A program made the position numbers and the translations under genes. Source: an uncultured Pelagibacteraceae bacterium (lineage in GTDB: Bacteria > Pseudomonadota > Alphaproteobacteria > Pelagibacterales > Pelagibacteraceae). From it: a DNA stretch of 64,000 nucleotides. The stretch spans positions 20,489-84,488 of the forward strand of contig CACIWX010000002.1 in assembly GCA_902590465.1 (NCBI GenBank), in the 5' to 3' direction. The notes below the pieces were generated by a model, which was given only the letters and a program-made list of their open reading frames with translations, was not told where the DNA came from and did not search any database. Shown here piece after piece: positions 1-64,000 of the stretch; positions within the stretch are counted from its first letter, which is position 1; every line of letters begins with the position of its first letter.

Positions 1-386
1 TTTTTTATAGATAAGTTGGCTGCTTGCCTGCTTTGTCTTAAAATCGATACCTCATTTATTGCTATACTTTTTTTTGATTTATTTTTTGTTTTAACTGACA
101 TTTCAAGTGGGGAAATATTAACAGTTTTAGCTTTAGATAAATTTTTTACGATTAATTTATTGGAAAACTTATTCATTAGAAATCCATAATTACCTGAATT
201 AATTCCATAAAATGATTTTTTTGAATTTTTATTTTTCTTAAGAGTTTCAAGCATAAAACCGTCACCCCCAACAACTATTATTACATTAGATCTTCTAGTC
301 TTTTCTTTACTGAATACTTTAACAATTTGTTTTTTTATCTTTAAAGACCTAGAGTTAGTATCTGAAATTATTAATGGTTTGTTCAT
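1..386 (-). CDS. nadK: NAD kinase (5' part; runs off window start)
   Basis: Manual translation from ATG at 386: MNKPLIISD...IIVVGGDGFML...YGINSGNYGFLMN...AINEVSI, with the GGDG, GxxGFL and NE motifs of NAD kinases. Confidence 0.88.
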   Translation of the reverse strand, partial: MNKPLIISDTNSRSLKIKKQIVKVFSKEKTRRSNVIIVVGGDGFMLETLKKNKNSKKSFYGINSGNYGFLMNKFSNKLIVKNLSKAKTVNISPLEMSVKTKNKSKKSIAINEVSILRQSRQAANLSIK

Positions 387-394
387 CTTTTAAG

Positions 395-480
395 TGGTGC
401 CCTCGGCCAGACTCGAACTGGCACTCCCAAAAGGGCAAGGATTTTAAGTCCTTTGTGTCTACCAATTTCACCACGAGGGC
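395..480 (-). tRNA. tRNA-Leu(TAA), encoded CCA
   Basis: Reverse complement GCCCTCGTGGTGAAATTGGTAGACACAAAGGACTTAAAATCCTT...GTTCGAGTCTGGCCGAGGGCACCA: acceptor stem, D-loop GG, anticodon TAA, long variable arm, TTCGA loop. Confidence 0.97.
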
Positions 481-599
481 ACGTCGTTGTTTTTGTTGTT
501 ATTGTTAATATATTAATACACAAGAGTTTTAAATAAGTAAAAAAAATTTATTTTCTGTCTCTATCTCCTAGTTTGCACCTAGTCTTCCCATATTTTATA
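441..599. repeat. Direct repeat copy A: tRNA-Leu 5' half plus upstream arm (att-like)
   Basis: Ungapped match to 5377-5535; 159 nt with 10 mismatches by manual count, first 54 nt identical. Confidence 0.95.
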
Positions 600-608
600 G
601 GATAAGAA

Positions 609-3600
609 TTAAAGAGATTTACTGTCTTTAACTCTGTCTTTTCTAAAAGTACGATTTTCATTAGTTTGATAATCATAAGTGTGTATGAATTTATTATCGA
701 TCGACCTAATTTTAACTTTTCTTTGACTTGCCCAGCCTGAGGCATTCACGTAAGAAATATTATACTCACTACCCTCTTTCCATTTAAACTTAACATCTTT
801 AGATTTGAATTCTTTCTTAGACACATTTTTTTTTCTAGATTTTTTACTAAATCCACCTTTACAGCTAACACAAACTATACCCATTCCTGATCTCAGATTT
901 GGATCTTTAAAATCTTTTATCGGTTTATATTCTTTACATTTATCACAATGTTTTGTTTGTCCTTCTCTAGTTTTTTTTATTGTCTCTTCTATTAAATCAG
1001 CAACATCTTTTTTGTGTTGAGATATATTCAAATTAGATTTTTTCGAAAATGTTTGTTTTAATTGTTTATCGAGATATTTTATTGGGTTTTCTTTAATTAC
1101 AAATTTATTAAGCCTAATAAATATTACACCGTAAGATTCTAATATTTTTTGTCTTTCCTCATGATCAACAGTATAATAATCCTCGTAATTAGTGTCTGTA
1201 ACTAAATCTTTGTTATCAAAGTGTTCCTTCAAGCCGTCATACTCTATTACAACTTTTTTCTCATCATTATTTTCATCTTTGTAAATAACTAAAAAGTCCA
1301 CAACAAATTTTGGATGATGATAGTCTGGATATATTTGTTTAAAATAGTCTCCAATAGGAAATTGACTTTTTAATTCAACTTTGTTTTTATTCTCGAGATA
1401 AAAAGGTGTTTGTTTAAACCATTGTAATACTTCCTTTTCCATTGGAGATTTAGGATCTAAATCTTTATTTTTTGGAAGTTTTTCCTCACTTGCCCATATA
1501 TTATTAATAAATCTTAATGCATTTCCTATTTCATTTTTGAATTCTTCAACTGATTTGCTCATAATAAAATACATTTTTTCTTGTACACGACTTAACCCTA
1601 CATTTAGTCTTTGAGCTTTTTTATCACCATATTCCTCCAAATCTTTATTTGCTAAATCAACTGGGAAAATCCAATTAAGTTTATCTTTGTTTTTAGTTGC
1701 AACCATAGAGTAAAATACGATCTGTCTCTCCTCTCCTTGACAAGTATCAAAGGTCATTATTTTTAACTTTAATTCTTCTTCGAAGTAGTCTTTATCCTTA
1801 TGTTTTTGTATTAAAGATGTAATTAATCTTTGTTGATCGGTAAAAGGAGTAATTATCCCTACTGATACTGACGTTTTATCAGATTTTATTTTCTCTAATT
1901 GTTTGATGATGTGTTCTGCTTCTTTTTTATTTGAATTATTGATTTCATCTTTTATTTCATATTTTAAATTTTCAAAATGAATTACTTCTTTAATTGGTTT
2001 TGTTCTCAACCTAATTGCCTGTAAATCATTATTATAAAAAGTTTTACTGCAGTAAGCGATATGCTCAGGGTAACCTCTAAAATGTTTTTTAAGTCTAGCT
2101 TCATAATTTGAAATTCTTTGAAAGAAATCAAGGATAGAAGTTTTAACATTAAAACTAGCAAGTCTTTCTAACTGGATAGCATCTTTTGAAATATTTTCTC
2201 TAAAAACTTTTCGTAATTTATTTTGATAAGTATTATTAATAATTGATGTAGCCTGGTAGGATTGTAAATTACTAAATTGTTTTTTATCTCCTAAAACTAA
2301 AATCTTTTTTGCTCTAATTATTGCCGGAAAAGCTTGAGCTATACTTACTTGAGAGGCTTCATCAATAATAATTAAATCAAACATTCCCATATCTAGATCT
2401 ATATACTCAGAAAAATCTCTAACACTTGAAATTATGCATGGAAAAGCATTTTTTAATTTTTGAAATTGGTCTTTTGGAAACTTTTGTTTGGCTCTTATAA
2501 TTTTACTAAGACTTCGAGCTGTATTTTTATTGTTATCGTAAAATTGGATAATTCCTCCGTCAATAACATCTGTCATCTTTGTAGTATGTAATGATTGAAG
2601 TTTTTTCATCAAAGTGGCGTAATCAAAATTTTCTGAATGATCAAAAATTCCTGTAAAGAATCCTTCTAAATTATAATATTTTTTAATTAATTCTTTTTTT
2701 TCTTTATCGAACGTTGCAAATTTATTTTCAAAAATAGAGTTTATTTTTTTTATATTTATTCCTAAATCTCTACATAATTTTTTATCGTTATTTAAAACAT
2801 TTATTGAATGTCTGAATTTATTAACTAGTTTAATATCTTGCTGAAGTTCAGAGTAACTCTCATATTTTTTTATTATTTTTACTGTTTTGTCAAAATTAAG
2901 TTTTTTATTACTAGTAAAGTCTTTGAACTGAGATAAATAATCATTGTATGAGGTCAATTTTTCATAATCCACTTTGAGATTAATATCTTTTTTAATTTTT
3001 AACTTTCTTTTAATCTGATCACTTAACTCGATTATTTTTCCAGACTTAAAAACACCTCCAAAAATACCTGCGGTCTCCTGACTATATTCCTCGAGTTTCT
3101 TATATAGGTAAGTAATATTATTGGTTGAAATATTTCCAAAATAATAAAATGTTTTAAAAGAATTTTTATCCTGTGAAGCAAATGTATCAATTAAGGAGAG
3201 TAAATTAAAAAAATCTGAAAGGTTTTCTACAGTTGCATTGCTATAAGAATCTTTTACTTTCTCAACTAATATTTCTAAGTCTGCAATTTCATTAAGATTA
3301 TCTATAAAATTTTCAAAATTAAATTCGTCTTTATTGATAGAATTTTCAGCAATATAATTCTTTATAGTATCAGCATTGATTGCCAAATCTTCTTTACTAC
3401 AAGTTTTTGAAATTTCCTCGAACTCCTCAAATTTTTCCTTATCTATACTTTTATAGTGATCAGATAATATTTGTAATCTATCATTAACAACGTCTGAAAT
3501 TTGTTTAATATTTTCATTAGTTTTTTCTGAGTGTGATCTCTGGGCTCTATGAAAATCTCTAAGATTATCAATTGAAGATTTTGCGAGTATTTTATTGTAA

Positions 3601-5207
3601 GTATTTCCCATCTTTCCTAATCTAAGAATAGGATTTTGTACGTTATGACTCCTTCTAACCTGATTAAGTGTTTGGTCTATTTTATTTTCAACAACATCCA
3701 AAGCTTCACGAGTATCAGACAAAATTAAAATAGACTTATTTTTTAAAATATAATCAAATGCTATTGCAGATATTGTATGAGACTTACCAGTTCCTGGTGG
3801 TCCTTCGACTGTCACATATTTACATTGATCATGTTTTAGCGATCTAATTATTTTTTGTTGTTCCGGATTGAGAGGTATTGGGCTTTCATAATTTAATCTT
3901 TCCGTGATATCTAGTCCCTCCCATTTATCTTCTACCTCTTGATTTATTACTTCAGGCTCTTTCAGTAAAAAATCAGTTATTAATTGCTTAAACATCTCAG
4001 CAATATCACTGTCACCTTGAAGTAATTTTTCTAATATATTTTCATAGTCATTTATTAGTGACTCGTCTGACTTGTCAAAAACACAAAAAGAGCAGTTATT
4101 GGAGAGAACAAAATAAATATTTTTTGATATTTGTTTTTTTGAATTAGAGAGATCAATATTCCCCTCAGTTCTTAATTTTGAAATTAACGAGACGTATATA
4201 TCATTAAATTTTGGTAATAATGTATTGTCCTCACTTACAAATAGTTTTCTTTCCTCATCAAATTTTTCTACTTTCTTATCTTCTTTTAATAAAGTTTGAA
4301 AAGCGAAATCAATTGCACGTTTATTTACAAAGAATTCATTTGAAAAAGAAACTTTAAATAAACTTTCAGTAGAATATTCTTTGACGTTTATTTGCGAGTA
4401 AAAAAGTGGAAACCTTCTTTTTTCAATTTCAATTTCCCCAAAATACAAATATATTTCTTTTTTATCTAAGTTTTTAAAAGAATTTACTATCTCTTGTAAA
4501 TCATAATACAAGTCTTTTACCTCAAAATTTAAAAATAAATCTAGCAATCTAGAACTGATATCTTTTTTATTAAATAATTCCGTAGTCTGCTCTTTAGGTT
4601 TATATTTTTTATCTGCCAATATATTGTTGAATATTAATGGTATTCCTTCAGATAATGGATCTAGCACAAGATCTGTTAATTTTTCTTCTAAGGTGTATAA
4701 AGACTCAATTTCAAAATTACTTTGACTACCGATTAATGGTTCCATTTTTTCAGTAATCGGTTTTATAATGATATCTGTTATATCTTTTTTTATAATTTCG
4801 TTTATTTTATCATATGCTTCGTCAGGTCTATTTCTATGACTAGATGCAAACTCTTTAATAGTTTTAACAGAAAGCAAAACTATTCTCTCTACATCTTTAT
4901 CTTTAATTTGTTTTATTAGCTTTTTAACAAGATCAACTGAGGTATCATTTAATTTTACACTGTAAGAACCTTTTTTTATTGAAATATCATTTTGAAAACC
5001 ATTTTGTTTTGTCAAAAGTTTTCTTATGTATTCATTAAATTTTTCATATTTGGATAAATTAATACCAACTTTAAAATTTTTTTCGTTTGTGTACTTGATT
5101 GATCTCTTGGGAAATCTTTGGGATTTAAATCCATTCTGTAAAAAGTGCATGTAGTATTTACAAAGCTCTTCTACAAAATTATTTCTACCTGCCTTTGTTG
5201 CCATCAT
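609..5207 (-). CDS. SF1 (UPF1/DNA2-like) helicase fused to Vsr/DUF559-like nuclease, Zn finger and C-terminal WYL-like domain; putative anti-phage protein
   Basis: GPPGTGKS (~aa469), IIDEASQ (~aa949), GDKKQ, HFR, TFDTCQGEE, RLNVGLSR; SPMEKEV..QFPIG..VDFLV..VIEYDG..H..R..LESYG..FIRL; CDKC/CVSC; ISYVNASG..SQRKV..ENRTFRKDRV. Confidence 0.85.
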   Translation of the reverse strand: MMATKAGRNNFVEELCKYYMHFLQNGFKSQRFPKRSIKYTNEKNFKVGINLSKYEKFNEYIRKLLTKQNGFQNDISIKKGSYSVKLNDTSVDLVKKLIKQIKDKDVERIVLLSVKTIKEFASSHRNRPDEAYDKINEIIKKDITDIIIKPITEKMEPLIGSQSNFEIESLYTLEEKLTDLVLDPLSEGIPLIFNNILADKKYKPKEQTTELFNKKDISSRLLDLFLNFEVKDLYYDLQEIVNSFKNLDKKEIYLYFGEIEIEKRRFPLFYSQINVKEYSTESLFKVSFSNEFFVNKRAIDFAFQTLLKEDKKVEKFDEERKLFVSEDNTLLPKFNDIYVSLISKLRTEGNIDLSNSKKQISKNIYFVLSNNCSFCVFDKSDESLINDYENILEKLLQGDSDIAEMFKQLITDFLLKEPEVINQEVEDKWEGLDITERLNYESPIPLNPEQQKIIRSLKHDQCKYVTVEGPPGTGKSHTISAIAFDYILKNKSILILSDTREALDVVENKIDQTLNQVRRSHNVQNPILRLGKMGNTYNKILAKSSIDNLRDFHRAQRSHSEKTNENIKQISDVVNDRLQILSDHYKSIDKEKFEEFEEISKTCSKEDLAINADTIKNYIAENSINKDEFNFENFIDNLNEIADLEILVEKVKDSYSNATVENLSDFFNLLSLIDTFASQDKNSFKTFYYFGNISTNNITYLYKKLEEYSQETAGIFGGVFKSGKIIELSDQIKRKLKIKKDINLKVDYEKLTSYNDYLSQFKDFTSNKKLNFDKTVKIIKKYESYSELQQDIKLVNKFRHSINVLNNDKKLCRDLGINIKKINSIFENKFATFDKEKKELIKKYYNLEGFFTGIFDHSENFDYATLMKKLQSLHTTKMTDVIDGGIIQFYDNNKNTARSLSKIIRAKQKFPKDQFQKLKNAFPCIISSVRDFSEYIDLDMGMFDLIIIDEASQVSIAQAFPAIIRAKKILVLGDKKQFSNLQSYQATSIINNTYQNKLRKVFRENISKDAIQLERLASFNVKTSILDFFQRISNYEARLKKHFRGYPEHIAYCSKTFYNNDLQAIRLRTKPIKEVIHFENLKYEIKDEINNSNKKEAEHIIKQLEKIKSDKTSVSVGIITPFTDQQRLITSLIQKHKDKDYFEEELKLKIMTFDTCQGEERQIVFYSMVATKNKDKLNWIFPVDLANKDLEEYGDKKAQRLNVGLSRVQEKMYFIMSKSVEEFKNEIGNALRFINNIWASEEKLPKNKDLDPKSPMEKEVLQWFKQTPFYLENKNKVELKSQFPIGDYFKQIYPDYHHPKFVVDFLVIYKDENNDEKKVVIEYDGLKEHFDNKDLVTDTNYEDYYTVDHEERQKILESYGVIFIRLNKFVIKENPIKYLDKQLKQTFSKKSNLNISQHKKDVADLIEETIKKTREGQTKHCDKCKEYKPIKDFKDPNLRSGMGIVCVSCKGGFSKKSRKKNVSKKEFKSKDVKFKWKEGSEYNISYVNASGWASQRKVKIRSIDNKFIHTYDYQTNENRTFRKDRVKDSKSL

Positions 5208-5220
5208 TTAATCTACCAAA

Positions 5221-5358
5221 TTCTAGGTTCATCTCCTAGTCTGCGCACTAGTTTGCACAAACAAATTTGCCTTGATTTTAAATACTAATTGATGGGATAA
5301 ATAAAAAAGTTAGGATTGATAATGTTTTGAGACTAACTGAGACTAACAGAGACAATAA
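5221..5358. repeat. Arm-like region: three CTAG(T/G) motifs plus 3 x 10-bp GAGACTAAC-type tandem repeat
   Basis: CTAG at 5223, 5236, 5248; gagactaact-gagactaaca-gagacaataa at 5329-5358. Confidence 0.8.
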
Positions 5359-5376
5359 GAAATGTGAATCCCTGGT

Positions 5377-5535
5377 ATTTTAAGTCCTTTGTGTCTACCA
5401 ATTTCACCACGAGGGCACGTCGTTGTTTTTATTGTTATTGTTAATATATTAATACACAAGTGTTTTAAATAAGTAAAAATAATTTATTTTACGTCTCTAT
5501 CTTCTAGTTGTCTTCTAGTCTTCCCATATTTTATA
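5377..5535. repeat. Direct repeat copy B: truncated tRNA-Leu (5' 40 nt, 5377-5416) plus upstream arm
   Basis: Matches 441-599; tRNA similarity stops just after the anticodon loop. Confidence 0.95.
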
Positions 5536-5569
5536 TGACAATAAATGAGTTTTTTTCTGTCCGCGGCAA

Positions 5570-5856
5570 CTGGCAACAGAACGCACCTTGCACTACAATT
5601 AAGAATGATAAATAATCAAGCATGATTGATTTTAAAAAAAATCCTAAATTAGCATTATTCACTTATGGAATATTATTATGTTCTGCTCTGATAGAAATAG
5701 GTGCAGAACTTGGACTCCATGAATTTGATGATTTTGCTTCACATCACGGCTTAGCAATTTTTTCTATCGGAAGTTTAATTGCTAATTGGGAAAAAATTTC
5801 TCAAATATTAATTAAAGGTAAAAAAAAGAAATATTAAGCACCTGGCAACAGAACGC
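5570..5856. repeat. 15-bp perfect direct repeat CTGGCAACAGAACGC flanking a small gene
   Basis: Copies at 5570-5584 and 5842-5856. Confidence 0.85.
5622..5837 (+). CDS. Small membrane protein (2 hydrophobic segments), unknown function
   Basis: 71-aa ORF, two hydrophobic stretches, His-containing loop (LHE..SHHG), basic tail. Confidence 0.65.
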   Translation: MIDFKKNPKLALFTYGILLCSALIEIGAELGLHEFDDFASHHGLAIFSIGSLIANWEKISQILIKGKKKKY

Positions 5857-6016
5857 TACTACTTAATTTAATATTTAAAAATATAATCCTCTTTAATAAA
5901 AGATTAAATATTTTGTAATATAGGCTTAATAATTAGATGTTCTGATTACTTATGTCTAAACTAAAAAAAATATTAAAAAAGATTTATTATTTTATCTTCC
6001 CTAAGGAGCTTAAATA

Positions 6017-6064
6017 ATGTGGCCATACAACGATAAAGAAAATGAGTTTATCTCATTGAATTGA
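6017..6064 (+). CDS. Putative 15-aa micro-peptide MWPYNDKENEFISLN
   Basis: AAGGAG SD at 6003-6008; TAATG overlap with a preceding 21-aa ORF (5952-6017). Confidence 0.35.
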   Translation: MWPYNDKENEFISLN

Positions 6065-6089
6065 ACTGTTTTAGAGAATATTATTTTCA

Positions 6090-6710
6090 TTATTTTATGA
6101 TATTTTCAATAATATAATTTGATTTAGCATCATTCATTCTTATATTTTTAAATGTGTAAAAATATTTTTTTTTTTTTATTTTTTTTATTTTGGAAATAAA
6201 TAAAAATTGAGTATGAAAAACAAGGAAATTAATATGATTTTTATTTAGTTTTTGGTTAATTTTACCATTTTTTCGATGACTATGTAATATTAAACCAAGT
6301 TTAAAATCTTTTGTGATGCCTCTAATCTTGACTAGATTGCTTTCTTTAAAAGAAATAAAATAAACATTCTTCTTAAAACCATTACATGTTTCAAGCAATC
6401 GATTTAAAGTATTTTTCCTAAGCAGAGGCTTAATCTCAACTAACACTTTTGTATTTACAGTTAAAATTTTTAAAAGATCACATAGTTTTGTTATCTTGTA
6501 TTTTTTTAAATTCTTATCAAGAATTGTTCTAGTTTTTTTTCTGATATTGAATAACCTTCTTAAGCTATAATCATGAAAGCAAATGGGTGTATTATTTTGG
6601 GTAAAGTGAATATCAGTCTCAATATTAAACTTTTTTTTTATACACTCTTTAAATGAAGTAATATGATTTTCTCTAAAGTTTTTTTCAATTAATCCTCTGT
6701 GTATAAACAT
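6090..6710 (-). CDS. Glycerophosphodiester phosphodiesterase family protein
   Basis: HRG..EN..F, ETDIH, CFHD..L.R, VEIK, FISF motifs. Confidence 0.8.
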   Translation of the reverse strand: MFIHRGLIEKNFRENHITSFKECIKKKFNIETDIHFTQNNTPICFHDYSLRRLFNIRKKTRTILDKNLKKYKITKLCDLLKILTVNTKVLVEIKPLLRKNTLNRLLETCNGFKKNVYFISFKESNLVKIRGITKDFKLGLILHSHRKNGKINQKLNKNHINFLVFHTQFLFISKIKKIKKKKYFYTFKNIRMNDAKSNYIIENIIK

Positions 6711-7924
6711 TATTTTAATCCCTTGGTTCTATGCAATATGATCCATCCAAAAAAGAGCAGTAAAAGAACTGAGGCAAAACCTATCCTTTGATTTTCAGTT
6801 ATGAAAGTAATGGTTCCTACTAAAAATGGGCCAAAAAAAGACGTTAGCTTTCCAGAAGTAGCAAATAAACCAAAGGCTTTATTCTGATCCTCAATTTTTG
6901 TTAATTTAGTTATCATGACCCTACTAGCTGATTGTATTGGTCCTATAAATAATCCCAAGAAAAATGAAAAAATAAAAAAACTAATTTTTGACTGTGTAAA
7001 AATGATTAAAATGGAGAAGAAAATAAGACATATCAAGGAAAAGGAAATTGTTTTTTTTGAATTATATTTATCATTGAAATATCCACCAAAACTAGCACCT
7101 ATTAAAGCAGCAACATTCATTAAAACAGACATCATTAAAAGTTCATTTATTGATAGTTTAAATACCCCAACAGCAAAAATACCTCCCATGACAAAAATGG
7201 TATTTAAACCATCAGCATAAAGTAGCCGTGCAAACAAAAAACGAGTTGTGTTAGTTAGACCATTATTCCAAAGAATCTTTTTTAAACTATTTGATTTTTT
7301 TTTGTTTGGTTCAACTTTTTTATATTTTGTTTGACTTAATAGTGGATAGGAAAAAATGAGAAACCAAAGGGCTACAAAAATGGCAGTGGATCTAAAATTA
7401 ATTTTTTGATCTAAATCGATTAAATAATTTGATTGAATTAATAAAATAATGGTCAAAATAAGTGTGATAATGCCACCTAAATACCCCAGCGCAAAAGCAA
7501 AACCAGACACCTTTCCCACATGTTGTTTATCCGCTGAATGAATTAATAATGAATTATAGAAAATAGAACTTAGTTCATAAAAATAGTTTGCCAAACAAAC
7601 TATGATTAAGGTAAATAAAATATATTCAGTAGATGGTTTTGCAAACCATAATGCTGCTGTAAAAAATATACATAAATAGGTGCTTGATTTTAAGATAATT
7701 GAGTTTAAATTCTTCTTATCAGCTAAATTTCCTAAAAAGGGTCCGCTTAATGCAATGCATAGTCCTGATACTGAAATGGCCCAACCCCAATATGCCTGGC
7801 CATTAACCATATCTTGAACAATTGACTCCGCAAAATAATTTGAGAAAACAAAAGTTATAATAACTGTTGTAAAGGCAGAATTAGCAAAATCATAAAGAGA
7901 AAATTTATAAGATTTTAAATTCAT
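6710..7924 (-). CDS. MFS transporter (UMF1/ATG22-like)
   Basis: LYDFANSAFTT, FYNSLL, SGFAFALGYLGG, QSASR motifs; about 12 TM segments. Confidence 0.85.
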   Translation of the reverse strand: MNLKSYKFSLYDFANSAFTTVIITFVFSNYFAESIVQDMVNGQAYWGWAISVSGLCIALSGPFLGNLADKKNLNSIILKSSTYLCIFFTAALWFAKPSTEYILFTLIIVCLANYFYELSSIFYNSLLIHSADKQHVGKVSGFAFALGYLGGIITLILTIILLIQSNYLIDLDQKINFRSTAIFVALWFLIFSYPLLSQTKYKKVEPNKKKSNSLKKILWNNGLTNTTRFLFARLLYADGLNTIFVMGGIFAVGVFKLSINELLMMSVLMNVAALIGASFGGYFNDKYNSKKTISFSLICLIFFSILIIFTQSKISFFIFSFFLGLFIGPIQSASRVMITKLTKIEDQNKAFGLFATSGKLTSFFGPFLVGTITFITENQRIGFASVLLLLFFGWIILHRTKGLK

Positions 7925-7938
7925 GCTAATTTAATATC

Positions 7939-7977
7939 TTATAAATCCAGAACCACGATTGCTAAAAGTTTTTTCAT
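7939..7977 (-). pseudogene. Orphan signal-peptide stub MKKLLAIVVLDL*
   Basis: 7949-7979 matches 10200-10230 (start of the 396-aa gene) at 30/31 nt. Confidence 0.7.
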
Positions 7978-7978
7978 T

Positions 7979-8941
7979 TTAAAGTTTATTACAATTGTAC
8001 CCTAAATTTATTAGGTTTAATTTATTACATTGATCTGCAAATCTTATTTCATCTATGTACAAAATTTGAACTGTTGACGCTTCCTCATACTTCCATTTAG
8101 TTTTCACTTTTTTTCCTTTAGCCTTTATTTGATTTGCTCTGTCTTGATAAATACCAAAATTTGTTGACGAGAGTGATGAGTTTCCTGGCATTTTATTTTG
8201 CATATCTACAATTTTTTTGCCGTTAACCCATATGAATAAACTTTTCTTATTTGGTGTATGTACTATTACATCTATCCACTTTCCTAAGTGATTAGAAAAA
8301 TGTTTTAAATCAAAAAAAGGAGGATCGTGATATTTTTCGCTTATTTTTCTACAAATATTTTTTCCCAGAAGTTTTTTGCTAATTTTCACGCACTCATTGT
8401 CGTGAAGAAAACTTCTTAACTGTACATTTACAATTCCTTCAGGTGAAATACCCATTCTATAATGTGCACCTTTGCCTTTTCTATGTATTTGATTGAATAT
8501 AAGTGGCGTATTTGAATGAATATAATTTTTAGGGATTAATACGGAAAATGAAAGCCATTTACTTCCCCAATCCCGATACTTTGTTCCTATAAAAACTCGT
8601 CGTGCTCCCTCATAGCAATTGTTCCAGTTATTTATGCTATCATTTGATTTCTTGTATATCCCACAATCACCTGGATGACTTTCAAATTTAATAGAGATAT
8701 TATCATCTCTTGAAATTTCATCTGTGATTATCAAACAGTGATCAGGTCCTTTACCATTTTGCCAGCATGAATCCCAATGGTTCATTCTTAATTTTTTACC
8801 TTCAAGAACATTATCAGGTAAATTAATTAAACGACTATTACCACTACCTTTGCTTCCAGCTAATTCTTTCCACACTATTGGATCAGCATATGAATTATTT
8901 AAAAAGAGAAAAAATAATAAAAATATAGACAAACTTTTCAT
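7979..8941 (-). CDS. Secreted polysaccharide-lyase-like (ConA/jelly-roll) protein
   Basis: Signal peptide; SIKFE..PGDC, WLSFSVLIP, IFNQIH, GKWIDV, IWVNGK, NFGIY, LYIDEIR. Confidence 0.65.
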   Translation of the reverse strand: MKSLSIFLLFFLFLNNSYADPIVWKELAGSKGSGNSRLINLPDNVLEGKKLRMNHWDSCWQNGKGPDHCLIITDEISRDDNISIKFESHPGDCGIYKKSNDSINNWNNCYEGARRVFIGTKYRDWGSKWLSFSVLIPKNYIHSNTPLIFNQIHRKGKGAHYRMGISPEGIVNVQLRSFLHDNECVKISKKLLGKNICRKISEKYHDPPFFDLKHFSNHLGKWIDVIVHTPNKKSLFIWVNGKKIVDMQNKMPGNSSLSSTNFGIYQDRANQIKAKGKKVKTKWKYEEASTVQILYIDEIRFADQCNKLNLINLGYNCNKL

Positions 8942-8990
8942 CGTTAAAATTTAAATTATCAGTATTAAATATTTATGAAAAGTAAAAATT

Positions 8991-9037
8991 ATCTTCTAGT
9001 TTGCACCTAGTCTTCCCATATTTTATAGGACAATAAG
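8991..9037. repeat. Third copy of CTAGT-pair arm motif
   Basis: atcttctagtttgcacctagtcttcccatattttatagga nearly identical to 563-602. Confidence 0.9.
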
Positions 9038-10228
9038 TTAGTTTTGTTTCCAAACAAGATTTACTAATTCTTGAGGTTTCCAACTAATAGCAAAACCATT
9101 CGTCTGAATTATTTTGTCATTTTTCCAATCAATTAAAGATAGTCTTAAACCGTGTCCTCTCATTTGAACTAAATTTTCTACATTATACCCATTTAACCAA
9201 AAGAACATTGCATATTTAGGAGCAAATTTTTTCTTAGTGGGAACGGCATTCTTAAAAGCCTCTTGTAACTTTTTTGCCTCACAAGAGTTTTTATCCTTCA
9301 TTAATTCAATAACGTATATTCCAAACCTTAGCCAATCTTCTCTAGTAAGCATGATAGATGACGATGATATTGGAACTCCCTTTTTGTCTAATAATATTTT
9401 ACCCTTTGACTCAAAACCTGCAGTTTCTGAAATATTTTTTTGAAACCATTTAGCAAACTTCTTTTTTCCTCCTAATACATTGATCATATCTAATGTTATT
9501 AAATCAGTATTAGGATTTGAGTATTTAAATTCTTTTGGTCCTTCTGTTTCTAATTTTTTAGGGTGCTTATTAAGAATAGTTGTTAAGTCAGATTTCTTTC
9601 TGTGCGTTTCCTTTAAAATATTATAATTTATTACAAATTGATCTCTAGCCAACATATTTAAGGAGTCTTTTAATTTTACATGGCCATAAAATGAGTCTTT
9701 AATTTCTGGAGAGTAATCACCATGAGTTTTATCTAAATCTAAAATATTTTGACAAGCCATTTTTAAAGCAGCAACACCAACTATTGATTTGCTCCTAGAC
9801 TCACCATTTATAGGTTTGTTATTAAAAATATAATCTCTTTTCCAATCGTGAATTAATTCTCCTTTATCAAATACCATCAAACTAGAGATATCTCTGTAAT
9901 ATACATAATCATAAATTTCTTTTGGAAGAGGTTTTATATTTTTTTTAATTGGTCTGATTGTTTTTTTTGCTGGTTGTATTACAATTCTTTTTAACCCTCC
10001 ATTATTTTTGTGATCTCTATTTTTCAAACTTGCTTTACGGTAATAGCCATGAGCCCAATAATCGTGTCTTTCTGTGCAAAACTTGCAATCATTAGGAGGG
10101 TATTCTGCTTTTGGAAAATCCTTCTTCCATCTTTCTAACGAAGGAGACCATTTATTTTTTGGTGGTGTTGCAATTAAGGTGGTGCTCCACAACAAACCTA
10201 GAACCACGATCGCTAAAAGTTTTTTCAT
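9038..10228 (-). CDS. Secreted serine hydrolase, beta-lactamase/AmpC-like fold
   Basis: Signal peptide; SRSK (SxxK), FKYSN (YxN), LTREDWLRFG, RGHG. Confidence 0.75.
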   Translation of the reverse strand: MKKLLAIVVLGLLWSTTLIATPPKNKWSPSLERWKKDFPKAEYPPNDCKFCTERHDYWAHGYYRKASLKNRDHKNNGGLKRIVIQPAKKTIRPIKKNIKPLPKEIYDYVYYRDISSLMVFDKGELIHDWKRDYIFNNKPINGESRSKSIVGVAALKMACQNILDLDKTHGDYSPEIKDSFYGHVKLKDSLNMLARDQFVINYNILKETHRKKSDLTTILNKHPKKLETEGPKEFKYSNPNTDLITLDMINVLGGKKKFAKWFQKNISETAGFESKGKILLDKKGVPISSSSIMLTREDWLRFGIYVIELMKDKNSCEAKKLQEAFKNAVPTKKKFAPKYAMFFWLNGYNVENLVQMRGHGLRLSLIDWKNDKIIQTNGFAISWKPQELVNLVWKQN

Positions 10229-10543
10229 TTAATTTTTAATATATGTATCTGGATAGTTAGCAAGATGCTCATCTGAAATTGGAGTCATTACAGCAGTTTC
10301 TAAAACAGCTCCAGCTTCCTTTCTTTTCTCAGCAAGTTCCTTATCATCCTTAAAAGCTTGGAGTGCTTCCATGTTTGGAAATTGCATTACTGTATGAAGT
10401 TTTGTCGGGTCATCTTTTTGTGTGCCTGCAAAAACAAATTTTATTCCATGTTCTTTTAATTTTCCATCCTGCGCATAGACCATCTCTTTCCATGTTTTAA
10501 ATCCTTTAGTAATTGTAATTTCACCTTTGACTAGTATTCCCAT
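10229..10543 (-). CDS. Small alpha/beta-barrel protein, DUF3764-like
   Basis: F.TW....D..LKEHGIK..F.G...DDP..L....QFP..EA...F....LAEKRKEAGA pattern; AAGGAG SD. Confidence 0.5.
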   Translation of the reverse strand: MGILVKGEITITKGFKTWKEMVYAQDGKLKEHGIKFVFAGTQKDDPTKLHTVMQFPNMEALQAFKDDKELAEKRKEAGAVLETAVMTPISDEHLANYPDTYIKN

Positions 10544-10607
10544 ATCAAACTCCTTATTTATATTTTAAAAGTTTTCAATAAATAATCTTACCAAATTTTC
10601 CCTTTCT

Positions 10608-10660
10608 GTCTTCTAGTTATCTTCTAGTCTACACAAATTATTTAGCCTTGATTTCTAATG
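10608..10660. repeat. CTAGT-pair arm motif, distal type
   Basis: CTAGT at 10613 and 10624, followed by cacaaa..gccttgattt as at 5248-5278. Confidence 0.75.
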
Positions 10661-11356
10661 TTAATTGAGGATTTTTTTAAATTTATTTTTTAATTCATCT
10701 TTAATTTTATCTTTAATCACATCTTGGTCAAATGTTTCAGTGCTTAATTTTCCTTTTAGTTCGTTGAGAGCTTTATCAATAGTTTTTTTTGCAATTGATT
10801 TGTAATTTTTGCTCTTTTTTGTATTGCCAAGATTTTCAAATTTCATATCACTTAACTTCACTGTTTGGTTGAGATTAAGTTTAGTGGAAGAGGCCGAAAT
10901 ATTAATGTCTTTAATATCTAATTGGTTTACTAGAAACTTTTTATCATTTGTTTTTCTGCTTGGACTGTTTTTGGTTTCAAGGGTCTTTTTTAACGAATTT
11001 AAATTACTTTTAGTTATATTGGTTATATCAAAGTAATAGTTTAAACTAATCCCATCGAATATAATATTATCAATTACTAAAACATCATCGTTTAATGATA
11101 AAGGATCTACCTTGACAAAAGCTTGGTCGACTACCAAAAGTTTACCTGGAAAATCTTTATTATTAATCTCAATCTTTTTTAAATTAATTTCTCCACTTAA
11201 ATAACTTATATCAAAATCGGCAATTTTGACTGACCTATTGATATTTTTAGATAAAATACCCTCTAGGTTTTTTTTAATTATTATATCACTAAAAAAAACA
11301 ATAAAGATTATGGATATAAAAGTTAAAGAAACTATAATAATTAAAAATTTTTTCAT
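10661..11356 (-). CDS. AsmA-like membrane-anchored protein
   Basis: Likely start MKKFLIII at 11356; N-terminal TM followed by beta-rich AsmA-type pattern. Confidence 0.55.
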   Translation of the reverse strand: MKKFLIIIVSLTFISIIFIVFFSDIIIKKNLEGILSKNINRSVKIADFDISYLSGEINLKKIEINNKDFPGKLLVVDQAFVKVDPLSLNDDVLVIDNIIFDGISLNYYFDITNITKSNLNSLKKTLETKNSPSRKTNDKKFLVNQLDIKDINISASSTKLNLNQTVKLSDMKFENLGNTKKSKNYKSIAKKTIDKALNELKGKLSTETFDQDVIKDKIKDELKNKFKKILN

Positions 11357-11454
11357 CAATTCTTTTATAATTATATCTCTTGGTTTAGCTATAAGTCTAC
11401 ACAAAATAATTTAAATCTGTTAAAAGATTTTTAAAAAATTACATAAAATACTTC

Positions 11455-12408
11455 ATGAAAAAAATATTGATTTATAATTCTGGCGGAGGTTTAGGAGACT
11501 CAATACAGATAATTCCATTACTATTAAGTCTTAAAAATCATTATAGAAGGTCAAAATTTTTTTATTTGGGAGCTCATACTAATCACTTTGATGGAAAACT
11601 AAAAGAATATAATATCAAAATTGAAACGCTTGATTTAAACTTAAAATACTTTGGATTTAGATGGTGGCATTTATTCTATGTTAAAAGAAATTTTGAAAAA
11701 AAAAATGAAGCTAAATTTGATTTAATTATTGATTTACAAACAAAATTTAGAAATTCCCTAATTCTTAAGAGAATTCCTCATAACTATTTTTATTCAACTA
11801 CTTTTAATAACATTTTTTCATCAAAAAAAATAAAATTTGAAACAAAGAGTCATTTAGAAAATTTAAGCATTTTTTTGGATGAAAAAATTAAATCAATAAA
11901 TTTTAACTGTAATAAATTACCCAAAAATTTATTAAGTGAAGCAAAAAGATTGTTACCAAAAAACAATTATATTGGATTTTCTATTACGCAAGGAAATGAA
12001 TATAGAAAAAAAAGTTGGTCAATCTATAAATTTATTTCATTAGCAAACAAATCTTTGATTAAAAATAAAATTCCAGTTTTTTTTATTGAAAAAAATCAAG
12101 AACATATAATTGAGAAAATTAAAAATCAGGTACCTTCAGCTTTATTTCCTGAGACTGGCTCAGACCTTTCTTGTCCTGCTTTAGTAACTGCTTTATCCTC
12201 AAGATTAGATCATGCAGTTTCTATAGATAACGGCGTAATGCATATGATGGGTTTAGCTAATATACCAATGATAGTTTTATTCGGACCTACGAATTCTAAA
12301 AAATTTGCTCCTAAAAATAATTATGTAAAAGTACTTGATAGTAAAAAAATCCACAACACATCAGATATAGAGTCTATATCTGTAGAAGAAGTTTATAACT
12401 TAATTTAA
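11455..12408 (+). CDS. Glycosyltransferase family 9 (heptosyltransferase-like)
   Basis: GGLGD, FDLIIDLQ, KKSW, IDNGVMHM, LFGPT. Confidence 0.88.
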   Translation: MKKILIYNSGGGLGDSIQIIPLLLSLKNHYRRSKFFYLGAHTNHFDGKLKEYNIKIETLDLNLKYFGFRWWHLFYVKRNFEKKNEAKFDLIIDLQTKFRNSLILKRIPHNYFYSTTFNNIFSSKKIKFETKSHLENLSIFLDEKIKSINFNCNKLPKNLLSEAKRLLPKNNYIGFSITQGNEYRKKSWSIYKFISLANKSLIKNKIPVFFIEKNQEHIIEKIKNQVPSALFPETGSDLSCPALVTALSSRLDHAVSIDNGVMHMMGLANIPMIVLFGPTNSKKFAPKNNYVKVLDSKKIHNTSDIESISVEEVYNLI

Positions 12409-13163
12409 ATTTTTAAAATTTCAATTTTTTTTGATTTAGCCATTCTTATTAATTCTTTATTTACATTTCTTATTTTACTTATTGATATTGATCTAATAAC
12501 TATAGCTACACCAATTTTACCGAGCCTGAAAAAAGGATAACTACCTATATCAACATTTCTTTTAAATTTTTTTTGAATCATTCCTAATTTTTTTGAGATG
12601 TTGCTTTCCACTGTGTATAGATTTATTGTTTTGCTATGAACTCTTAATCCTTTGACTAAATATTTTTTACAATTATCAATCATTGAGTTTAAAATTGACG
12701 GTACGCCTGGTAATGAAAAAACGTTCTTTGTTATAAATCCTGGCGCTGCACTCGAAGGATTGTAAATTAATTTTGACCCTTTTGGCATTTTAGCCATTTT
12801 TTTTCTTCCATCGTTAAATTTTTTCTTTCCATAATAATTCTCTAATATCTCATATGCCTCTTTATGATATTCATACTTTAGCTTAAATGCTTTTGAAATT
12901 GATTGGGCTGTAATATCGTCATGTGTTGGGCCTATACCGCCAGTGGTAAAAACATAATTAAATTTTTTCGATAAAATTTTTATATTTTCTATAATATTTT
13001 TTTCCACGTCAGGTATTATTCTAACTTCATTAACAGTGATGCCACATTTTGTGTTTAGCCAATTTGAAATAAATGCGATATTCTTATCCTGTGTTCGACC
13101 GGAAAGTATTTCGTTTCCAATAATTAAAATTGCAGCATTTACTTTCTTTATTTTTTTCTTCAT
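12405..13163 (-). CDS. Competence/damage-inducible CinA-like molybdopterin-binding protein
   Basis: IIGNEILSGRTQDKN, TTGGIGPTHDDIT, LPGVP; start adjusted to 13163. Confidence 0.88.
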   Translation of the reverse strand: MKKKIKKVNAAILIIGNEILSGRTQDKNIAFISNWLNTKCGITVNEVRIIPDVEKNIIENIKILSKKFNYVFTTGGIGPTHDDITAQSISKAFKLKYEYHKEAYEILENYYGKKKFNDGRKKMAKMPKGSKLIYNPSSAAPGFITKNVFSLPGVPSILNSMIDNCKKYLVKGLRVHSKTINLYTVESNISKKLGMIQKKFKRNVDIGSYPFFRLGKIGVAIVIRSISISKIRNVNKELIRMAKSKKIEILKI

Positions 13164-13179
13164 AGAAGTAATAATATAA

Positions 13180-13878
13180 ATGAATTTTAAAAATAAATTA
13201 ATATCAGGACACTTAATAAAAAGATACAAGCGATTTTTTGTTGATATAAAATTAAATAATCATATTATTACCGCTCATTGTCCTAACACTGGTTCAATGT
13301 ACGGTCTCTTAACAGAAGGAAATAAAGTCTGGATAAGTAAATCTGACAACCCTAATCGAAAATTAAAATACACCTTGGAGATAATTGAAGTTAATAAGAC
13401 AAAAGTGGGTGTTAATACACATTCAGCAAACAAAATTGTTCTTCATGCCCTACAAAATGATTTGATTAAAGAGTTAGACGATATCGAGAATGTAGAACCA
13501 GAAAAAAGATTTGGAATTAACACAAGATTCGATTTTTTGATTACTAGTAAAAAGAAAAAAGCATTTATTGAAGTTAAAAACGTAACTCTTTCTCGAACAA
13601 GAGGACTCGCGGAATTTCCAGATGCTGTAACTGATAGAGGATTAAAACATATAAACGAATTAACTAAAGCAAGTAAAAAAAACTATAATATTTTCATATT
13701 GTATTTAATTCAACGAGATGATTGTAAATCTTTTAAAATAGCTAAAGATATTGATCCAAAATATAGCCAAGCCATAAGTAAAGCTGTAAGGAACAAACTA
13801 AAAATTCTCTGCTATGATTGTAAATTTTCATCAAAAGGAATAAAACTTAATAAACAAATAAATTATAAATTAAAATGA
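13180..13878 (+). CDS. sfsA: DNA/RNA nuclease SfsA
   Basis: KRYKRF, HCPNTGSM, FIEVKNV, FPDAVTDRGLKH. Confidence 0.95.
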   Translation: MNFKNKLISGHLIKRYKRFFVDIKLNNHIITAHCPNTGSMYGLLTEGNKVWISKSDNPNRKLKYTLEIIEVNKTKVGVNTHSANKIVLHALQNDLIKELDDIENVEPEKRFGINTRFDFLITSKKKKAFIEVKNVTLSRTRGLAEFPDAVTDRGLKHINELTKASKKNYNIFILYLIQRDDCKSFKIAKDIDPKYSQAISKAVRNKLKILCYDCKFSSKGIKLNKQINYKLK

Positions 13879-14630
13879 TTAATGATTATACTGAGTCTTT
13901 TGAAAAAACCAAAATAGCTGGATCGATAGCCGCCGGTGCTTTAGACGAAGTAAATAAAATTATAAAACCTGGAATATCGACAGATCAAATAGATAAAATT
14001 TGTTATGAATATATTAACGATCATAAAGCATATTCTGCCCCCCTTTATTACAGAGGTTTTCCAAAATCCTGCTGCACATCTACTAACCATGTTGTCTGCC
14101 ACGGTATACCATCTGATAAAATTCTTAAAGATGGTGATATTATTAATGTCGATGTTACTGCTTTTAAAGAAGGTTGGCATGGAGATACAAGTCGAATGTT
14201 TAAGATAGGGGAAGTTTCAATTAAAGCAGAAAAATTAATCAGCGCTACTTATGAGTCAATGATGAAAGCTATTGAAATAGTAAAAGATGGCACACACTTG
14301 GGTGATATCGGATCGACAATTCAATCGCACGTAGAGGCACAAGGATTTTCTGTTGTACAAGATTTTTGCGGACATGGGATTGGTCAAACTTTTCACAAAG
14401 AGCCTAATGTTTTGCATTACGGTAAAAAAGGAACTGGTGAAAAAATAACCGCTGGTATGATTTTTACTATAGAACCAATGATTAATATTGGTAATTATGA
14501 AACTAAATTACTAAAAGATGGATGGACTGCTGTTACTAAAGATAAGTCTTTATCAGCACAATTTGAACATACAATAGGTGTAACAAAAGATGGTTATGAA
14601 ATTTTTACTCAATCAACATCAAAAAATTAA
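13875..14630 (+). CDS. map: Type I methionine aminopeptidase
   Basis: CHGIP, GDTSR, GHGIG..FH, FTIEPM, SAQFEHT. Confidence 0.97.
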   Translation: MINDYTESFEKTKIAGSIAAGALDEVNKIIKPGISTDQIDKICYEYINDHKAYSAPLYYRGFPKSCCTSTNHVVCHGIPSDKILKDGDIINVDVTAFKEGWHGDTSRMFKIGEVSIKAEKLISATYESMMKAIEIVKDGTHLGDIGSTIQSHVEAQGFSVVQDFCGHGIGQTFHKEPNVLHYGKKGTGEKITAGMIFTIEPMINIGNYETKLLKDGWTAVTKDKSLSAQFEHTIGVTKDGYEIFTQSTSKN

Positions 14631-14632
14631 TT

Positions 14633-15928
14633 ATGATTGAAAGATATACAAGAAAACAAATTAAAAATATTTGGGAAGATTATAACAGATATTCTATTTG
14701 GCTAGATATTGAACTAGCTGCTGCTGAAGCAATGGAGAAGATAAAGATTATTCCTAAAGGTGTTGTTAAAAAGGTTAAATCAAAAGCAAAGATCAATCCA
14801 AAAAGAATTCTTCAAATAGAAAGTAAAGTGAAACACGACATAATTGCTTTTTTAACTTCCATAACCGAAAGAGTTGGAGAAGAAGCAAAGTATTTACATA
14901 AAGGTATGACTTCATCAGATGTCTTAGATACCTGTTTTAACCTTCAGCTAAGACAAGCGGGTGAAATTTTAATTAAAGATATTAAAGAATTACTTCAATC
15001 TATAAAAAAACAAGCTATGAGGCATAAATATACTTTATGTATTGGCAGAAGTCATGGAATACATGCAGAACCGATAACATTTGGATTAAAGATGTTATCT
15101 TTTTATCAAGAATTTTTAAGAAATAAAAAACGTTTAGAGATTTCAATTAAAGAAATTTCAACTTGTGCTATATCTGGAGCTGTCGGAACTTTTGCCAATA
15201 TTGATCCTAAAGTGGAGAGATACGTGGCTAAAAAATTAAAACTAAATGTCGAGCCTATTTCGACTCAGGTCATCCCTAGAGATAGACATGCTCAATTTTT
15301 TTCAACTTTAGGAATTATTGCAAGTTCTATTGAAAGATTTGCAACTGAAATAAGACATTTGCAAAGAACAGAGGTTTTAGAAGTTGAAGAATTTTTTGGA
15401 AAAAAACAAAAAGGATCCTCTGCAATGCCACATAAAAAAAATCCAATTTTAAGTGAAAACTTAACTGGTTTAGCAAGATTAATTAGATCTAGTGTTATTC
15501 CAGCACTAGAAAATGTTGCCTTATGGCATGAAAGAGACATCTCTCACTCTGCTGTTGAGAGAAATATAGGTCCAGACTCAACGATAGCATTAGATTTTGC
15601 TTTAAATAGATTAAATGATGTTGTGAAGAATTTAAATATTTACCCAAAAAATATGAGAAAAAATTTAGATCTGACTAATGGTATTTTCTTTTCACAGAGA
15701 GTGCTTTTAGAGTTAACTATTGCAGGACTTACTCGAGAACAATCTTATAAATTAGTACAAAGAAATGCTATGAAAGCATGGAAGGAAAATTCCTCTTTTT
15801 ATGATAAAATTGTATCTGATAAAAAAATTACAAATAAAATATCTGTTAATAAACTAAAAAAACTATTTAATTTTAGTTACCATACAAAAAAAATTAATAT
15901 AATTTTTAATAGAAGTTTAAAAAAATAA
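14633..15928 (+). CDS. purB: Adenylosuccinate lyase
   Basis: GSSAMPHKKNP, GRSHGIHAEP. Confidence 0.97.
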   Translation: MIERYTRKQIKNIWEDYNRYSIWLDIELAAAEAMEKIKIIPKGVVKKVKSKAKINPKRILQIESKVKHDIIAFLTSITERVGEEAKYLHKGMTSSDVLDTCFNLQLRQAGEILIKDIKELLQSIKKQAMRHKYTLCIGRSHGIHAEPITFGLKMLSFYQEFLRNKKRLEISIKEISTCAISGAVGTFANIDPKVERYVAKKLKLNVEPISTQVIPRDRHAQFFSTLGIIASSIERFATEIRHLQRTEVLEVEEFFGKKQKGSSAMPHKKNPILSENLTGLARLIRSSVIPALENVALWHERDISHSAVERNIGPDSTIALDFALNRLNDVVKNLNIYPKNMRKNLDLTNGIFFSQRVLLELTIAGLTREQSYKLVQRNAMKAWKENSSFYDKIVSDKKITNKISVNKLKKLFNFSYHTKKINIIFNRSLKK

Positions 15929-15932
15929 TCAA

Positions 15933-16724
15933 ATGAATAAAGGTAAAAAACTATATGAGGGTAAAGCAAAAATACTCTATGAAACTAAGGACAAAGATTT
16001 ATTAATTCAGCATTTTAAAGATGATGCTACTGCATTTAATAATTTAAAAAAATCAAGCGTTGAAGGAAAAGGTGTTTTAAATAATAGAATATCTGAGCAT
16101 ATTCTATCGAATCTTTCTCAATGTGGTATCAAAACACACTTCATCAAAAGATTAAACATGAGAGAACAGCTAATAAAAAAAGCAGAGATATTTCCTATTG
16201 AATTTATCGTAAGAAACATTGCTACAGGTTCTCTAACAAAAAGACTTGGAATACCAGAAGGAACTGTTTTAGATAATCCATTATTAGAGTATTGCTATAA
16301 AAAAGATGAGCTTAGTGATCCATTAATTTCAAAAGAACATATCTTTTCATTCGACTGGGCAACTGAAAAAGAAATTCAGATTATTGATAAAATGACTTTG
16401 AGAATTAACGATATATTAGTTGGTATGTTCAGGGGAATTGGAATTAAACTTGTTGATTTCAAAATCGAATATGGCAAAGCTTGGAATAAAGACAATGAAA
16501 AAAAGGAAATAGTCCTAGCTGATGAGATTAGTCCTGACACGTGTCGTCTATGGGACTCAAAAACTGAAAAAAAATTAGATAAAGATCGATTTAGAAAAAA
16601 TTTAGGCAATATTATTCAAGGGTATCAAGAGGTTGCAAGAAGATTGGGAATCATGCCTGAAGAAACAAATATAAGTGAAGTAAATTTCGGAAAAACTATT
16701 CCAATTAAATTCAAAAAAAAATAA
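15933..16724 (+). CDS. purC: SAICAR synthetase
   Basis: LYEGKAK, FKDDATAFN, LADEISPDTCRLWD. Confidence 0.97.
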   Translation: MNKGKKLYEGKAKILYETKDKDLLIQHFKDDATAFNNLKKSSVEGKGVLNNRISEHILSNLSQCGIKTHFIKRLNMREQLIKKAEIFPIEFIVRNIATGSLTKRLGIPEGTVLDNPLLEYCYKKDELSDPLISKEHIFSFDWATEKEIQIIDKMTLRINDILVGMFRGIGIKLVDFKIEYGKAWNKDNEKKEIVLADEISPDTCRLWDSKTEKKLDKDRFRKNLGNIIQGYQEVARRLGIMPEETNISEVNFGKTIPIKFKKK

Positions 16725-16725
16725 A

Positions 16726-16965
16726 TTGAAATTCTCTGTTACAGTAACTCTTAAAAAAGATGTTCTTGATCCACAGGGAAAAGTTGTTCAAAATACTTTG
16801 ATTAATATGGGTTTGAGTGATCTTAAAAGCATCAGACAAGGCAAGCATTTTGAAATAGAGGTCGATGAAAAAGATGAGACTACTGCTAAAAAAAAAGTTG
16901 ATGTAATGTGCAAAAAACTTTTAGTAAACTTAATAATTGAAGACTATAAAATAAGTAAAATTTAA
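16726..16965 (+). CDS. purS: FGAM synthase subunit PurS
   Basis: VLDPQG, RQGK, LLVN.IIEDY; TTG start. Confidence 0.95.
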   Translation: MKFSVTVTLKKDVLDPQGKVVQNTLINMGLSDLKSIRQGKHFEIEVDEKDETTAKKKVDVMCKKLLVNLIIEDYKISKI

Positions 16966-17642
16966 TGAAATCTACTGTAATTGTTTTTCCTGGCTCTAAT
17001 TGTGATCGAGATGTTGCTGTAGCCTTAGAAAAAATGCAATTTAAAAATCAGATGGTTTGGCATAAAGAGACAAAATTACCAAAATCAGATTTAATTGTTG
17101 TACCAGGAGGTTTTTCATATGGAGATTACTTAAGATCAGGAGCAATAGCTGGTAAATCATTAATCATTGATGAAGTGATTAAAGTAGCTAACTCAGGTTG
17201 TTTAGTTCTAGGAATATGTAATGGATTTCAAATTTTAACTGAAACAGGTCTTTTAAAAGGAACATTGCTTAGAAATAAAAATTTAAAATTTATTAATAAG
17301 GATATACATATAAAAGTATTAAACAATAAATCAAAATTTACCCATAAGTATAAAAAAGAACAAATTTTAAAGATAAATATTGCACATAATGAAGGAAATT
17401 TTTTTACCGACACTCATCATTTAGAAGAATTAGAAAAGGAAAATTTAATAGCTTTTAAATATTGTGATGAAAAAGGTGATATAAATGAACAATCAAATCC
17501 AAATGGGTCGTTAAATAATATTGCTGGTATTTTCAATTCAAATAAAAATATTTTGGGAATGATGCCTCACCCAGAGAGAATGATAGATGATCTTATTTCA
17601 AATAAAGATGGAGTGAACCTATTTTCAAGTTTGCTTAATTGA
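16965..17642 (+). CDS. purQ: FGAM synthase glutaminase subunit
   Basis: [31 protein letters not shown]. Confidence 0.97.
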
Positions 17643-17643
17643 G

Positions 17644-19827
17644 ATGAAAATTACTAGTCAAATCATAGAAAAACACGGATTAAAACTTGAGGAATTTGCA
17701 AATATAAAAAAATTACTTAATAGAGAACCTAATTTACTTGAATTGGGTATATTTTCAGCAATGTGGAATGAGCATTGTTCGTACAAATCTTCAAGAATTC
17801 ATCTTAAAAACTTACCTACCAAAGGTAAGCAAGTCATTCAAGGCCCAGGTGAAAACGCCGGTGTAATTGATATAGGAGATAATGATGCAATAGTTTTTAA
17901 GATAGAAAGTCATAATCATCCTTCATATATTGAGCCTTATCAAGGAGCTGCAACTGGTGTTGGAGGAATTTTAAGAGATGTTTTTACAATGGGCGCAAGA
18001 CCTATTGCTTTATTGAATTCGATACATTTTGGATCGCCAGAACACTTTAAAACAAAGAGTTTACTTAATGGGGTTGTATCCGGGATTGGTGGTTATGGAA
18101 ATTGTATTGGTATACCTACCGTGGCAGGAGAGACTAAATTTAATGAAACTTATAATGAAAACATATTAGTAAATGCAATGGCCGTAGGTCATGCAAAAAA
18201 GAGTAAAATCTTTTATTCAAAAGCAAAAGGTTTAAATAAGTCTGTTGTTTATGTTGGTTCAAAGACTGGTAGAGACGGAATCCACGGTGCCTCAATGGCT
18301 TCTGCAGAATTTGACGAAAATTCTGAGGAAAAGAAACCCACTGTTCAGGTAGGTGATCCTTTCACAGAAAAACTTTTGATGGAAGCATGTTTAGAGCTTA
18401 TGAAAGATAACTCAATTATTTCTATACAAGATATGGGCGCAGCAGGATTAACTTCATCGAGTGTTGAAATGGCTTCTAAAGGAGAATTGGGAATTGAGCT
18501 TGAGCTAGATAAAGTTCCGTGTAGAGAAGAAAATATGACACCATATGAAATGATGTTATCTGAAAGCCAAGAAAGAATGCTTATTATTCTTGAAGATGGA
18601 AAAGAAAAAGATGCAAGAAAAATATTTGAAAAATGGGATTTAGATTTTGTTATAATAGGAAAAACTACTAATTCAAATAATCTTACTTTAAAATACAATA
18701 ATAAAATAGAGGGTGAAATCCCAATTGAGGCTTTGGCTTCCAAAGCGCCAATTTATGATAGAAAATGGATTAAAAAAAAGAAGCCTAAAAAAAGTGAAAT
18801 TAATTTAAAAGATCTAAAAAAAGTTAAGATTGAAGAAGCTTTAATTAAAATTTTATCTAGTCCAAATCATTCAAATAAAAGTTGGCTTACAAATCAATAT
18901 GACCAAAGTGTAATGTGTGACACTGTTTTAAAATCTGGATCGGATGCAGCTATTATTAGAATACATAACAAAGATAAAGCAATTGCTGTTTCGGTAGATT
19001 CATCAGCAAATTATTGTAAATCTCATCCCATCACAGGAGGAAAACAAATAGTTTGTGAAAATTGGAGGAACTTAATTACAGTTGGCGCAAAACCTTTAGC
19101 AATAACTAATTGCTTAAACTTTGGTAATCCAGAAAATCAAGAAATAATGGGAGAATTTGCTGAATGTTTACTTGGCATAAAAGAGGCATGCGAATTTTTA
19201 AATTATCCTGTGGTCTCAGGTAATGTTTCATTTTATAATGGCACAAATAAAAAAAATATTTTTCCAACACCTGTTATAGGTGGTGTTGGTTTGATTAAAA
19301 AATTATCCAATCCCTTAAATCACATTTTTAAAAGAGAAAATAGTTTATTAATACTAATAGGAAAAACATTCGGGCACCTTGAACAGAGTTGTTTTTTAAA
19401 AGAAAATTTCTCAATTAGTGAAGGTATGCCGCCTGAGATAAATCTTTTAAATGAAAAAAATAATGGTGAAAGTTTATTAAAATTGATTGATGAAAATTTA
19501 ATATTATCATCTCATGATGTGTCAAATGGCGGATTAATTACTGCACTATCTGAAATGTCCATTTCTTCAAACTATGGAGCTAAAATACTCAAACCTAAAA
19601 AACTAACAAATTTATTCAAATACTTTTTTGGTGAAGATCAAGCTAGATATATTATAGAAATAAATTCTAATAATTTACCTAAAGTAGAAAAAGTATTGAA
19701 AGAAAGTGATGTTTACTATGAAAATATCGGATTTACTCAAAAAAAATATTTTGAAATTGAGGGTGAGTTAAAAATTAGCACTAAAGATTTATTTAAAATT
19801 AACAATGAATGGTATAATAATTTTTAA
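17644..19827 (+). CDS. purL: FGAM synthase subunit PurL
   Basis: [30 protein letters not shown]. Confidence 0.97.
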
Positions 19828-20057
19828 TGCCTATACCTTTAGAGGAAATAAAAAAGCTAATTCTTGAAAGTATACCAGATGCTTCTGTAGAAATTAAAGA
19901 TTTGATGGGTGACAGTAATCATTACGAAGCAAAAATTAGATCATCTAAATTTAATAATTTAAGTAAAATTGATCAACACAAACTTGTATATAAATCTTTA
20001 AAGGGAAAAATGGGTAACGAATTACATGCACTATCAATAATTACAGAAGGAAAATAA
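19827..20057 (+). CDS. bolA: BolA/IbaG family protein
   Basis: HY..S..F....QH..VY..L....LHAL; adjacent to grxD. Confidence 0.88.
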   Translation: MPIPLEEIKKLILESIPDASVEIKDLMGDSNHYEAKIRSSKFNNLSKIDQHKLVYKSLKGKMGNELHALSIITEGK

Positions 20058-20374
20058 TGGAAACAAAACAAAAAATAGAAAAATTAATAAATGAAAACGA
20101 TGTTTGTTTATTTATGAAAGGGACACCGGAATCTCCTCAATGTGGATTCTCTATGGCAGTGTCAAATGTATTAAAACATCTTAAGATTAGTTTTAAAGGT
20201 ATAAATGTTCTTGAAGATGAGAATTTAAGACAAGGTATTAAGGATTTTAGTGATTGGCCAACGATACCTCAATTATACGTAAAAAAAGAATTTATAGGTG
20301 GTTGCGATATTGTAAAAGAAATGTTTGAAAAAGGAGAATTGAAAAAACTTTTTGAAGATAAAAAAGTATTATAA
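20057..20374 (+). CDS. grxD: Monothiol glutaredoxin
   Basis: CGFS, WPTIPQLY, GGCD. Confidence 0.96.
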   Translation: METKQKIEKLINENDVCLFMKGTPESPQCGFSMAVSNVLKHLKISFKGINVLEDENLRQGIKDFSDWPTIPQLYVKKEFIGGCDIVKEMFEKGELKKLFEDKKVL

Positions 20375-21118
20375 TTATTTTTTTTTAATAAAGCTTATAT
20401 CTGAGTCAGTTAAATTGCCTTTAAAAATTTCTATATTTTCAATTAGATTTATCAAATTTTTTTGATCATATTCAGTTAATATTTGAGAGGAAAAAATTTT
20501 TTTATTTTGTAAATTTTTTAAAACTTGGTCTATAAAAATATGATTAATATTTCTGTTATAATCATAATAGTTAGGGTGTTTAAAGTCTTCAATTACGTAT
20601 AATCCATTTCTCTTTACATATTTAAAAAATATTTTAAGGCTTATCAAAATATCACTCAAATTATGTGATCCATCATCAATAATAACATCAAAATTTTCTA
20701 TGCTATGTAATCCAAATATATTTTCTAAGGTTTTTTGAACTTTATCTTCATTATTAATATCAATACCATAAACATGAATTTGATTTGATTTATAATTGAA
20801 GTTTGAAATATTTATATCAAAACAAAAAATTTTTGACTCTTTTAAATACTTTGCAAAAGCTGCTGCCGAAGATCCAGCATAAGATCCAATTTCTAAAATA
20901 TTTATTTTTTTATTTCTAAATTTTTTAAGTTTATTTTCATAGAAAGTTGCATAACCATGTCCATCTATATTTTTTTTTTTAAAAACATTAGCCTTGTCGC
21001 TTCCATAATTGTAAAAAAGAGAGTCTAGTGACTCTGTATTTATATTATCGTTATCTATTGAGATTTTTTTTTTTAAATTATAAATTAAGTTTCTTTTAAA
21101 AAGACTGAAAAAATTCAA
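20375..21118 (-). CDS. Class I SAM-dependent methyltransferase-like protein
   Basis: YGSDK, HGY..FY, ILEIGS..GSS, FDVIIDDGSH, YVIED. Confidence 0.75.
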   Translation of the reverse strand: MNFFSLFKRNLIYNLKKKISIDNDNINTESLDSLFYNYGSDKANVFKKKNIDGHGYATFYENKLKKFRNKKINILEIGSYAGSSAAAFAKYLKESKIFCFDINISNFNYKSNQIHVYGIDINNEDKVQKTLENIFGLHSIENFDVIIDDGSHNLSDILISLKIFFKYVKRNGLYVIEDFKHPNYYDYNRNINHIFIDQVLKNLQNKKIFSSQILTEYDQKNLINLIENIEIFKGNLTDSDISFIKKK

Positions 21119-21736
21119 TTATCTTGAATAGTATTCAATAACTAAACTTGGTTCCATTATGACTGGAAAAGGAACTTCTGAAAATTTAGGAACCCTAACT
21201 AGTTTAGCCGTTTTATTTTTATCATCTAACTGGATATATTCAGGTACATCTCGCTCTTTACTTTGTAAAGATCCATCAATAACAGTTAATTTTTTCGATT
21301 TTTCTCTTACTTCAATCAAGTCTGTATTTTTCACAACATAGCTAGCTATGTTAACTCTTTTTTTATTTACTCTAATATGTCCATGGTTAATCATCTGTCT
21401 CGCTGCAAACACGGTTGGTGCAAATTTTGCTCTGTAAATTACAGTATCAAGCCTACTTTCAAGTAATGCTATTAAATTTTCTGTTGTATCTCCTCTTTTT
21501 GAAAGAGCTTTTCTATAAATATTTCTAAACTGTCTTTCGTTGATGTTTCCGTAATATGCTTTTAATTTCTGCTTAGCTTGCAATTGAATACCGTAATCAG
21601 TTGGCTTGCCTTTTTTATTTTGGCCATGTTGACCTGGGGGGTAAGCTCTTGAGTTAAATGGACTTTTAGGCCTGCCCCAAATGTTTGCCTTAAGTCTTCG
21701 ATCAACTTTGTGTTTAGATTTAAGTCTTTTTGTCAT
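21119..21736 (-). CDS. rpsD: 30S ribosomal protein S4
   Basis: PPGQHG, KQKLK..YG, LESRLD, IEYYSR. Confidence 0.98.
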
Positions 21737-21793
21737 ATTTAGTAAATGAGTGTTTATAAGCTTTAGAATTAATTTGTCAATTAAGCTTTATCA

Positions 21794-22504
21794 TTATTTT
21801 CTACTTAATGAGCTTATAATACTAGCTAAAATCCTTAATTCTTTATCATTTGGTTCTAATCTATAAATAAGATTATAAATATTTAATATCATTGAACTTT
21901 TTTTTTCTTTTGGACTAAAAAAATTTTTTTTTTCTAAAATATCTATTAAATGATTAACTGTAGACAAAATTTTTGATTTAGATGAGATTTTTAAGTTAAG
22001 GCTATTTTTATTAATTTTCTTATTGTTTAAAAGTTTAAATATTTCATAACAAATAACGGTTAATGAGTGAGATAAATTTAAAGATTTAAATTTAGATGAA
22101 GTAGGAATTTGTAATATGTAATTTGAAAATGATAAATCTTTATTTGATAAACCCGATGCTTCAGGGCCAAACATTAATCCAATATTAAGTTTTTTTTTTA
22201 TAATTATTTTTTGAAATTCTTGAATGGAAATATGCTTTTTGTTGATATCTCTCCGTCTTGCACTAAGAGATATAACTAAATTAAAAGGCTTAATTGCATT
22301 TTCAATCTTATTAAAAACTTTTGCTTTATTTACTATATCATAAGCTCCAACAGAGGTTGCTTTAGCTTTATGATTTGGAAAATTTATCTTTGGATCAACA
22401 ATAAAAAGTTTTGAAAAACCAAAATTTTTCATTGAACGCGCACATGCTCCGATATTTTCTCCTAATTGCGGCTTAACTAGAATAAATCCAAACTTACTTT
22501 TCAT
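21794..22504 (-). CDS. trmJ: SPOUT tRNA/rRNA methyltransferase (TrmJ family)
   Basis: PQLGENIGACARSMKNFG, FGPEASGLSN, SLNLSH. Confidence 0.85.
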   Translation of the reverse strand: MKSKFGFILVKPQLGENIGACARSMKNFGFSKLFIVDPKINFPNHKAKATSVGAYDIVNKAKVFNKIENAIKPFNLVISLSARRRDINKKHISIQEFQKIIIKKKLNIGLMFGPEASGLSNKDLSFSNYILQIPTSSKFKSLNLSHSLTVICYEIFKLLNNKKINKNSLNLKISSKSKILSTVNHLIDILEKKNFFSPKEKKSSMILNIYNLIYRLEPNDKELRILASIISSLSRK

Positions 22505-24098
22505 TTAAGTTTGCTGGAGCTTTTTCTTTATAAAGTTTGTAATCCAAGCTATCTATTAAAGCTTTAAATGATGCTTCAATAATATTAGGCGAAACTCCAA
22601 CTGTAAACCAGCTTTTACCAGTTTTATCCGTGCTCTCAATTAAAACACGTGTAGTTGCTTCTGTCCCTGTATTAAGTATTCTAACTTTATAGTCTAATAA
22701 TCTTAAATCCGAAAAAAAATCATAATATTTTTCCACTTTTTTAAAATTGGATCTAATAGCATTGTCTAAAGCATTGACTGGTCCATTTCCCTCACCCTCG
22801 CATTTGATTTTCTTTCCATCAATTAAAAAAACCACATTAGCTTTAGTAATAATTTTATCTGATTTTGAAACACTAACATCATAACTCTCAACTTTTAAAT
22901 ATTCAGGCACTTTTCCTAATAAACGGTTAGCTAGTAATTCAAAAGATGCGTCAGCACCATCGTAGGAATAACCACTAAATTCTCTCTCTTTTACTTCATC
23001 TAAAATTTTTTGTACTTTAATATCTTTAGAATTAATTTTCACTCCGTAAGCTTCCAATCTTGATAGAATATTTGAACGACCTGCTTGATTTGAAATAATA
23101 ATATTTCTGTGGTTTCCAATAGATTTTGGATCTACATGTTCATAAGTTTTAGGATCTTTTTTAACTGCTGATACATGGAGTCCGCCTTTATGTGAAAAAG
23201 CAGAAGCTCCAACGTAGGGCAAACTTTTGTTAGGTTTTCTATTTAAAATTTCATCTAATAATCTTGAGCACTCCGTTAGGGAGCTTAATTTTTCTTTACT
23301 AATATTTATATCAAATTTATCTGTGAAGGATTTCTTTAAAGATAATGTAGGTATTAATGACATTAAATTAGCATTACCACATCTTTCACCTAAACCATTT
23401 ATAGTTCCTTGTACTTGCCTAACTCCAGCTTGAATAGCAGCTAGAGAATTTGATACTGCATTTTCAGTATCATTGTGAGCGTGAATACCTAAATTTTTTC
23501 CAGGTATTACTTTAGTGACTTTAGAAACTATATCGGTTACTTCGTGAGGTAAGGTGCCTCCATTAGTATCGCAAAGGATTAACCATCTGGCTCCTTGATC
23601 ATAAGCGCTTTTTAAACAATCTAACGCATATTCTGGATTGGATTTAAAACCATCAAAGAAATGTTCTGCATCAAATAAAAATTCTTTTCCATTTTTAATT
23701 ATATGTTTAGCCGTATCTTTTATGTTTTCTAAGTTATCTTCATTTTTAATTTCTAGGGCAGTTTTTACATGAAAATCCCAAGCCTTACCCACTACACAAA
23801 TTGCAGGACAAGAGGCATTTATTAAAGAAGATATTGAAGGGTCATTATCAGCGCTTCTTCCGGTTTTTTTGGTCATTCCAAAAGCTGTGAAAATACTTTT
23901 ATTCAAGTTTAGGGGTTTAGAAAAAAATTCTGTATCGACGGGATTAGCTCCGGGCCAACCACCTTCTATATAATCAATACCTATTTCAGCTAATACTTTT
24001 GCAATCTTATTTTTATCCTCAACAGAAAAATCAACTCCTTCTGTTTGGGCGCCATCTCTTAAAGTTGTGTCAAAAATATATATTTTTTCTTTGATCAT
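22494..24098 (-). CDS. cimA: Citramalate synthase
   Basis: DTTLRDGAQTEG, EGGWPG, DAEHFFDG, HAHND, GERCGNA. Confidence 0.92.
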   Translation of the reverse strand: MIKEKIYIFDTTLRDGAQTEGVDFSVEDKNKIAKVLAEIGIDYIEGGWPGANPVDTEFFSKPLNLNKSIFTAFGMTKKTGRSADNDPSISSLINASCPAICVVGKAWDFHVKTALEIKNEDNLENIKDTAKHIIKNGKEFLFDAEHFFDGFKSNPEYALDCLKSAYDQGARWLILCDTNGGTLPHEVTDIVSKVTKVIPGKNLGIHAHNDTENAVSNSLAAIQAGVRQVQGTINGLGERCGNANLMSLIPTLSLKKSFTDKFDINISKEKLSSLTECSRLLDEILNRKPNKSLPYVGASAFSHKGGLHVSAVKKDPKTYEHVDPKSIGNHRNIIISNQAGRSNILSRLEAYGVKINSKDIKVQKILDEVKEREFSGYSYDGADASFELLANRLLGKVPEYLKVESYDVSVSKSDKIITKANVVFLIDGKKIKCEGEGNGPVNALDNAIRSNFKKVEKYYDFFSDLRLLDYKVRILNTGTEATTRVLIESTDKTGKSWFTVGVSPNIIEASFKALIDSLDYKLYKEKAPANLNEK

Positions 24099-25447
24099 TT
24101 AAATTTCCAAATAGTTTTTTCTTTTTGGTCCTCGATTAATACTCCTTCATCTAAAAGTTCATTTCTTATTTTGTCAGCTAAATCATAATTTCCATTATTT
24201 TTTGCTTTTGTTCTTTCTTGAATCTTTTGTAATATATGCTCTTCAGAAATCTTAATATTTATCTTTTTTAAATTTAGCCATTCTTCTTTAGAAATATTAA
24301 ATAAACCAAGTAATCGACAAGCGCTATTAAACGATGCTTTTTTTTTATCATCTCCTGTTATTGCTTCATTGTAAAGCTCATGAATTTTAGCAATAAATCC
24401 TGCCGTATTTAAGTCATCTAACAATGACTCGATTAAATCTAGTTTAATTTCTTCTGAATTTTTTTCATAAAGTTTATACCATTTGTCTAAAATATTTTTT
24501 TGATTATTTAATAAATCATCATTCCAATCTAGCGGTTGACTATAATGAGCACTTAATAAAGCAAGTCTCACGACTTGGCCGGAATATTTATTAACAGCAT
24601 CAGTAATAGATATTATATTTCCAAGAGATTTCGACATTTTTTCCTTATTAATAGTAACAAAACCGTTGTGTAACCAATAATTTGCAAATTTATTTGTAGA
24701 GTTATTACTACACGATTGAGCAATCTCATTTTCGTGATGTGGAAAAATTAAATCTAGTCCACCTCCGTGAATATCAAAATTTTTTCCTAAGTATTTCTCA
24801 CTCATGACTGAACATTCTAAATGCCATCCAGGTCTACCTCTCCCCCAAGGGGACTTCCATCCAGGGTCCTTTTCGACTGACGGCTTCCACAAAACAAAAT
24901 CCATTGGATTTTTTTTAAGATTTGATATTTCTACTCTACTACCTGCTTTTAATTCTTCTAAATTTTTATTCGAAAGTTTTCCATAATTTTTAAAAGATGA
25001 AACTGAAAAATATACATGGCCTTTATTTACATATGCAAAATTTTTTTCAATGAGCGAAGATGTCATTTCTATCATTTCCTCTATATGTTCAGTTGCTTTA
25101 GGTTCTTTAGATGGTTTTAAACAATTTAAGCTTTCGCAATTTTGGTGAAATATTTTTGTTACTTCTTGAGTAATATCGTTGATAGACTTATTTTTATTTT
25201 TTGAGGCCTCAATTATTTTATCATCTACATCTGTAATATTTCTTACATAATAAACTTTTTTACTTCCGTAAAGTAATTGTAATACTCTAAAAAGTGTATC
25301 AAAGACTACTAAGGATCTTGCGTTACCGACATGAGGGTTATCATAAACAGTTGGTCCGCATGCGTATAAAGAAATTTTGTCTAGATTAATTGGTTTAAAT
25401 ACTTCTTTTTTTCTTGTTAGAGAATTTGTTAATTTTAAGCTATTCAT
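24095..25447 (-). CDS. cysS: Cysteine--tRNA ligase
   Basis: CGPTVY, HVGN, PGWHLECS, FPHHENE, KMSKS. Confidence 0.97.
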   Translation of the reverse strand: MNSLKLTNSLTRKKEVFKPINLDKISLYACGPTVYDNPHVGNARSLVVFDTLFRVLQLLYGSKKVYYVRNITDVDDKIIEASKNKNKSINDITQEVTKIFHQNCESLNCLKPSKEPKATEHIEEMIEMTSSLIEKNFAYVNKGHVYFSVSSFKNYGKLSNKNLEELKAGSRVEISNLKKNPMDFVLWKPSVEKDPGWKSPWGRGRPGWHLECSVMSEKYLGKNFDIHGGGLDLIFPHHENEIAQSCSNNSTNKFANYWLHNGFVTINKEKMSKSLGNIISITDAVNKYSGQVVRLALLSAHYSQPLDWNDDLLNNQKNILDKWYKLYEKNSEEIKLDLIESLLDDLNTAGFIAKIHELYNEAITGDDKKKASFNSACRLLGLFNISKEEWLNLKKINIKISEEHILQKIQERTKAKNNGNYDLADKIRNELLDEGVLIEDQKEKTIWKFK

Positions 25448-26177
25448 TAAATGTACATACCGGTATCGGATTCATCTTGTGTAAATTTTTTTCTCTTATT
25501 TCTAAATATTTTTGATAGTTTGGATCGTCTTTATTTTCCATAGCTTTTTCTAAATCTGCATAACTCATTCCAAGTTGTTCTATATCGTTTCTTCCATCAT
25601 CCCATAGACCATCTGTGGGTTGGGCATTAATTATTTCTTCCGACACACCGAGATGTCTGCCTAACTCCCACACTTGAGATTTGTTGCAGTCAGCTATAGG
25701 AGAGATATCAACCCCACCATCGCCATATTTAGTATAAAAACCAACGCCAAAATCTTCGACTTTGTTACCTGTACCAACAACAATTCCATTATTTGCTGCT
25801 GCTACTTGGTATAAAGTCGCCATTCTCAACCTTGCTCTTGAGTTTGCATATCCATGCTCATTATCAAATTTATTTAAAACTTGAGAAAATGAGTTAAAGA
25901 TTTTATCCATCTCCAACAAATGATGTTCAACGTTCTTATATTTTTGTTTTAACCATTTAGCATGTGTCAAACTTAAATCATGTTGAGATTTGATTTGTTT
26001 AATTGGCATTGTTAACACAATTGTTTTTCTACCAGTGTTTGCACATAAAGTACTAACTACAGAAGAGTCTATTCCACCTGATATTCCAACTACCAATGAT
26101 TTTGGCTTATAAGAAGCATTATTGCAATAGTTGTCTATCCAGTCGATTATTATTTTTGCTCTTTTTTTTACATCCAT
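25440..26177 (-). CDS. nadE: NH3-dependent NAD synthetase
   Basis: SGGIDS, RARLRM, GFYTKYGDGG. Confidence 0.95.
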   Translation of the reverse strand: MDVKKRAKIIIDWIDNYCNNASYKPKSLVVGISGGIDSSVVSTLCANTGRKTIVLTMPIKQIKSQHDLSLTHAKWLKQKYKNVEHHLLEMDKIFNSFSQVLNKFDNEHGYANSRARLRMATLYQVAAANNGIVVGTGNKVEDFGVGFYTKYGDGGVDISPIADCNKSQVWELGRHLGVSEEIINAQPTDGLWDDGRNDIEQLGMSYADLEKAMENKDDPNYQKYLEIREKNLHKMNPIPVCTFNE

Positions 26178-26230
26178 AATTAATACCTTACCTGTCTTTT
26201 AGGCTTCGGTCTTAATAATTGCAATAATTA

Positions 26231-27613
26231 TTAAGACGCAGCTTGAATAATTTTATTTGATATTTTTGAATTTTTCTTAATTTCTTCAGAAATCAAGAAA
26301 GCTAATTCTAATGCTTGGTCTGCATTTAATCTTGGATCACAATGTGTTCTATATCTGCTGGAAAGATCTTTCTCAGAGATTTTTTGTGCACCTCCTGTGC
26401 ATTCAGTTACATTTTGACCAGTCATTTCGATATGTAATCCGCCAGCATAACTTTTTTCTGCATGACTAACTGCAAAGAAATTTTTTACCTCTTTAAGAAC
26501 ATTTTCGAAAGGTCTAGTTTTAAATCCTGTAGCTGCTTTAATTGTATTTCCGTGCATAGGATCACATGACCAAATGACTTTAAGACCCTCTTTTTTGATT
26601 GCTTGCATTAATTTTGGCAAGTATTTTTGAACATTATCTGCTCCAAATCTTGAAATTAATGTTAACCTACCAGCTTCATTTTCGGGATTAAGAATATTGC
26701 ATAAATTAATTAATTCTTCTGGTTTTAATGTTGGACCACATTTTAGACCTATTGGATTTTTTATTCCTCTACAAAATTCTACATGGGCTCCGTCAAGTTG
26801 TCTTGTTCTGTCACCTATCCATACAAAATGTGCTGAAGTATCGTGATATTCTCCAGTCGTTGAGTCTATACGCGTCATGGACTCCTCGAATGGTAAATGT
26901 AAAGCTTCATGTGAAGTATAAAAATTTACAGTTCTTAATCTTCTGTTGTTATCTGAATTAATTCCGCAAGCTTCCATAAAAGCAAGTGCATCACTTATCT
27001 TATCTTCAATCTCTTTATATTTGCCTTTAGTTTTATCTTTAATAAATCCTAAGTTCCATAAATGCACTTGTCTAAGATCAGCAAAACCTCCTTGTGAAAA
27101 AGCTCTCAAAAGATTTAGTGTTGAAGCTGATTGTGAATATGCTCTAAATAATCTTTTTGCATCTGGAATTCTAGCTTTTTCTGTAAATTCTGTTCCATTA
27201 ATATTATCACCTAGATAGCTTGGTAATTCTTTTCCATCTTTTTTTTCAGTTGGAGCGCTTCTTGGTTTTGAAAATTGTCCAGCTATTCTACCAACTTTAA
27301 CAACGGGGACCGAGGCAGATGCTGTCAAAACTAAAGACATTTGTAAAAGAACTTTAAAAGTATCTCTTATATTGTCGGGATGAAATTCAGCAAAACTCTC
27401 TGCACAATCACCACCTTGTAATAAAAACGCTTTACCCTCAGCTACTTCAGCTAAAGATTTTTTTAGAGATCTAGACTCTCCGGCAAAAACTAATGGAGGA
27501 TATTTTTTAATTTTACTTAAAACTAAATCAAGCTCCTCTTTATCCTGATAAACAGGCAGATGTTTAGCAGGAAATTTTACCCAACTATTTAAATTCCATT
27601 TTTTCATATTCAA
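26231..27613 (-). CDS. Class II DAHP synthase
   Basis: [33 protein letters not shown]. Confidence 0.95.
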
Positions 27614-27670
27614 CTTGCGATATATATAGAGTATTGATTAAAGATATTCAATACAATATTGACAAATTAT

Positions 27671-28087
27671 TTACTTAAATGTTTCTACTTTGCTGTTTAA
27701 TGAAATAAGTTTTAACTCAATGCTTAATTTTGGATATTTTTTCTTGAATATTTTTTTGATTTTTTGAAAAGAAATTTTGTGAATTTTCGTTTCATTAATC
27801 ATTGAAAATTTTTTTTTTCCATTAATAATTTTTGCTGCTCCACAATCTCGATGGTTTATTACTATTAGTTTTTTAATATTGTGTAATTTGATAGATGTAT
27901 CAAAATTTTCCCAAAAGGATTTGTGCCATTTTTGAAATTTTTTGGCAGTGACGCCAATTGAAGATCCTGCTATTGTAAAAGCGCTATATTTTCCAGTCAA
28001 TTTATTTTTCTTTAGATAATTAAAGATTACAGGCTGAAATCTTGGATCAATACACGATAAAACCATCGCTTTGTAATTAGACTTCAT
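27671..28087 (-). CDS. Small beta-type carbonic anhydrase-like protein
   Basis: CIDPR and HRDCG Zn-ligand motifs. Confidence 0.8.
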   Translation of the reverse strand: MKSNYKAMVLSCIDPRFQPVIFNYLKKNKLTGKYSAFTIAGSSIGVTAKKFQKWHKSFWENFDTSIKLHNIKKLIVINHRDCGAAKIINGKKKFSMINETKIHKISFQKIKKIFKKKYPKLSIELKLISLNSKVETFK

Positions 28088-28088
28088 T

Positions 28089-29906
28089 CTATTCTACTGT
28101 AACTGATTTTGCTAAGTTTCTAGGTTTATCTACGTCACAATTTTTCAATAAAGCAACATGATAAGCTAACATTTGAAGTGGTAAGGTTAATAGTATTGGT
28201 GACAATAAATTGTCAATATGAGGAACTCTAAAACCAAATCTTATATTTTCATTCAAGGATTCTTTTTTATTGTCTGTGATAAAGAGTATTTTTCCACCCC
28301 TTGCTATAACCTCTTGCATATTAGAAATTGTTTTTTCAAAATATTTGTCTTTTGGAGCAATTACTATTACAGGGAGACCCTCTTCAATTAATGCTAAAGG
28401 TCCATGTTTCATCTCTCCAGCTGGATAACCTTCTGCATGTAAGTAGGACAATTCTTTTAATTTTAATGCACCCTCTAAAGCAATTGGAAAAGAAGATCCT
28501 CTTCCTAAAAACATTGATCCCTTTGCAGAGATGAATTCTTTTGCCATGAGTTGAACTTCGTTCTCATTTTTAAGACATTTTTTGATTGCATCAGGTATTT
28601 TTTTTAAATTACTTATGTTTTTAATATATGTAATTTCATCAATATCTTTTCTTACAAAAGCTAATTTTAAACATAATATATATAATACAGTTAACTGACC
28701 TAAAAATGCTTTAGTGGATGCAACTCCAATTTCTATACCAGCATGAATAGGTAAAACCCAGTCAGAGTTTCTAGCAATTGTACTTTCAATTACGTTTACT
28801 ATTGAGCAAGTTTTAACATTATTTTTTTTACATAAGTCAAGTGCTGCTGCTGTATCAGCTGTCTCTCCTGATTGTGAAACAAATATATAAAGGTTGTTGG
28901 GATTAAATTTTAATTTTCTATATCTAAATTCTGAAGCAATATCTATTTCAATATCAATTGAAGTTAATTCTTCAAACCAATATTTAGCTGTTAAACAAGA
29001 ATTATAAGCTGTACCACAACCTATCAAAACAATTTTATTTATTTTTTGAGGTTCAATTGGAAAATTTAGAATATTGATATTTTTTTTAAGACTATCAACG
29101 TATTCACTTATACAATTATTTACAGTATCAGGTTGCTCGACAATTTCTTTAAACATAAAATGTTTGTACTCACCTTTTTCGGCTGAAACATCATTTTCTG
29201 ACATTGTCAGAATTTTTTTATTTACTTTCTTTAAATTCTTATCAAAGAAACTAACTTCGTCTTTAGTTAAAACACACAATTCACCATCATCTAAATATGA
29301 AATTTTGTTTGTCATAGATTTTAGGGCATACGAGTCTGAACCTATATAATTTTCTTTTTTTGAATAACCAACAGCTAGCGGACTTCCCCTTCTTGCCCCA
29401 ATAATAATGTTTGGGAATTTTTTAAAAATTATTCCAAGTGCAAAACTGCCTTTCAATTTTTTCAATGTTTTAAATACAGAGTTCAAAGGCTTATTTTCTT
29501 TTAAAGACTCTGTGATTAATAATGTTACTACCTCTGTGTCTGTCTGAGATTTAAATTTTATTCCTTTGGACTCTAGTTCATTTTTTAATTCATCAGAATT
29601 TTCTATTATACCATTGTGAACCACAGATACTTGTTCAGATGAATGAGGGTGTGCATTTACTACATTTGGAATTCCATGAGTAGCCCACCTTACATGACCA
29701 ATACCCACGTTACCATTTGAAGGTGTCTTAAAAAGAATTTTTTCTAACTCCTCTACTCTTCCTGAGCATTTTTTTTCATTAATAATGTCATTATCTAATG
29801 TAGCTAAACCTGCAGAATCATAACCTCTGTATTCCAATTTTTTAAGAGAGTTAATTATGTTTATAGAAACAGGTTTATTGCTTGCTATACCAATTATTCC
29901 ACACAT
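28089..29906 (-). CDS. glmS: Glutamine--fructose-6-phosphate aminotransferase
   Basis: MCGIIG, EYRGYDSAG, SQSGET, PRNLAKSVTVE. Confidence 0.98.
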   Translation of the reverse strand: MCGIIGIASNKPVSINIINSLKKLEYRGYDSAGLATLDNDIINEKKCSGRVEELEKILFKTPSNGNVGIGHVRWATHGIPNVVNAHPHSSEQVSVVHNGIIENSDELKNELESKGIKFKSQTDTEVVTLLITESLKENKPLNSVFKTLKKLKGSFALGIIFKKFPNIIIGARRGSPLAVGYSKKENYIGSDSYALKSMTNKISYLDDGELCVLTKDEVSFFDKNLKKVNKKILTMSENDVSAEKGEYKHFMFKEIVEQPDTVNNCISEYVDSLKKNINILNFPIEPQKINKIVLIGCGTAYNSCLTAKYWFEELTSIDIEIDIASEFRYRKLKFNPNNLYIFVSQSGETADTAAALDLCKKNNVKTCSIVNVIESTIARNSDWVLPIHAGIEIGVASTKAFLGQLTVLYILCLKLAFVRKDIDEITYIKNISNLKKIPDAIKKCLKNENEVQLMAKEFISAKGSMFLGRGSSFPIALEGALKLKELSYLHAEGYPAGEMKHGPLALIEEGLPVIVIAPKDKYFEKTISNMQEVIARGGKILFITDNKKESLNENIRFGFRVPHIDNLLSPILLTLPLQMLAYHVALLKNCDVDKPRNLAKSVTVE

Positions 29907-30550
29907 TATTTTTTCTTTTTCTTTTTATAGTTTTTAATTTCTATCTGAGTAGCTCGTGTTAGAGCTAATGATTTTTTTTTCACATTTTTTGTGATTACCG
30001 AACCAGCACCCACAACACTATTTGTATCTATTTTGATTGGAGCTATTAATGAGGAATTCGAGCCTATAAAAACATTATCTGAAATTTTTGTTTTGGATTT
30101 TTTAAATCCATCGTAATTACATGTAATAGTTCCAGCACCAATATTTGAGTTTTTTCCAATTTCTGAATCTCCGATATAAGAAAGATGATTTACCTTTGAA
30201 TTTTGGTCGATGGTTGATTTTTTTGTTTCTACAAAATTTCCTATTTTAGTATTATCTTTTAAAATTGTTCCGGGACGTAATCTAGCATAAGGGCCAACTG
30301 TAACATTTTTTCCGATTTTTACGCCATCTAGATGGCTAAAAGATTTAATTTGACAATTGTCATTAATTTTTACTTTCGTTCCAAATACAACATAAGGTTC
30401 TACAGTTATGTTCTTTCCAAATATTGTATCCTTAGACAAAAAAATTGTTTCAGGTGCGATTAAATTGACACCCTTAGAAATAGCTTTGTTTCTTAGAAGT
30501 TCTTGAACTCTTCTATATGATTTAATTTTATTTTTTATTTTAACTTTCAT
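29906..30550 (-). CDS. glmU: GlmU acetyltransferase (LbH) domain only
   Basis: [33 protein letters not shown]; no N-terminal uridyltransferase domain; directly upstream of glmS. Confidence 0.85.
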
Positions 30551-30634
30551 AAAAAAACTGTATTTATAATATCTAGAGTGGTAAAATAATTCACAAATTA
30601 TTACTTTTTAATACTTCTCTAAATAGAAAATTTA

Positions 30635-32665
30635 ATGCGAAAAAGAATTCTTAAAGCTTTCTCAATCATATTCATTTGTATTGTTTCATACATTTTTTTT
30701 GAAATGACATCAATTTCAACAAAAATAGTCAACAGAGACGTATTATCGTTTAATTTAAATAATATTAGAAATCCTCAAGTAAAAAAAATAATGCGATTTT
30801 TGGATAACCATTATGCCTCTTTTTTATTGTTAATAAGTAAAGATGCAAAATCTTACTATTCCAACGACGACGAAAGAGATAAACTACCAGAGTTTAAAGT
30901 AATAAAAAAAACTGAAAATTTTTCTCGGCATTTATACCCTTTAAAAAATAATGGAGATAGCTGGCATAGAAATCATGCTGGACATTCATCTAACAGATTT
31001 TCAAGTCTAAAAAAAATCAATAAAAATAATTTAGATAAATTAACCGTAGCATGGGAATATAAAATTGATAAAGAAAGCATCTATGATATCCAATCAAATG
31101 TAATTGTTGCTGAGAATAAAATCATTATTCCTAGTTATAATAAAAAAATTATTTGTTTAGATGCAAAATCAGGAAAACTTTTATGGGATTATCCGTTAAA
31201 GGATGGATCTCCACGAAGGGGGATGGTATTTTCAAGTAATAAAGAAAACGGTTCTTCAAAAATATTTTTTCCATCTTATAAAAATTTAATTTCATTAAAT
31301 GTGGCTAATGGAAAATTAAATAAAAATTTTGGTAAGAATGGGGTTGTAAAATTATCAAGACCATCTCTAACGTCTCCGGCTTTATTCAAAGATAATTTGA
31401 TCATTACAACATCTGAACCGTCAGTAAATATTTATAATGTCAATACTGGAAAACTTTTATGGAAATTTCTTTTAATGAAAAAAAATTCAAATAATAGAAA
31501 TGGAGGTAAAAGGCATGATTATTCTGGAGGTAATCCTTGGGGTGGCTTTTCATTAGATGAAGAAAGAGGAATTGCCTATATCACAACTGGAAATGCAGGG
31601 AGATATTTTAATGGAGTGAATAGACCTGGAAAAAATCAATTTGCAAATTCAATTATAGCTTTAGATTTGGTAAACAAAAAAAAGATTTGGGATTTTCAAG
31701 AGGTAAGACACGATATTTGGAATTTAGATATACCAGCCCCTCCAATATTAGGTTCAATAACTAAAAATAAAAAAAAAATTGATGTTGTAATTGCTTTAAC
31801 CAAACTCGGAAATACAATTGTGCTTGATAGAGAGTCAGGAAAACCTATTTTTGATTTTCATTTAAAAAAAGCTCCTAGATCAAAACTTCCTGGTGAAAAA
31901 ACAAATTTTTACCAACCTAAATTAAAATTGCCAGAACCATTTGCTAAGCAAGAGTTTAACATGAATGAGATCACTAATATTAATGAGGAAAGTAAAAAAT
32001 ACATCATTGATAAAATTAAAGAATATAAATACGGATTTTTTGAACCCTATGAATTAGGAAAAAAAAATATTCAATTTAATTTTCATGGTGGTGCAGAATG
32101 GCCAGGAGGTTCATTCGACTTAGTATCTGAAACACTATATGTCACTTCATCAAATATTGCTTGGGAGGCCGAAGTGTTATTAAATAAAAAACAAGGAAAA
32201 TTTTCTCCAAATCCTTATTACAAATATAATAGCAGCTTTAAAAGATTAAAAGATCAGAATGGATATCCAGGATCAAAGCCTCCTTGGGGAACTATTACAG
32301 CAATCAATCTCAAGAATGGAAAAATAAAATGGCAAAAACCTTTTGGTGAATATAAGGAATTGAGTGAATTAGGTATTTCAGTAACAGGAACAGAAAATTA
32401 TAGCGGGGTAACTGGAACAGAAGCAGGAATTTTATTGGCAACTGGAACATTAGACAAAAAATTTAGAATTATAGACTCAGAAAATGGTGAAGAGTTATGG
32501 TCTTACGAATTACCTTATATTGGCTCTAGTCCTCCTATCACGTATCTTATTGATGGGGAACAATATATTTTGATAAATTCAACAGGAAGTTTTTCTCTTA
32601 AAAAAGGTTATCCTGATTTGGTAGAATTTGGCAATATAATAATTGCTTTTAAACTAGAAAAATGA
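30635..32665 (+). CDS. Membrane-anchored PQQ-dependent dehydrogenase (glucose/quinate/shikimate family)
   Basis: Trp-docking propeller repeats, RHDIWNLD, GGAEWPG, PPWG, SSPPITY..DGEQY. Confidence 0.85.
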   Translation: MRKRILKAFSIIFICIVSYIFFEMTSISTKIVNRDVLSFNLNNIRNPQVKKIMRFLDNHYASFLLLISKDAKSYYSNDDERDKLPEFKVIKKTENFSRHLYPLKNNGDSWHRNHAGHSSNRFSSLKKINKNNLDKLTVAWEYKIDKESIYDIQSNVIVAENKIIIPSYNKKIICLDAKSGKLLWDYPLKDGSPRRGMVFSSNKENGSSKIFFPSYKNLISLNVANGKLNKNFGKNGVVKLSRPSLTSPALFKDNLIITTSEPSVNIYNVNTGKLLWKFLLMKKNSNNRNGGKRHDYSGGNPWGGFSLDEERGIAYITTGNAGRYFNGVNRPGKNQFANSIIALDLVNKKKIWDFQEVRHDIWNLDIPAPPILGSITKNKKKIDVVIALTKLGNTIVLDRESGKPIFDFHLKKAPRSKLPGEKTNFYQPKLKLPEPFAKQEFNMNEITNINEESKKYIIDKIKEYKYGFFEPYELGKKNIQFNFHGGAEWPGGSFDLVSETLYVTSSNIAWEAEVLLNKKQGKFSPNPYYKYNSSFKRLKDQNGYPGSKPPWGTITAINLKNGKIKWQKPFGEYKELSELGISVTGTENYSGVTGTEAGILLATGTLDKKFRIIDSENGEELWSYELPYIGSSPPITYLIDGEQYILINSTGSFSLKKGYPDLVEFGNIIIAFKLEK

Positions 32666-33324
32666 AACAAATTTTTACAATTCTTTTTGATTTAGACGGG
32701 ACAATTGTGAACACCGCTCCTGATTTAATGGCAGCACATAATCATGTTATGAAAAAATTTGGATACGCTGAAAAAAAATTAGCAGATATTAAATCTTTAG
32801 CAGGCAAAGGTGCGTGGGTAATGATGCAAAGATCTTTTAAAGAAGAAATTAAAGATGAAAAAATTAAGAATAAAATGACCAAAGAATTCTTAGATTTTTA
32901 TGCAAAAAATATTGATCAGCACAGTCAGCCATTAAAAGGATCAATTGAGTTTTTTAATTGGGCGAAAGATAAAAAAATTTCAATGGGTGTGTGCACAAAT
33001 AAACAAGAAAGATTAGCAATTGATCTTTTGAAGAAATTAGATATTTACAAATACTTTGAATTCGTTGCTGGTTGTGACACCTTTTCCTTCAATAAACCTG
33101 ATCCTCGACATTTAACCGAAGTAGTTGAAATCGTTGGCGGTGATTTTAAAAAAACAATTATGGTTGGAGATAGTGAAGTTGATGCCAATTCAGCTCATAA
33201 TGCTAATTTACCATTTGTATTAGTGAAAGATGGATATACAGAAAAATCCGAAAAAGAAATTAAGCATGATGAGTTAATAAGTGATTTCATTGGGTTTGAT
33301 AAAGTTATAGAGAAATATTTATGA
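32662..33324 (+). CDS. gph: Phosphoglycolate phosphatase (HAD)
   Basis: FDLDGT, TNK, KPDP, MVGDS..D. Confidence 0.8.
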   Translation: MKQIFTILFDLDGTIVNTAPDLMAAHNHVMKKFGYAEKKLADIKSLAGKGAWVMMQRSFKEEIKDEKIKNKMTKEFLDFYAKNIDQHSQPLKGSIEFFNWAKDKKISMGVCTNKQERLAIDLLKKLDIYKYFEFVAGCDTFSFNKPDPRHLTEVVEIVGGDFKKTIMVGDSEVDANSAHNANLPFVLVKDGYTEKSEKEIKHDELISDFIGFDKVIEKYL

Positions 33325-33920
33325 TAACTTTTGCTTTGTTCTCAGCATTATCAGCTTTTTATTTTACAATGTTTTTCACGCCTGGTCCTAATAATGCGAT
33401 GCTTACTGCTTCGGGCATGAAGTTTGGTTTTGTTAGAACTTTGCCTCACTTGATAGGAATTCCTTTAGGCCATATTTTACAAATAGGTTTAACTTGTTTT
33501 GGTTTAGCAAATTTATTTTTGCTTTATCCTCAAATTCAATTTTATATGAAAATTTTATGTTTTGTTTATTTAGTTTATTTAGGGTGGAAAATGATTGGTT
33601 CATTTAGCATTGTTCAAAAAGAGACGGGTAGACCATTAAGATTTTATGAAGCTTCTTTATTTCAATTTATAAACCCAAAAGCTTGGTCTATCGCTGTAAC
33701 AGTAGCTTCTGGTTTTTTTCCAACTCAAGAAAATATTTTTATTGGAGTTGCATTCGTAACAATTACAGCCGCAGTAATTTGCTTTCCAACAATCAGTTTA
33801 TGGGCGCTTTTTGGAAGTGGTTTAAGAAGATTTATAACTGATGTAAAAATAAAAAAAATTATTGAATATTTGTTAGCAGTTTTATTGGTTTTAACTGGTT
33901 TATTTATACTTCTTAAATAA
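33321..33920 (+). CDS. LysE family translocator
   Basis: TPGPNN, FQFINPKAW. Confidence 0.9.
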   Translation: MITFALFSALSAFYFTMFFTPGPNNAMLTASGMKFGFVRTLPHLIGIPLGHILQIGLTCFGLANLFLLYPQIQFYMKILCFVYLVYLGWKMIGSFSIVQKETGRPLRFYEASLFQFINPKAWSIAVTVASGFFPTQENIFIGVAFVTITAAVICFPTISLWALFGSGLRRFITDVKIKKIIEYLLAVLLVLTGLFILLK

Positions 33921-33960
33921 TCTTTGATTTTTATACCCTGCTCTAATATAAATTCTTCGA

Positions 33961-34857
33961 ATGCATTTTACTAAAAAAACAGTTTCGGAAAAACGTTCGG
34001 ATTTAATTAAGACTTTAAAATCAAAAAAATTATTAAGATTCCCCGGAGCATACAATCCCCTATGTGCAAAACTAATTGCAGAAATAGGATTCGACGGTGT
34101 TTACGTTTCTGGTGGAGTTATGTCTAATGATCTTGGTTTGCCTGATATTGGATTAACAACTGTAGATCAAGTAAGTTATCGAAGTGGCCAAATAGCAAGA
34201 GTCACTGATCTACCAACTATTGTTGATATTGATACAGGTTTTGGAGATTGTAAGAAAACAATTGAGGTGTTTGAAAATAAAGGATTGGCCGGATGTCATT
34301 TAGAAGATCAAATAGCTGAAAAAAGATGTGGCCATCTAGATAATAAAGAGCTTGTTTCAAAAGAAGAAATGGTAAAAAAAATTAAAGAGTCAGTGCAAGC
34401 TAGAAAAGATAAAAATTTCCTAATTATCGCAAGAACGGATGCTAATTCTGTTGAGGGACTAGATAAAACATTAGAGAGAATTAAAGCTTATGAAGAAGCG
34501 GGCGCAGATATGATTTTTCCAGAGGCTATGAAAGACGAAAGTGAATTTGAAAAAGTGAGAAAAACAGCAAAAGGATATTTGTTGGCTAACATGACAGAAT
34601 TTGGAAAATCTAAATTATTGGATAAAAAACAATTAGAAAGTTTAGGTTACAACTTAGTAATCTATCCAGTAAGCACACAAAGACTAGCAATGCAAAATGT
34701 GGAAATAGGTTTAAAATCAATATTTAATGATGGCCATCAAAACAATATTATTGACAAAATGCAGACTAGAAAAAGGTTGTACGAGTTAGTAGAATATGAG
34801 AAATACAATACACCAGATAAGAAAATCACAGATTTTTCTACAGAGGGACATGAATAA
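33961..34857 (+). CDS. prpB: 2-methylisocitrate lyase
   Basis: SGG, LPDIG, DIDTGFG, KRCGHL, ANMTEFGK. Confidence 0.93.
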   Translation: MHFTKKTVSEKRSDLIKTLKSKKLLRFPGAYNPLCAKLIAEIGFDGVYVSGGVMSNDLGLPDIGLTTVDQVSYRSGQIARVTDLPTIVDIDTGFGDCKKTIEVFENKGLAGCHLEDQIAEKRCGHLDNKELVSKEEMVKKIKESVQARKDKNFLIIARTDANSVEGLDKTLERIKAYEEAGADMIFPEAMKDESEFEKVRKTAKGYLLANMTEFGKSKLLDKKQLESLGYNLVIYPVSTQRLAMQNVEIGLKSIFNDGHQNNIIDKMQTRKRLYELVEYEKYNTPDKKITDFSTEGHE

Positions 34858-35981
34858 TGAGTGAAGAAATTAAAAAAGGATTGCTTGGTATAGTTGTTGA
34901 CGAAACAACAATATCTCATGTAGTGCCGGAGTTAAGTGCGCTTACATATAGAGGATACACGGTTCAAGAACTTTGTGATAAATGTGATTTTGAAGAAGTT
35001 GCTTATCTTGTTCTTAATGGTGAACTTCCAAATAAAAATCAGCTAAAAAAATTTATTAAACAAGAAAGATCTGAGAGAAAACTTTCAAAACAAATATTAA
35101 GCGACATTAAAAAAATGCCAAAAAATGCACATCCGATGGATGTGATAAGAACATGCGTGAGTTTGATGGCGTTAGAAGATAAAGATACTAAAGATAATTC
35201 TCCTAAAGCAAATATGAGGAAAGCAATGAGAATTTTTGCTAAAACTCCTACTGCAGTTGCTGCTTATTTTAGATCCAGAAAAGGCAAAAGCATAATCTCT
35301 CCTAGTAAAAATTTATCATTCTCAGAAAACTTCTTTAAGATGATGTTTAATAAAGTGCCAGATAAAGAAATTGTAAGAGCTTTTGATATATCTTTAATTT
35401 TATATGCTGAACATAGTTTTAACGTTTCTACTTTTACTGCCAGAACAATTACCTCAAGTTTATCAGATTTACATGGTGCAATTACTGGAGCTATTGCTTC
35501 TTTAAAAGGACCATTACACGGCGGAGCAAATGAAGCAGTAATGCATATGATGAAGGAAATAGGTAAGCCAGAAAAGGCAAAAGCTTGGATTGAAAATGCA
35601 TTAAATAAAAAGAAAGTGATAATGGGATTTGGTCATAGAGTTTATAGAACAGGAGACTCTAGAGTGCCTACAATGAAACATTACATGTTTAAAGTAGCTA
35701 AACTTTTAAAAAAAGAAAAATATACAAGAATGTATGAAATTTTAGAGAAGATTATGTTGGAAAAAAAGAATATCCATCCAAATGTAGACTTTCCATGTGG
35801 TCCTACATATTACATGATGGGAATAGATATTGATTTCTACACACCGATATTTGTAATGTCTAGAATTACAGGTTGGTCAGCACACATCATGGAGCAACAT
35901 GCTTCTAATAAGTTAATAAGACCTTTGTCTAAATACAGAGGTGCTGAGGTAAGAGAAGTAATGTTGTTGAATCAAAGATAA
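34857..35981 (+). CDS. prpC: 2-methylcitrate/citrate synthase
   Basis: YAEHSFNVSTF, GPLHGGANE, GFGHRVY, PNVDF; follows prpB. Confidence 0.88.
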   Translation: MSEEIKKGLLGIVVDETTISHVVPELSALTYRGYTVQELCDKCDFEEVAYLVLNGELPNKNQLKKFIKQERSERKLSKQILSDIKKMPKNAHPMDVIRTCVSLMALEDKDTKDNSPKANMRKAMRIFAKTPTAVAAYFRSRKGKSIISPSKNLSFSENFFKMMFNKVPDKEIVRAFDISLILYAEHSFNVSTFTARTITSSLSDLHGAITGAIASLKGPLHGGANEAVMHMMKEIGKPEKAKAWIENALNKKKVIMGFGHRVYRTGDSRVPTMKHYMFKVAKLLKKEKYTRMYEILEKIMLEKKNIHPNVDFPCGPTYYMMGIDIDFYTPIFVMSRITGWSAHIMEQHASNKLIRPLSKYRGAEVREVMLLNQR

Positions 35982-36167
35982 ATGACTTTAACAAATTTAC
36001 TTTTACTTTTAATTTTAGTTACACTGACTACATACACTTTTATGCCTTGGAAAGGTATAGATAAAGGTTCTTTGATCAAAGTAGCTTCTCAATGGTTAAT
36101 GTGGTTTGTTATATTTGTTGTCATAGTATTTTTATCTTCTTTTTTTGGAATTGAAGTTTCTGGATAA
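35982..36167 (+). CDS. Small membrane protein
   Basis: 61 aa, two TM segments; starts immediately after prpC stop. Confidence 0.6.
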   Translation: MTLTNLLLLLILVTLTTYTFMPWKGIDKGSLIKVASQWLMWFVIFVVIVFLSSFFGIEVSG

Positions 36168-37053
36168 TAATTTTTTTCATAAAACGAGAATTTTAGATGG
36201 TGGTATGGGCCAGGAGCTACTTAGCCGAGGCGTGAAACCTCACGGAACTTTATGGGGGGCCTCAGCTTTATACAATAGCAAATACCATAAGACAGTCGTC
36301 AAAACTCATTTAGATTTTATTAAAGCAGGAGCAGAAATAATTGTAACTAATAGCTTCGGTAGCAGAAAACGAAGACTTATCGAAAATGGTTTAGTAAAAG
36401 AATATAAAAACTTGAACGTTCTAGCAGGGAAATTAGCTAAAAAAGCCGTGGCCAAGTCTAAGAAAAAAGTTTTGATTGCTGGAAGTCTACCACCTCAAAA
36501 TTTTACTTATTTTGCTGATCTTGGAAAAGATCTTAAGTTTATAAAAGAAAGTTTTAGATCCCAGGCAAAATATCTCAATCCATATGTGGATTTCTTTTAT
36601 TTAGATGTAATGAGTAGCTGGAAAGAGTGTTCATTAGGTTTGAGTGCAATTAAAAAATTTAAGAAAAAAATTTTAGTCGGTATCCATATTAGGAGCAAAG
36701 GATTATTACCATCGGGTGAAAAATTTATAAATGTTGCAAAAAAAGTTCAAAAACATAAACCTATTGGAATTATGGCCTCTTGTGTTTCTTTTGAGGATTT
36801 AAATGAAGTGATGAAAGACTCGAAAAAACTTAAAGTTCCATTTGGATTTAAAATCAATGCTTTTGAACATATTCCGCCAGGATGGAAACCTGACTCGAAT
36901 AATCCTAAGGTTCAGCTCGGAAAAAGAAAAGATCTCACTCCCAAAAAGTTCTTTGAAATTTGTAAAAAATTAAAGAACAAGGGAGCAAAGATTATAGGAG
37001 GATGTTGTGAAATTACTCCAAAACATATTGAGAAATTAAAGTCTTTAGTGTGA
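36145..37053 (+). CDS. Homocysteine S-methyltransferase family protein
   Basis: ILDGGMGQEL, H.DFIKAGA, IAGSLPP, Cys in ASC, GGCC. Confidence 0.88.
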   Translation: MELKFLDNNFFHKTRILDGGMGQELLSRGVKPHGTLWGASALYNSKYHKTVVKTHLDFIKAGAEIIVTNSFGSRKRRLIENGLVKEYKNLNVLAGKLAKKAVAKSKKKVLIAGSLPPQNFTYFADLGKDLKFIKESFRSQAKYLNPYVDFFYLDVMSSWKECSLGLSAIKKFKKKILVGIHIRSKGLLPSGEKFINVAKKVQKHKPIGIMASCVSFEDLNEVMKDSKKLKVPFGFKINAFEHIPPGWKPDSNNPKVQLGKRKDLTPKKFFEICKKLKNKGAKIIGGCCEITPKHIEKLKSLV

Positions 37054-37896
37054 TTTAATAATTTTTTGTGTAATTCTATCTAAAATAATTGCTAGAATTA
37101 CAATTCCTGTTCCGCCAATAACAGCTGAACCAACATCTAATCTACCTAAGGCAATATAAACTGTTAAACCTAACCCTCCAGCTCCAATTAAAGCAGCAAT
37201 AACAACCATTGATAATGCGAGCATTAAAGTTTGATTTACCCCAGCCATTATAGTTTTAAGAGATAAAGGTATTTCAATTTTTATAAGTATTAAAAACTTT
37301 GTTAATCCTAAACTTGAACCAGCTTCTTTGAAGCCTTTACCGACTTGTCTAATACCTAAATTGGTTAGACGAATAATTGGTGGAAGAGCAAATATAATTG
37401 TTGCTACAACACCTGGTGTTAACCCTACTCCAAAAAGCATGACTACAGGTATTAAATAAACAAAACTTGGTATAGTTTGCATAATATCCAATACAGGACG
37501 CAAAATAATTTCAAAAGTATTGCTTCTAGAAGCCAGAATTCCTAAAGGAATACCAATTAACATACAAAATAAAACTGCAGTAAATATCATAGCTAACGTA
37601 GTCATGCTCTCAGACCAAAGGTCAACTAGATCTATAAAAACTAAACTAACAAAAGAAAAGATTGCAAACTTTAAACCGTTAGTCCTATAAGCAAAAAAAA
37701 CAAATATTAAAAGAATTATTGGAAAAGGAATAAAATTAAAAAGCGAGTCTAAACTATTAAGAACTGTGTCTATTGGTGCTGAAATCTTTTTAAAGAGTGG
37801 CCTTTGTTCGAATAGCCACTCTTTAATATTTCCTTCTATCCATTCACCAATAGGAATGTATATTTCATAATCGGAAGGGGCTAATTTTAAACTCAT
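37045..37896 (-). CDS. proW: Glycine betaine/proline ABC permease
   Basis: LDIMQTIPSFVYLIP, RLTNLGIRQV, GVNQT.M.ALSMVVIA. Confidence 0.92.
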   Translation of the reverse strand: MSLKLAPSDYEIYIPIGEWIEGNIKEWLFEQRPLFKKISAPIDTVLNSLDSLFNFIPFPIILLIFVFFAYRTNGLKFAIFSFVSLVFIDLVDLWSESMTTLAMIFTAVLFCMLIGIPLGILASRSNTFEIILRPVLDIMQTIPSFVYLIPVVMLFGVGLTPGVVATIIFALPPIIRLTNLGIRQVGKGFKEAGSSLGLTKFLILIKIEIPLSLKTIMAGVNQTLMLALSMVVIAALIGAGGLGLTVYIALGRLDVGSAVIGGTGIVILAIILDRITQKIIKSH

Positions 37897-37914
37897 TAAA
37901 ATTAACCTTGATCC

Positions 37915-38856
37915 TTACTTGATCCAACTATCAAACGTACTTTGATTAGCTTTTATCCATTCAGCTGCGTGTTTCTTAATAGCCTTTTCGCTTTTCTCAC
38001 CCTTGTTCATTTTCAAGTTCTGAGCTGCAATATCTCCAAGAGGAATAGAAGCTTTTTTAAGCATCTTCTCTACTTTTGGATTTGCTTTAAGAAAATCTAC
38101 ATTTGCTGCTGGTCTTATATCATCAGCACCAAAACCTAAATTTACTTTAGACTTTGTCGCGTTAGCGATCTTAGTAGGTTTAGTTTTACTGTATGGAACT
38201 TCAATCCAAACTACATCTTTACCAAGTTTTAACGCACCAACAGTCCAGTTAGGTGTCCATGTATAAAATAGAATAGATTTTCCATTTTTGTATTTAGACA
38301 CTGCATCTGCCATTGAAGCCGAGTAGTCTGCTTTTACTGGATTGATAAAATCACCTAATCCAAGCTCGTCAAAATGTTTTGAGATAACTTTCTCACATCC
38401 CCAGCCTGGAGGGCAAGCAACCATGTCTGCTTTTCCGTCACCATTAGAGTCGAACTCTTTAGCGTGTTTTTTGATATCCATCACGCTCTTGATACCAAAT
38501 TTATCTGCAGATTTTTTATCGATTAAGTAACCTTGAGCTCCACCACCCTTCATTACGTAACCAACTGGTTTTACTTTACCTTTTGACTCAGAGATATAAC
38601 CATCATGTGTGCCAAACCAGCCGTTAACCCAAAGGTCAACGTCACCAGCAGTAGCTGCAACATAAAACACCTGTGGTTTCATCACTGTTGGGCCGGATAC
38701 TTTGTAACCCATTTTCTCTAAAGCTTGTTTATAGATCTCAGCCTGGAAATAGCCTGTATCCCAATCAGCTTTGCCCATTTTAATCTCATTAGCAGATACA
38801 ACACTACTAATAGATATGGCTGTAATTATAGATACTAAATATTTTAAATATTTCAT
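37915..38856 (-). CDS. proX: Glycine betaine/proline ABC substrate-binding protein
   Basis: Start MKYLKY at 38856 with AGGAGG SD; QGYLIDKK, CPPGWGC, YTWTPNW. Confidence 0.9.
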   Translation of the reverse strand: MKYLKYLVSIITAISISSVVSANEIKMGKADWDTGYFQAEIYKQALEKMGYKVSGPTVMKPQVFYVAATAGDVDLWVNGWFGTHDGYISESKGKVKPVGYVMKGGGAQGYLIDKKSADKFGIKSVMDIKKHAKEFDSNGDGKADMVACPPGWGCEKVISKHFDELGLGDFINPVKADYSASMADAVSKYKNGKSILFYTWTPNWTVGALKLGKDVVWIEVPYSKTKPTKIANATKSKVNLGFGADDIRPAANVDFLKANPKVEKMLKKASIPLGDIAAQNLKMNKGEKSEKAIKKHAAEWIKANQSTFDSWIK

Positions 38857-38979
38857 ATGTCCTCCTAATTTCTTCATTTTTTGTAACATGTATAGGTTGA
38901 GAATGTAACCGTAGTTCAACTAAAAAGTGAATTATGGAAGATATGCTTACGATTTGTAGAGATTAGCTTATTTTGTTTT

Positions 38980-39381
38980 TTATTTGCACTTTTTACACAA
39001 ACCAAAAAATTCTAAATTAAATCTTTTATACTTAGTTCCTTTTTTATCACTAAAACTTGTTAAGTATTTTGTAAGTTTAGCATCATTAATTTCATCAACC
39101 ATCTCACAACTTTCACAAATTGAAAATGCTGTAGCTTTTGAAATTTCACAATTTGAATTTCTACATGCAACGAAGGCATTTTTACTTTCAATTTTATGAA
39201 TTTTCCCCGTCTCAACTAATTTATCTAATGCTCGATAAACTTGAGGTGGAGCTTTAATTCCTTTCTTTTGGACACTAAAAAGTATTGTGTATGCTTTTAA
39301 GGGTTCTGAAGATTTATTAATTAAATCAAAAATGATTTGTTGATTTTTTGAAAGATTGTTTTCTTTGTACATTTTGTCCAT
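38980..39381 (-). CDS. zur: Zinc uptake regulator (Fur family)
   Basis: PPQVYRAL, H.IES.NAFVAC, CxxC..CxxC; downstream of znuB. Confidence 0.88.
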   Translation of the reverse strand: MDKMYKENNLSKNQQIIFDLINKSSEPLKAYTILFSVQKKGIKAPPQVYRALDKLVETGKIHKIESKNAFVACRNSNCEISKATAFSICESCEMVDEINDAKLTKYLTSFSDKKGTKYKRFNLEFFGLCKKCK

Positions 39382-39396
39382 TTTACTTGTTTATCA

Positions 39397-40200
39397 TTAA
39401 TTTTTCAATTTAATCGATTGCTTGATATTTAATAATGAAAGTATGAATAAAAATAAGGAAGCTGCTATAATTGATGGACCTGAAGACGTATTAAATTCTA
39501 GTGATGTAAACAAACCTAAAATTACTGACAATAAACCACCAAGTATTGAATAGACGACCATACTTTGTGGACTTGAAGAAATATTCCTAGCCATTGCTGC
39601 TGGTATAATTAACATTCCTGTAATTAACAGTAATCCAACCATTTTTATTGAAATGGCAATGATCCCGGCCATTAAAATAGTAAATATAGCTTTAGCTCTA
39701 TCAGGATTTAAACCTTCAGCCTCTGCTAGTTCATAATTTACTGTTGATGCAAATAAAGGTTTCCAAATAAATTTAAGAATAAGAAGAATTAATGGACCTC
39801 CTATCCAAATAATTAATAAATCATCCACTGTTACCGCAAGTATATCTCCAAATAATAATCCCATTATATCAAACCTAATGAATGTTAAGAAACCAATAAC
39901 TACTAGTCCGACTGCTAAAGATGAATGAGCTAAAAGTCCTAATAAAGCATCTCCCGGTAGATTAGTTCTTTTTTGAAGCTGAATTAAAATTAATGCAATT
40001 AAAGATGAAATAATAAATACTGAAAAAGCAATATTAAACTCTAAAGTATAAGCTAAGGTTACTCCAAGTAAAGCTGAGTGTGCAAGAGTATCACCGAAAT
40101 AAGATAGTCTTCTCCATATAACAAAACATCCGAGAGGGCCTGTTACAATTGCAATCCCAAGTCCAGCTATTAAAGCTCTTATAAAAAAATCATCTAACAT
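39397..40200 (-). CDS. znuB: Zinc ABC permease
   Basis: GPLGCFVIWRR..YFGDTLAH, LFGDILA. Confidence 0.92.
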   Translation of the reverse strand: MLDDFFIRALIAGLGIAIVTGPLGCFVIWRRLSYFGDTLAHSALLGVTLAYTLEFNIAFSVFIISSLIALILIQLQKRTNLPGDALLGLLAHSSLAVGLVVIGFLTFIRFDIMGLLFGDILAVTVDDLLIIWIGGPLILLILKFIWKPLFASTVNYELAEAEGLNPDRAKAIFTILMAGIIAISIKMVGLLLITGMLIIPAAMARNISSSPQSMVVYSILGGLLSVILGLFTSLEFNTSSGPSIIAASLFLFILSLLNIKQSIKLKN

Positions 40201-40947
40201 TTAATTTTTTTTTATCTCTCCTTTGCTCGTGTGAACATGATCATGTCTATGTTCATACCTTGATAATATTTGAGAAGCTTGTTCACCGAACAGAGCTTTA
40301 TATTCATTATTTTTTGCAACATCCATTGGAGATCCTGAACAACAGACGTGACCGTTTAAGCAGACAACATGGTCTGTAGCACTCATCACTGTGTGTAAGT
40401 CATGTGAAATTAATAAAATTCCACAATTTAATTCGTCAGTAATTTTCTTTATGAGTTTATATAAAGCTATTTCACCAGTGAAATCTACTCCTTGCACTGG
40501 TTCATCAAGCACCAATAGATCTGGTTTTTTTGAAATTGCTCTTGCAATCAACACTCTTTGAAATTCACCGCCTGATAAATCACCCAAATTTTTATTTTTA
40601 AGTTGTATAACACCAGTTAATGATAGAGCTTCGTTAATATCATCATCTTTAAGATTTTCAGTCAAAACCATGAAATCCTTAACTCTAAGTGGCAACGTCC
40701 AGTCGATTGAAATTTTTTGAGGAACATAACCAACTTTATTTGTATATTTTTCAACCTCTCCATCAATTTTTTTATAAATTCCTAATGCAATTTTAGCGGT
40801 TGTACTTTTTCCAGAACCATTAGGCCCAATAAGAGTAACTATTTGTCCTTTTTCAATTTGTAATGATACTCCTTTGACTAGCCATTTGTCTTTTAAACGG
40901 AAACCAGCTTGATTTAATTTTACTAAAATATTTTGATTTGAGGTCAT
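40201..40947 (-). CDS. znuC: Zinc ABC ATPase
   Basis: GPNGSGKS, LSGGEFQR, LDEP, HVCCSG, His tail. Confidence 0.93.
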   Translation of the reverse strand: MTSNQNILVKLNQAGFRLKDKWLVKGVSLQIEKGQIVTLIGPNGSGKSTTAKIALGIYKKIDGEVEKYTNKVGYVPQKISIDWTLPLRVKDFMVLTENLKDDDINEALSLTGVIQLKNKNLGDLSGGEFQRVLIARAISKKPDLLVLDEPVQGVDFTGEIALYKLIKKITDELNCGILLISHDLHTVMSATDHVVCLNGHVCCSGSPMDVAKNNEYKALFGEQASQILSRYEHRHDHVHTSKGEIKKN

Positions 40948-40964
40948 TTAATTCCTTGACTTAT

Positions 40965-41003
40965 AAATGTTATATTATTACATAATGTTATATTATAACA
41001 ATT
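40965..41003. promoter_or_regulatory. Two tandem Zur boxes in the divergent znuC/znuA promoter
   Basis: AAATGTTATATTATTACAT and AATGTTATATTATAACAATT versus proteobacterial consensus GAAATGTTATAnTATAACATTTC. Confidence 0.85.
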
Positions 41004-41019
41004 TAAAAATACTATCATT

Positions 41020-42024
41020 ATGAAAAACATTAAAAAACTACCATTTATATTATCAATATTATCTTTATTTACTATTTTTTCACCAGCAAATGCCGATGTT
41101 AAAGTAGTCGCTTCAATTAAACCTATACATTCATTAGCAAGCTATTTGATGGATGGTGTGGGTAAACCAGACTTGATAGTAGACGGGTATGCTTCGCCGC
41201 ATGGATTTGCGATGAAACCATCGCACGCTAAAATGTTACAGGAAGCTGACCTAATATTTTGGGTTGGTGAAGATTTAGAAAATTTTTTAGAAAAACCATT
41301 AAAATCAATAGCAAAAGAAGCTGAGAAAATAGAATTAATGGAAATTAAAGGTCTTAAAAAATTAAAATTTAGAGAAAGAAATATCTTTGAAGAACATGGA
41401 CACGATGAGCATAAAGAACACGGTCATAAAGAAGATAAACATGACGATCATAAGCACGATGAGCATAAAGAACACGGTCATAAAGAAGATAAACATGACG
41501 ATCATCACGAGCATGCTCACGGCGAATATGATCCACATATTTGGCTTGATCCAATAAACGCAAAAGCAATCCTAAGTGAAATGGCAGAGCATTTAATTGA
41601 AAAAGATCCAAACAATGCTTCTACTTACAAAGCTAATTTAAAAAAGGCTCATAAAGCATTAGATAATCTTACAAAAAAAATAAAATCTGAATTAAAAAAA
41701 GATTTTAAATCTATTGTCTTCCATGACGCCTACCAGTATTTCGAAAAAAGATTTAATGTAAATGTTTTAGGAGCTTTTACAGTTAACACAGATGTATTAC
41801 CAGGAGCCGAACAATTGGCTGAAATCAGAGAGATAATTGAACATGAAAAGATAACTTGTGTATTTTCAGAACCTCAATTTAATCCAGATATCATAAAGGC
41901 AGTTGCAAAAGATATGAAAATAAATACTGGTGTAATCGACCCTTTAGGAGCAACTCTTAATCCTGGAAAAGATTTATACTTTGATTTAATTAGAAATATG
42001 TATGCTTCTTTTAAAGGCTGTTAG
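41020..42024 (+). CDS. znuA: Zinc ABC substrate-binding protein
   Basis: ASPH, His-rich loop, DPHIWLDP, VFHDAY.YFE, EPQF, DPLG. Confidence 0.94.
   Translation: MKNIKKLPFILSILSLFTIFSPANADVKVVASIKPIHSLASYLMDGVGKPDLIVDGYASPHGFAMKPSHAKMLQEADLIFWVGEDLENFLEKPLKSIAKEAEKIELMEIKGLKKLKFRERNIFEEHGHDEHKEHGHKEDKHDDHKHDEHKEHGHKEDKHDDHHEHAHGEYDPHIWLDPINAKAILSEMAEHLIEKDPNNASTYKANLKKAHKALDNLTKKIKSELKKDFKSIVFHDAYQYFEKRFNVNVLGAFTVNTDVLPGAEQLAEIREIIEHEKITCVFSEPQFNPDIIKAVAKDMKINTGVIDPLGATLNPGKDLYFDLIRNMYASFKGC
41401..41505 (+). repeat. Perfect 51-bp duplication (54-bp period) in the ZnuA His loop
   Basis: 41401-41451 = 41455-41505. Confidence 0.92.
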
Positions 42025-42026
42025 AC

Positions 42027-42674
42027 TTAAGTTATTATCTCAGCAAATCTGTTTTCTATAATATTTAGTTTTAGATTATTCTGTTTTGTAAAATCGTTTA
42101 CAGCTTTTTCAACTTCAGGAATATAACTTTCCTTACCATAATCATCACATAAAATAACTTTTTTTTTATCCTTCATGCTGCCATATAAAGTCGTAAGATC
42201 GTTAATTACTGTTTGATAGCTGTGTCCACCATCTAAAAAAGTAAAATCAATATTTTGAAGATCCAATTCTTTTAATATTTTATTAGTATCTCCCGCTATT
42301 AATTTGATATTGTTGCTATATTTTTTTAATAGTTTACTTACACTTTTTATTGAATTTAAGTTTTCTTTTAAAATGTAATTATAATAAATATTTTTAAATG
42401 GATTTGAAAATTTTTGATCTTTTAAAAACTTTGGTTCGATTTCATCTTTGTCTTCACTTTGGTCTCCGCCAAACAAATCAACACCAATATAGTTAAAGTT
42501 ATTTTCGTTTACTTTATTTAAAAGATCACAGATGTTTCTTGCAGTAACACCGCAAAAAACACCAATCTCTAAAATATTTTTTGGATTATGAAGTGAAATT
42601 CTTTCAAGAAAAATGTTTCCCCATTTTCCTTTTAAGCCAGTTTTTCTCCAGTAACTTTTGTAATTCAGACTCAA
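42027..42674 (-). CDS. Class I SAM-dependent methyltransferase
   Basis: ILEIGVFCG, GVDLF, FLDGGHSY, CDDY. Confidence 0.8.
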   Translation of the reverse strand: MSLNYKSYWRKTGLKGKWGNIFLERISLHNPKNILEIGVFCGVTARNICDLLNKVNENNFNYIGVDLFGGDQSEDKDEIEPKFLKDQKFSNPFKNIYYNYILKENLNSIKSVSKLLKKYSNNIKLIAGDTNKILKELDLQNIDFTFLDGGHSYQTVINDLTTLYGSMKDKKKVILCDDYGKESYIPEVEKAVNDFTKQNNLKLNIIENRFAEIIT

Positions 42675-42677
42675 AGA

Positions 42678-43670
42678 TTAGGCAAAAACTTCGCCCCAAC
42701 TACCTCTTGTAGATGCTTTAGAATACTCAGTAGCTCTACCTTCGAAGAAATTCATGTGCTCTACTCCATTTAACATCGTATCTAACCAAGTTAACGGATT
42801 TTTTTTAACATCATAAATTGGATTTAGGCCAAGTTGCTCTAGTCTTCTGTTTCCAATAAATCTAATGTATTGTTTAACTTCATCAGCTGTTAAACCTTCC
42901 ATTGGACCCATTTGAAAAGCTAAATCAATAAAAGCGTCTTCATGTGATATAATTGTTTTACATGCATCATAAATTTCTTTTTTTAATTTATCATTCCAGA
43001 TCGATGGATTTTCTTTTATAAAATCTTTAAACAATCTTATCATTGAATTACAGTGAAGCGTTTCATCTCTTACTGACCAAGTTACTATCTGGCCCATACC
43101 TTTCATCTTATTAAATCTTGGAAAATTTAATAGTATCGCAAAGCTAGCAAACAATTGAAGTCCTTCTGTGAAAGCTGAAAATACTGCAATTGTTTTTGCA
43201 ATATCATGATTAGATTTAACATCAAAGCCTTGCATATAATCGTACTTGTCTTTCATTTCTTTATATTTCATGAAAGCTGAGTACTCTGTCTCTGGCATAC
43301 CGATCGTATCTAATAAGTGAGAATAAGCAGCAATATGAACTGTTTCCATTGAAGCAAATGATGACATCATCATTAAAACTTCAGTTGGTTTGAATACATT
43401 CATGTAATGTCTAATGTAACAGTTGCTTACTTCAACATCGGCTTGTGTAAAAAATCTAAAAATATGAGTTAATAAATTCTTTTCCTCTACGGATAAATTT
43501 TTTTGCCAGTCTCTTACATCATCGCCTAATGGAACTTCCTCTGGTAACCAGTGAATTCTTTGTTGAGTTAACCAGGCGTCATAACACCATGGATACCTAA
43601 ATGGTTTGTAAACTGGATTAGCTACTAATAAGCCGTTTTCTTTTGTTTGAATTTTTTCTGCTACTGACAT
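42678..43670 (-). CDS. nrdB: Class I ribonucleotide reductase beta subunit
   Basis: HWLPEEV, FFTQAD, E.VH..AY, RDETLH, NFFE.RATEY; start likely 43670. Confidence 0.95.
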   Translation of the reverse strand: MSVAEKIQTKENGLLVANPVYKPFRYPWCYDAWLTQQRIHWLPEEVPLGDDVRDWQKNLSVEEKNLLTHIFRFFTQADVEVSNCYIRHYMNVFKPTEVLMMMSSFASMETVHIAAYSHLLDTIGMPETEYSAFMKYKEMKDKYDYMQGFDVKSNHDIAKTIAVFSAFTEGLQLFASFAILLNFPRFNKMKGMGQIVTWSVRDETLHCNSMIRLFKDFIKENPSIWNDKLKKEIYDACKTIISHEDAFIDLAFQMGPMEGLTADEVKQYIRFIGNRRLEQLGLNPIYDVKKNPLTWLDTMLNGVEHMNFFEGRATEYSKASTRGSWGEVFA

Positions 43671-45610
43671 GATAAACACTCCTCATAATTGTTTGATTCA
43701 TTATTTGATTCTTGGCCTTGAGAGTAAACATTTTTGGTCACATCTGTGGATGAACCTTTGTTTACATTCTCCGCTCTTTGGATAGATTTAGATCTGCAGT
43801 AATAAAGGCTTTTAAGACCTTTTTTCCAAGCTTGGAAATGAAGATCATGCAAATCCTTTTTGTGAATATCTGCAGGTATAAATATATTAATTGACTGGGC
43901 TTGAGAAATATGAGGTGTTCTATCTGCACCTAATTCCACGATCCATCTTTGATCAATTTCGAAAGCAGTTTTAAAAGTGTCTTTTTCCTGTGCTGTTAAA
44001 AAATCTAAATGAGATACAGAGCCTTGATTAGTTGTAATACTAGACCAAACTTCATCTGTATCTTTATTGTATTTTTGTAAAATTTTCTTCAAGTATTTAT
44101 TTCTAACGTTAAAAGATCCTGACAAAGTTTTATGCGTATAACTATTTGCTGCAATAGGTTCAATTCCTGGAGAAGATCCGCCACAAATAATGGATATTGA
44201 AGCTGTCGGAGCTATTGCTGTTTTATTTGAAAATCTTTCTTTCATTCCGTATTCTGCTGCATCAGGACAAGCTCCTCTTTCTTCTGCAAGACTGACTGAT
44301 GCTGCATCTACTTTTTCTTGAATATTTTTAAATATTTTTTTGTTCCAAACCTTACTCATTACTGATCCAAAGGGGATACTTTTTTGTTGAAAATAAGAAT
44401 GTAAACCCATAACACCAAGACCAACGCTTCTTTCTCGCATTGCAGAATATTTTGCATGAGCAAATTCATCTGGAGCTCTATTAATAAAATCGGTCATGAC
44501 ATTGTCTAAAAATCTCATAACATCCTCAACAAATTGAGGATCTTCACTCCATTGATCATAAGTATCAATATTTAAAGATGATAAACAACAAACTGCTGTT
44601 CTTTGATTACCATCGTTATCTTGACCTGTAGGTAATGTGATTTCACTACAAAGGTTTGAAGTTTTAACTTTTAAACCAGCTAGTTTGTGATGTTGTGGAA
44701 TTTGTCTATTAACAGTATCGATAAAAACTATATAAGGCTCACCTGTTTCAATTCTAGCAGTTAACAATCTGATCCATAAGTTTCTTGCGGGAATAGTTGA
44801 TTGTACTGTGCCGTCGTATGGACTTCTTAACGCCCACTGATCACCAGTTTCAACTGCTCTCATAAATTCATCTGTAACTAGTACACCATGGTGTAAATTA
44901 AGAGATCTTCTGTTAACGTCTCCTCCAGTTGGTCTTCTCATCTCAATAAATTCTTCAATTTCAGGATGATCAATTTGTAAATAACATGCAGCTGAACCTC
45001 TTCTTAAAGAACCTTGGCTGATAGCTAAAGTTAAAGAGTCCATAACTTTGATGAATGGGATGATTCCAGAAGTTTTTCCAACTTTGCCAATCTTTTCACC
45101 AATAGATCTTAAATTGCCCCAGTAACTTCCAATACCTCCACCTCTAGCAGCAAGCCATACGTTCTCTTCCCAAAGATTTGTAATTCCTTCTAAACTATCG
45201 CTAGCTTCATTTAAAAAACATGAGATAGGTAAACCTCTTTCTGTGCCTCCATTAGATAAAACTGGAGTTGCTGGCATAAACCATAAATTGCTTATGTAAT
45301 TATAAATTCTTTGTGCATGTAAATTATCATCAGCATAGACACTAGCCACTCTCGCAAATAAATCTTGGAAACTCTCGTTTTGACCTAGGTATCTGTCTTT
45401 AAGTGTGGCTTTTCCAAAGTCAGTTAAGTTAGCATCTCTAGATCTATCAATCTTAATTGTGATGCCTCTCTCATTCTGGAATAGTTCTGTTTCACCTGAT
45501 AAAGAGAATAAATCAGGTTTCTTAGGGCCATTATTTCTTTGATCATTTTGGTGCTTCTGGCTTATACTGCCGACAGCTTTCTCTATTGCCAATGATACGT
45601 TTTTATTCAT
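43661..45610 (-). CDS. nrdA: Class I ribonucleotide reductase alpha subunit (no ATP cone)
   Basis: PATPVL, ISCF, SNLCSEI, APTAS, SLYY, C-terminal CLSC. Confidence 0.95.
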   Translation of the reverse strand: MNKNVSLAIEKAVGSISQKHQNDQRNNGPKKPDLFSLSGETELFQNERGITIKIDRSRDANLTDFGKATLKDRYLGQNESFQDLFARVASVYADDNLHAQRIYNYISNLWFMPATPVLSNGGTERGLPISCFLNEASDSLEGITNLWEENVWLAARGGGIGSYWGNLRSIGEKIGKVGKTSGIIPFIKVMDSLTLAISQGSLRRGSAACYLQIDHPEIEEFIEMRRPTGGDVNRRSLNLHHGVLVTDEFMRAVETGDQWALRSPYDGTVQSTIPARNLWIRLLTARIETGEPYIVFIDTVNRQIPQHHKLAGLKVKTSNLCSEITLPTGQDNDGNQRTAVCCLSSLNIDTYDQWSEDPQFVEDVMRFLDNVMTDFINRAPDEFAHAKYSAMRERSVGLGVMGLHSYFQQKSIPFGSVMSKVWNKKIFKNIQEKVDAASVSLAEERGACPDAAEYGMKERFSNKTAIAPTASISIICGGSSPGIEPIAANSYTHKTLSGSFNVRNKYLKKILQKYNKDTDEVWSSITTNQGSVSHLDFLTAQEKDTFKTAFEIDQRWIVELGADRTPHISQAQSINIFIPADIHKKDLHDLHFQAWKKGLKSLYYCRSKSIQRAENVNKGSSTDVTKNVYSQGQESNNESNNYEECLSCQ

Positions 45611-45643
45611 ATTTTTACTTATTTACTTCGATTTATTAACAAA

Positions 45644-45659
45644 ACAACTATATGTTGTG
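45644..45659. promoter_or_regulatory. Putative NrdR box
   Basis: ACAACTATATGTTGTG, 34 bp upstream of nrdA, similar to acaCwAtATaTwGtg. Confidence 0.6.
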
Positions 45660-45796
45660 TCACAATATATTTAATATACCATATACCATCGAAATCAATA
45701 GAACATTATAAGAACATTTGAATAATTTTGCAAGTGGAAAGTTTTGTTAATAAACATTTAATAACAAAAGCCTTTATTCTTTAGTATTTATAGTTA

Positions 45797-47239
45797 ATGA
45801 AAATCAATCCAAACGGTTTTAGAGAGTACGACGCTAGATGGCTTTATGAAAAAGACATCGATTTAGAGGGAATCATCGATTTAGGAAAAGGACTAGGTTC
45901 TCAAATAATAAGTCATACTAAAAAAGAAAATCCAAGTGTGGTAGTAGGTCATGATTATAGGTCCTACAGTGAAGATATAAAAAGAGCTCTTATTAATGGC
46001 TTAACTTCAACTGGATGTGCTGTTGAAGATATAGGTCTATCATTATCTCCCACTGTTTACTTTGCGCAATTTAATTTAAATTCTGATGCCATAGCAATGG
46101 TTACGGCTAGTCATAATGAAAATGGTTGGACTGGAGTTAAAATGGGTATCAAAAAAGGTTTAACCCATGCTCCTGAAGAAATGAGTGAACTGAAAGATAT
46201 CACCTTAAATAAGAAGTTTGTTAATGGAAAGGGTTCGATCAAAAAAATAGATAACTTTAAGAGTGTCTATTCAAATGATTTAATAAAAAAAAATAAGATC
46301 AGTAAGAAAATTAAAGCCGTTGTTGCTTGTGGTAATGGAACAGCAGGAGTTTTTGCACCTGAAATCTTAAGAGGTATTGGTTGCGAAGTGATAGAATTAG
46401 ATTGTAATCTAGACTGGTCTTTTCCAAAATATAACCCTAACCCTGAAGATCTTGAAATGCTTCACGCAATAGCAAAAGCAGTAAAAGACAACAATGCAGA
46501 TGTTGGATTTGGTTTTGATGGAGATGGAGATAGATGTGGAGTAATTGATGATAAGGGAAATGAAATATACTCTGATAAAATAGGATTATTAATTGCTAGA
46601 CACTTAGCATCTAAACATCAAAACTCAAAATTTGTTGTGGATGTGAAATCAACGGGTCTTTATGCAAAAGATAAAGTTCTTTTAGAAAATAATTGTAAGA
46701 CAATTTATTGGAAGACTGGACACTCTCATATAAAAAGAAAAGTTAATCTAGAAAAAGCTTTGGCGGGATTTGAAAAAAGTGGACATTTCTTTTTTAATCA
46801 ACCTTTAGGATACGGATATGATGATGGAATAAATTCAGCGATACAAGTTTGTCATTTAATAACTAATCAAGACAAGAAGATGAGTGAAATTATTAATGAG
46901 TTACCCAAAACATATCAATCTCCAACTATGGCGCCATTCTGCAAAGATGAAGAAAAATATAAAGTGGTAGAGGAAATGGTTAAAAAAGTTGAAGATCTTA
47001 AAAGACAGAATATTAAAATAGATAATCAATCGATCATGGAAGTTTTGACAGTGAACGGAGTAAGATTTTCTTTAACAGATGGATCTTGGGGTTTAATTAG
47101 AGCTTCATCAAATAAACCCTCTCTTGTCGTAGTTACTGAAAGCCCTACTTCAAACGAGAGAAAGAAAAATATTTTTGATTATATAGATAAATTATTACAA
47201 GAAACTGGAAAAATTGGTGAATACGATCAAAAAATTTAA
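45797..47239 (+). CDS. Phosphomannomutase/phosphoglucomutase
   Basis: FREYDAR, TASHN, FDGDGDR, EKSGH, RASSN. Confidence 0.93.
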   Translation: MKINPNGFREYDARWLYEKDIDLEGIIDLGKGLGSQIISHTKKENPSVVVGHDYRSYSEDIKRALINGLTSTGCAVEDIGLSLSPTVYFAQFNLNSDAIAMVTASHNENGWTGVKMGIKKGLTHAPEEMSELKDITLNKKFVNGKGSIKKIDNFKSVYSNDLIKKNKISKKIKAVVACGNGTAGVFAPEILRGIGCEVIELDCNLDWSFPKYNPNPEDLEMLHAIAKAVKDNNADVGFGFDGDGDRCGVIDDKGNEIYSDKIGLLIARHLASKHQNSKFVVDVKSTGLYAKDKVLLENNCKTIYWKTGHSHIKRKVNLEKALAGFEKSGHFFFNQPLGYGYDDGINSAIQVCHLITNQDKKMSEIINELPKTYQSPTMAPFCKDEEKYKVVEEMVKKVEDLKRQNIKIDNQSIMEVLTVNGVRFSLTDGSWGLIRASSNKPSLVVVTESPTSNERKKNIFDYIDKLLQETGKIGEYDQKI

Positions 47240-48066
47240 AGATTAAAATACTCGTATAAAAATTTAGAACCAATAACTATTAAAAACAGTCCAAAATACT
47301 TCGTCATCTTTTTTTTATTAATTCTATGACTAGCTTTTGCTCCTAACCTTGCCATAAATGCAGTTATTGGGAAGAAAATTAAAAATGCTGGAATATTTAA
47401 AAATCCAATACTTAAAGGTAAATTAACATTCAAATAATTCCCTGAAAAAAGAAAACCTATTGTGCCAAATAAAGCAATTATAAAACCAATAGCAGCTGCA
47501 CTTCCTATTGCTTTATTTATTGGATAACCAAAAAACTTTAAAATTGGAACGTTCATTACTGCTCCACCAATTCCCATTGGGGCTGAAACAAAACCAGTAA
47601 TTACTCCTGATATTATTTTAGCCGTTAAACCCATCTTGATTGAAAGATTTGACTCTTTCTCTTTTAAAAATAATAAGTAGAAAGCAAGAATATAAACAAC
47701 AATGGTAAAAAATAATATTAAAGGTTTTGTTTTTAAACCAGCAGCTAAAATAGTGCCAAGTATCACTCCTATAACTACAAACACTCCGTAACCTTTCACT
47801 ACACTAAAATCGACTGCATTATGCTGATGATGAGTTAAGACTGATACAATTGAAGTTGGGATAATTATGCCAAATGAAGTTCCCACAGCTAAATGCATTA
47901 GATACTCTGGCTCGATACCAGCTGCACCAAAAATATAAAATAGGATTGGTACAGTGATTAACCCTCCTCCAATACCAAATAAACCTGCAGCAAACCCGGC
48001 TGGGATAGCTGTGATGACCATTATAAAAATTAGATAAAGAGTTTCTGATTGAAAAAGAATATCCAA
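47236..48066 (-). CDS. Sulfite exporter TauE/SafE family protein
   Basis: AGLFGIGGG..VP, AVGTS, GIGGA. Confidence 0.88.
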   Translation of the reverse strand: MDILFQSETLYLIFIMVITAIPAGFAAGLFGIGGGLITVPILFYIFGAAGIEPEYLMHLAVGTSFGIIIPTSIVSVLTHHQHNAVDFSVVKGYGVFVVIGVILGTILAAGLKTKPLILFFTIVVYILAFYLLFLKEKESNLSIKMGLTAKIISGVITGFVSAPMGIGGAVMNVPILKFFGYPINKAIGSAAAIGFIIALFGTIGFLFSGNYLNVNLPLSIGFLNIPAFLIFFPITAFMARLGAKASHRINKKKMTKYFGLFLIVIGSKFLYEYFNL

Positions 48067-48068
48067 AA

Positions 48069-49052
48069 TTATCTTTCTAAAGATACAGGATTTGTTTTTC
48101 TAACCTGGTCCATTATATGATTTACTTTTTGAAGATCAGCATCTCTGATGCACATATTTTTAGAAAGATATTGTTTCCATGTTCTAGAACCATTTTGCCC
48201 GTGAAATAATCCAACAGTGTGTCTCATTATATGATTTAATTGTACACCTTTTGATGTTTCTTCTTGAATGTATGGAATTAATTTTTCCATAACATCACTT
48301 CTTGTAGGAACATTTTCATTATTAAAAATATCTCTTTCAATATCAGCTAAAAAATATGGTGAATGGTAAATGGCTCTTCCAATCATAGCGCCATCTACTT
48401 TTAATAAATGTTGTTTAATATCTGCTGTAGTTTTAATTCCTCCATTAATTACTATTTCGTCATTTTTAAAATGTTCTTTTAGTTTATAAACAAATTCATA
48501 TTTAAGCGGTGGGATATTTAAATTTTCCTTTGGACTTAATTTTTTTAGCAAAGCTTTTCTTGCATGGATAATAAATTTTTTTGATCCGGCATCTTTAGTT
48601 GTTTGAATAAAAGATTTTAAAAACTCAAAATTTTCAACATCATTATAGCCAATTCTTGTTTTAATTGTTACTGGTAGCTTTGTAGCTTTAGACATCGCTT
48701 CAATACATTTAGCTACAAGATCCGGCTCTTGCATTAAACACGCACCAAATTTATTTTTTTGTACTTTTTTACTAGGGCAACCTAAATTTAAATTTATTTC
48801 TTTATATCCATAATCTTCTGAAATTTTACAAGCCTCTGCAAGTTCATCAGGATTTGAACCTCCCAGTTGTAAAGTAACGGGATTAGAAATTTTTTTAAAA
48901 GATAATAATTTATCTCTATCCCCTCTTATGATTGCATTAGCTACAATCATTTCAGAATATAAATGAATATTTTTACTGATAAGACTTAAAAAATATATTT
49001 CATGTTTATCAGTGCAATCCATCATTGGTGCAACTGAAACAGTTTTTTTCAT
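48069..49052 (-). CDS. dusA: tRNA dihydrouridine synthase A
   Basis: APMMD.TD, QLGGS, NLGCPS..VQ, IHARKA, LSPKEN..IPPL. Confidence 0.93.
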   Translation of the reverse strand: MKKTVSVAPMMDCTDKHEIYFLSLISKNIHLYSEMIVANAIIRGDRDKLLSFKKISNPVTLQLGGSNPDELAEACKISEDYGYKEINLNLGCPSKKVQKNKFGACLMQEPDLVAKCIEAMSKATKLPVTIKTRIGYNDVENFEFLKSFIQTTKDAGSKKFIIHARKALLKKLSPKENLNIPPLKYEFVYKLKEHFKNDEIVINGGIKTTADIKQHLLKVDGAMIGRAIYHSPYFLADIERDIFNNENVPTRSDVMEKLIPYIQEETSKGVQLNHIMRHTVGLFHGQNGSRTWKQYLSKNMCIRDADLQKVNHIMDQVRKTNPVSLER

Positions 49053-49055
49053 GAT

Positions 49056-49556
49056 TTACTCTGATTTATTTTCTTCTTCTGCAGGAGCTTCTTCACTCAA
49101 TTCAAGTGGGGCTTCTTCGGTTTCTAAATTCTCTTCTTTAATTTCAGGCTGTTCAGCTTTTAATTCTGATAATGCTTCATCAGCTAAGCTAGGTTTTTTA
49201 ACTTCTGGAATTCTCCTAGTTCTTTTTGATGGCAGAATTGCTACTCCGCTTTTTGAGACTTGACCTTTGTATAAATTCTCAAAATCATCATTAGTCTCTT
49301 CTTCTGTTTCTTCTTGTTGTTCAATTTCGTCTGGCTCTTTTCTAAGTCTTTTTATAGCGCTTGCTTCAACTTCTTTAACATCAATTTTTCCATCACCGAT
49401 TTCTCTTAGTGAAATAATTGTTCTCTTGTCATTATCCTCTTCAACAAGCATTGGAGATCCAGCGTTTAACTGAACTGTTCGCTCTTTAGCTAAAAGCACT
49501 AAATCATATTGATTATCAACTTTTTCTAAGCAGTCTTCTACGGTAATTCTTGCCAT
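49056..49556 (-). CDS. rpoZ: RNA polymerase omega subunit (acidic C-terminal extension)
   Basis: MARITVEDC, NDK....LREI. Confidence 0.93.
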   Translation of the reverse strand: MARITVEDCLEKVDNQYDLVLLAKERTVQLNAGSPMLVEEDNDKRTIISLREIGDGKIDVKEVEASAIKRLRKEPDEIEQQEETEEETNDDFENLYKGQVSKSGVAILPSKRTRRIPEVKKPSLADEALSELKAEQPEIKEENLETEEAPLELSEEAPAEEENKSE

Positions 49557-49596
49557 GATGATTGTTATTTATTCAATTAGGTTTAATAAATCAAGC

Positions 49597-50814
49597 TTAA
49601 TTTGGCAACCTTACAGGTTCTATTGTTTTTCTGATTATAATTAATAAAGCTAATGAAATAACGACGTAACTAGCTCCAACGAAAGCGATATTTTCTATAG
49701 TAAATCCTTTATCGATCAACAGACCAAAAACTGCTGTGCCGAAAGCAGTTGAAAAAACCATAAATGCAGTGGTTAAAGCTTTAATGCTTCCAATATATTT
49801 TACTCCATATATCTCCGCCCAAGTAGAGGATCCGAGTATATTTGCTAAACCGTTAGATACTCCAATTAATCCAAGAAAAACATAAGCAAATATTTCATGA
49901 TTAAAATAAAATAAAGTAATCATAGCAAACAATAATGGTATGTTCATATACATAATAAGTTTTCTTCCTGTAAATTTATCAACTAAAAAACCTGAAACAA
50001 ATAACGTAGCTATCGATGTTATTGAATAAACCATAAATGCTTTAGGTATTGTATAAATAGCCCACATTTTTGAGTCAGAAATAAAAGATTGATAAACAAA
50101 AACTCCTGTTGCGATCCAAGGCATTGCAAGCATGTTCAAAGATACAATATAAAATCTATAATCTTTTAAAACATCTCTTCTTCTCCAACTTTTGATTTTA
50201 AGTTTTTTATTGTCAGGACTAGGGTCTGCCTCTCTTGAGTCTAGTTTTATCGACTTAATTGTATTTAAAATTACAAAAGGCAAAAATAAAATTATTAGTA
50301 TTGCAATACCTTGCCAGACAGTTCTCCAGGAGTAAATAAGGAAAAAATAAGTTATAAGAACTGGTAAAATAAATTCTGCTGTAGATAAACCAAACCAAAT
50401 CGTGCTTAAAGCCTTTCCTCTAGATCTTTCAAAAAATCTTGAGATTGTTGTCGTTGAAGTATGGCTCATTAAACCTTGTCCAGAAAATCTCATTAAGAAT
50501 ATTCCAATCGCTAAAAAATAAATACTATTGATAAATGAAAAAAATAATGAAGAAGCAAATAACAATATAACTACAAAAAATGAATAATTTAAAATTTGGT
50601 AATCATCTATTTTTTTTCCAACCCAAATAAGAAGCAAACTTGAAAAAATAGTTGCGCTTGCATAGATGCTGCCGAATTGGCCGTGAGTAATACCCAGTTC
50701 ATTTCTTATAGGTGCGTTAAACAATCCCAAAAAAAAGCTCTGTCCAAAACTAGAAAAAAATGTAAATATAAATCCAAATACAATTACTTTTTTATTTAAA
50801 GTGAGGTTAATCAT
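49597..50814 (-). CDS. MFS transporter
   Basis: SSFGQSFF, RFSGQG, RGKAL; about 12 TM. Confidence 0.88.
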   Translation of the reverse strand: MINLTLNKKVIVFGFIFTFFSSFGQSFFLGLFNAPIRNELGITHGQFGSIYASATIFSSLLLIWVGKKIDDYQILNYSFFVVILLFASSLFFSFINSIYFLAIGIFLMRFSGQGLMSHTSTTTISRFFERSRGKALSTIWFGLSTAEFILPVLITYFFLIYSWRTVWQGIAILIILFLPFVILNTIKSIKLDSREADPSPDNKKLKIKSWRRRDVLKDYRFYIVSLNMLAMPWIATGVFVYQSFISDSKMWAIYTIPKAFMVYSITSIATLFVSGFLVDKFTGRKLIMYMNIPLLFAMITLFYFNHEIFAYVFLGLIGVSNGLANILGSSTWAEIYGVKYIGSIKALTTAFMVFSTAFGTAVFGLLIDKGFTIENIAFVGASYVVISLALLIIIRKTIEPVRLPN

Positions 50815-50816
50815 TA

Positions 50817-51686
50817 ATGAGTTGTAAAGTTTCTTTCATAGGTCTTGGTGTAATGGGTTATCCCATGGCTGGTTATATATCAAAAGCCGGTCACAATGTA
50901 ACCGTTTATAATCGTACGAAAGCTAAAGCTGAGAAGTGGGCAAAGGAATATAAAGGTAATGTTGCTGATACTCCGATGGATGCTGCTAAAGATAGTGATT
51001 TTATTTTTACATGTGTTGGAAACGATAATGATTTAAGAGAAGTTACTTTAGGTGAAAAAGGATTGTTTAAAACTGCAAAAAAAGGTTCGATCTACATAGA
51101 TAATACTACTGCCTCGGCTAACATTGCTAGAGAGTTATATAAAGAAGCAAAAGCAAAAGGTTTTGATTTCTTAGATGCTCCTATTTCGGGCGGACAAGCT
51201 GGAGCTGAAGGTGGAATTTTAACGGTGATGGTTGGAGGTGATGAAGCTCCATTTAAAAAAGCTGAGCCAGTTATTGATTGTTATAGTAAGAAAATAAAAT
51301 TACTCGGACCATCCGGAAGTGGTCAATTAACTAAGATGGTTAATCAGATTTGTATTGCAGGCCTTGTTCAAGGTTTGTCGGAGGCAATTAACTTTGGAAT
51401 GAATGCAGGATTAAATATGCATGATGTAATTGAAGTTATTTCAAAAGGTGCTGCTCAGTCTTGGCAAATGGAAAATAGACATAAAACAATGATTGAAGAT
51501 AAATTTGATTATGGTTTTGCTGTTGATTGGATGAGAAAAGATTTAAAAATAGCAATGGATGAAGCTAAGAAAAACAACTCACCCTTGCCTATTACAAAAA
51601 TAATTGATGAATATTACGCTGAGGTACAAAAAATGGGTGGTCAAAGATGGGATACTTCAAGCTTAATTAAAAGATTTAGAAAATAA
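50817..51686 (+). CDS. NAD(P)-dependent beta-hydroxyacid dehydrogenase family
   Basis: FIGLGVMG, DAPISGG, KMVNQ, KDL. Confidence 0.9.
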   Translation: MSCKVSFIGLGVMGYPMAGYISKAGHNVTVYNRTKAKAEKWAKEYKGNVADTPMDAAKDSDFIFTCVGNDNDLREVTLGEKGLFKTAKKGSIYIDNTTASANIARELYKEAKAKGFDFLDAPISGGQAGAEGGILTVMVGGDEAPFKKAEPVIDCYSKKIKLLGPSGSGQLTKMVNQICIAGLVQGLSEAINFGMNAGLNMHDVIEVISKGAAQSWQMENRHKTMIEDKFDYGFAVDWMRKDLKIAMDEAKKNNSPLPITKIIDEYYAEVQKMGGQRWDTSSLIKRFRK

Positions 51687-51689
51687 GTT

Positions 51690-52298
51690 GTGTCAGAAAT
51701 AATAAGTTACTACGAAGATTCACAAGAGATAGAAAAAAAAATATGGGACCTTTTAACTAAAGCAGTTAAAGATAGATCTTCTGAGTTTAGAACGCCTGTG
51801 TTTATCTGTGGTAATGATAAAGATCTCGATGGTAGAGTTGTTGTCTTAAGAAAAGCAGATCAACAAAATAAGTTTATCCAATATCATAGTGATATTAGAT
51901 CTTCAAAAATTGAAAAAATTAAAAAAAATCCTAAGTGCTCAATTTTATTTTATGGTAAAGAGGAAAAAATACAACTTAGAGTTAAAGCTGAGTGCGAAGT
52001 AAATTATAATAATGATGTTACAAAAGAGTCTTGGGAAAAAACAGGGCATATCAGTAGAAAATGTTACTTAGTTACAAATGGACCTGGGACAAAGTCTGAA
52101 AAACCAACATCAGGTTTAGATAATAAATTCGATAACTTTGATTATACAAAAGATGAAAGCGAAGCTGGTTATAAAAACTTTTGTGTAATTAGATGTAAAA
52201 TTAAAAGTATTGAGTGGCTTTATTTAGCAGCTAAAGGTCATCGAAGAGCTTTAATTGATTTGAGTGAGTCTAAAAAATTTACTTGGTTAGTTCCCTAG
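51690..52298 (+). CDS. Pyridoxamine 5'-phosphate oxidase-like FMN-binding protein
   Basis: RVVVLR, SDIRSSK, QLRV, EWLYL...GHRRA. Confidence 0.8.
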   Translation: MSEIISYYEDSQEIEKKIWDLLTKAVKDRSSEFRTPVFICGNDKDLDGRVVVLRKADQQNKFIQYHSDIRSSKIEKIKKNPKCSILFYGKEEKIQLRVKAECEVNYNNDVTKESWEKTGHISRKCYLVTNGPGTKSEKPTSGLDNKFDNFDYTKDESEAGYKNFCVIRCKIKSIEWLYLAAKGHRRALIDLSESKKFTWLVP

Positions 52299-53096
52299 GT
52301 TTTTTGTTACTTTTTCTTTTGTAGAGCCTAAATTAACTTCATCAAAGTAAACAATCATATTTGGATACGGTTTATCTCCATGTTCCCTCTTCCAACCGCT
52401 GACAAATGTTTGATAAATTCCAAAATCTAATCCAACACCTCTTTTGGTATATGGCGTAATGTTTTTTATATTCTCTGAATTTAATACTAATTTATTATTA
52501 ATCCAAACCTTCATGAAACCAGTTTCCTCTCTTGAATATCGAGCATTGATAAGTACGTCTGTCCATTTACCCTTCATGTCATTTATCTTTATTGCTTTTT
52601 TCATCTCAACATACTCACCACTCCACATTCTTCCAACCTCTAACCATTCTCCACTTCTATCTGTCACCATAAGAATGGGCTTCCAACCTTTTTCATAGAG
52701 TTGAGCAAAAGTAGTTCTAACTGGAGCTACTGATTGATAGTCATTTGGCAAATAGATAGATGCGGAATACCAATGATCTTTTTTACCCATTTGATGTTTT
52801 TTGAATTGTAGCTCAGTTCTTTGTCTATCTTTTTTACAATCATCATGACCACTATCTTTACCGCAGTCACCTAATCTGACTTCAAATCTGTAAGATTTTT
52901 TTCCAGATCTCACAGGATGACCATCTTTACTATTAACTAAATTAAGAGAATATTTCTTTTTATGAGAGGTAGTTTTCTTTTTCACCTCAGTATTAGAAAC
53001 ATCTTTACTATTTTTGGCTTCCAGATTTGAGAAGCCTAAACATAAAATAGCAATTAAAAAAAAACTATTTCTTATATTTTTTAAAATTTTCGACAT
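52287..53096 (-). CDS. Secreted polysaccharide lyase / heparin lyase I-like protein
   Basis: PVRSGKKSYRFEVR.GDC, RQRTEL, WYSASIYLP, GKWTD, FGIYQ, YFDEV; start likely 53096. Confidence 0.7.
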   Translation of the reverse strand: MSKILKNIRNSFFLIAILCLGFSNLEAKNSKDVSNTEVKKKTTSHKKKYSLNLVNSKDGHPVRSGKKSYRFEVRLGDCGKDSGHDDCKKDRQRTELQFKKHQMGKKDHWYSASIYLPNDYQSVAPVRTTFAQLYEKGWKPILMVTDRSGEWLEVGRMWSGEYVEMKKAIKINDMKGKWTDVLINARYSREETGFMKVWINNKLVLNSENIKNITPYTKRGVGLDFGIYQTFVSGWKREHGDKPYPNMIVYFDEVNLGSTKEKVTKNLGN

Positions 53097-53568
53097 AGTC
53101 TCTAGCATTTTCTTTTATGTGTTCTATTTCTTCGTCAGTAACTTGTCTAACTACTTTACCAGGACTTCCGAGAACTAAAGATCTTTCAGGTATAACTTTG
53201 TTTTCTGTGACTAAAGCGTTTGCACCAATGATACAATTTTTTCCAATTTTAGTTTTATTTAATATTGTTGAACCAATTCCAATTAAACAATCATCTGCTA
53301 TCTCGCAGCCATGAAGCATAACCATGTGTCCTACTGTTACTCCATTTCCAACAATTGTTGGACAACCTGGATCAGTATGAATAACACTTCCATCTTGAAT
53401 GTTTGAATTTTCTCCAATGATGATTGGTTCAAGATCTCCTCTTAAAGTTGTATTGAACCAAATATTAGAATTCTTTTTAAGTTCTACTCGTCCAATAATA
53501 ACAGCATTGGGTGCAACCCAACTGCCTGGATCTATATTTGGAGTCTGTCCTTCAAAATCGTAAATCAT
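53065..53568 (-). CDS. Gamma carbonic anhydrase family protein
   Basis: LRGD, NIQDGSVIH, VGH.V.LHGC. Confidence 0.92.
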   Translation of the reverse strand: MIYDFEGQTPNIDPGSWVAPNAVIIGRVELKKNSNIWFNTTLRGDLEPIIIGENSNIQDGSVIHTDPGCPTIVGNGVTVGHMVMLHGCEIADDCLIGIGSTILNKTKIGKNCIIGANALVTENKVIPERSLVLGSPGKVVRQVTDEEIEHIKENARDYVENFKKYKK

Positions 53569-53609
53569 AATATTGCTGTAAAGTAATATTAATTAATTTA
53601 TAATACATT

Positions 53610-54167
53610 ATGGCTCTAACTAAAACCCCGGTTTGTGATTTTGGAAAAAAAGCTGAAGATTTCAAACTTAAATCCATCAATAATGAGTTAATTTCTCTAA
53701 ATGATATTAAAGGAGAAAAAGCTACTTTAGTGATGTTTATATGTAATCACTGTCCTTACGTGAAGGCTATTATAAAAAATTTAACAAAAGATTGTAACGA
53801 TTTAAAAAAAGAGGGAATAAATTCTGTAGCTATTATGTCAAATGATACTAACAATTATCCAGAGGACTCATTTGATAATATGATTAAATTTGCTCAAATA
53901 AATAATTTTGGTGAAATTAATTATCTCTTTGATGAGACACAAGAAATTGCAAAGAAATTTGGAGCTGTTTGTACACCTGATTTTTTTGGTTACAACAAAG
54001 ATTTAAAACTGCAATACAGAGGTCGATTTAGAGAATTAAAAGATTTAAAACCAATAAATTTTGGCGATAGTGATTTAAAAATAGCTATGAAAATGGTAGC
54101 TAAGACTCAAAAAGGCCCTGATGAACAGATACCAAGCATGGGCTGTAACATAAAGTGGTTTAATTAA
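53610..54167 (+). CDS. Thioredoxin/AhpC-like protein
   Basis: FICNHCPYV, YPEDS, CTPDFF, SMGCNIKW. Confidence 0.9.
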   Translation: MALTKTPVCDFGKKAEDFKLKSINNELISLNDIKGEKATLVMFICNHCPYVKAIIKNLTKDCNDLKKEGINSVAIMSNDTNNYPEDSFDNMIKFAQINNFGEINYLFDETQEIAKKFGAVCTPDFFGYNKDLKLQYRGRFRELKDLKPINFGDSDLKIAMKMVAKTQKGPDEQIPSMGCNIKWFN

Positions 54168-55252
54168 TGTTCTTGGTCGCTACAAGAAACTTTCCTCCTG
54201 AACTTGGAGGTATGCAAAATCTTATGGGAGGACTTTCTCATGCTTTATTAAATCATGGGCCAGTTAAAGTATTCGCAGAAAGTTTTGATAATGCAGAGGT
54301 ATACGATCAAAATTCTAAACTAGATATAGAGAGAATTTCTGGGTTTAAATTATTTAGAAAATACAGAAAAGCAAACCGTATAAAAGAATTTATTGAGTCT
54401 AATGAGATAAGGGCAGCTTTTTTTGATCACTGGAAGAGTATAGAAAATATTGAAACCAGTACATTAAAAAAAACTAAATCCTTTTGTTTAATTCATTCCA
54501 AAGAAATAAATCACCCAGTTGGCTCTTCATTAAATAAAAGAGTTTTACAATCATTAGGTAAAGCTGATCATGTCATAGCTAATTCAAGGTTTACTAAAGA
54601 ACTTGCTTTAAAGCTCGGAGTTAAAGATGTAACTGTTATAAATCCTGGATGCAATTATCCAATTCCAATTAATGATGAAGCAAAAAAATATGCAAATAGT
54701 ATTTATGGTAAATCCTCTCCCAAATTAATTACTATTTCAAGATTAGATGGAAGAAAAAGTCATTACAATGTTATGATGACTATTAAAAATATTTTACCTA
54801 AATTTCCAAATTTAAAATATGTTTCTGTCGGTGACGGCGATGAGGGAAACACTCTTTTAAAATTAAGAAAGTTTCTTAAGTTAGAAAATAATGTTGAGTT
54901 AATCTTTAAATGCACTGAGCAAGAAAAAGTGGCTCTACTTGAACAATCAGATATATTTGTTATGCCCTCAGTGGTTTATAAAAAGTCTGTAGAAGGGTTT
55001 GGTATAACTTACATTGAAGCAGCCTCTTACGGCAAACCGTCTATTGGAGGAATTTATGGTGGTGAAGGAGACGCGATTAAAAGTGGTCAAACAGGATACT
55101 TATGTAACGGAAATGATCTTAATGCAATTTACGATACTATCTTAAAAATATTATCTAATGATCATTACTTAAAATTAGGTTCTAATGCTTTAGAATTTTC
55201 AAAACAATTTAGTTGGAGTATAATAGTTAAAAAATATATTAATTTAATTTGA
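54167..55252 (+). CDS. Glycosyltransferase family 4
   Basis: FPPELGGMQ, SRL..RK, EGFGITYIEA. Confidence 0.9.
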   Translation: MFLVATRNFPPELGGMQNLMGGLSHALLNHGPVKVFAESFDNAEVYDQNSKLDIERISGFKLFRKYRKANRIKEFIESNEIRAAFFDHWKSIENIETSTLKKTKSFCLIHSKEINHPVGSSLNKRVLQSLGKADHVIANSRFTKELALKLGVKDVTVINPGCNYPIPINDEAKKYANSIYGKSSPKLITISRLDGRKSHYNVMMTIKNILPKFPNLKYVSVGDGDEGNTLLKLRKFLKLENNVELIFKCTEQEKVALLEQSDIFVMPSVVYKKSVEGFGITYIEAASYGKPSIGGIYGGEGDAIKSGQTGYLCNGNDLNAIYDTILKILSNDHYLKLGSNALEFSKQFSWSIIVKKYINLI

Positions 55253-56171
55253 ACTTTATTTCATTAATAACTGTTTCAACATTTAAATTTTTTAAATCTT
55301 TTACTGAAATAGCTTTAAAATTAAAGTTCTCAATACTTACTTTTTTAGCTGATGTGTGACTACCAAATAAAACTATTCCTTTTTTATCTAAATGAGAGGC
55401 GATATGCGCCGGACCAGTATCATTAGCTATAATAAATTTTGCACTGTATATCAATGACACTAAAGTTTTTATGTTAACAGGTTGGTTGTTTTCTAACATA
55501 ACTTTAGCATTTAGTTGATTAGCCTCCTCAACCTCGTCAGGGCCAGGAGCAAGAATTACTGAATATTTATTTTTAAATTCTTGTTTTAATTTTTGAATTA
55601 ACTCTTTGTAATAAGGCCATTTTTTATTTTTTAACTTAGGTGAACAAAAAGGAAATAAAAGAATATATTCTCTATTAGTATGCTGTTTAACCAAATGAGA
55701 AATATCTTCTATAGCCCAATTTAAATCCACATTTTTAGTAAATTCAGTTTCAATTCCACTTTTTTTAAGTTGCAATTCCATTCTATCTAATACGGGTTCT
55801 TGATCGAAGTCAGCTTTAGTTTGACCTGGCTCTAAGGAAGTTTCTGAAGATGACCATTCTGCATTTTTAATTATAAATTTTTTGTAAAATTTTGTTCTGC
55901 TAGAATTTTGTAAATCAAAAACTTTTGAAATATCGAACCTAGCTAAATTTTTTTTCAAATCTCTTAAATAAAAAAAATTCCATCTTGGTAGTCTTTTATC
56001 TATTATCACTCCATCTAGGTAGGGACATTCGGACATAAATATTGAATATGCTTGAGCAGTGAGTAAAAAAACTTTTCTATTTTTAAAAAAATTCTTTATG
56101 TCTTTAATGGCTCCATTAGCTTGTATTAAATCGCCTAAAGAACCATGTTTGATTATCAATATATTTGACAT
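55239..56171 (-). CDS. Glycosyltransferase family 9
   Basis: KHGSLGD, FDLQ, KKWP, NDTGPAHIA, LFG. Confidence 0.9.
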   Translation of the reverse strand: MSNILIIKHGSLGDLIQANGAIKDIKNFFKNRKVFLLTAQAYSIFMSECPYLDGVIIDKRLPRWNFFYLRDLKKNLARFDISKVFDLQNSSRTKFYKKFIIKNAEWSSSETSLEPGQTKADFDQEPVLDRMELQLKKSGIETEFTKNVDLNWAIEDISHLVKQHTNREYILLFPFCSPKLKNKKWPYYKELIQKLKQEFKNKYSVILAPGPDEVEEANQLNAKVMLENNQPVNIKTLVSLIYSAKFIIANDTGPAHIASHLDKKGIVLFGSHTSAKKVSIENFNFKAISVKDLKNLNVETVINEIKFKLN

Positions 56172-56217
56172 TATAAATTCTGAGTTTATTTAAAGAGTGA
56201 TATAGTAAAGTATAAAT

Positions 56218-56613
56218 ATGATCAACAAATTAAACAAAATTTTAGCAGAAATTTCAGCTGGGGAGCTGATTGATAAAATTACAATTTTAGAAATTAAAAA
56301 AGAGAAAATAACAGATAAAAAAAAACTTATAGATGTAGAAAAAGAATTATCTACATTAAATGAAACTATGAAAAAATTTCTACCTGACGAGACTTTAATT
56401 TCCACACATAAAAAAGAACTTAAAAATATTAATTTAAAATTATGGGATATCGAAGATGGAAAAAGGGCTGCAGAAAAAAATAACGACTTTGGAGAAAATT
56501 TTATTAAACTTGCTAGGAGCGTCTACAAATTAAATGATGAAAGGGCAAGAATTAAACTGGCCATTAACAATACTTTAGGATCTAATATTAAAGAAGTAAA
56601 ATCTTATAAGTAG
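56218..56613 (+). CDS. DUF6165-like protein
   Basis: ISAGELIDKITILEIK, LWDIED, LARSVY..NDERA.IK, EVKSY. Confidence 0.8.
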   Translation: MINKLNKILAEISAGELIDKITILEIKKEKITDKKKLIDVEKELSTLNETMKKFLPDETLISTHKKELKNINLKLWDIEDGKRAAEKNNDFGENFIKLARSVYKLNDERARIKLAINNTLGSNIKEVKSYK

Positions 56614-57411
56614 TTAATCTACTTTCAGGCTTGGGATAATAGATCTCAATTTTTTTGGTAATTTAGGATCTATAGAAACAGTTATAACTCCTTCAGATTT
56701 ATTTAATTCTTTCAAAATTTTTCCATCAGGTGAAATTATCATTGAATGACCAAACGTTTTTCTACCATTAAAATGTTTGCCACCTTGCGCAGGGGCAAAA
56801 ACATAACAAAAATTTTCTATGGCTCTTGCTTTTAATAATGAATGCCAATGTCTTTTACCTGTTGTTTCTGTAAATGCAGATGGAATTGCTAGAAAAAGTG
56901 ATCCAGCTTTTGACAATTTTCTGTACATATTTGGGAATCGTAAATCGTAACAAATTGAGAGTCCTACTCTACCCCAAGGAAGTTTGAACGATTTTAACTT
57001 TTTTCCAGCTAAAAATATCTTTGACTCAAAATATTTCTCTTTTTTGCTTAGTGTCGCATCGTACATATGTATTTTATCGTAATATGCTCTTATTTTTCCA
57101 CGTTTATCTATCAATACAGATCTATTAACTAATTTGTTTTTAGGTAATTTTATTATCAATGATCCAATTAAAATCCATTTTTTATATTTCCTTGCTAAGT
57201 TTTTAATTGATTTTAAATAAATATCTTTGGACATGGATGTACATTGACTTAAAAGTTGTTTTTTTTTAAGTGAGAATTTTGATGATACCTCGGGTGTTAA
57301 AATAAAATCAGTTTTTTCTTGGACGGCTTTAATTATTAATTTTTTTGTTCTAATTATATTATGATGAATATTGTTATTAGATTTTAGTTGTATACAAGAA
57401 ACTTTAAACAT
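56614..57411 (-). CDS. Carbon-nitrogen hydrolase (Nit1-like)
   Basis: TPE, YDKIHMYD, ICYDLRFP, RAIEN, GHSMI. Confidence 0.92.
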   Translation of the reverse strand: MFKVSCIQLKSNNNIHHNIIRTKKLIIKAVQEKTDFILTPEVSSKFSLKKKQLLSQCTSMSKDIYLKSIKNLARKYKKWILIGSLIIKLPKNKLVNRSVLIDKRGKIRAYYDKIHMYDATLSKKEKYFESKIFLAGKKLKSFKLPWGRVGLSICYDLRFPNMYRKLSKAGSLFLAIPSAFTETTGKRHWHSLLKARAIENFCYVFAPAQGGKHFNGRKTFGHSMIISPDGKILKELNKSEGVITVSIDPKLPKKLRSIIPSLKVD

Positions 57412-57481
57412 ATATATATTCTAACTTAATTAATAATACTCATCTATCTTAATTATTGGTGAAGAATAAGAATTAATTACA

Positions 57482-58207
57482 ATGATAAAAAAATATTTTA
57501 ATAAAAAATTACAAAGATTGTTTATCAGTAAAAATTTTATGAAAATTTTATACTTTTTTCATTATATTATTGGAGGACGTAACGCTAAGGATATAAATAT
57601 TTCATTTGATAATAGAAAGAAGAGATCTGAAATAGTTCAAAAAATTATAGACTTGAAAAATTATAAAAGTTATCTAGAAATTGGAACTTTTAAAGATGAT
57701 TTATTTAAGTATGTCAAATGTGAAAAAAAAATCGGTGTAGATCCTGTATCAGGAGGAAATGTTAGAAAAACAAGTGATGATTTTTTTAAGGACAATAATC
57801 ATACTTTTGACTTCATTTTTATTGATGGGCTTCATCATTATGCTCAAGTAAAAAAAGATATTTTAAATTCCCTAAAATTTTTAAATAAAGGTGGAATTAT
57901 AATGCTGCATGATTGTATGCCTAGAAATTATTACTATCAGGCAGTACCAAGATCGCAATTAAACTGGAATGGAGATACTTGGAAAGCTTTTTTAGAGGTA
58001 AGAACAAATAAAGATGTAGATACATATTGTTGTTACGCAGATGAGGGTCTGGGTGTAATTTTTAATAGAAAAAACAAAAATCCTTTAGAGTTAAATTTAC
58101 AAAATTTTAAAAAATTTAAATTTAATGATTACGTAAATAATTATAAAGAATATTTGAATTTAATAGAATACGATGAGCTAATTAAAATTGTTGAGAAATA
58201 TGAGTAA
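57482..58207 (+). CDS. Class I SAM-dependent methyltransferase
   Basis: YLEIG, GVDP, TSDDFF, FIDGLH, LHDC.P, WNGD.WK. Confidence 0.82.
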   Translation: MIKKYFNKKLQRLFISKNFMKILYFFHYIIGGRNAKDINISFDNRKKRSEIVQKIIDLKNYKSYLEIGTFKDDLFKYVKCEKKIGVDPVSGGNVRKTSDDFFKDNNHTFDFIFIDGLHHYAQVKKDILNSLKFLNKGGIIMLHDCMPRNYYYQAVPRSQLNWNGDTWKAFLEVRTNKDVDTYCCYADEGLGVIFNRKNKNPLELNLQNFKKFKFNDYVNNYKEYLNLIEYDELIKIVEKYE

Positions 58208-59069
58208 AGAGTTAACTCTAGTTTTTAGTTCTTTCAAAAGTGAACATTTGCTTAAAAAAATACTTACCCAGCTAAAAAATAAATATCAAATTATAATAAT
58301 TGAAAATTCATGCGATGTAAGTATAAAAAAAAGATTAGAAAATAGATTCAAAAATATTAGTGTTGTAATTCCCAAAAAAAATTTGGGCTTGGCTGCAAGT
58401 TATAATTTAGGTATTAAAAAAGCAAAAACTAAATTAGTTTTTTTAAATAATCCTGATTTAAAAATAAAAGATAAGGCAATAAAAAATCTTATTAAATGTG
58501 CAAAAATAATTAAAGATTTTGGAGTTATATCTCCTGTTTATAGGAATGAAAAAGAATATACAAATTATGAAATTTTATCTTTGAAAGATGTTTATTCACA
58601 AAAAATTTTTAAACAGTTTGATATTTTAGAAGTAGACTCAATTGATAATAATTTTTTAATTAATAAAAATATTGTAAAAAATAATTTATTTGATGAAAAG
58701 TTTTTTTTGTATTTTGAAACATTAGATTTTACTAAAAATCTTAAGATAAATGGAAAAAAATTATTTATAGCGAAAAAAATAAAATTTCATCACTATGGAT
58801 CTAGCTCATTGCCTAAGAATTATTCAAATTTAGTAAACAAAACAAGAGCTTTTCATTATAATTGGTCAAAGTTTTATTATTTTAAAAAAAATTTTAGTTA
58901 CTTGCATGCTCTAAAAAAAATATTTCCCAGTTTTGTTAAAATATTAATCAACTTAATGATAAACATTTTAAAAATGGATTTAAAAAATTTAAAAATAAAT
59001 GCTTTAGAATTACTTGGTATTTTTTCCGCAATTATTTTATTGAATTCTTACTATAGACCAAAAAATTAG
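58200..59069 (+). CDS. Glycosyltransferase family 2
   Basis: IIENS, NLG.A..YN.G, NNPD, FDEKFFLYFE; start likely MSKEL at 58200. Confidence 0.82.
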   Translation: MSKELTLVFSSFKSEHLLKKILTQLKNKYQIIIIENSCDVSIKKRLENRFKNISVVIPKKNLGLAASYNLGIKKAKTKLVFLNNPDLKIKDKAIKNLIKCAKIIKDFGVISPVYRNEKEYTNYEILSLKDVYSQKIFKQFDILEVDSIDNNFLINKNIVKNNLFDEKFFLYFETLDFTKNLKINGKKLFIAKKIKFHHYGSSSLPKNYSNLVNKTRAFHYNWSKFYYFKKNFSYLHALKKIFPSFVKILINLMINILKMDLKNLKINALELLGIFSAIILLNSYYRPKN

Positions 59070-60110
59070 TTATTTCATAATTGATGATGCGAAGTTCCAA
59101 TTACAGTCAAAACTTGGGATGTAAGCACCTGTTAATTTAACATTTCCGAAGCTTTTGGATAAAACTTTAGACCAATTGTCTACCTGTTTTGGCTTTTTAT
59201 CAGAACTTCCAACCTGAGCGGTAATCACCCCACCCTTTTTAAGAATTCTTTTCAGGCCCTTCATGTTCTTCTTAGCTAGATCTATGCAGTATTGATCATC
59301 ATTTAAATCAACAAAAATTTTATCGTATTTGGAATCTTCAATTTCTTTTATGCTTTTAAAAGCATCTCCCCAGAAAGTTTTAATTTTATTACTTTTTTTT
59401 ACTTTAGAGCAAACCTTTGGTAAATGACGATAACAAGTATCCACTATTTCAGGATCAAGTTCAAACCAATCAATATAATTAGAGTTATTTTCTAGGCATG
59501 CACGGGCTACACCGCCATCTCCACCTCCAATAATTGCTACGTTGTTATTTTTTTTACTTAAATCATAACTTGATTTAAAAAAATTTGAGCTATAAATTTT
59601 TTCATCTTTTTCTGCTACTTGAATTTCATGATCAATAAATAAAGCATTACCAAATTCTTCTAAGTCCATGACTTCCACGAACTGCCCTGCTTTTGAGGTG
59701 AATTTTTCTAAAACATTTTTAACAACATAAAATTTCTTTTGGCCAGGAGTGCTATAAATATCATCATAAAGACCAATACTGCTTCTATCAAAAGCGTTAG
59801 TAACCACTCTTTTATGTTCAATTTCATTTCTTAATATTTTTAAAGCAACTTTTGGATTTACTTTTCCACAAGTAAAAAAATCAAAACTAATTACTCCTCT
59901 CTCTGGAAAGGTGTGAAAACTAAAATGACTTTCTGATAATAAAGCGACTAAAGTAAAACCTTGCGGTTCAAATTTATGGGAAGCTACATTTAATATCTCG
60001 ACTTTTGCTGCTTTTGCGATTTTATAAATTACTTTTTCATAGAATTCGGGTGAATAATCCTTTTTTACACCTAAAAAATCGATGGTAATGTGCTCACCAA
60101 CTTTAATCAT
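59070..60110 (-). CDS. Fused S-adenosylmethionine decarboxylase / spermidine synthase (SpeD-SpeE)
   Basis: N-terminal HKFEPQG, LSESH..FHTFPE, DFFTCG; C-terminal IIGGGDGG, ELD, GDAF, FVDL. Confidence 0.9.
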   Translation of the reverse strand: MIKVGEHITIDFLGVKKDYSPEFYEKVIYKIAKAAKVEILNVASHKFEPQGFTLVALLSESHFSFHTFPERGVISFDFFTCGKVNPKVALKILRNEIEHKRVVTNAFDRSSIGLYDDIYSTPGQKKFYVVKNVLEKFTSKAGQFVEVMDLEEFGNALFIDHEIQVAEKDEKIYSSNFFKSSYDLSKKNNNVAIIGGGDGGVARACLENNSNYIDWFELDPEIVDTCYRHLPKVCSKVKKSNKIKTFWGDAFKSIKEIEDSKYDKIFVDLNDDQYCIDLAKKNMKGLKRILKKGGVITAQVGSSDKKPKQVDNWSKVLSKSFGNVKLTGAYIPSFDCNWNFASSIMK

Positions 60111-60116
60111 AAAAAA

Positions 60117-60761
60117 CTATCCCTTTTTATAATTTTTAAATTTTCCTAAGACTATTTTCATTTCTCTTTTTGAAAGAATCTTAGGTATTCCAATTCTTAG
60201 GGCATTTATATATTGATGGCAAATATTTTCGATCTCTTGAGCAAGCTCGAAAGTTTTTTTTAAATTTTCCCCAAACGCAACTTGTCCGTGATTAGCAATT
60301 AAACATGCTGATCTATTTTTTAGAGCTTTGATAATATTTTTAGAAAGATTTTTAGTTCCAAAAGTTGCATATTTACTGCATTTAATGTCTTCTCCTCCAG
60401 CTACTGCAACCATGTAGTGAAAAGCTGGAATACTTTTCTGATGGGTTGAAACCGCAGTTGCACAAGTAGAGTGTGCATGAACAATAGCTTTGGCCTTTTT
60501 TTTATTCACATATATATCTTGATGAAATCTCCATTCTGAGGATGGCTTACCTTTTTTTTTATCATAAACACCTTTAAGAGATACAAAAACAATATCCATG
60601 GGTTTCAGAGAACCATATTCTCTTCCTGAAGGAGTAATATAAAATCCGTTAACTCCTTTCTCTTTTGCTCTAACAGAAATATTTCCTGATCTTAAGGCGG
60701 ATAAATTAGTTATATTTAATTTTTTGGAATATTTTATTACTTCAGCTTTTATTTTATTCAC
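60117..60761 (-). CDS. Class II aldolase (FucA/Ald2/DrdA-like)
   Basis: SGNIS, ITPSG, PSSEWRFH, VHAHS, IPAFHYMVA, YATFGT, ANHG. Confidence 0.88.
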   Translation of the reverse strand: MNKIKAEVIKYSKKLNITNLSALRSGNISVRAKEKGVNGFYITPSGREYGSLKPMDIVFVSLKGVYDKKKGKPSSEWRFHQDIYVNKKKAKAIVHAHSTCATAVSTHQKSIPAFHYMVAVAGGEDIKCSKYATFGTKNLSKNIIKALKNRSACLIANHGQVAFGENLKKTFELAQEIENICHQYINALRIGIPKILSKREMKIVLGKFKNYKKG

Positions 60762-61828
60762 TTAAATAAACCTTTCAAACCTTTTTCTGAAGCTTCACAA
60801 ATACCTTTTTCCGTGATTAACCCTGTAACTAGTTTAGCAGGTGTAATATCAAAGGCTAGGTTTAATGACTTGCTTTTTTGTGGGTAAATTCTAACCTTTT
60901 TAATTTCATTATTTTCATCTATTCCCTCAACATGTGATAGCTCCTCTGAATTTCTTTCTTCGATGGGAATTTGTTTATGATCTTTTATATTCCAGTCTAT
61001 AGTTGAACTTGGTAAAGCAACATAAAATGGAACATTATTATCTTTTGCAGATAAAGCTTTTAGATAAGTTCCAATTTTATTGCATACATCTCCATTGGAT
61101 AAAGTTCTATCAGTTCCCACAATGCACATATCAACTTGCCCCCTTTGCATTAAAATTCCACCAGCGTTATCAGTAATTACAGTATTCGATATTCCTTCTT
61201 CATTTAATTCATATGAGGTTAGATTAGCTCCTTGATTTCTTGGTCTTGTTTCATCAACCCAAACGTGGACTTTTATTCCTTTCTGATGAGCATGATAAAT
61301 TGGTGATGTAGCAGTCCCCCAATCTATTGTTGCCAACCAACCAGCATTGCAATGAGTTAGTATATTTACTGTATCTTTTTTTTTGTCTGAAATTTTCTCA
61401 ATTATTTTAAGACCATTCAAGCCGATATTTTTACAAAATCCTTCATCCTCATCTTTTATGGCTTTTGCCTCTGCCAAAGCTATTTTCAAAATATCTTTCT
61501 CATTAATGCCAGTTAATTTTTGCATCATTCTATCTACTGCCCATTTAAGATTAATTGCAGTTGGCCTAGATGCAATTAATTCCTCGCTAGATTTTTTTAA
61601 AAATGATAAATCATTATTTTCAATTATGGATAAAACTAATCCATATGCAGCAGTAGCTCCAATTAAAGGTGCTCCTCTTACTTCCATTGTCTTGATTGCA
61701 TTAATAGCATCTTGAACTTTTTTAAGATCTTTAATAATAAATTGATGTGGAAGTTTTGTTTGATCTATTATTTTAACTAAACCATTTTCAAACCAAATAG
61801 TTTTGTAAGACTTTCCCTCTATTTTCAT
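60758..61828 (-). CDS. mtnA: Methylthioribose-1-phosphate isomerase
   Basis: DQTKLP, VRGAP, RPTA.NL, THCNAG, DETRP..QG, NKIGT; start adjusted to 61828. Confidence 0.95.
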   Translation of the reverse strand: MKIEGKSYKTIWFENGLVKIIDQTKLPHQFIIKDLKKVQDAINAIKTMEVRGAPLIGATAAYGLVLSIIENNDLSFLKKSSEELIASRPTAINLKWAVDRMMQKLTGINEKDILKIALAEAKAIKDEDEGFCKNIGLNGLKIIEKISDKKKDTVNILTHCNAGWLATIDWGTATSPIYHAHQKGIKVHVWVDETRPRNQGANLTSYELNEEGISNTVITDNAGGILMQRGQVDMCIVGTDRTLSNGDVCNKIGTYLKALSAKDNNVPFYVALPSSTIDWNIKDHKQIPIEERNSEELSHVEGIDENNEIKKVRIYPQKSKSLNLAFDITPAKLVTGLITEKGICEASEKGLKGLFK

Positions 61829-62271
61829 TTTCTTTTTTCCATTTTTTTTAATCTTTTTTTTAAACTTGGTGTTAAAGAATTGAACCATTTTTTTTCCTGT
61901 CCTGATTTAGGTAAGACTTCTCCATACTCAATCATTTGATCAGGCAATAAATCTTCTAAGTAAACCCACACGAAATCACTTCTTAAATTTGTGTTTTTTA
62001 TCAAAATTTTTCTTAATCCTAAAATTAATTTCTTTTTAACTTTTGATGTTCGTCCAGCTCTTATCTGTCCGTTTAAAAAAATTTCTTTAGTTTTTACCAT
62101 TTTGCCGCCCATGTAATGAGCATTTTTCTCATTTTTTTGAAAAATAACTTGGGCGAAAAAGGCATTTGCACCAGTAAATTTACTATGAGTATTTGAAATA
62201 TCATTAGCTAATGAATTTTTTTGCTTTTGTGAGAGATTAAAATTTGAATATTTTACCGTATATGTTGGCAT
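61825..62271 (-). CDS. Tautomerase superfamily protein (Pro-1; cis-CaaD-like)
   Basis: MPTY start, H...TGA..FFAQV.F, GQIRAGR, M.EYG..LP. Confidence 0.78.
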   Translation of the reverse strand: MPTYTVKYSNFNLSQKQKNSLANDISNTHSKFTGANAFFAQVIFQKNEKNAHYMGGKMVKTKEIFLNGQIRAGRTSKVKKKLILGLRKILIKNTNLRSDFVWVYLEDLLPDQMIEYGEVLPKSGQEKKWFNSLTPSLKKRLKKMEKRK

Positions 62272-62276
62272 TAAAG

Positions 62277-63152
62277 TTATTTTTTATTTAGAACTCTTCC
62301 AGCAACGTTTTTTAATTTTTTAATTGTCTTTTTTGTCCTTAATTTTGGATCAGTAATAATAGCAACATCTAAACATTCATTTGCAGGATCTTTCTCTATT
62401 GAATAATTTTTGAAAGTTTTAATTATTTCTTTAATCATATTTTGTGCATTAGTTGCATTTTTAATTAAAGTTTGGATTACCATGTTTACATCAACTTCTT
62501 CATGATCAGGATGCCAACAATCGTAGTCTGTTACCATAGCAACAGTGCAATATCTTATCTCTGCCTCTCTGGCCAATTTAGCTTCAGGCATATTAGTCAT
62601 ACCTATAACATCAGCTTCCCACGATCTGTATAAATTTGACTCGGCTAATGTAGAAAATTGAGGACCCTCCATAACAACATAAGTTCCATTTTTCTGATAA
62701 TTTATATTTAATTTTTTTAGAGCTGCCTCACAACAATTAGCCAAACCAGGACTCGTAGGCTTTGCCATTGAAACATGAGCTACAATTTCATCAGTAAAAA
62801 AAGTTTTAATTCTTGAAAAAGTCCTATCAATAAATTGGTCAACTATAACAAATTTTCCTGGTTCTAAATTTTCTTTCAATGATCCAACAGCTGACACTGA
62901 TATCAAGTCTGTAACTCCCATTTGTTTCATTGCATCAATATTTGCTCTGAAGTTTATATTAGTTGGATTAATTTTATGACCCCTGGCGTGTCTTGGGATG
63001 AAGCAAATTTCTTCATCGCCTATTTTTGCAATTAAAATTTCATCAGATGGTTTTCCCCAAGGTGTATTAATTTTTTTCCATTTAGTTTTCTCAAAACCTT
63101 CCATTTTATATAAACCACTTCCACCAATTATCCCGAGTTTTCTTTTTTTCAT
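62277..63152 (-). CDS. mtnP: 5'-methylthioadenosine phosphorylase
   Basis: GIIGGSGLY, PRHARGH, DQFIDRT, EGPQFST.AES, VTDYDCWH. Confidence 0.93.
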   Translation of the reverse strand: MKKRKLGIIGGSGLYKMEGFEKTKWKKINTPWGKPSDEILIAKIGDEEICFIPRHARGHKINPTNINFRANIDAMKQMGVTDLISVSAVGSLKENLEPGKFVIVDQFIDRTFSRIKTFFTDEIVAHVSMAKPTSPGLANCCEAALKKLNINYQKNGTYVVMEGPQFSTLAESNLYRSWEADVIGMTNMPEAKLAREAEIRYCTVAMVTDYDCWHPDHEEVDVNMVIQTLIKNATNAQNMIKEIIKTFKNYSIEKDPANECLDVAIITDPKLRTKKTIKKLKNVAGRVLNKK

Positions 63153-63183
63153 TATTTAATTATTAATGCTTTTTTGCTAAGAC

Positions 63184-63723
63184 TTGAAGTTAATTATGAA
63201 CTTAAAAAAATATATCAGATCAATACCTGATTATCCAAAAAAAGGTATACTATTTAGAGATATCACAACTTTGATTAAAAATGCTGATGCATTTAAATAT
63301 ACTAATGACGAAATTATTAATTTAGCTAAAAATATCGAATTTGATAAAGTTGCTGCAATAGAGTCAAGAGGTTTTGTTTTTGCATCAACAGTCTCTTATC
63401 AATTAAAGAAACCATTCATATTGCTTCGAAAAAAAAATAAATTGCCAGCTGAAGTTCATTCTGTTGACTTTGAACTTGAGTATGGAAAAGCAACTATTGA
63501 AGTTCATAAAGACTCTATAGAAAAAGATGAAAAAATCTTAATAATTGATGATCTGATTGCAACTGGTGGAACTGCCGAAGCAGCAGCAAAGTTAATTGAA
63601 ATTTCTGGTGGTAAAGTTGCAGGATTTATTTTTGTTATTAATCTTTTTGATTTACCTGGAAATGATTTATTAAAAACTAAGGGCTATAAAACTAAGAGTT
63701 TAATAGAGTTTCCTGGTCACTAA
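63184..63723 (+). CDS. apt: Adenine phosphoribosyltransferase
   Basis: PDYPKKGILFRDIT, ESRGF, LEYG, IDDLIATGGT. Confidence 0.96.
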   Translation: MKLIMNLKKYIRSIPDYPKKGILFRDITTLIKNADAFKYTNDEIINLAKNIEFDKVAAIESRGFVFASTVSYQLKKPFILLRKKNKLPAEVHSVDFELEYGKATIEVHKDSIEKDEKILIIDDLIATGGTAEAAAKLIEISGGKVAGFIFVINLFDLPGNDLLKTKGYKTKSLIEFPGH

Positions 63724-64000
63724 GAATTTTTTCTACAAAACTCTTTTATATAATCTTTTAAATTAATTTTTCCAAAATACTTATACATCTTATTAGAAAG
63801 ACTCTTATTTATAAGTGCTGATGCATATCTTTCCCCAGCTCTCTTTGGCAAATATTTTATTTTTGATTTAAACATTTTAGCAACCTCTAACAGTGAGTAA
63901 GACTTTTTATTTGCTATGCTGTAATGCCTGCAAAGATTTTTTTTCCAAGCTAAATAACAAATATAGATCGTATCATCTATGTGCGTAAATCTCCTTGTTT
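63720..64000 (-). CDS. NAD-dependent epimerase/dehydratase, C-terminal part (runs off window end)
   Basis: Manual translation TRRFTHIDDT...YSLLEVAKMF...LPKRAGER...LKDYIKEF...NS*. Confidence 0.75.
   Translation of the reverse strand, partial: TRRFTHIDDTIYICYLAWKKNLCRHYSIANKKSYSLLEVAKMFKSKIKYLPKRAGERYASALINKSLSNKMYKYFGKINLKDYIKEFCRKNS

Follow-up and report, generated by a model that had tools for sequence, protein, structure and literature searches.

The region described here lies in a window of 64 000 nt (the whole stretch of DNA that was analysed) on contig CACIWX010000002.1 of an uncultured Pelagibacteraceae bacterium (SAR11; GCA_902590465.1), near one end of which an intact tRNA-Leu(TAA) gene occupies positions 395–480 on the minus strand. 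Our analysis reproduced the repeat from which the first-pass annotation had proposed an integrative element: positions 441–599 recur at 5377–5535 over 159 nt, ungapped and with exactly 10 mismatches, and chance is excluded as its origin (BLAST E ~1e-66, in a search within the same genome). Given the position of the tRNA gene, the repeat comprises tRNA nt 1–40 and 119 nt upstream, with a tRNA part free of mismatches, all 10 of which fall in the arm. The repeat was correctly said to end at the anticodon loop, but the duplicated core proper is a 39 bp att core of tRNA nt 1–39 only (442–480, minus strand), as identity among the half copies begins at 442 and the preceding base is variable. Base 441 was A in 135/135 distinct full-tRNA contexts, and C, G, A or T in 97, 46, 30 and 16 half copies, respectively. 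The 7 nt anticodon loop (442–448) is likely to be the crossover region, judging from these comparisons. Furthermore, the idea of a single duplication held for tRNA nt 1–39, which recur as a displaced tRNA-Leu 5′ half and second core (5378–5416, minus strand; placed by repeat comparison), but not for the other 120 nt, which are arms homologous to each other but belonging to separate cassettes. The geometry of empty and filled sites suggests that the intact gene combines a host 3′ half with a cassette-borne 5′ half and would have been rebuilt at integration.

The unit of 4936 bp was described as having one gene and no recombinase, and both statements stand. Its sole long ORF (609–5207, minus strand) encodes an SF1 helicase of 1532 aa (AAA_11/AAA_12), Pfam shows only AAA/SF1 helicase domains, and no match to a profile built for the integrases of the partner elements discussed below was found in six frames of positions 1–11 500; screening for serine recombinases covered the window unit alone. 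The helicase gene starts at the distal arm and runs in the direction of the integrase in autonomous elements. Profile similarity suggests the cargo is likely an anti-phage helicase–nuclease: PADLOC MkoA, MkoC and PDC-S37 were matched with E values of 1e-37 to 5e-35 over parts of the profiles only, and the full-profile cut-offs of the named anti-phage helicase systems (Mokosh, Hhe and ProA) lay above the cargo’s scores (113 versus a curated 1500 bits for ProA and 75 versus 2000 for Hhe). This helicase cassette was not found at the tRNA-Leu site in 177/177 other genomes of the genus.

Two arms flank the cargo. The proximal arm (481–600), upstream of the tRNA, is missing from empty sites, and the distal arm (5208–5377), which the first-pass annotation did not include, nor the further arm pieces at 8990–9036 and 10561–10668, is a conserved stretch of ~170 nt that is 70–88 % identical to the arm preceding half-tRNAs at many loci. 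Within the proximal arm, a promoter-like motif, TTTACT-N17-TATTAA (513–541, minus strand), recurs as TTTACT-N17-TAT(A/T)AA in 39/45 cassette clusters, across two arm backbones, and may well be the replacement tRNA promoter. The conserved motif suggests that the cassette supplies the promoter. Scans for sigma-70 promoters and terminators in both arms gave nothing above shuffled sequences, and no promoter was called in the proximal arm.

The proposed check against segmental duplication was informative. Empty sites without the arm were found at 5 of the 20 loci fetched, and the five empty-site relatives have a different native upstream sequence of ~70 nt, with 53–61 % identity to the arm, so that the repeat is not a segmental duplication. 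In addition, the cargo is connected to the proximal arm on contigs of three independent studies (548–1583, 578–1547 and 574–1028), and two of these studies have contigs that extend far into the distal arm (3283–5335 and 3103–5335), so that the helicase gene and its arms are linked and an amplification chimera is excluded.

Arm-site doublets and their six-nucleotide word

Each arm carries a doublet with an 11 bp period on the plus strand, namely ATCTCCTAGT + TGCACCTAGT at 563–583 and ATCTCCTAGT + GCGCACTAGT at 5231–5252. Both contain the word CTCCTA, which is also that of L228, an integrase-bearing element. The placement of the doublets relative to the core varies by only 3–4 bp, the proximal doublet lying 81–83 nt from the tRNA in 61/65 units and the distal doublet, in 59/65, at an offset of −145 to −148 relative to the core. 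Adjoining the core is a GAGACT triplet with a 10 bp period (5329–5354, plus strand), which is common to autonomous elements and lies in a stretch 93.7 % identical to L228 over 48 nt; it likely represents sites for a directionality factor or further sites for the integrase.

The word was compared between ends in the 65 of 84 distinct core-bounded units for which it could be read in both arms; the remaining 19 comprised four with an integrase and 15 with arms unreadable by the rule applied (other arm families, truncated arms and loose core matches). The word varies between cassettes, yet it was equal at both ends in 52/65 units, and in 35/45 clusters when one unit was taken per cargo cluster. 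Free shuffling (20 000 rounds) gave 2.40 matches with a maximum of 10, and shuffling within each arm backbone (20 000 rounds) gave a mean of 4.95 and a maximum of 13. Several of the 10/45 clusters left unmatched by the automatic rule are anchoring errors, and the window’s own unit is among these. Words may pass passively from a parent element, and matching is therefore no proof of present activity. The doublets are likely to be arm-type sites for the N-terminal domain of an integrase, in which case the six-nucleotide word would be an address that selects the helper.

Neighbouring cassettes and the wider family

The suggestion that the unit had inserted in front of an earlier element of the same family was supported. 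The arm beyond the second core is the proximal arm of a neighbouring cassette A (5417–5535), and over 119 nt it differs at 1 position from the arm directly upstream of the full tRNA at five other loci (L109, L385, L387, L392 and L394), compared to 9 mismatches for the proximal arm of the window unit, hereafter cassette 1. The cassette A doublet (5499–5519) carries CTTCTA, unlike the CTCCTA of cassette 1, and cassette A is likely the older of the two. It contains a 71 aa ORF, a GDPD gene, an MFS/ATG22 transporter gene and a polysaccharide-lyase-like gene (5417–8989; Pfam), and copies 99–100 % identical to it occur at L033, L034 and the five loci above, in hosts with flanks of 70–82 % identity. 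It ends at a collapsed junction (8990–9036) with one hybrid doublet and no core, which recurs at L033, L109, L385 and L392 and is likely the scar of a deletion that joined an arm site of one cassette to that of its tandem neighbour. Cassette B follows (9000–10668), with genes of 396 and 104 aa, and is 99 % identical to stand-alone core-bounded units at L031 and L390; its truncated distal arm (10561–10668) again carries CTTCTA, and the distal core is missing in this genome. The first part of an intact composite at L385 matches positions 5378–10668 of the window with 99.3 % identity. Between hosts, cassettes A and B retain 97–100 % identity while the flanking genes share 69–82 %, and the order of the cassettes varies. 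More generally, units were 98–100 % identical and flanks 51–83 % in five of the six pairs tested.

At least two copies of the core were present in 42/131 core-bearing genomes (178 searched; counted by hand), and with up to four copies per genome tandem accretion is common. Units range from 0.8 to 9 kb, and lone identical units have the host-specific native upstream sequence directly after the core. Counts from our two collection scans of loci are samples, to be taken as at least the numbers given. A tyrosine integrase was found in 4/84 distinct core-bounded units, with no integrase remnant in the other 80, and relatives of it occur in only 2/178 genomes (33–38 % identity). PF00589 was not found in the window’s own genome, a draft 66 % complete that also lacks the Xer-sized single-copy match of 128/178 relatives, and this negative result therefore carries no weight. 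The arms were compared with 50 697 phage records and only the tRNA part was matched, among the best 40 of 249 matches.

Partner elements and routes of spread

A search for integrase-bearing elements that share the att arms had been suggested as a check on the proposal, and such elements do exist. They are rare, ~7.8 kb in length, encode an integrase and a primase, and have the common core and arm layout. The 545 aa tyrosine integrase, whose gene starts ~100 nt from the core, was found at 4 of the 23 core-bearing loci on viral contigs, and three of these four had terminal repeats. At L130, an integrase element is integrated in the same geometry, between a full tRNA and its 5′ half, 7776 bp apart, and lies in front of what remains of a cassette-type arm. 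A proximal-arm word also found in a cassette cluster is carried by 7 of 12 autonomous attP sites, and L228, whose type has a putative directionality factor of 97 aa, shares with cassette 1 both the word and the core-proximal arm. No genome was found in which a helper co-occurs with a cassette that has its word. Words matched across half-core junctions in 1/34 cases without an integrase versus 7/7 beside one, by crude anchoring.

The integrase is predicted to be heterobivalent, with an N-terminal arm-binding fold and a catalytic tyrosine recombinase domain. The catalytic fold of its predicted structure is lambda-like, and residues 29–128 aligned with the arm-type binding domain of the HPI integrase (3jtz) with a Z score of 8.2, a range in which common folds may score according to the tool’s warning, an rmsd of 2.1 and 77/77 residues aligned. 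PF00589 was detected in 68/89 family members and Arm-DNA-bind_3 matched weakly in only 2/89, and PDB sequence searches with the integrase alignments gave no significant match.

The search for a circular junction was unsuccessful, as no circle or concatemer joint was present in the contigs of four runs, which break at repeats; two RNA runs, with only 5–7 % of words present, were left out. Candidate joints were dropped for their short sides. Terminal repeats did occur on four integrase-bearing viral contigs and on one integrase-less contig, L258, whose repeat of 44 nt could reflect either a circle or a repeat that collapsed.

We consider it fairly probable that the 4936 bp unit is a non-autonomous att cassette with a complete att site, integrated at the anticodon loop by a borrowed tyrosine integrase. 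The lender, judged by arm similarity, is likely to be a related integrase/primase element of ~7.8 kb with the same arm-site word, and of the phage and satellite sources proposed earlier, a small satellite-like element is the likely one. A circle of distal arm, core, proximal arm and cargo would recombine with the tRNA gene, whose restoration would fall to the 5′ half and proximal arm of the cassette, these probably also providing the promoter. The resident sequence (native upstream or, here, the older cassette’s arm) would be displaced to the far end. As an address, the word would pick an L228-type helper for cassette 1, and deletions between the doublets of adjacent cassettes would likely fuse larger units, as at 8990–9036. 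Virions or vesicles are candidates for travel between cells. More tentatively, and with slightly less than even confidence, SAR11 may maintain a standing family of purpose-built, address-coded, att-only cassettes, in which the word selects among many rare satellite integrases sharing one tRNA core, and whose units excise, travel, reinsert across species, stack and fuse; this could be a main route of single-gene gain in the ocean's most abundant bacterium, with parallel systems at other tRNAs.

The strongest alternative, which we nonetheless regard as unlikely, is that cassettes are decayed, CIME-like elements moving only in cis, where a functional neighbour integrates, co-excises with them and is later lost. 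Such a route is known for CIMEs (PMC5704250), which, according to the available part of that account, lack an integrase, retain both att sites and stack in tandem site-specifically at a target gene; likewise, the window unit has no integration or transfer genes and keeps both att sites. Frequent tandem accretion, up to four cores per genome, and the L130 element in front of a cassette-type arm remnant would fit. However, the same account presents CIMEs as decayed ICE/IME remnants moved by conjugation, whereas the cassettes (0.8–9 kb) have no integrase remnants, both arms intact at fixed spacing and matched arm words tied to particular helpers. The helpers encode an integrase and a primase, with no conjugation family among the matches of the scanned L051 ORFs. 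Furthermore, the cassettes have arm backbones of their own that differ, outside the sites, from those of autonomous elements, and identical units stand alone with native host upstream sequence directly after the core. As to a possible origin by decay of an ICE or IME, the cassette arms are homologous to satellite-like elements, and no such parent was seen.

Less likely again is that an integrase founded the first cassettes but their present spread depends on homologous recombination by the host, acting on the identical tRNA and on arms that are 80–95 % identical. The arms do provide 120–170 bp of common sequence, the helper family is rare in genomes, and rearrangement independent of an integrase is shown by collapsed junctions, by core-less repeated arms (L032 and L109) and by arm scars beside a GT9 gene (L036 and L037). 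Yet identical cassettes stop exactly at the 39 bp core and then diverge (L033 versus L034, L031 versus L390), which requires a single crossover within 39 bp or two in divergent flanks, and neither the tight spacing nor the four-copy matching of the word would be necessary.

It is very improbable that the matched doublet is a second, integron-like recombination site, at which cargo inserts into an empty mini-element and duplicates the word. Cargo does begin tens of bases from the doublets, and cassette fusions are located at them, but matched doublets are found at identical offsets in autonomous elements, in one case within the coding start of the integrase, and no empty mini-element of ~300 bp was seen, the smallest of the 65 units being 781 bp. 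A plain segmental duplication or assembly artefact, for which the incompleteness of the draft and the failure of any contig of the four runs to span the whole stretch might speak, is scarcely credible given the arm-less empty sites, the origin of the two arms in different cassettes and the joining of cargo and arms on contigs of other studies.

Relation to known systems and significance

Integration into the 5′ half is unusual; as the first-pass annotation noted, most elements duplicate the tRNA 3′ end, and only 159/3919 islands duplicate the 5′ half (PMC4383910). By the Islander definition, the locus has an intact tRNA and a displaced fragment of the same orientation in the correct configuration (5′ fragment upstream of the intact gene), with no integrase gene inside the window unit. 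Duplication of the 5′ half at SAR11 tRNAs, including tRNA-Leu(TAA), is published for HTVC019P-type pelagiphages (10.1101/410191), which, as far as the accessible text goes, also use tyrosine integrases, have a core at the 5′ end or middle of the tRNA and in several cases restore it with a phage-borne 5′ part, but are full phages with their own integrase. Cassette insertion with a partial tRNA repeat is similarly described for four SAR11 islands without canonical mobile elements (PMC11796062), the mechanism, arms and helper element not being described in the part of that paper at hand. Both 5′-half integration at tRNA-Leu(TAA) and partial-tRNA cassettes in SAR11 islands were therefore already published. 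No description of an arm-code cassette family was found in the literature covered, which mostly excluded subscription journals.

The partner elements, with an integrase, a primase, a RusA-like gene, no capsid match, circular or tandem-repeated contigs and Pelagibacter hosts, fit the description of the VEIMEs, marine phage satellites (PMC9618062). Partners L051, L130 and L228 have an integrase and a primase, no capsid (from nine L051 ORFs scanned), a length of <17 kb and both circular/concatemeric and integrated forms. According to the VEIME paper, an integrase is missing from about 20 % of these satellites, which may use those of a host or helper. The window unit, in contrast, has neither integration nor replication genes of its own, only the single SF1 helicase ORF, and is known here from genome sequence. 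The accessible portion of that report describes no att-arm anatomy or arm code, and supplement 3, in its available part, has no ‘Pelagibacter’ or ‘tRNA’ entry.

Tycheposons of Prochlorococcus (10.1101/2020.12.28.424599) are, in the sections available, likewise cargo elements stacked at tRNAs and separated by partial tRNAs, with each new arrival displacing its predecessors further into the island. They are defined as carrying an integrase at the tRNA-proximal end together with cargo, whereas the cassettes bear an att site only and the integrase of the partner elements lies at the end away from the intact tRNA. The closest enzymatic parallel is with heterobivalent integrases of the P4/HPI/KplE1 type (PMC2951348; PDB 3jtz), which have an N-terminal arm-binding domain and, in the portion of that work available, arm-type and directionality-factor sites overlapping the integrase gene start beside a tRNA. 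Unlike these, the cassette family has arm words that vary on one common core and are reused by integrase-less cassettes.

SAR11 islands are reportedly without canonical mobile elements (PMC11796062, in its available part), and the tRNA-Leu locus offers a concrete route of single-gene gain; if the borrowed-integrase reading is true, it would explain such gain in streamlined SAR11. Cassette units would be overlooked by programs that call islands only where an integrase is present or the length reaches 2 kb (PMC4383910). Matched arm words point to a candidate helper for each cassette, so that the mechanism is testable in vitro or in E. coli, and natural integrase–word pairs on one core would be useful for work on arm-site specificity and perhaps for genetic tools in SAR11. 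A second core is present in about one-third of genomes with the site assembled, while cells rarely carry the integrase family.

Repeat structure and the locus in relatives

The feature is real, and self-comparison of the sequence with a BLAST-type search recovered the repeat as first described, with two copies of 159 nt that differ by 10 mismatches and lie 4936 bp apart. The first-pass annotation had read it as a single duplication of the 5′ part of tRNA-Leu together with its upstream sequence; this composition was upheld, with the tRNA identified as tRNA-Leu(TAA) (395–480, minus strand) and 119 nt from upstream, but the duplicated piece is only the 39-bp core (tRNA nt 1–39). The base that precedes the anticodon loop does not vary among full tRNA genes and is free in the half copies, and the crossover was therefore placed within the loop and the core set at 39 bp. 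The core was present in 131 of the 178 genomes of the genus, with two to four copies in 42 (counted by hand), and core-bearing genome records, among the matches listed, were nearly all titled Pelagibacteraceae, Pelagibacter or Pelagibacterales, and the host is accordingly taken as SAR11. A match to the core half also occurs outside SAR11, in a record titled as a Bryobacteraceae MAG (L102, CBDDBV010000005.1).

Twenty loci of the genus were fetched for comparison, with a usual gene order of NAD kinase, tRNA-Leu, a variable block, the GT9 glycosyltransferase, cinA, sfsA, map and purB. Empty sites, which had been proposed as a check, were found at 5/20 loci, where about 65–72 nt of native sequence separates the tRNA from GT9 and the native upstream is 53–61 % identical to the window arm. 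Six of the 20 loci have one or two additional 5′ halves; at four of these six, native upstream sequence and GT9 come after the last half. An incoming element would supply a 5′ half together with an upstream arm of its own, displacing the resident sequence outward, and the geometry of the filled loci is that expected of such an element. Integrase-independent rearrangement also occurs, as shown by arm scars and core-less arm repeats. At two loci (L036, 1641–1772; L037, 1665–1784) the proximal arm up to its doublet abuts the final ~20 nt of the native stretch that precedes GT9, and neither cargo nor a second core is present.

Autonomous elements and the arm code

Our search for integrase-bearing elements with the att arm layout of the window was successful in viral and metagenome contigs and, in integrated form, in one genome record. 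The core occurs at 23 viral loci. Four of these have a gene for a tyrosine integrase of 545 aa, whose start lies about 100 nt away from the core, and three of the four contigs have terminal repeats. Integrase-bearing L051 carries a primase and a RusA-like gene, and no match to a capsid gene was found among the nine ORFs scanned. Metagenome contigs, among the matches listed, add L219, L225, L228, L230, L250, L275, L296 and L319, and in the genome record L130 an autonomous element sits integrated with the full tRNA on one side and the 5′ half on the other, 7776 bp apart. The window and all autonomous elements have an arm plan in common: the tRNA end has a doublet about 82 nt upstream of it, a second doublet precedes the core by 145–149 nt, and a GAGACT triplet adjoins the core. 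The integrase structure predicted from an 89-sequence alignment (pLDDT 84) matches lambda integrase, and residues 29–128 of the model match the arm-type binding domain of the HPI integrase (Z 8.2, rmsd 2.1, 77 of 77). For the KplE1 integrase, an overlap of its promoter region with arm-type and directionality-factor sites is described (PMC2951348); modelled on this layout, the doublets are putative arm-type sites and the triplet putative accessory sites. Relatives of the integrase were found in only 2 of the 178 genomes (33–38 % identity).

The doublets have an 11-bp period and a variable 6-nt word, which takes more than 20 forms. From all loci gathered we drew 84 distinct core-to-core units, four of which have the integrase (family profile, and BLAST with 11 tyrosine-recombinase-like ORFs); fifteen further units without readable arms were set aside and the code was tested on the remaining 65 (781 to 9381 bp). 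The word was equal at both ends in 52 of these units and in 35 of 45 cargo clusters, compared to 2.40 matching clusters upon shuffling (maximum 10) and 4.95 upon shuffling within the arm backbone (maximum 13). This is linkage of the two ends and not proof of present activity, because kin share words by descent. The window unit was counted as a miss through an anchoring error; ATCTCCTAGT is present at both 563 and 5231. The proximal-arm word of 7 of the 12 autonomous attP sites also occurs in a cassette cluster. L228, a 7.8-kb element tandemly repeated on its contig, has both of its arms marked by the word of the window. Over the 48 nt adjoining the core its identity with the window is 93.7 %, and it is the best candidate for the helper type.

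Matching words were found across the core in only 1/34 integrase-less junctions, compared to 7/7 beside an integrase. The predicted circular junction of the cassette was found neither among these 34 junctions nor as a joint in assembled contigs. No single genome was found with a helper and a cassette of the same word, and a search of the 177 other genomes did not recover the helicase cassette at this site.

In autonomous elements the distal-arm sites are contained in the first ~25 integrase codons (L051, 143–220; L228, 6752–6830), a low-confidence part of the model, and a change of word thus alters the N-terminal tail of the protein. Contig L219 holds two different autonomous elements (8822 and 16657), each with an intact matched attP, and is either a co-integrate or an assembly chimera. 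Other integrase families occur at the same core (L067, L069, L342, L049 of genome G035, L080 at 4889 and L396 at 36) with different arm words, such as GGGCAAC, GGTGTGTAAG and CTACACG, and some integrase-less units bear their arm types. Many viral contigs (L052–L073) have the 5′-half core without these arms, two with a full tRNA there, which indicates that the site is used by several kinds of element.

Neighbouring cassettes

The distal 119 nt are one base off the arm that lies immediately upstream of the full tRNA at five other loci, and there too this arm is the start of the four-gene cassette A, as in the window (5417–8989). The window unit therefore stands before a neighbouring cassette, in agreement with the earlier proposal of insertion in front of an element of the same family, and the position and lost distal core of this neighbour suggest that it is older. 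Cassettes A and B (9000–10660) are 97–100 % identical to copies in hosts with flanking genes 69–82 % identical, and were found alone, fused or in reverse order. Their junction (8990–9036; also in L033, L109, L385 and L392) consists of one hybrid doublet; the core is missing, as is most of each arm, and the larger unit is bounded by the outer arms. Tandem cassettes probably lost the stretch between their arm sites here by deletion. In the region 10661–11454 a DUF748 gene occupies the place of the core, of the native upstream and of the remainder of the distal arm of cassette B, and a short arm-like remnant lies near 11385–11411. The older composite looks fixed in place in the window's genome. 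A short motif of ~25–30 nt flanks the 71-aa ORF of cassette A (5555–5590 and 5840–5860) and recurs twice just after the tmRNA gene on another contig (G000:C1, near 30095 and 31328).

Known systems, promoter and cargo

In its mode of action the window unit resembles a CIME or a non-autonomous derivative of a satellite. It falls outside the Islander-type islands, the tycheposons and the satellites, as it has no integrase or replicase. Previous reports describe 5′-fragment islands (159 of 3919 islands; PMC4383910), pelagiphages that use cores in the 5′ part or the middle of SAR11 tRNAs, Leu(TAA) among them (10.1101/410191), SAR11 islands that have partial tRNA repeats and lack canonical elements (PMC11796062), VEIMEs of which about 20 % have no integrase (PMC9618062) and tyrosine-recombinase elements as common near tRNAs in the Pelagibacter mobilome (PMC11876622). 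Our search of largely open-access literature did not turn up any description of the att-only family, of its arm code or of its helpers.

A TTTACT-N17-TAT(A/T)AA motif is conserved in the proximal arm of 39/45 clusters, and this conservation points to a putative promoter; the motif was not called by a sigma-70 scan. The first cargo gene starts 140–260 nt from the core in the reading direction of the integrase (37/45 clusters), and cargo may therefore use a promoter in the distal arm.

The window unit is occupied by one ORF of 1532 aa, encoding a superfamily-1 helicase, and this gene is joined to the proximal arm on contigs of three other studies, two of which also reach the distal arm. Defence models gave partial matches only, with a weak nuclease-type match near the C-terminus; the cargo is likely an anti-phage helicase–nuclease and is outside every named system. 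A relative of the helicase (67–70 % identical) in genome G173 lies in a 5145-bp unit at tRNA-Leu(GAG) (L403, 5415–10646; contig C4), in which a single further ORF reaches 100+ aa and a third long ORF is absent. Bounded by a 29-bp 3′-end repeat and with similar 11-bp-period doublets at both ends, this unit represents a parallel cassette system that is located at another tRNA.

Follow-up and report, generated by a model that had tools for sequence, protein, structure and literature searches.

Paired CTAGT boxes at a SAR11 tRNA-Leu(UAA) island: likely arm-type integrase sites on cassettes that lack an integrase

Introduction

SAR11 genomes are described as almost free of mobile elements. In lambda-type attachment sites, a 7-bp overlap core is flanked on both sides by paired arm-type repeats, and the integrase gene lies beside the site; in integrons, arrays of small, reshuffled cassettes are moved by a shared recombinase.

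An integrase is lacking in about 20% of VEIMEs, a group of marine phage satellites, and these may use a borrowed one, according to the accessible text of Eppley et al. 2022 (PMC9618062), whose main text contains 'tRNA' and 'attachment' zero times and, to that extent, gives no att anatomy. Tycheposons of Prochlorococcus carry tRNA-targeted cargo in tandem units split by partial tRNAs, with the newest unit at the tRNA and islands that grow; as presented in the part of the source available to us, they are defined by their own integrase, and integrase-less stretches are seen as degenerate remnants (Hackl et al., 10.1101/2020.12.28.424599). In SAR11, tRNA-linked flexible islands have been described, in an article whose consulted portion mentions neither arm sites nor a code nor where an integrase would come from (Molina-Pardines et al. 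2025, PMC11796062), and HTVC019P-type pelagiphages target tRNA-Leu(TAA) with complementation of its 5′ half (Zhao et al., 10.1101/410191, in part). The arrival route of SAR11 variable cassettes is called unresolved in the accessible text of an October 2026 preprint (10.64898/2026.10.07.757358). In the largely open-access literature searched, no description of arm sites on SAR11 cassettes was found.

The locus analysed here lies in a 64,000-nt stretch of DNA (the window) from an uncultured Pelagibacteraceae bacterium, whose assembly (G000; 706 kb, 66% complete) holds a tRNA-Leu(UAA) island. Its cassettes fall within tRNA-targeted integrative elements, an already known kind. They resemble lambda-type att sites (lambda, P4-like, HPI) in their 7-bp core, in paired direct repeats 90-170 bp away on both sides, in repeats close to the core towards the integrase and, in autonomous elements, in the integrase gene beside att; they differ in that complete arms occur on integrase-free cassettes, that one core has many codes, and that the arms appear to recombine with each other. 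The autonomous elements are similar to VEIMEs, as far as these are covered in the accessible text (7.8-9 kb circles in Pelagibacter with a tyrosine integrase, a primase-helicase and an AlpA-like gene; PMC9618062), whereas the window units lack a replication gene. As in tycheposons, cargo units lie between full and partial tRNA copies at the window island, yet its cassettes are integrase-free, retain the two ends and pass between species at 99% identity. In contrast, HTVC019P-type pelagiphages have other, shorter integrases and no CTAG arms, and integrons differ from the window array, which has no intI, attI or attC, a double-stranded tRNA core with distant arms, and a recombinase that is not resident.

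Results

Box pairs are confined to the tRNA-Leu island

The pattern CTAGT-N6-CTAGT occurs at 568, 5504, 8996 and 10613, always on the plus strand, against 0.09 matches expected, and 0 of 100 shuffled sequences reach four matches. Across the whole assembly there are five pairs at the 11-bp spacing, four of them the island sites and the fifth inside a reading frame that, from its peptide, we take to be dnaK-like. With a 22-bp weight matrix built from 33 sites, all of them in relatives, the window sites score 27.6-31.4 bits and the next best genomic site 18.4 bits. Among 178 genus genomes, the motif has 69 matches, spread over 37 genomes, and every one falls in the tRNA-Leu island: 35 are proximal, 17 distal, 13 fused and 4 core-less arm copies. 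A reversed-pattern control yielded 8 matches. A box pair was found in 0 of 13 empty tRNA-Leu sites and, at the proximal offset, in 27 of 32 occupied sites. Measured from a fixed anchor, 38 of 43 units have their boxes at offsets of +82 to +84 and -165 to -169, and the CTAG columns are invariant in arm alignments.

These results bear out the original prediction that paired CTAGT boxes, 11 bp apart and in one orientation, are restricted to the island; the pattern that would make them a transcription-factor site spread genome-wide was found neither in this genome nor in the 178 genus genomes. The proximal tail reads CTAGTCTTCCCATATTTTATA, and the distance to the stop codons at 609 and 9038 is 10-11 nt, both as described. 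In the predicted triplet at 5223/5236/5248, the 5223 member is CTAGG and the spacings are 13 and 12 bp; the spacer of the distal tail type, given as n6/7, is n7 in both copies.

The 11-bp direct-repeat form suits OmpR/LexA-type regulators, and the boxes could be operators of a transcription regulator for cargo and tRNA promoters, kept for that reason. The distal boxes are directly upstream of cargo genes and the proximal boxes upstream of the tRNA, and a sigma-70-like site lies over the 5504/5515 boxes on the minus strand (9/12, within chance); promoter scans returned nothing above chance. This explanation is very unlikely, as the boxes occur nowhere else in the genome and 141 of the 178 genus genomes have none, their sequence differs by cassette in matched pairs, and autonomous elements have the same boxes inside the integrase coding region. 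A secondary regulatory use of the boxes may exist.

Unit anatomy and the tRNA core

Units are laid out as a tRNA 5′ half, a proximal arm with two boxes, cargo, a distal arm that bears two boxes plus three GAGAC repeats, and a tRNA 5′ half (Table 1). The newest units adjoin the intact tRNA-Leu. The 5′ half of this tRNA and the DNA upstream of it derive from cassette 1; empty-site relatives have a different upstream spacer of 64-72 bp, the distance that separates the GT9 gene from the tRNA in 13 such genomes. The exact match begins at the edge base of the anticodon loop in 36 of 43 half-tRNA copies, and the presumed 7-bp overlap core is common to both unit ends and the empty site (36/43 half copies; 13 empty sites). 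Relatives support two further predictions, namely that the array is additive and grows outward from tRNA-Leu, and that synteny breakpoints coincide with the boxes.

Table 1. Features of the tRNA-Leu(UAA) island, in window coordinates.
Feature	Coordinates	Strand	Basis or remark
tRNA-Leu(UAA), intact	395..480	-	ARAGORN
Presumed strand-exchange overlap TTTTAAG, 7 bp, equal to the 7-nt anticodon loop	442..448	+	Putative role
Proximal arm of cassette 1; 11-mer boxes 562-572 and 573-583; code TCTCCT	481..608	+	Offset as in integrase-bearing elements
Cassette 1 cargo: 1532-aa SF1 helicase protein	609..5207	-	Pfam AAA_11/12
Distal arm of cassette 1; boxes 5230-5240 (TCTCCT, equal to proximal) and 5242-5252; extra CTAGG at 5223	5208..5376	+	
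Three GAGAC direct repeats beside the core, candidate excisionase (RDF) sites	5329..5354	+	Putative function
Second tRNA 5′-half copy, core between cassette 1 and composite	5377..5416	-	168-bp duplication and relatives
Proximal arm of composite; boxes 5498-5508 and 5509-5519; code TCTTCT	5417..5544	+	
Module A: 71-aa ORF (+); GDPD-family, MFS transporter and polysaccharide-lyase-like proteins (all -)	5622..8941		
Core-less fusion joint, module A distal side to module B proximal arm	8985..9027	+	
Module B: 396-aa predicted secreted protein and DUF3764 protein	9038..10543	-	
Truncated distal arm of composite; boxes 10607-10617 and 10618-10628; TCTTCT (equal to 5498)	10584..10660	+	As assembled
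DUF748/AsmA-like gene, where arm remainder and core would be	10661..11356	-	Pfam DUF748
GT9 glycosyltransferase, host gene bounding the island	11455..12408	+	

A 168-bp duplication (441-608 and 5377-5544, 92% identical), which spans the tRNA-Leu 5′ half and the proximal arm, was absent from the original prediction, as were the three GAGAC repeats with their 10-bp period. Of 40 distal arms, 33 carry GAC[TA] at these three offsets, and the GAGAC repeats occur in autonomous elements too.

The composite's distal arm lacks the GAGAC repeats and the core here; full arm and core are present in L039, L040, L044 and L046. The DUF748 gene is at this locus in 0 of 60 relative loci, and the right-end junction of the island may be an assembly artefact. 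A candidate decayed arm at 11381-11417 was not accepted, with a weight-matrix score below 11 bits.

The array had been likened to an integron, in which the boxes would be attC-type single-stranded hairpins used by a resident integrase. Small cassettes are indeed in tandem, with almost all genes in one orientation, and are reshuffled between genomes; further, CTAG is self-complementary and folding of one distal arm exceeds that of shuffled sequences (z -3.0). But shuffled sequences fold as well as 6 of 7 arm strands, the box variants CCAGT and CAAGT break the palindrome and keep the direct repeat, and the crossover maps to the tRNA loop; moreover, there is no resident integrase, and no intI beside the array (G000, 66% complete). 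An integron-like mechanism is therefore dropped, with an array that lacks an integrase, direct repeats in place of attC hairpins and a core in the tRNA, and we regard it as extremely unlikely. The CTAGT pairs are 11-bp direct repeats in both arms of integrase-less cassettes at the tRNA-Leu(UAA) anticodon loop.

The box code is matched at the two ends of a unit

Six box letters, ending in C[TCA], form a code that is usually equal at both ends of a unit. It matches in 25 of 30 distinct units, compared to 5.0 after shuffling (maximum 14; 0/50,000), a statistic that overstates the match because the units are related; across a core, it matches in 0 of 8 cases. The test used a fixed register, leaving out 5 of 43 units without the AGT register, and is weaker with a free register (12.4 versus 10.8), where registers are shifted. 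Ends are unmatched in 5 of the 30 units. Module A in G086 appears to combine a TCTTCT proximal arm and a TCTCCT distal one, provided that its two contigs adjoin. A swap test gave the same association: units with a TCTCCT proximal arm have the same end genes with TCTCCT distal boxes (L035, L037 and L038), and those with a TCTTCT proximal arm have distal TCTTCT (the window, L039, L040, L042, L044 and L046).

Integrase-bearing elements share the core, the offsets and the boxes

Satellite-like elements of 7.8-9 kb that carry an integrase have the same core and have CTAG pairs at the same offsets as the cassettes. They include circular viral-fraction contigs (L140, 7.8 kb; L176, 9.0 kb) and further elements (L180 and L169), and 11 metagenome loci have the tRNA core beside an integrase. 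Autonomous elements L140, L176, L180 and L214 have their own integrase and primase-helicase, both lacking in the window cassettes. In G429, a 7.8-kb integrase-bearing element is integrated at this nadK-tRNA-Leu locus; its proximal side has CTAGT-N6-CTAGT and its distal side CTAGT boxes. The boxes occupy the same positions in cassettes and integrase-bearing elements and are therefore predicted docking sites of that enzyme. Together with the code match and the lambda Int-like model below, this supports the original prediction of arm-type sites: judged from sequence comparisons, the box pairs are likely arm-type sites of a lambda-like tyrosine integrase, which would be supplied in trans from satellite-like elements with the same tRNA target.

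The integrase belongs to Pfam PF00589. Its structure model (pLDDT 56) has full-length lambda Int as top match (E 8e-4) and matches the arm-binding domains 3jtz, 3rmp and 3ju0 with rmsd values of 2.0, 2.7 and 7.7 and weak E values of 0.19-0.27; the modelled N-domain has three strands and a helix, and a Pfam search of the integrase N-termini returned no arm-binding family. Among 9 aligned integrases, 8 have core-binding parts that are 83-100% identical; where the elements of these 8 differ in their boxes, the N-terminal domains have 44-50% identity. In the G429 integrase, the core-binding part is diverged by 46-49%, although its core is the same. In autonomous elements, the integrase gene starts inside the distal arm and the boxes are within the 5′ part of its coding region; through this overlap, box and N-terminal domain would travel together by linkage alone. 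Cassette arms no longer encode the integrase N-terminus, with stop codons in all three frames. The N-terminus KLGDKLGD of one integrase homologue (P0066) is the peptide that a TCTCCT box would encode, and KLED (P0012 and P0058) is what a TCTTCT box would encode, a link read from protein alone that other codons would also fit. A search for the DNA of P0066 and P0012 did not find it, and no integrase DNA with the window's exact codes was found. A 92-aa gene of the elements has a weak AlpA match (E 0.03); a fold search with a single-sequence model of this AlpA-like protein gave no meaningful match.

Few hosts have an integrase of this kind (12 of 401 family genomes). G000, 66% complete, has no PF00589 match and no integrase in the island, and 0 of 16 fetched loci with non-Xer integrases in genus genomes are at tRNA-Leu(TAA) with boxes. 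Viral contigs, a set selected for viral genes, had 0 matches to three cassette-arm patterns and showed no free circle of an integrase-less cassette; a looser box pattern gave 9 loci, none with a tRNA core, and was set aside. In four marine runs, contigs cover island cargo and several begin at 573-578, where circles are indistinguishable from tandem junctions; these contigs gave no informative circle joint.

Temperate pelagiphages with the same tRNA target could instead supply the integrase that moves the cassettes. HTVC105P has the same 41-bp core at 100% identity, and HTVC105P, 109P and 119P integrate at tRNA-Leu(TAA) according to the accessible part of the source (10.1101/410191). However, no CTAG pair lies within 400 bp of attP in HTVC105P, HTVC109P or MedDCM-OCT-S35-C6, and their integrases are only about 290-300 aa, which makes this route highly unlikely. 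Phages may serve as packagers of the elements.

Cargo, fusion and the number of integrations

The 1532-aa helicase of cassette 1 has PADLOC matches to MkoA (1e-37), MkoC (3e-37) and PDC-S37 (5e-35), with NCBIfam matches under the cut-off; from its sequence, it is a probable anti-phage protein resembling Mokosh/PDC-S37. The 396-aa protein of module B has no family match in Pfam or NCBIfam. Module A is a stand-alone cassette in L042, with its own distal arm and core, and module B is one in L035 and L038. At their joint, module A breaks off at TATCTT, 23 bp short of its first distal box, and the module B part comprises boxes 8990-9000 and 9001-9011 and the proximal-arm tail. Modules A and B are fused in 13 loci and unfused in 4; since 13 genomes share its left junction, the composite most likely came as one unit. 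At least three successive integrations had been proposed; because two cassettes are joined without a core at 8996, a fusion common to 12 other genomes, two suffice. The claim that older units decay distally holds insofar as the distal unit lacks its right core, but the cargo itself is not old, its counterparts in other species being 97-100% identical. Overall, cargo has 97-100% nucleotide identity between species, compared to 71-85% for host flanking genes (13 relatives).

The units could also be passive satellite remnants that lost integrase and replication genes in place and spread only by homologous or short-homology recombination on tRNA and arms. The absence of an integrase from the island and from G000 fits this, as do core-less fusions, arm-only scars (L060, L065, L067 and L068) and a cargo-less arm fusion (L061), all signs of recombination that ignores the core; homologous replacement is also favoured for SAR11 variable loci in the accessible text of a 2026 preprint (10.64898/2026.10.07.757358). 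In contrast, most units keep both ends, the GAGAC repeats and the exact spacing while no longer encoding the integrase N-terminus, and the distal code tracks the proximal code, not the neighbouring gene. Moreover, homology at empty sites is limited to the 39-bp tRNA half, with 36 of 43 half-copies starting at the anticodon loop, and host flanks are just 71-85% identical. We therefore consider passive spread unlikely.

Discussion

Under the preferred reading, in which a satellite integrase would act in trans on the arms, its N-terminal domain would read the box code, and an AlpA/Xis-like protein would act on the GAGAC repeats alongside it. Cassettes with matching ends would be excised and re-integrated by way of the 7-bp anticodon-loop overlap. 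Arm sequence is common to all units, so that short-homology recombination at the boxes would also fuse cassettes (as at 8996), delete cargo or cores, and swap cargo. Cassette 1, with both ends complete, would be mobilisable; the composite, having lost its right core as assembled, would be stranded. Both integrase binding to the boxes and mobilisation in trans are put forward from sequence, and use of the boxes as docking sites would explain near-identical cassettes in many different SAR11 species.

More tentatively, and with slightly less than even confidence, we propose a cross-species SAR11 pool of non-autonomous cassettes, with one tRNA core and many arm codes, for each of which a separate N-terminal domain of passing satellite integrases would be the reader. 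The arms would also fuse units and swap cargo, and re-matched composites would travel on, giving an integron-like outcome through lambda-type chemistry, with a recombinase kept by no host.

The site concerns one tRNA island, not the entire pangenome, and it offers a testable route: the substrate is two arms and a 7-bp core, the candidate enzyme family is represented by a complete element integrated at this site, and the predicted specificity pairs box code with integrase N-terminal domain. Surveys based on integrases miss such transfer because the cargo crosses species without a marker gene, and the travelling cargo includes a probable anti-phage helicase and transport genes.

Results

The boxes lie inside one tRNA-Leu island

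The tRNA-Leu(UAA) gene is flanked by an NAD-kinase gene and an 11-kb island bounded by a GT9 gene, within a source assembly (G000) of 706 kb that has 30% GC and is 66% complete. Its genes and its matches to phages suggest a SAR11/Pelagibacter source. Four pairs of CTAGT boxes with 11-bp spacing are found in the window, where 0.09 are expected, and the pairs in the original prediction are therefore real and well above chance. The whole assembly contains five such pairs, including these four; in a genome scan with a relative-trained matrix, the four window pairs scored 27.6-31.4 bits and the runner-up site 18.4. Further, a 20-nt box pattern has 69 matches across 37 of 178 genus genomes, and all 69 are inside the tRNA-Leu island, which rules out a host regulon, as there is no genome-wide spread of the transcription factor type.

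Features of the island, in window coordinates
Feature	Position	Strand	Remarks
tRNA-Leu(UAA)	395-480	minus	
Cassette 1	441-5416		complete; code TCTCCT at both ends
tRNA 5′ half and 128 bp upstream	441-608		duplicated at 5377-5544, 92%
1532-aa helicase	609-5207		cassette 1 cargo
Orphan copy of MKKLLAIVVL head	7943-7979		37 nt, 92% identical
Fusion joint	8990-8995		
MKKLLAIVVL head of 396-aa gene	10194-10230		signal peptide
TCTTACCAAA	10584-10594		also in many distal arms
DUF748 gene	10661-11356		
GT9 gene	11455		island boundary

Anatomy of the units

Across 60 relative loci (40 picked because they matched the window's arm most closely, plus 20 that were mostly tRNA-only matches, so the counts are not prevalences), the repeated unit consists, in order, of the tRNA 5′ half, a proximal arm, cargo, a distal arm and a half copy. 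Counted from the tRNA 5′ end, the two 11-mers of the proximal arm lie about 85 bp upstream; the distal arm has two, about 150 and 140 bp ahead of the next half copy, and in 33/40 cases three GAGAC repeats with a 10-bp period. In 36/43 half copies, the exact match begins at the boundary of the 7-nt anticodon loop; a lambda-type integrase is expected to use an overlap of 7 nt. Boxes occur in 27/32 occupied sites versus 0/13 empty sites, whose tRNA lies 64-72 bp from the GT9 start; four genomes retain the proximal arm alone, and 11 loci are not classable. In four loci (L060, L065, L067 and L068), arm-only scars join the second box of the proximal arm to host DNA directly upstream of GT9, and therefore the tRNA upstream region stays cassette-derived.

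The helicase of cassette 1, a putative anti-phage protein, resembles the Mokosh, PDC-S37, ProA and Hhe anti-phage proteins, with matches under curated cut-offs. It is found in 0/73 relative loci and is present in marine runs from several studies.

The box code usually matches at both ends

CTAGT is only one variant of the form N6-C[T/C/A]AGT, whose six inner letters vary by unit, with 11 proximal codes seen. The code could be registered in 38 of 43 units, 30 of them distinct; 25 of these 30, including cassette 1 and an integrated element in another genus (G429), carry the same code at both ends, compared with 5.0 in shuffles (maximum 14), although the units are related and yield no clean probability. 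Where two arms flank a core between neighbouring units, their codes never match (0/8 pairs). The polysaccharide-lyase and DUF3764 genes each appear with TCTCCT or TCTTCT distal boxes, following their unit's proximal arm, and this swap beside the same end genes is a better control than the shuffles. Five of the 30 units have unmatched ends, and genome G086 is probably a further exception.

Integrase-bearing elements share the arm geometry

The original prediction described an integron-like array. The array is not an integron: G000, at 66% completeness, has no tyrosine recombinase match, and the core is a tRNA half. A tRNA-half scan of viral contigs returned 47 stretches, the majority of them tRNAs or attP sites of phages. 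Four of the loci (L140, L169, L176 and L180), however, carry CTAG pairs; relative to the pattern, these lie at +118 and about -153/-141, where the window has +117 and -151/-139. L140 (7.8 kb) and L176 (9.0 kb) have terminal overlaps of 99 bp and encode a small AlpA-like protein, a primase-helicase and a 545-549 aa integrase (PF00589) that starts inside the distal arm. In a metagenome scan, the core adjoins an integrase in 11 of 17 loci. G429, from the same family, carries a 7.8 kb integrase-bearing element at the same nadK-tRNA-Leu locus; the element's proximal arm contains CTAGT-N6-CTAGT, and its distal arm contains three CTAGT boxes. When the window's arms are aligned with those of integrase-bearing elements, the CTAG columns and the GAGAC repeats are preserved. 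With this common geometry and the code-matched ends, the boxes are likely arm-type sites, as originally proposed.

In the integrase model (mean pLDDT 56, about 70 for residues 70-130), three strands and a helix form an N-terminal unit. The model's top structural match is full-length lambda Int; it also matches, with weak E-values, arm-binding domains from the HPI, HAI7 and P4-like integrases. Integrases with different boxes, G429 excepted, are 44-50% identical over residues 1-135 versus 83-100% over residues 150-330, a divergence that linkage alone could produce. Because the boxes sit in the integrase 5′ coding region, two homologs, P0066 (KLGDKLGD) and P0012 (KLED), are candidates for reading the two codes present in the window; a search for their DNA did not find it.

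Pelagiphage HTVC105P has the same core and lacks the boxes. Separately, six integrase-bearing or viral-fraction sequences (L220 from G002:C57, a 6.4-kb contig with an attP-like junction; L219 from G394; L170; L174; L144; L147) combine this tRNA core with arm repeats of unrelated sequence, such as TGGTGTGTAAG, TGTGGAAC and TGGG[C/T]AACT. In the integrase subgroup of L140, L169 and L180/L226, part of the catalytic domain (MKTVTARRTEET, MIRTTVIS) is altered relative to other L226/L231 family members.

A composite second unit

The second unit combines module A, which stands alone in L042, with module B, which stands alone in L035 and L038. At the joint, the distal side of module A is cut at TATCTT, 23 bp ahead of its first distal box and at the third-box position of autonomous elements, and joined onto module B's proximal boxes. 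The joint occurs in 13 loci, with at least three different tails behind it, and the unfused form in four; therefore, the fusion probably happened once, and the cargo behind the box was swapped afterwards. Between species, the cargo of the composite shows 97-100% identity, compared with 71-85% for flanking genes, so the composite appears to have moved recently as one unit.

With the joint common to 13 loci, the island needs only two integrations and a subsequent loss, in place of the at least three successive integrations first suggested. The suggested distal decay applies to the composite's distal arm, which ends about 40 bp past its boxes, before the DUF748 gene, and lacks the remainder and the core that relatives retain, but not to its near-identical cargo. 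Breakpoints do map to boxes in L061, a cargo-less arm fusion, and in scars ending at the second box, while some core-less arms break further upstream.

DUF748 homologs occur in 5/177 genus genomes, several beside prepilin-like genes; none of the loci returned by that search lies beside tRNA-Leu. In L248 (G142:C4), the joint and part of the polysaccharide-lyase gene are inverted, possibly as an amplification chimera. Another orphan copy of the MKKLLAIVVL head lies elsewhere in G000, L037, L040 and L043 have a second gene with this head 839 bp upstream, and many contigs have loose ends at 10191 and 10228; this signal-peptide head may serve as another recombination anchor, through which secreted cargo is swapped. 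On the cargo strand, the conserved TCTTACCAAA corresponds to TGGTAAGA, which resembles an extended -10 promoter and lies where autonomous elements have their third box.

Discussion

We consider it quite probable that the boxes are integrase arm-type sites on cassettes mobilised in trans, with higher confidence in the identity of the sites than in ongoing trans-mobilisation. The analysis directly shows where the boxes lie, their confinement to the island, the build of the units, the geometry common to them and the integrase-bearing elements, the matching ends, the identity of cargo between species, and the fusion. In the proposed explanation, an integrase would bind the boxes, the arms would also hold excisionase sites, and the cassettes would be mobilised in trans; the transfer vehicle and the way in which cassettes fuse are likewise inferred.

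Several parts of this explanation have precedents. tRNA-seeded additive islands are already known from tycheposons, and partial tRNA repeats marking cassettes were noted in SAR11 (PMC11796062). About 20% of VEIMEs are without an integrase (PMC9618062), and both vesicles and virions contain Pelagibacter DNA and satellites (PMC11876622). Two 2026 preprints, in the text available, describe variable regions as tRNA-anchored or of unresolved mechanism, with att anatomy absent; one of them (10.64898/2026.10.07.757358) reports no overall tRNA association in an Arctic population, which limits the generality of the tRNA-cassette route. Our literature search found no paper describing arm sites on SAR11 cassettes. 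Overall, the window's cassettes belong with the known tRNA-targeted integrative elements, as a variant of them.

What the first reader, a model, noticed from the sequence alone, without database searches (positions are those of the whole stretch)
609..5207. Stand-alone helicase-nuclease-Zn finger-WYL fusion: candidate single-gene anti-phage system
Seen: a 1,532-aa protein with an unassigned ~430-aa N-terminus and an SF1 UPF1/DNA2-type helicase whose Walker A (~aa469) and Walker B (~aa949) are split by a long helical insert. After these come a Vsr/DUF559-like endonuclease (~aa1254-1380), a CxxC...CxxC finger (~aa1421-1450), a basic linker and a terminal WYL-like domain (ISY..ASG..SQRKV...ENRTFRKDRV). 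Known: helicase+Vsr single-gene systems such as Hhe (DUF4011-helicase-Vsr) are anti-phage, and WYL domains sense nucleic acid and usually regulate defence loci as separate HTH-WYL proteins. Inference: sensor and effector are fused, so WYL may gate the helicase/nuclease in cis. I do not recognise this architecture from a named system. It is the only cargo of a tRNA-integrated element.
Basis: partly seen in the sequence, partly recalled or inferred. Interest (0 to 1): 0.85.

Follow-up and report, generated by a model that had tools for sequence, protein, structure and literature searches.

The report
Helicase-nuclease with swappable WYL tail
This rare gene, one cassette in a tRNA-linked island of a marine bacterium, encodes a giant helicase-nuclease that likely defends against phages; its WYL tail is real but is an exchangeable add-on, which relatives replace, lack, or would make only by frameshifting.

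Summary
The ORF and its domain order are confirmed: SF1 helicase with a ~380-aa insert, Vsr/DUF559-like nuclease fold, C4 finger and WYL fold. No curated defence model is met. The N-terminus is probably a remote DUF4011, making this a divergent Hhe-like family.

WYL is not the family's core. Relatives carry a topoisomerase zinc ribbon or nothing instead. In 9 of 53 loci the whole finger-plus-tail lies in the -1 frame behind a 9-10-base run; here it is in frame. A helicase-WYL fusion is already described (TePif1, accessory ssDNA binding), so in-cis gating is unproven.

The gene is the only cargo of its cassette, but that cassette is the tRNA-proximal unit of an ~11-kb additive tRNA-Leu island whose cargo elsewhere is mostly metabolic. 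Defence co-localisation was not significant, and anti-phage function is inferred, not shown.

This scan had already noted look-alike helicase-nucleases and the frameshift on other DNA. Verdict: new variant of a known kind.

The parts
395..480 (-). intact tRNA-Leu(TAA), integration target
   Evidence: ARAGORN
441..608 (.). direct repeat copy 1: 5' half of tRNA-Leu plus ~128 nt upstream; tRNA-side boundary of the cassette
   Evidence: 168 nt, 92% identical to 5377-5544
609..5207 (-). 1532-aa helicase-nuclease-Zn finger-WYL gene
3918..5207 (-). N-terminal region aa1-430, mixed alpha/beta with a helical bundle; no clear PDB match
   Evidence: AF2 mean pLDDT 83.4; best Z 7.8 to helical stalks; no Foldseek hit at E<=0.001
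3978..4508 (-). probable remote DUF4011-like segment, aa~234-410
   Evidence: hhalign P=0.008, score 25.1 versus max 23.9 in 30 block shuffles; Atlas top hits DUF4011 at 0.87 for homologue P0078, a lead only; no Pfam PF13195 hit
1560..3872 (-). UPF1/DNA2-like SF1 helicase aa446-1216; Walker A at 3780-3803, Walker B at 2349-2372
   Evidence: Pfam AAA_11/AAA_12; Walker A, Walker B and motif III in 73 of 73 aligned homologues, motif VI in 70 of 73
2448..3590 (-). ~380-aa poorly conserved insert between Walker A and B; helical by inference, not modelled
   Evidence: motif spacing; low conservation in alignments A1 and A2
1038..1454 (-). Vsr/DUF559/MTES_1575-like nuclease aa~1252-1390 (D1304, E1322, D1324, H1329)
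   Evidence: structure matches; EYDG...H in 71 of 73 homologues; sub-threshold MTES_1575 hits in 10 of 13 homologues
1032..1049 (-). nuclease/tail junction with an A6 run, in frame here; the same site holds an A9-10 or T9 run with a -1 tail in relatives
861..947 (-). C4 zinc finger (C1421, C1424, C1446, C1449)
   Evidence: invariant in alignment A1; pattern found in 67 of 73 homologues; fold not separately tested
612..812 (-). WYL domain aa~1466-1532 without HTH or WCX; Y1486, R1496, F1521, R1525 invariant in 37 clade members
5208..5376 (.). cassette-end module: CTAG repeats plus triple GAGAC repeat (5329-5353) 24 nt from the core; predicted integrase arm sites
   Evidence: shared by cassettes with unrelated cargo; motif in 49 of 401 family genomes; 23-24 nt from the tRNA-Leu core in 27 of 30 fetched loci
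5377..5544 (.). direct repeat copy 2 (displaced tRNA 5' half); its first 41 bp are identical to a stretch between the integrase and RNA polymerase genes of pelagiphage HTVC105P
5622..8941 (.). second cassette: 71-aa ORF, GDPD, MFS transporter, polysaccharide lyase-like; not part of the system
   Evidence: Pfam; sits directly at the tRNA in G072 and G184 at 95-100% aa identity
8990..9036 (.). third, partial repeat copy marking a cassette boundary
9038..10543 (-). third cassette: beta-lactamase-fold-like ORF (sub-threshold Pfam hit) and DUF3764; not part of the system
   Evidence: sits directly at the tRNA in G286 at 99%

Best explanation
[quoted passage not shown] Inferred steps: the WYL and C4 finger bind ssDNA exposed at phage replication or injection intermediates; this loads or couples the UPF1/DNA2-like SF1 motor, which translocates with ATP; the Vsr-like domain then cuts. 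Shown by sequence and models: conserved catalytic motifs, the two folds, an exchangeable tail (WYL, topoisomerase Zn ribbon or none), a -1-frame tail behind a slippery run in several lineages, and an in-frame tail in this clade. The gene rides an integrase-less cassette that enters the 5' half of tRNA-Leu(TAA), likely using an integrase supplied in trans.
For: Catalytic motifs are kept in 67-73 of 73 homologues. Folds. The layout parallels Hhe: DUF4011-like segment, split SF1 helicase, Vsr nuclease, colinear in hhalign (98.4% when the helicase start is included, which the helicase largely drives). Hhe needs its Vsr active-site residue E1731 for (weak) anti-T7 activity (10.1101/2022.06.16.496414, passages). 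The distribution is patchy across many phyla and rare in the family (2 of 400). Integrases, recombinases or transposases are among the nearest genes in 6 of 39 loci, and putative nucleases or DUF2779/DUF2130 recur. One distant locus adjoins a CBASS-like cyclase and E2, another AbiD. Tail exchange needs at least 6 changes on the quick tree. WYL deletion in TePif1 lowers ssDNA affinity and uncouples ATPase from unwinding (abstract).
Against: No functional data exist here. PADLOC-recognised defence genes are 8 of 140 near neighbours versus 3 of 60 farther genes and 0 of 59 window genes; Fisher p=1.0 and 0.11. Those counts drop 4, 1 and 2 generic, partial or own-tail hits respectively. Cargo at this tRNA site in relatives is mostly sugar transport, glycosyltransferases and pilins. 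The DUF4011 link is weak (Pfam not met; hhalign probability 4.9% for the segment alone). Substrate (DNA or RNA) is untested, and UPF1-like relatives such as CnuH are predicted to target RNA (PMC11090510, passages). No integrase was found near the cassette ends or in the 66%-complete own genome.
Confidence: 0.55

Rival explanations
1. One reading: the WYL is a true sensor that keeps the helicase-nuclease off until it binds ssDNA or another nucleic-acid signal; slippage lineages would dose the sensor-bearing isoform.
For: The WYL fold matches ligand-sensing regulators. Y1486, R1496, F1521 and R1525 are invariant in 37 clade members. WYL tails recur in separate lineages, several in the -1 frame. 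DriD is activated by ssDNA binding (PMC10853764, passages).
Against: No WCX or HTH domain, through which DriD dimerises and acts. Among 54 further full-length 50%-identity representatives none has an in-frame WYL tail: 25 Zn-only, 14 topoisomerase ribbon, 15 stopping after the nuclease. A flexible basic linker separates WYL from the nuclease in the model (pTM 0.52).
Confidence: 0.17
2. An accessory DNA repair or fork-processing enzyme (DNA2-like helicase-nuclease), or a plasmid/mobile-element restriction factor, with no anti-phage role.
For: The DNA2-like pairing of motor and nuclease. WYL proteins respond to DNA damage. The island's cargo is mostly non-defence and defence enrichment is not significant.
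Against: Rarity (2 of 400), scattered phyla and mobile neighbours fit defence turnover better than housekeeping; the closest layout, Hhe, is anti-phage.
Confidence: 0.18
3. An RNA-targeting abortive system like CoCoNuT CnuH or the anti-phage helicase ProA: the UPF1-like motor tracks RNA and the nuclease degrades transcripts.
For: UPF1-like clade with a helical insert after Walker A and a directly fused Vsr-like nuclease, as in type III-B CnuH. The best NCBIfam score is ProA, 113 bits. RAP-domain chains score as well as Vsr-like DNases (Z 8.9-9.1).
Against: No McrBC partner among 140 neighbours or in the own genome (66% complete). ProA score is far below its cut-off of 1500. The exchangeable tails (WYL, topoisomerase ribbon) are DNA-binding types.
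Confidence: 0.1

Closest known systems
Hhe (DUF4011-helicase-Vsr single-gene anti-phage system; NCBIfam NF042953, PADLOC PDLC02194)
   Same: Single gene; SF1 helicase split by an insert; Vsr-like nuclease; probable remote DUF4011-like segment colinear with the helicase start.
   Different: Fails the models (75 bits versus cut-off 2000; partial PADLOC hit); no Pfam DUF4011; ends in a C4 finger plus an exchangeable WYL or topoisomerase-ribbon tail, frameshift-dependent in some lineages.
CnuH of type III-B CoCoNuT (PMC11090510, passages read)
   Same: UPF1-like SF1 helicase with a large helical insertion after Walker A, fused directly to a Vsr-like nuclease.
   Different: No McrB/McrC or CnuA partners found; different N-terminus; Zn finger and WYL tail.
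Thermotoga elfii Pif1 helicase with C-terminal WYL (10.1101/163188, abstract read)
   Same: SF1 helicase with a terminal WYL domain and no HTH.
   Different: Pif1 family; no nuclease described in the abstract; in vivo role not seen by me.
HTH-WYL-WCX regulators BrxR, CapW, PafBC, DriD
   Same: WYL barrel fold, Z 7.5-8.7, with the RxFRxDR motif.
   Different: No HTH or WCX; fused to an enzyme rather than regulating transcription.
Additive flexible genomic islands at tRNA genes (PMC4898812, passages) and the HTVC105P attachment site (10.1101/410191, passages)
   Same: Cassettes marked by partial tRNA repeats; the same 41-bp tRNA-Leu(TAA) 5' core.
   Different: These cassettes carry conserved triple-GAGAC and CTAG end modules not seen beside the phage core, and no integrase was found near them.

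Membership tests
Hhe | Scores above the curated full-length model | tested here: not met
   NF042953 75.2 bits versus cut-off 2000; PADLOC Hhe 50 bits over a helicase stretch only
Hhe | N-terminal DUF4011 | tested here: inconclusive
   No PF13195 hit; remote profile match P=0.008; Atlas 0.87 lead for a homologue
Hhe | SF1 helicase followed by a Vsr-like nuclease in one ORF | tested here: met
Hhe | Phage protection dependent on the nuclease | not testable with these tools
   needs a plaque assay
CoCoNuT type III-B (CnuH) | Encoded with McrB/McrC (CnuB/CnuC) homologues | tested here: not met
   The cassette holds one gene; no McrBC family among 140 neighbours of 39 homologue loci; none in the own genome, which is 66% complete
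CoCoNuT type III-B (CnuH) | UPF1-like helicase with post-Walker A insert fused to Vsr | tested here: met
   coiled-coil nature of the insert not modelled
Mokosh / ProA / PDC-S37 helicase systems | Full-length model match | tested here: not met
   Matches cover helicase stretches only; ProA 113 bits versus cut-off 1500
WYL domain | WYL/Sm-like barrel with RxFRxDR | tested here: met
   an HMM of the clade's tail hits the three Pfam-WYL-positive tails at E 7e-9 to 3e-6 and none of the 8 topoisomerase-ribbon tails tested
WYL transcriptional regulators | HTH plus WCX dimerisation domain | tested here: not met
   The protein ends 7 residues after RTFRKDR; no HTH hit
WYL domain | Binds ssDNA and changes the activity of the attached domain | not testable with these tools
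   needs biochemistry

The most novel reading that the evidence does not exclude
An unnamed anti-phage helicase-nuclease family whose nucleic-acid-sensing tail is a swappable, slippage-dosed module: some lineages make sensor-less and sensor-bearing isoforms from one gene, while this marine clade has locked an ssDNA-sensing WYL gate in frame. It spreads on integrase-less, integron-like cassettes that use a pelagiphage attachment core in tRNA-Leu.
Probability: 0.2. Interest if true: 0.78.

Novelty: new variant of a known kind. Interest (0 to 1): 0.5.

Why it matters
If protective, it is a compact candidate defence gene in a streamlined marine bacterium (SAR11, inferred), near-identical in metagenomes of several studies. 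The family offers a natural experiment: one catalytic core with WYL, topoisomerase-ribbon, no tail, or a frameshift-dosed tail. That makes it directly testable what a WYL domain does when fused to an effector, and whether recoding tunes a defence enzyme. The cassette vehicle may also help explain how these small genomes exchange accessory genes without an element-borne integrase.

Tried and rejected
Fold searches of the N-terminal model gave nothing clear; this is not evidence of a new fold. A sequence search of the tail against the PDB found 0 hits. A search for much longer fused forms (2997-5000 aa) found none, which is weak evidence. The plasmid DNA search gave one 126-nt match.

Downstream RNA stimulators of frameshifting: none of the 9 shifted loci has |z| above 1.5, so transcriptional slippage and ribosomal shifting cannot be told apart. 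The AU test of whether frameshifted genes form one clade did not finish, and the tree is the quick one.

Sequencing error as the cause of the split tails was rejected: the direction is -1 in 9 of 9; all 6 members of the P0077 cluster are 1394 aa and the 6 full-length members listed (15 of 37 listed) of the P0076 cluster are 1398 aa; and the L006/L092 tail has pN/pS 0.19 in the -1 frame. The other two pairs were weaker, 0.38 and 0.78.

Slippage in the window's own copy is not supported: A6 only, no in-phase heptamer, and no indel listed there in four runs' contigs. One RNA run has three short pieces in the gene, which does not show transcription; no excised circle or clean empty-site joint was shown among the listed joints. 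A sigma-70 scan of 480-700 found nothing above chance; the region upstream of the gene was not scanned. No Atlas result was obtained for the window protein itself. No complex prediction was run.
Full report
OBSERVATION. The ORF 609-5207 (-) encodes 1532 aa. Pfam confirms the split SF1 helicase (AAA_11, AAA_12). PADLOC 2.0 and NCBIfam give only partial helicase matches (Mokosh, PDC-S37, Hhe, ProA, PLuB); the NCBIfam scores are far below their cut-offs. An AlphaFold2 model of aa1236-1532 matches Vsr/DUF559-like nucleases (I-Bth0305I Z 9.1, NGO0050 8.0, Bax1 8.3, Vsr 6.9; RAP-domain chains score equally) and WYL domains (PafBC Z 8.7, CapW and BrxR 8.5). These Z values are middling, but Foldseek's 10 hits at E<=0.001 are all WYL proteins, and an HMM of the clade's tails recognises the three Pfam-WYL-positive tails tested and none of 8 ribbon tails. 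The host is a SAR11-type marine bacterium by inference: ~27% GC, homologues named Pelagibacterales and Pelagibacter, a pelagiphage att core and marine metagenome holders.

THE FAMILY. A capped homologue search (only the 7991 best candidates scored) gave 1936 hits; the best 120 are mostly full-length at 36-99% identity. The N-terminus alone finds 364 representatives at 50% clustering. The N-terminal model (pLDDT 83) has no clear PDB match. Profile comparison with 13 DUF4011 proteins aligns aa~234-410 colinearly: P=0.043 versus 0.62 for a reversed control, and P=0.008 with a score above all 30 block shuffles. The Atlas independently ranks DUF4011 clusters first for homologue P0078 at 0.87, below its 0.9 reliability mark. 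I therefore call the family Hhe-like, not Hhe.

THE TAIL IS MODULAR. By motif, the 121 proteins (query included) end in WYL (58), a topoisomerase Zn ribbon (39) or neither (24; the motif misses some divergent WYL tails and includes two fragments). That set is rich in close relatives. Among 54 further full-length representatives none has an in-frame WYL (25 Zn-only, 14 ribbon, 15 short). On a quick IQ-TREE of 74 cores WYL presence needs at least 6 changes, with 6 rows left unlabelled. Of 60 loci examined, 53 have a readable nuclease end: 44 in frame, 9 with the finger and tail in the -1 frame, and 0 in the +1 frame. Eight of the 9 have A9-10 and the ninth T9 plus A7; all have an in-phase slippery heptamer and a zero-frame stop 1-11 codons later. 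Runs of 9 or more A occur in 10 of 2747 gene-body windows but at 3 of 44 in-frame junctions. Fourteen of the 15 short representatives end just after a KK run. The shifted or short state needs at least 5 changes on the tree, so the 9 are not independent. Runs of 9 A or T are established transcription-slippage sites (PMC5009743, passages). The window's gene has A6, no heptamer and is in frame, and all listed full-length members of its two nearest clusters are 1531-1532 aa. I saw the frameshift, before consulting earlier scan notes; note e1-2033553 reports the same on other DNA.

THE ELEMENT. A 168-bp repeat (tRNA 5' half plus upstream) brackets the gene, and a third partial copy lies at 8990-9036. 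In 20 relatives' tRNA-Leu regions, 6 have the tRNA directly beside the glycosyltransferase gene at window 11455 (empty site). Most others hold different cargo, and one was fetched on the uninformative side. The window's second and third cassettes occur tRNA-proximal in G072/G184 and G286. So the island spans about 441-11450 and this gene is its tRNA-proximal, probably newest, cassette. In G285 (another genus) a 59% homologue is a cassette of the same island; in G280 it follows tRNA-Leu(GAG). This fits additive flexible islands (PMC4898812, passages). The 41-bp core is identical to HTVC105P's, a phage reported to integrate at tRNA-Leu(TAA) with a core overlapping the 5' end (10.1101/410191, passages). 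Cassette ends share a triple-GAGAC/CTAG module. No HTVC105P-like integrase lies within the 34 loci tested, and there is no Pfam integrase in the 66%-complete own genome. Mobilisation in trans is inferred. Near-identical contigs cover the gene in three runs of three studies; 17 DNA runs hold at least half its words, one a possible source.

IS IT DEFENCE? Indirect evidence only. For: rarity, scattered phyla, mobile neighbours, Hhe-like layout and a conserved nuclease site. Against: cargo at this site is mostly metabolic or cell-surface, and PADLOC hits among near neighbours (12 of 140 raw; 8 after dropping 3 generic hits and 1 own tail; about 9 of the 140 are pieces of the gene itself) are not enriched over farther genes (4 of 60 raw, 3 kept) or significantly over window genes (2 of 59 raw, 0 kept).

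MECHANISM. Most likely (0.55): tail and finger bind ssDNA, load or couple the SF1 motor, and the Vsr-like domain cuts phage DNA. The TePif1 precedent (abstract) and interchange with a topoisomerase ribbon favour an accessory binding role. Gating in cis (0.17) remains open, but the WCX and HTH parts used by regulators such as DriD (PMC10853764, passages) are absent. Repair or anti-plasmid roles (0.18) and RNA targeting as predicted for CnuH (PMC11090510, passages; 0.10) are the other rivals.

PRINT. Searches of the open library returned no paper describing this architecture, its frameshift or this cassette end. Most subscription papers are not held. The primary Hhe paper was not read: Hhe's DUF4011-helicase-Vsr layout comes from the NCBIfam name. 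One supplement of the frameshift survey PMC3711429 could not be searched; the other two had 0 hits. Current DefenseFinder models were unavailable, so the family may already be listed among recent predicted systems.

VERDICT. Observation confirmed; interpretation partly supported; new variant of a known kind; interest 0.5.

Noticed in passing
window 5208-5376; loci L144-L173; L140-L143: Conserved cassette-end module (CTAG repeats plus triple GAGAC 23-24 nt from the tRNA-Leu core) shared by cassettes with unrelated cargo; 49 of 401 family genomes carry the motif, with no match for the backward control pattern; also on 3 IMG/VR contigs. No integrase nearby. Looks like an integron-style cassette system mobilised in trans.
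   Followed up: partly
L006, L016, L020, L024, L028, L029, L031, L037, L092 nuclease/tail junction: Tail in the -1 frame behind A9-10 or T9; L008, L047 and L087 have the opposite arrangement (A9 in frame), where slippage would give the short form.
   Followed up: yes
window 5417-5544 relative to the gene start at 5207: The displaced tRNA upstream region points into the helicase gene, and most cassette genes in several relatives (L051, L098, L108) run co-directionally with the tRNA; the tRNA promoter may drive cassette expression. Not tested.
   Followed up: no
L015, L016, L024, L031 (DUF2779); L016, L037, L042, L047, L089 (DUF2130); L023, L026 (DUF4236): Recurrent optional neighbours of the family outside this window.
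   Followed up: no
L044:2964-4854 and 7216-9218: A homologue in Gemmatimonas lies beside a CBASS-like cyclase, E2, CapP-like peptidase and SbcB-like exonuclease.
   Followed up: no
L108:11424-14510: A cassette of five prepilin-type (N-methylation motif) genes at the same tRNA-Leu site in G190.
   Followed up: no
L051:13144-14466: In G285 the homologue shares its cassette with a convergent DUF4379 treble-clef zinc-finger repeat protein.
   Followed up: no
L020, L024, L028 -1 tails: Divergent tails with several Zn ribbons and a WYL-like end lacking the usual RTFR motif.
   Followed up: no
window 5566-5584 and 5838-5856: A 19-bp direct repeat (95%) flanks the 71-aa ORF at 5622-5837.
   Followed up: no
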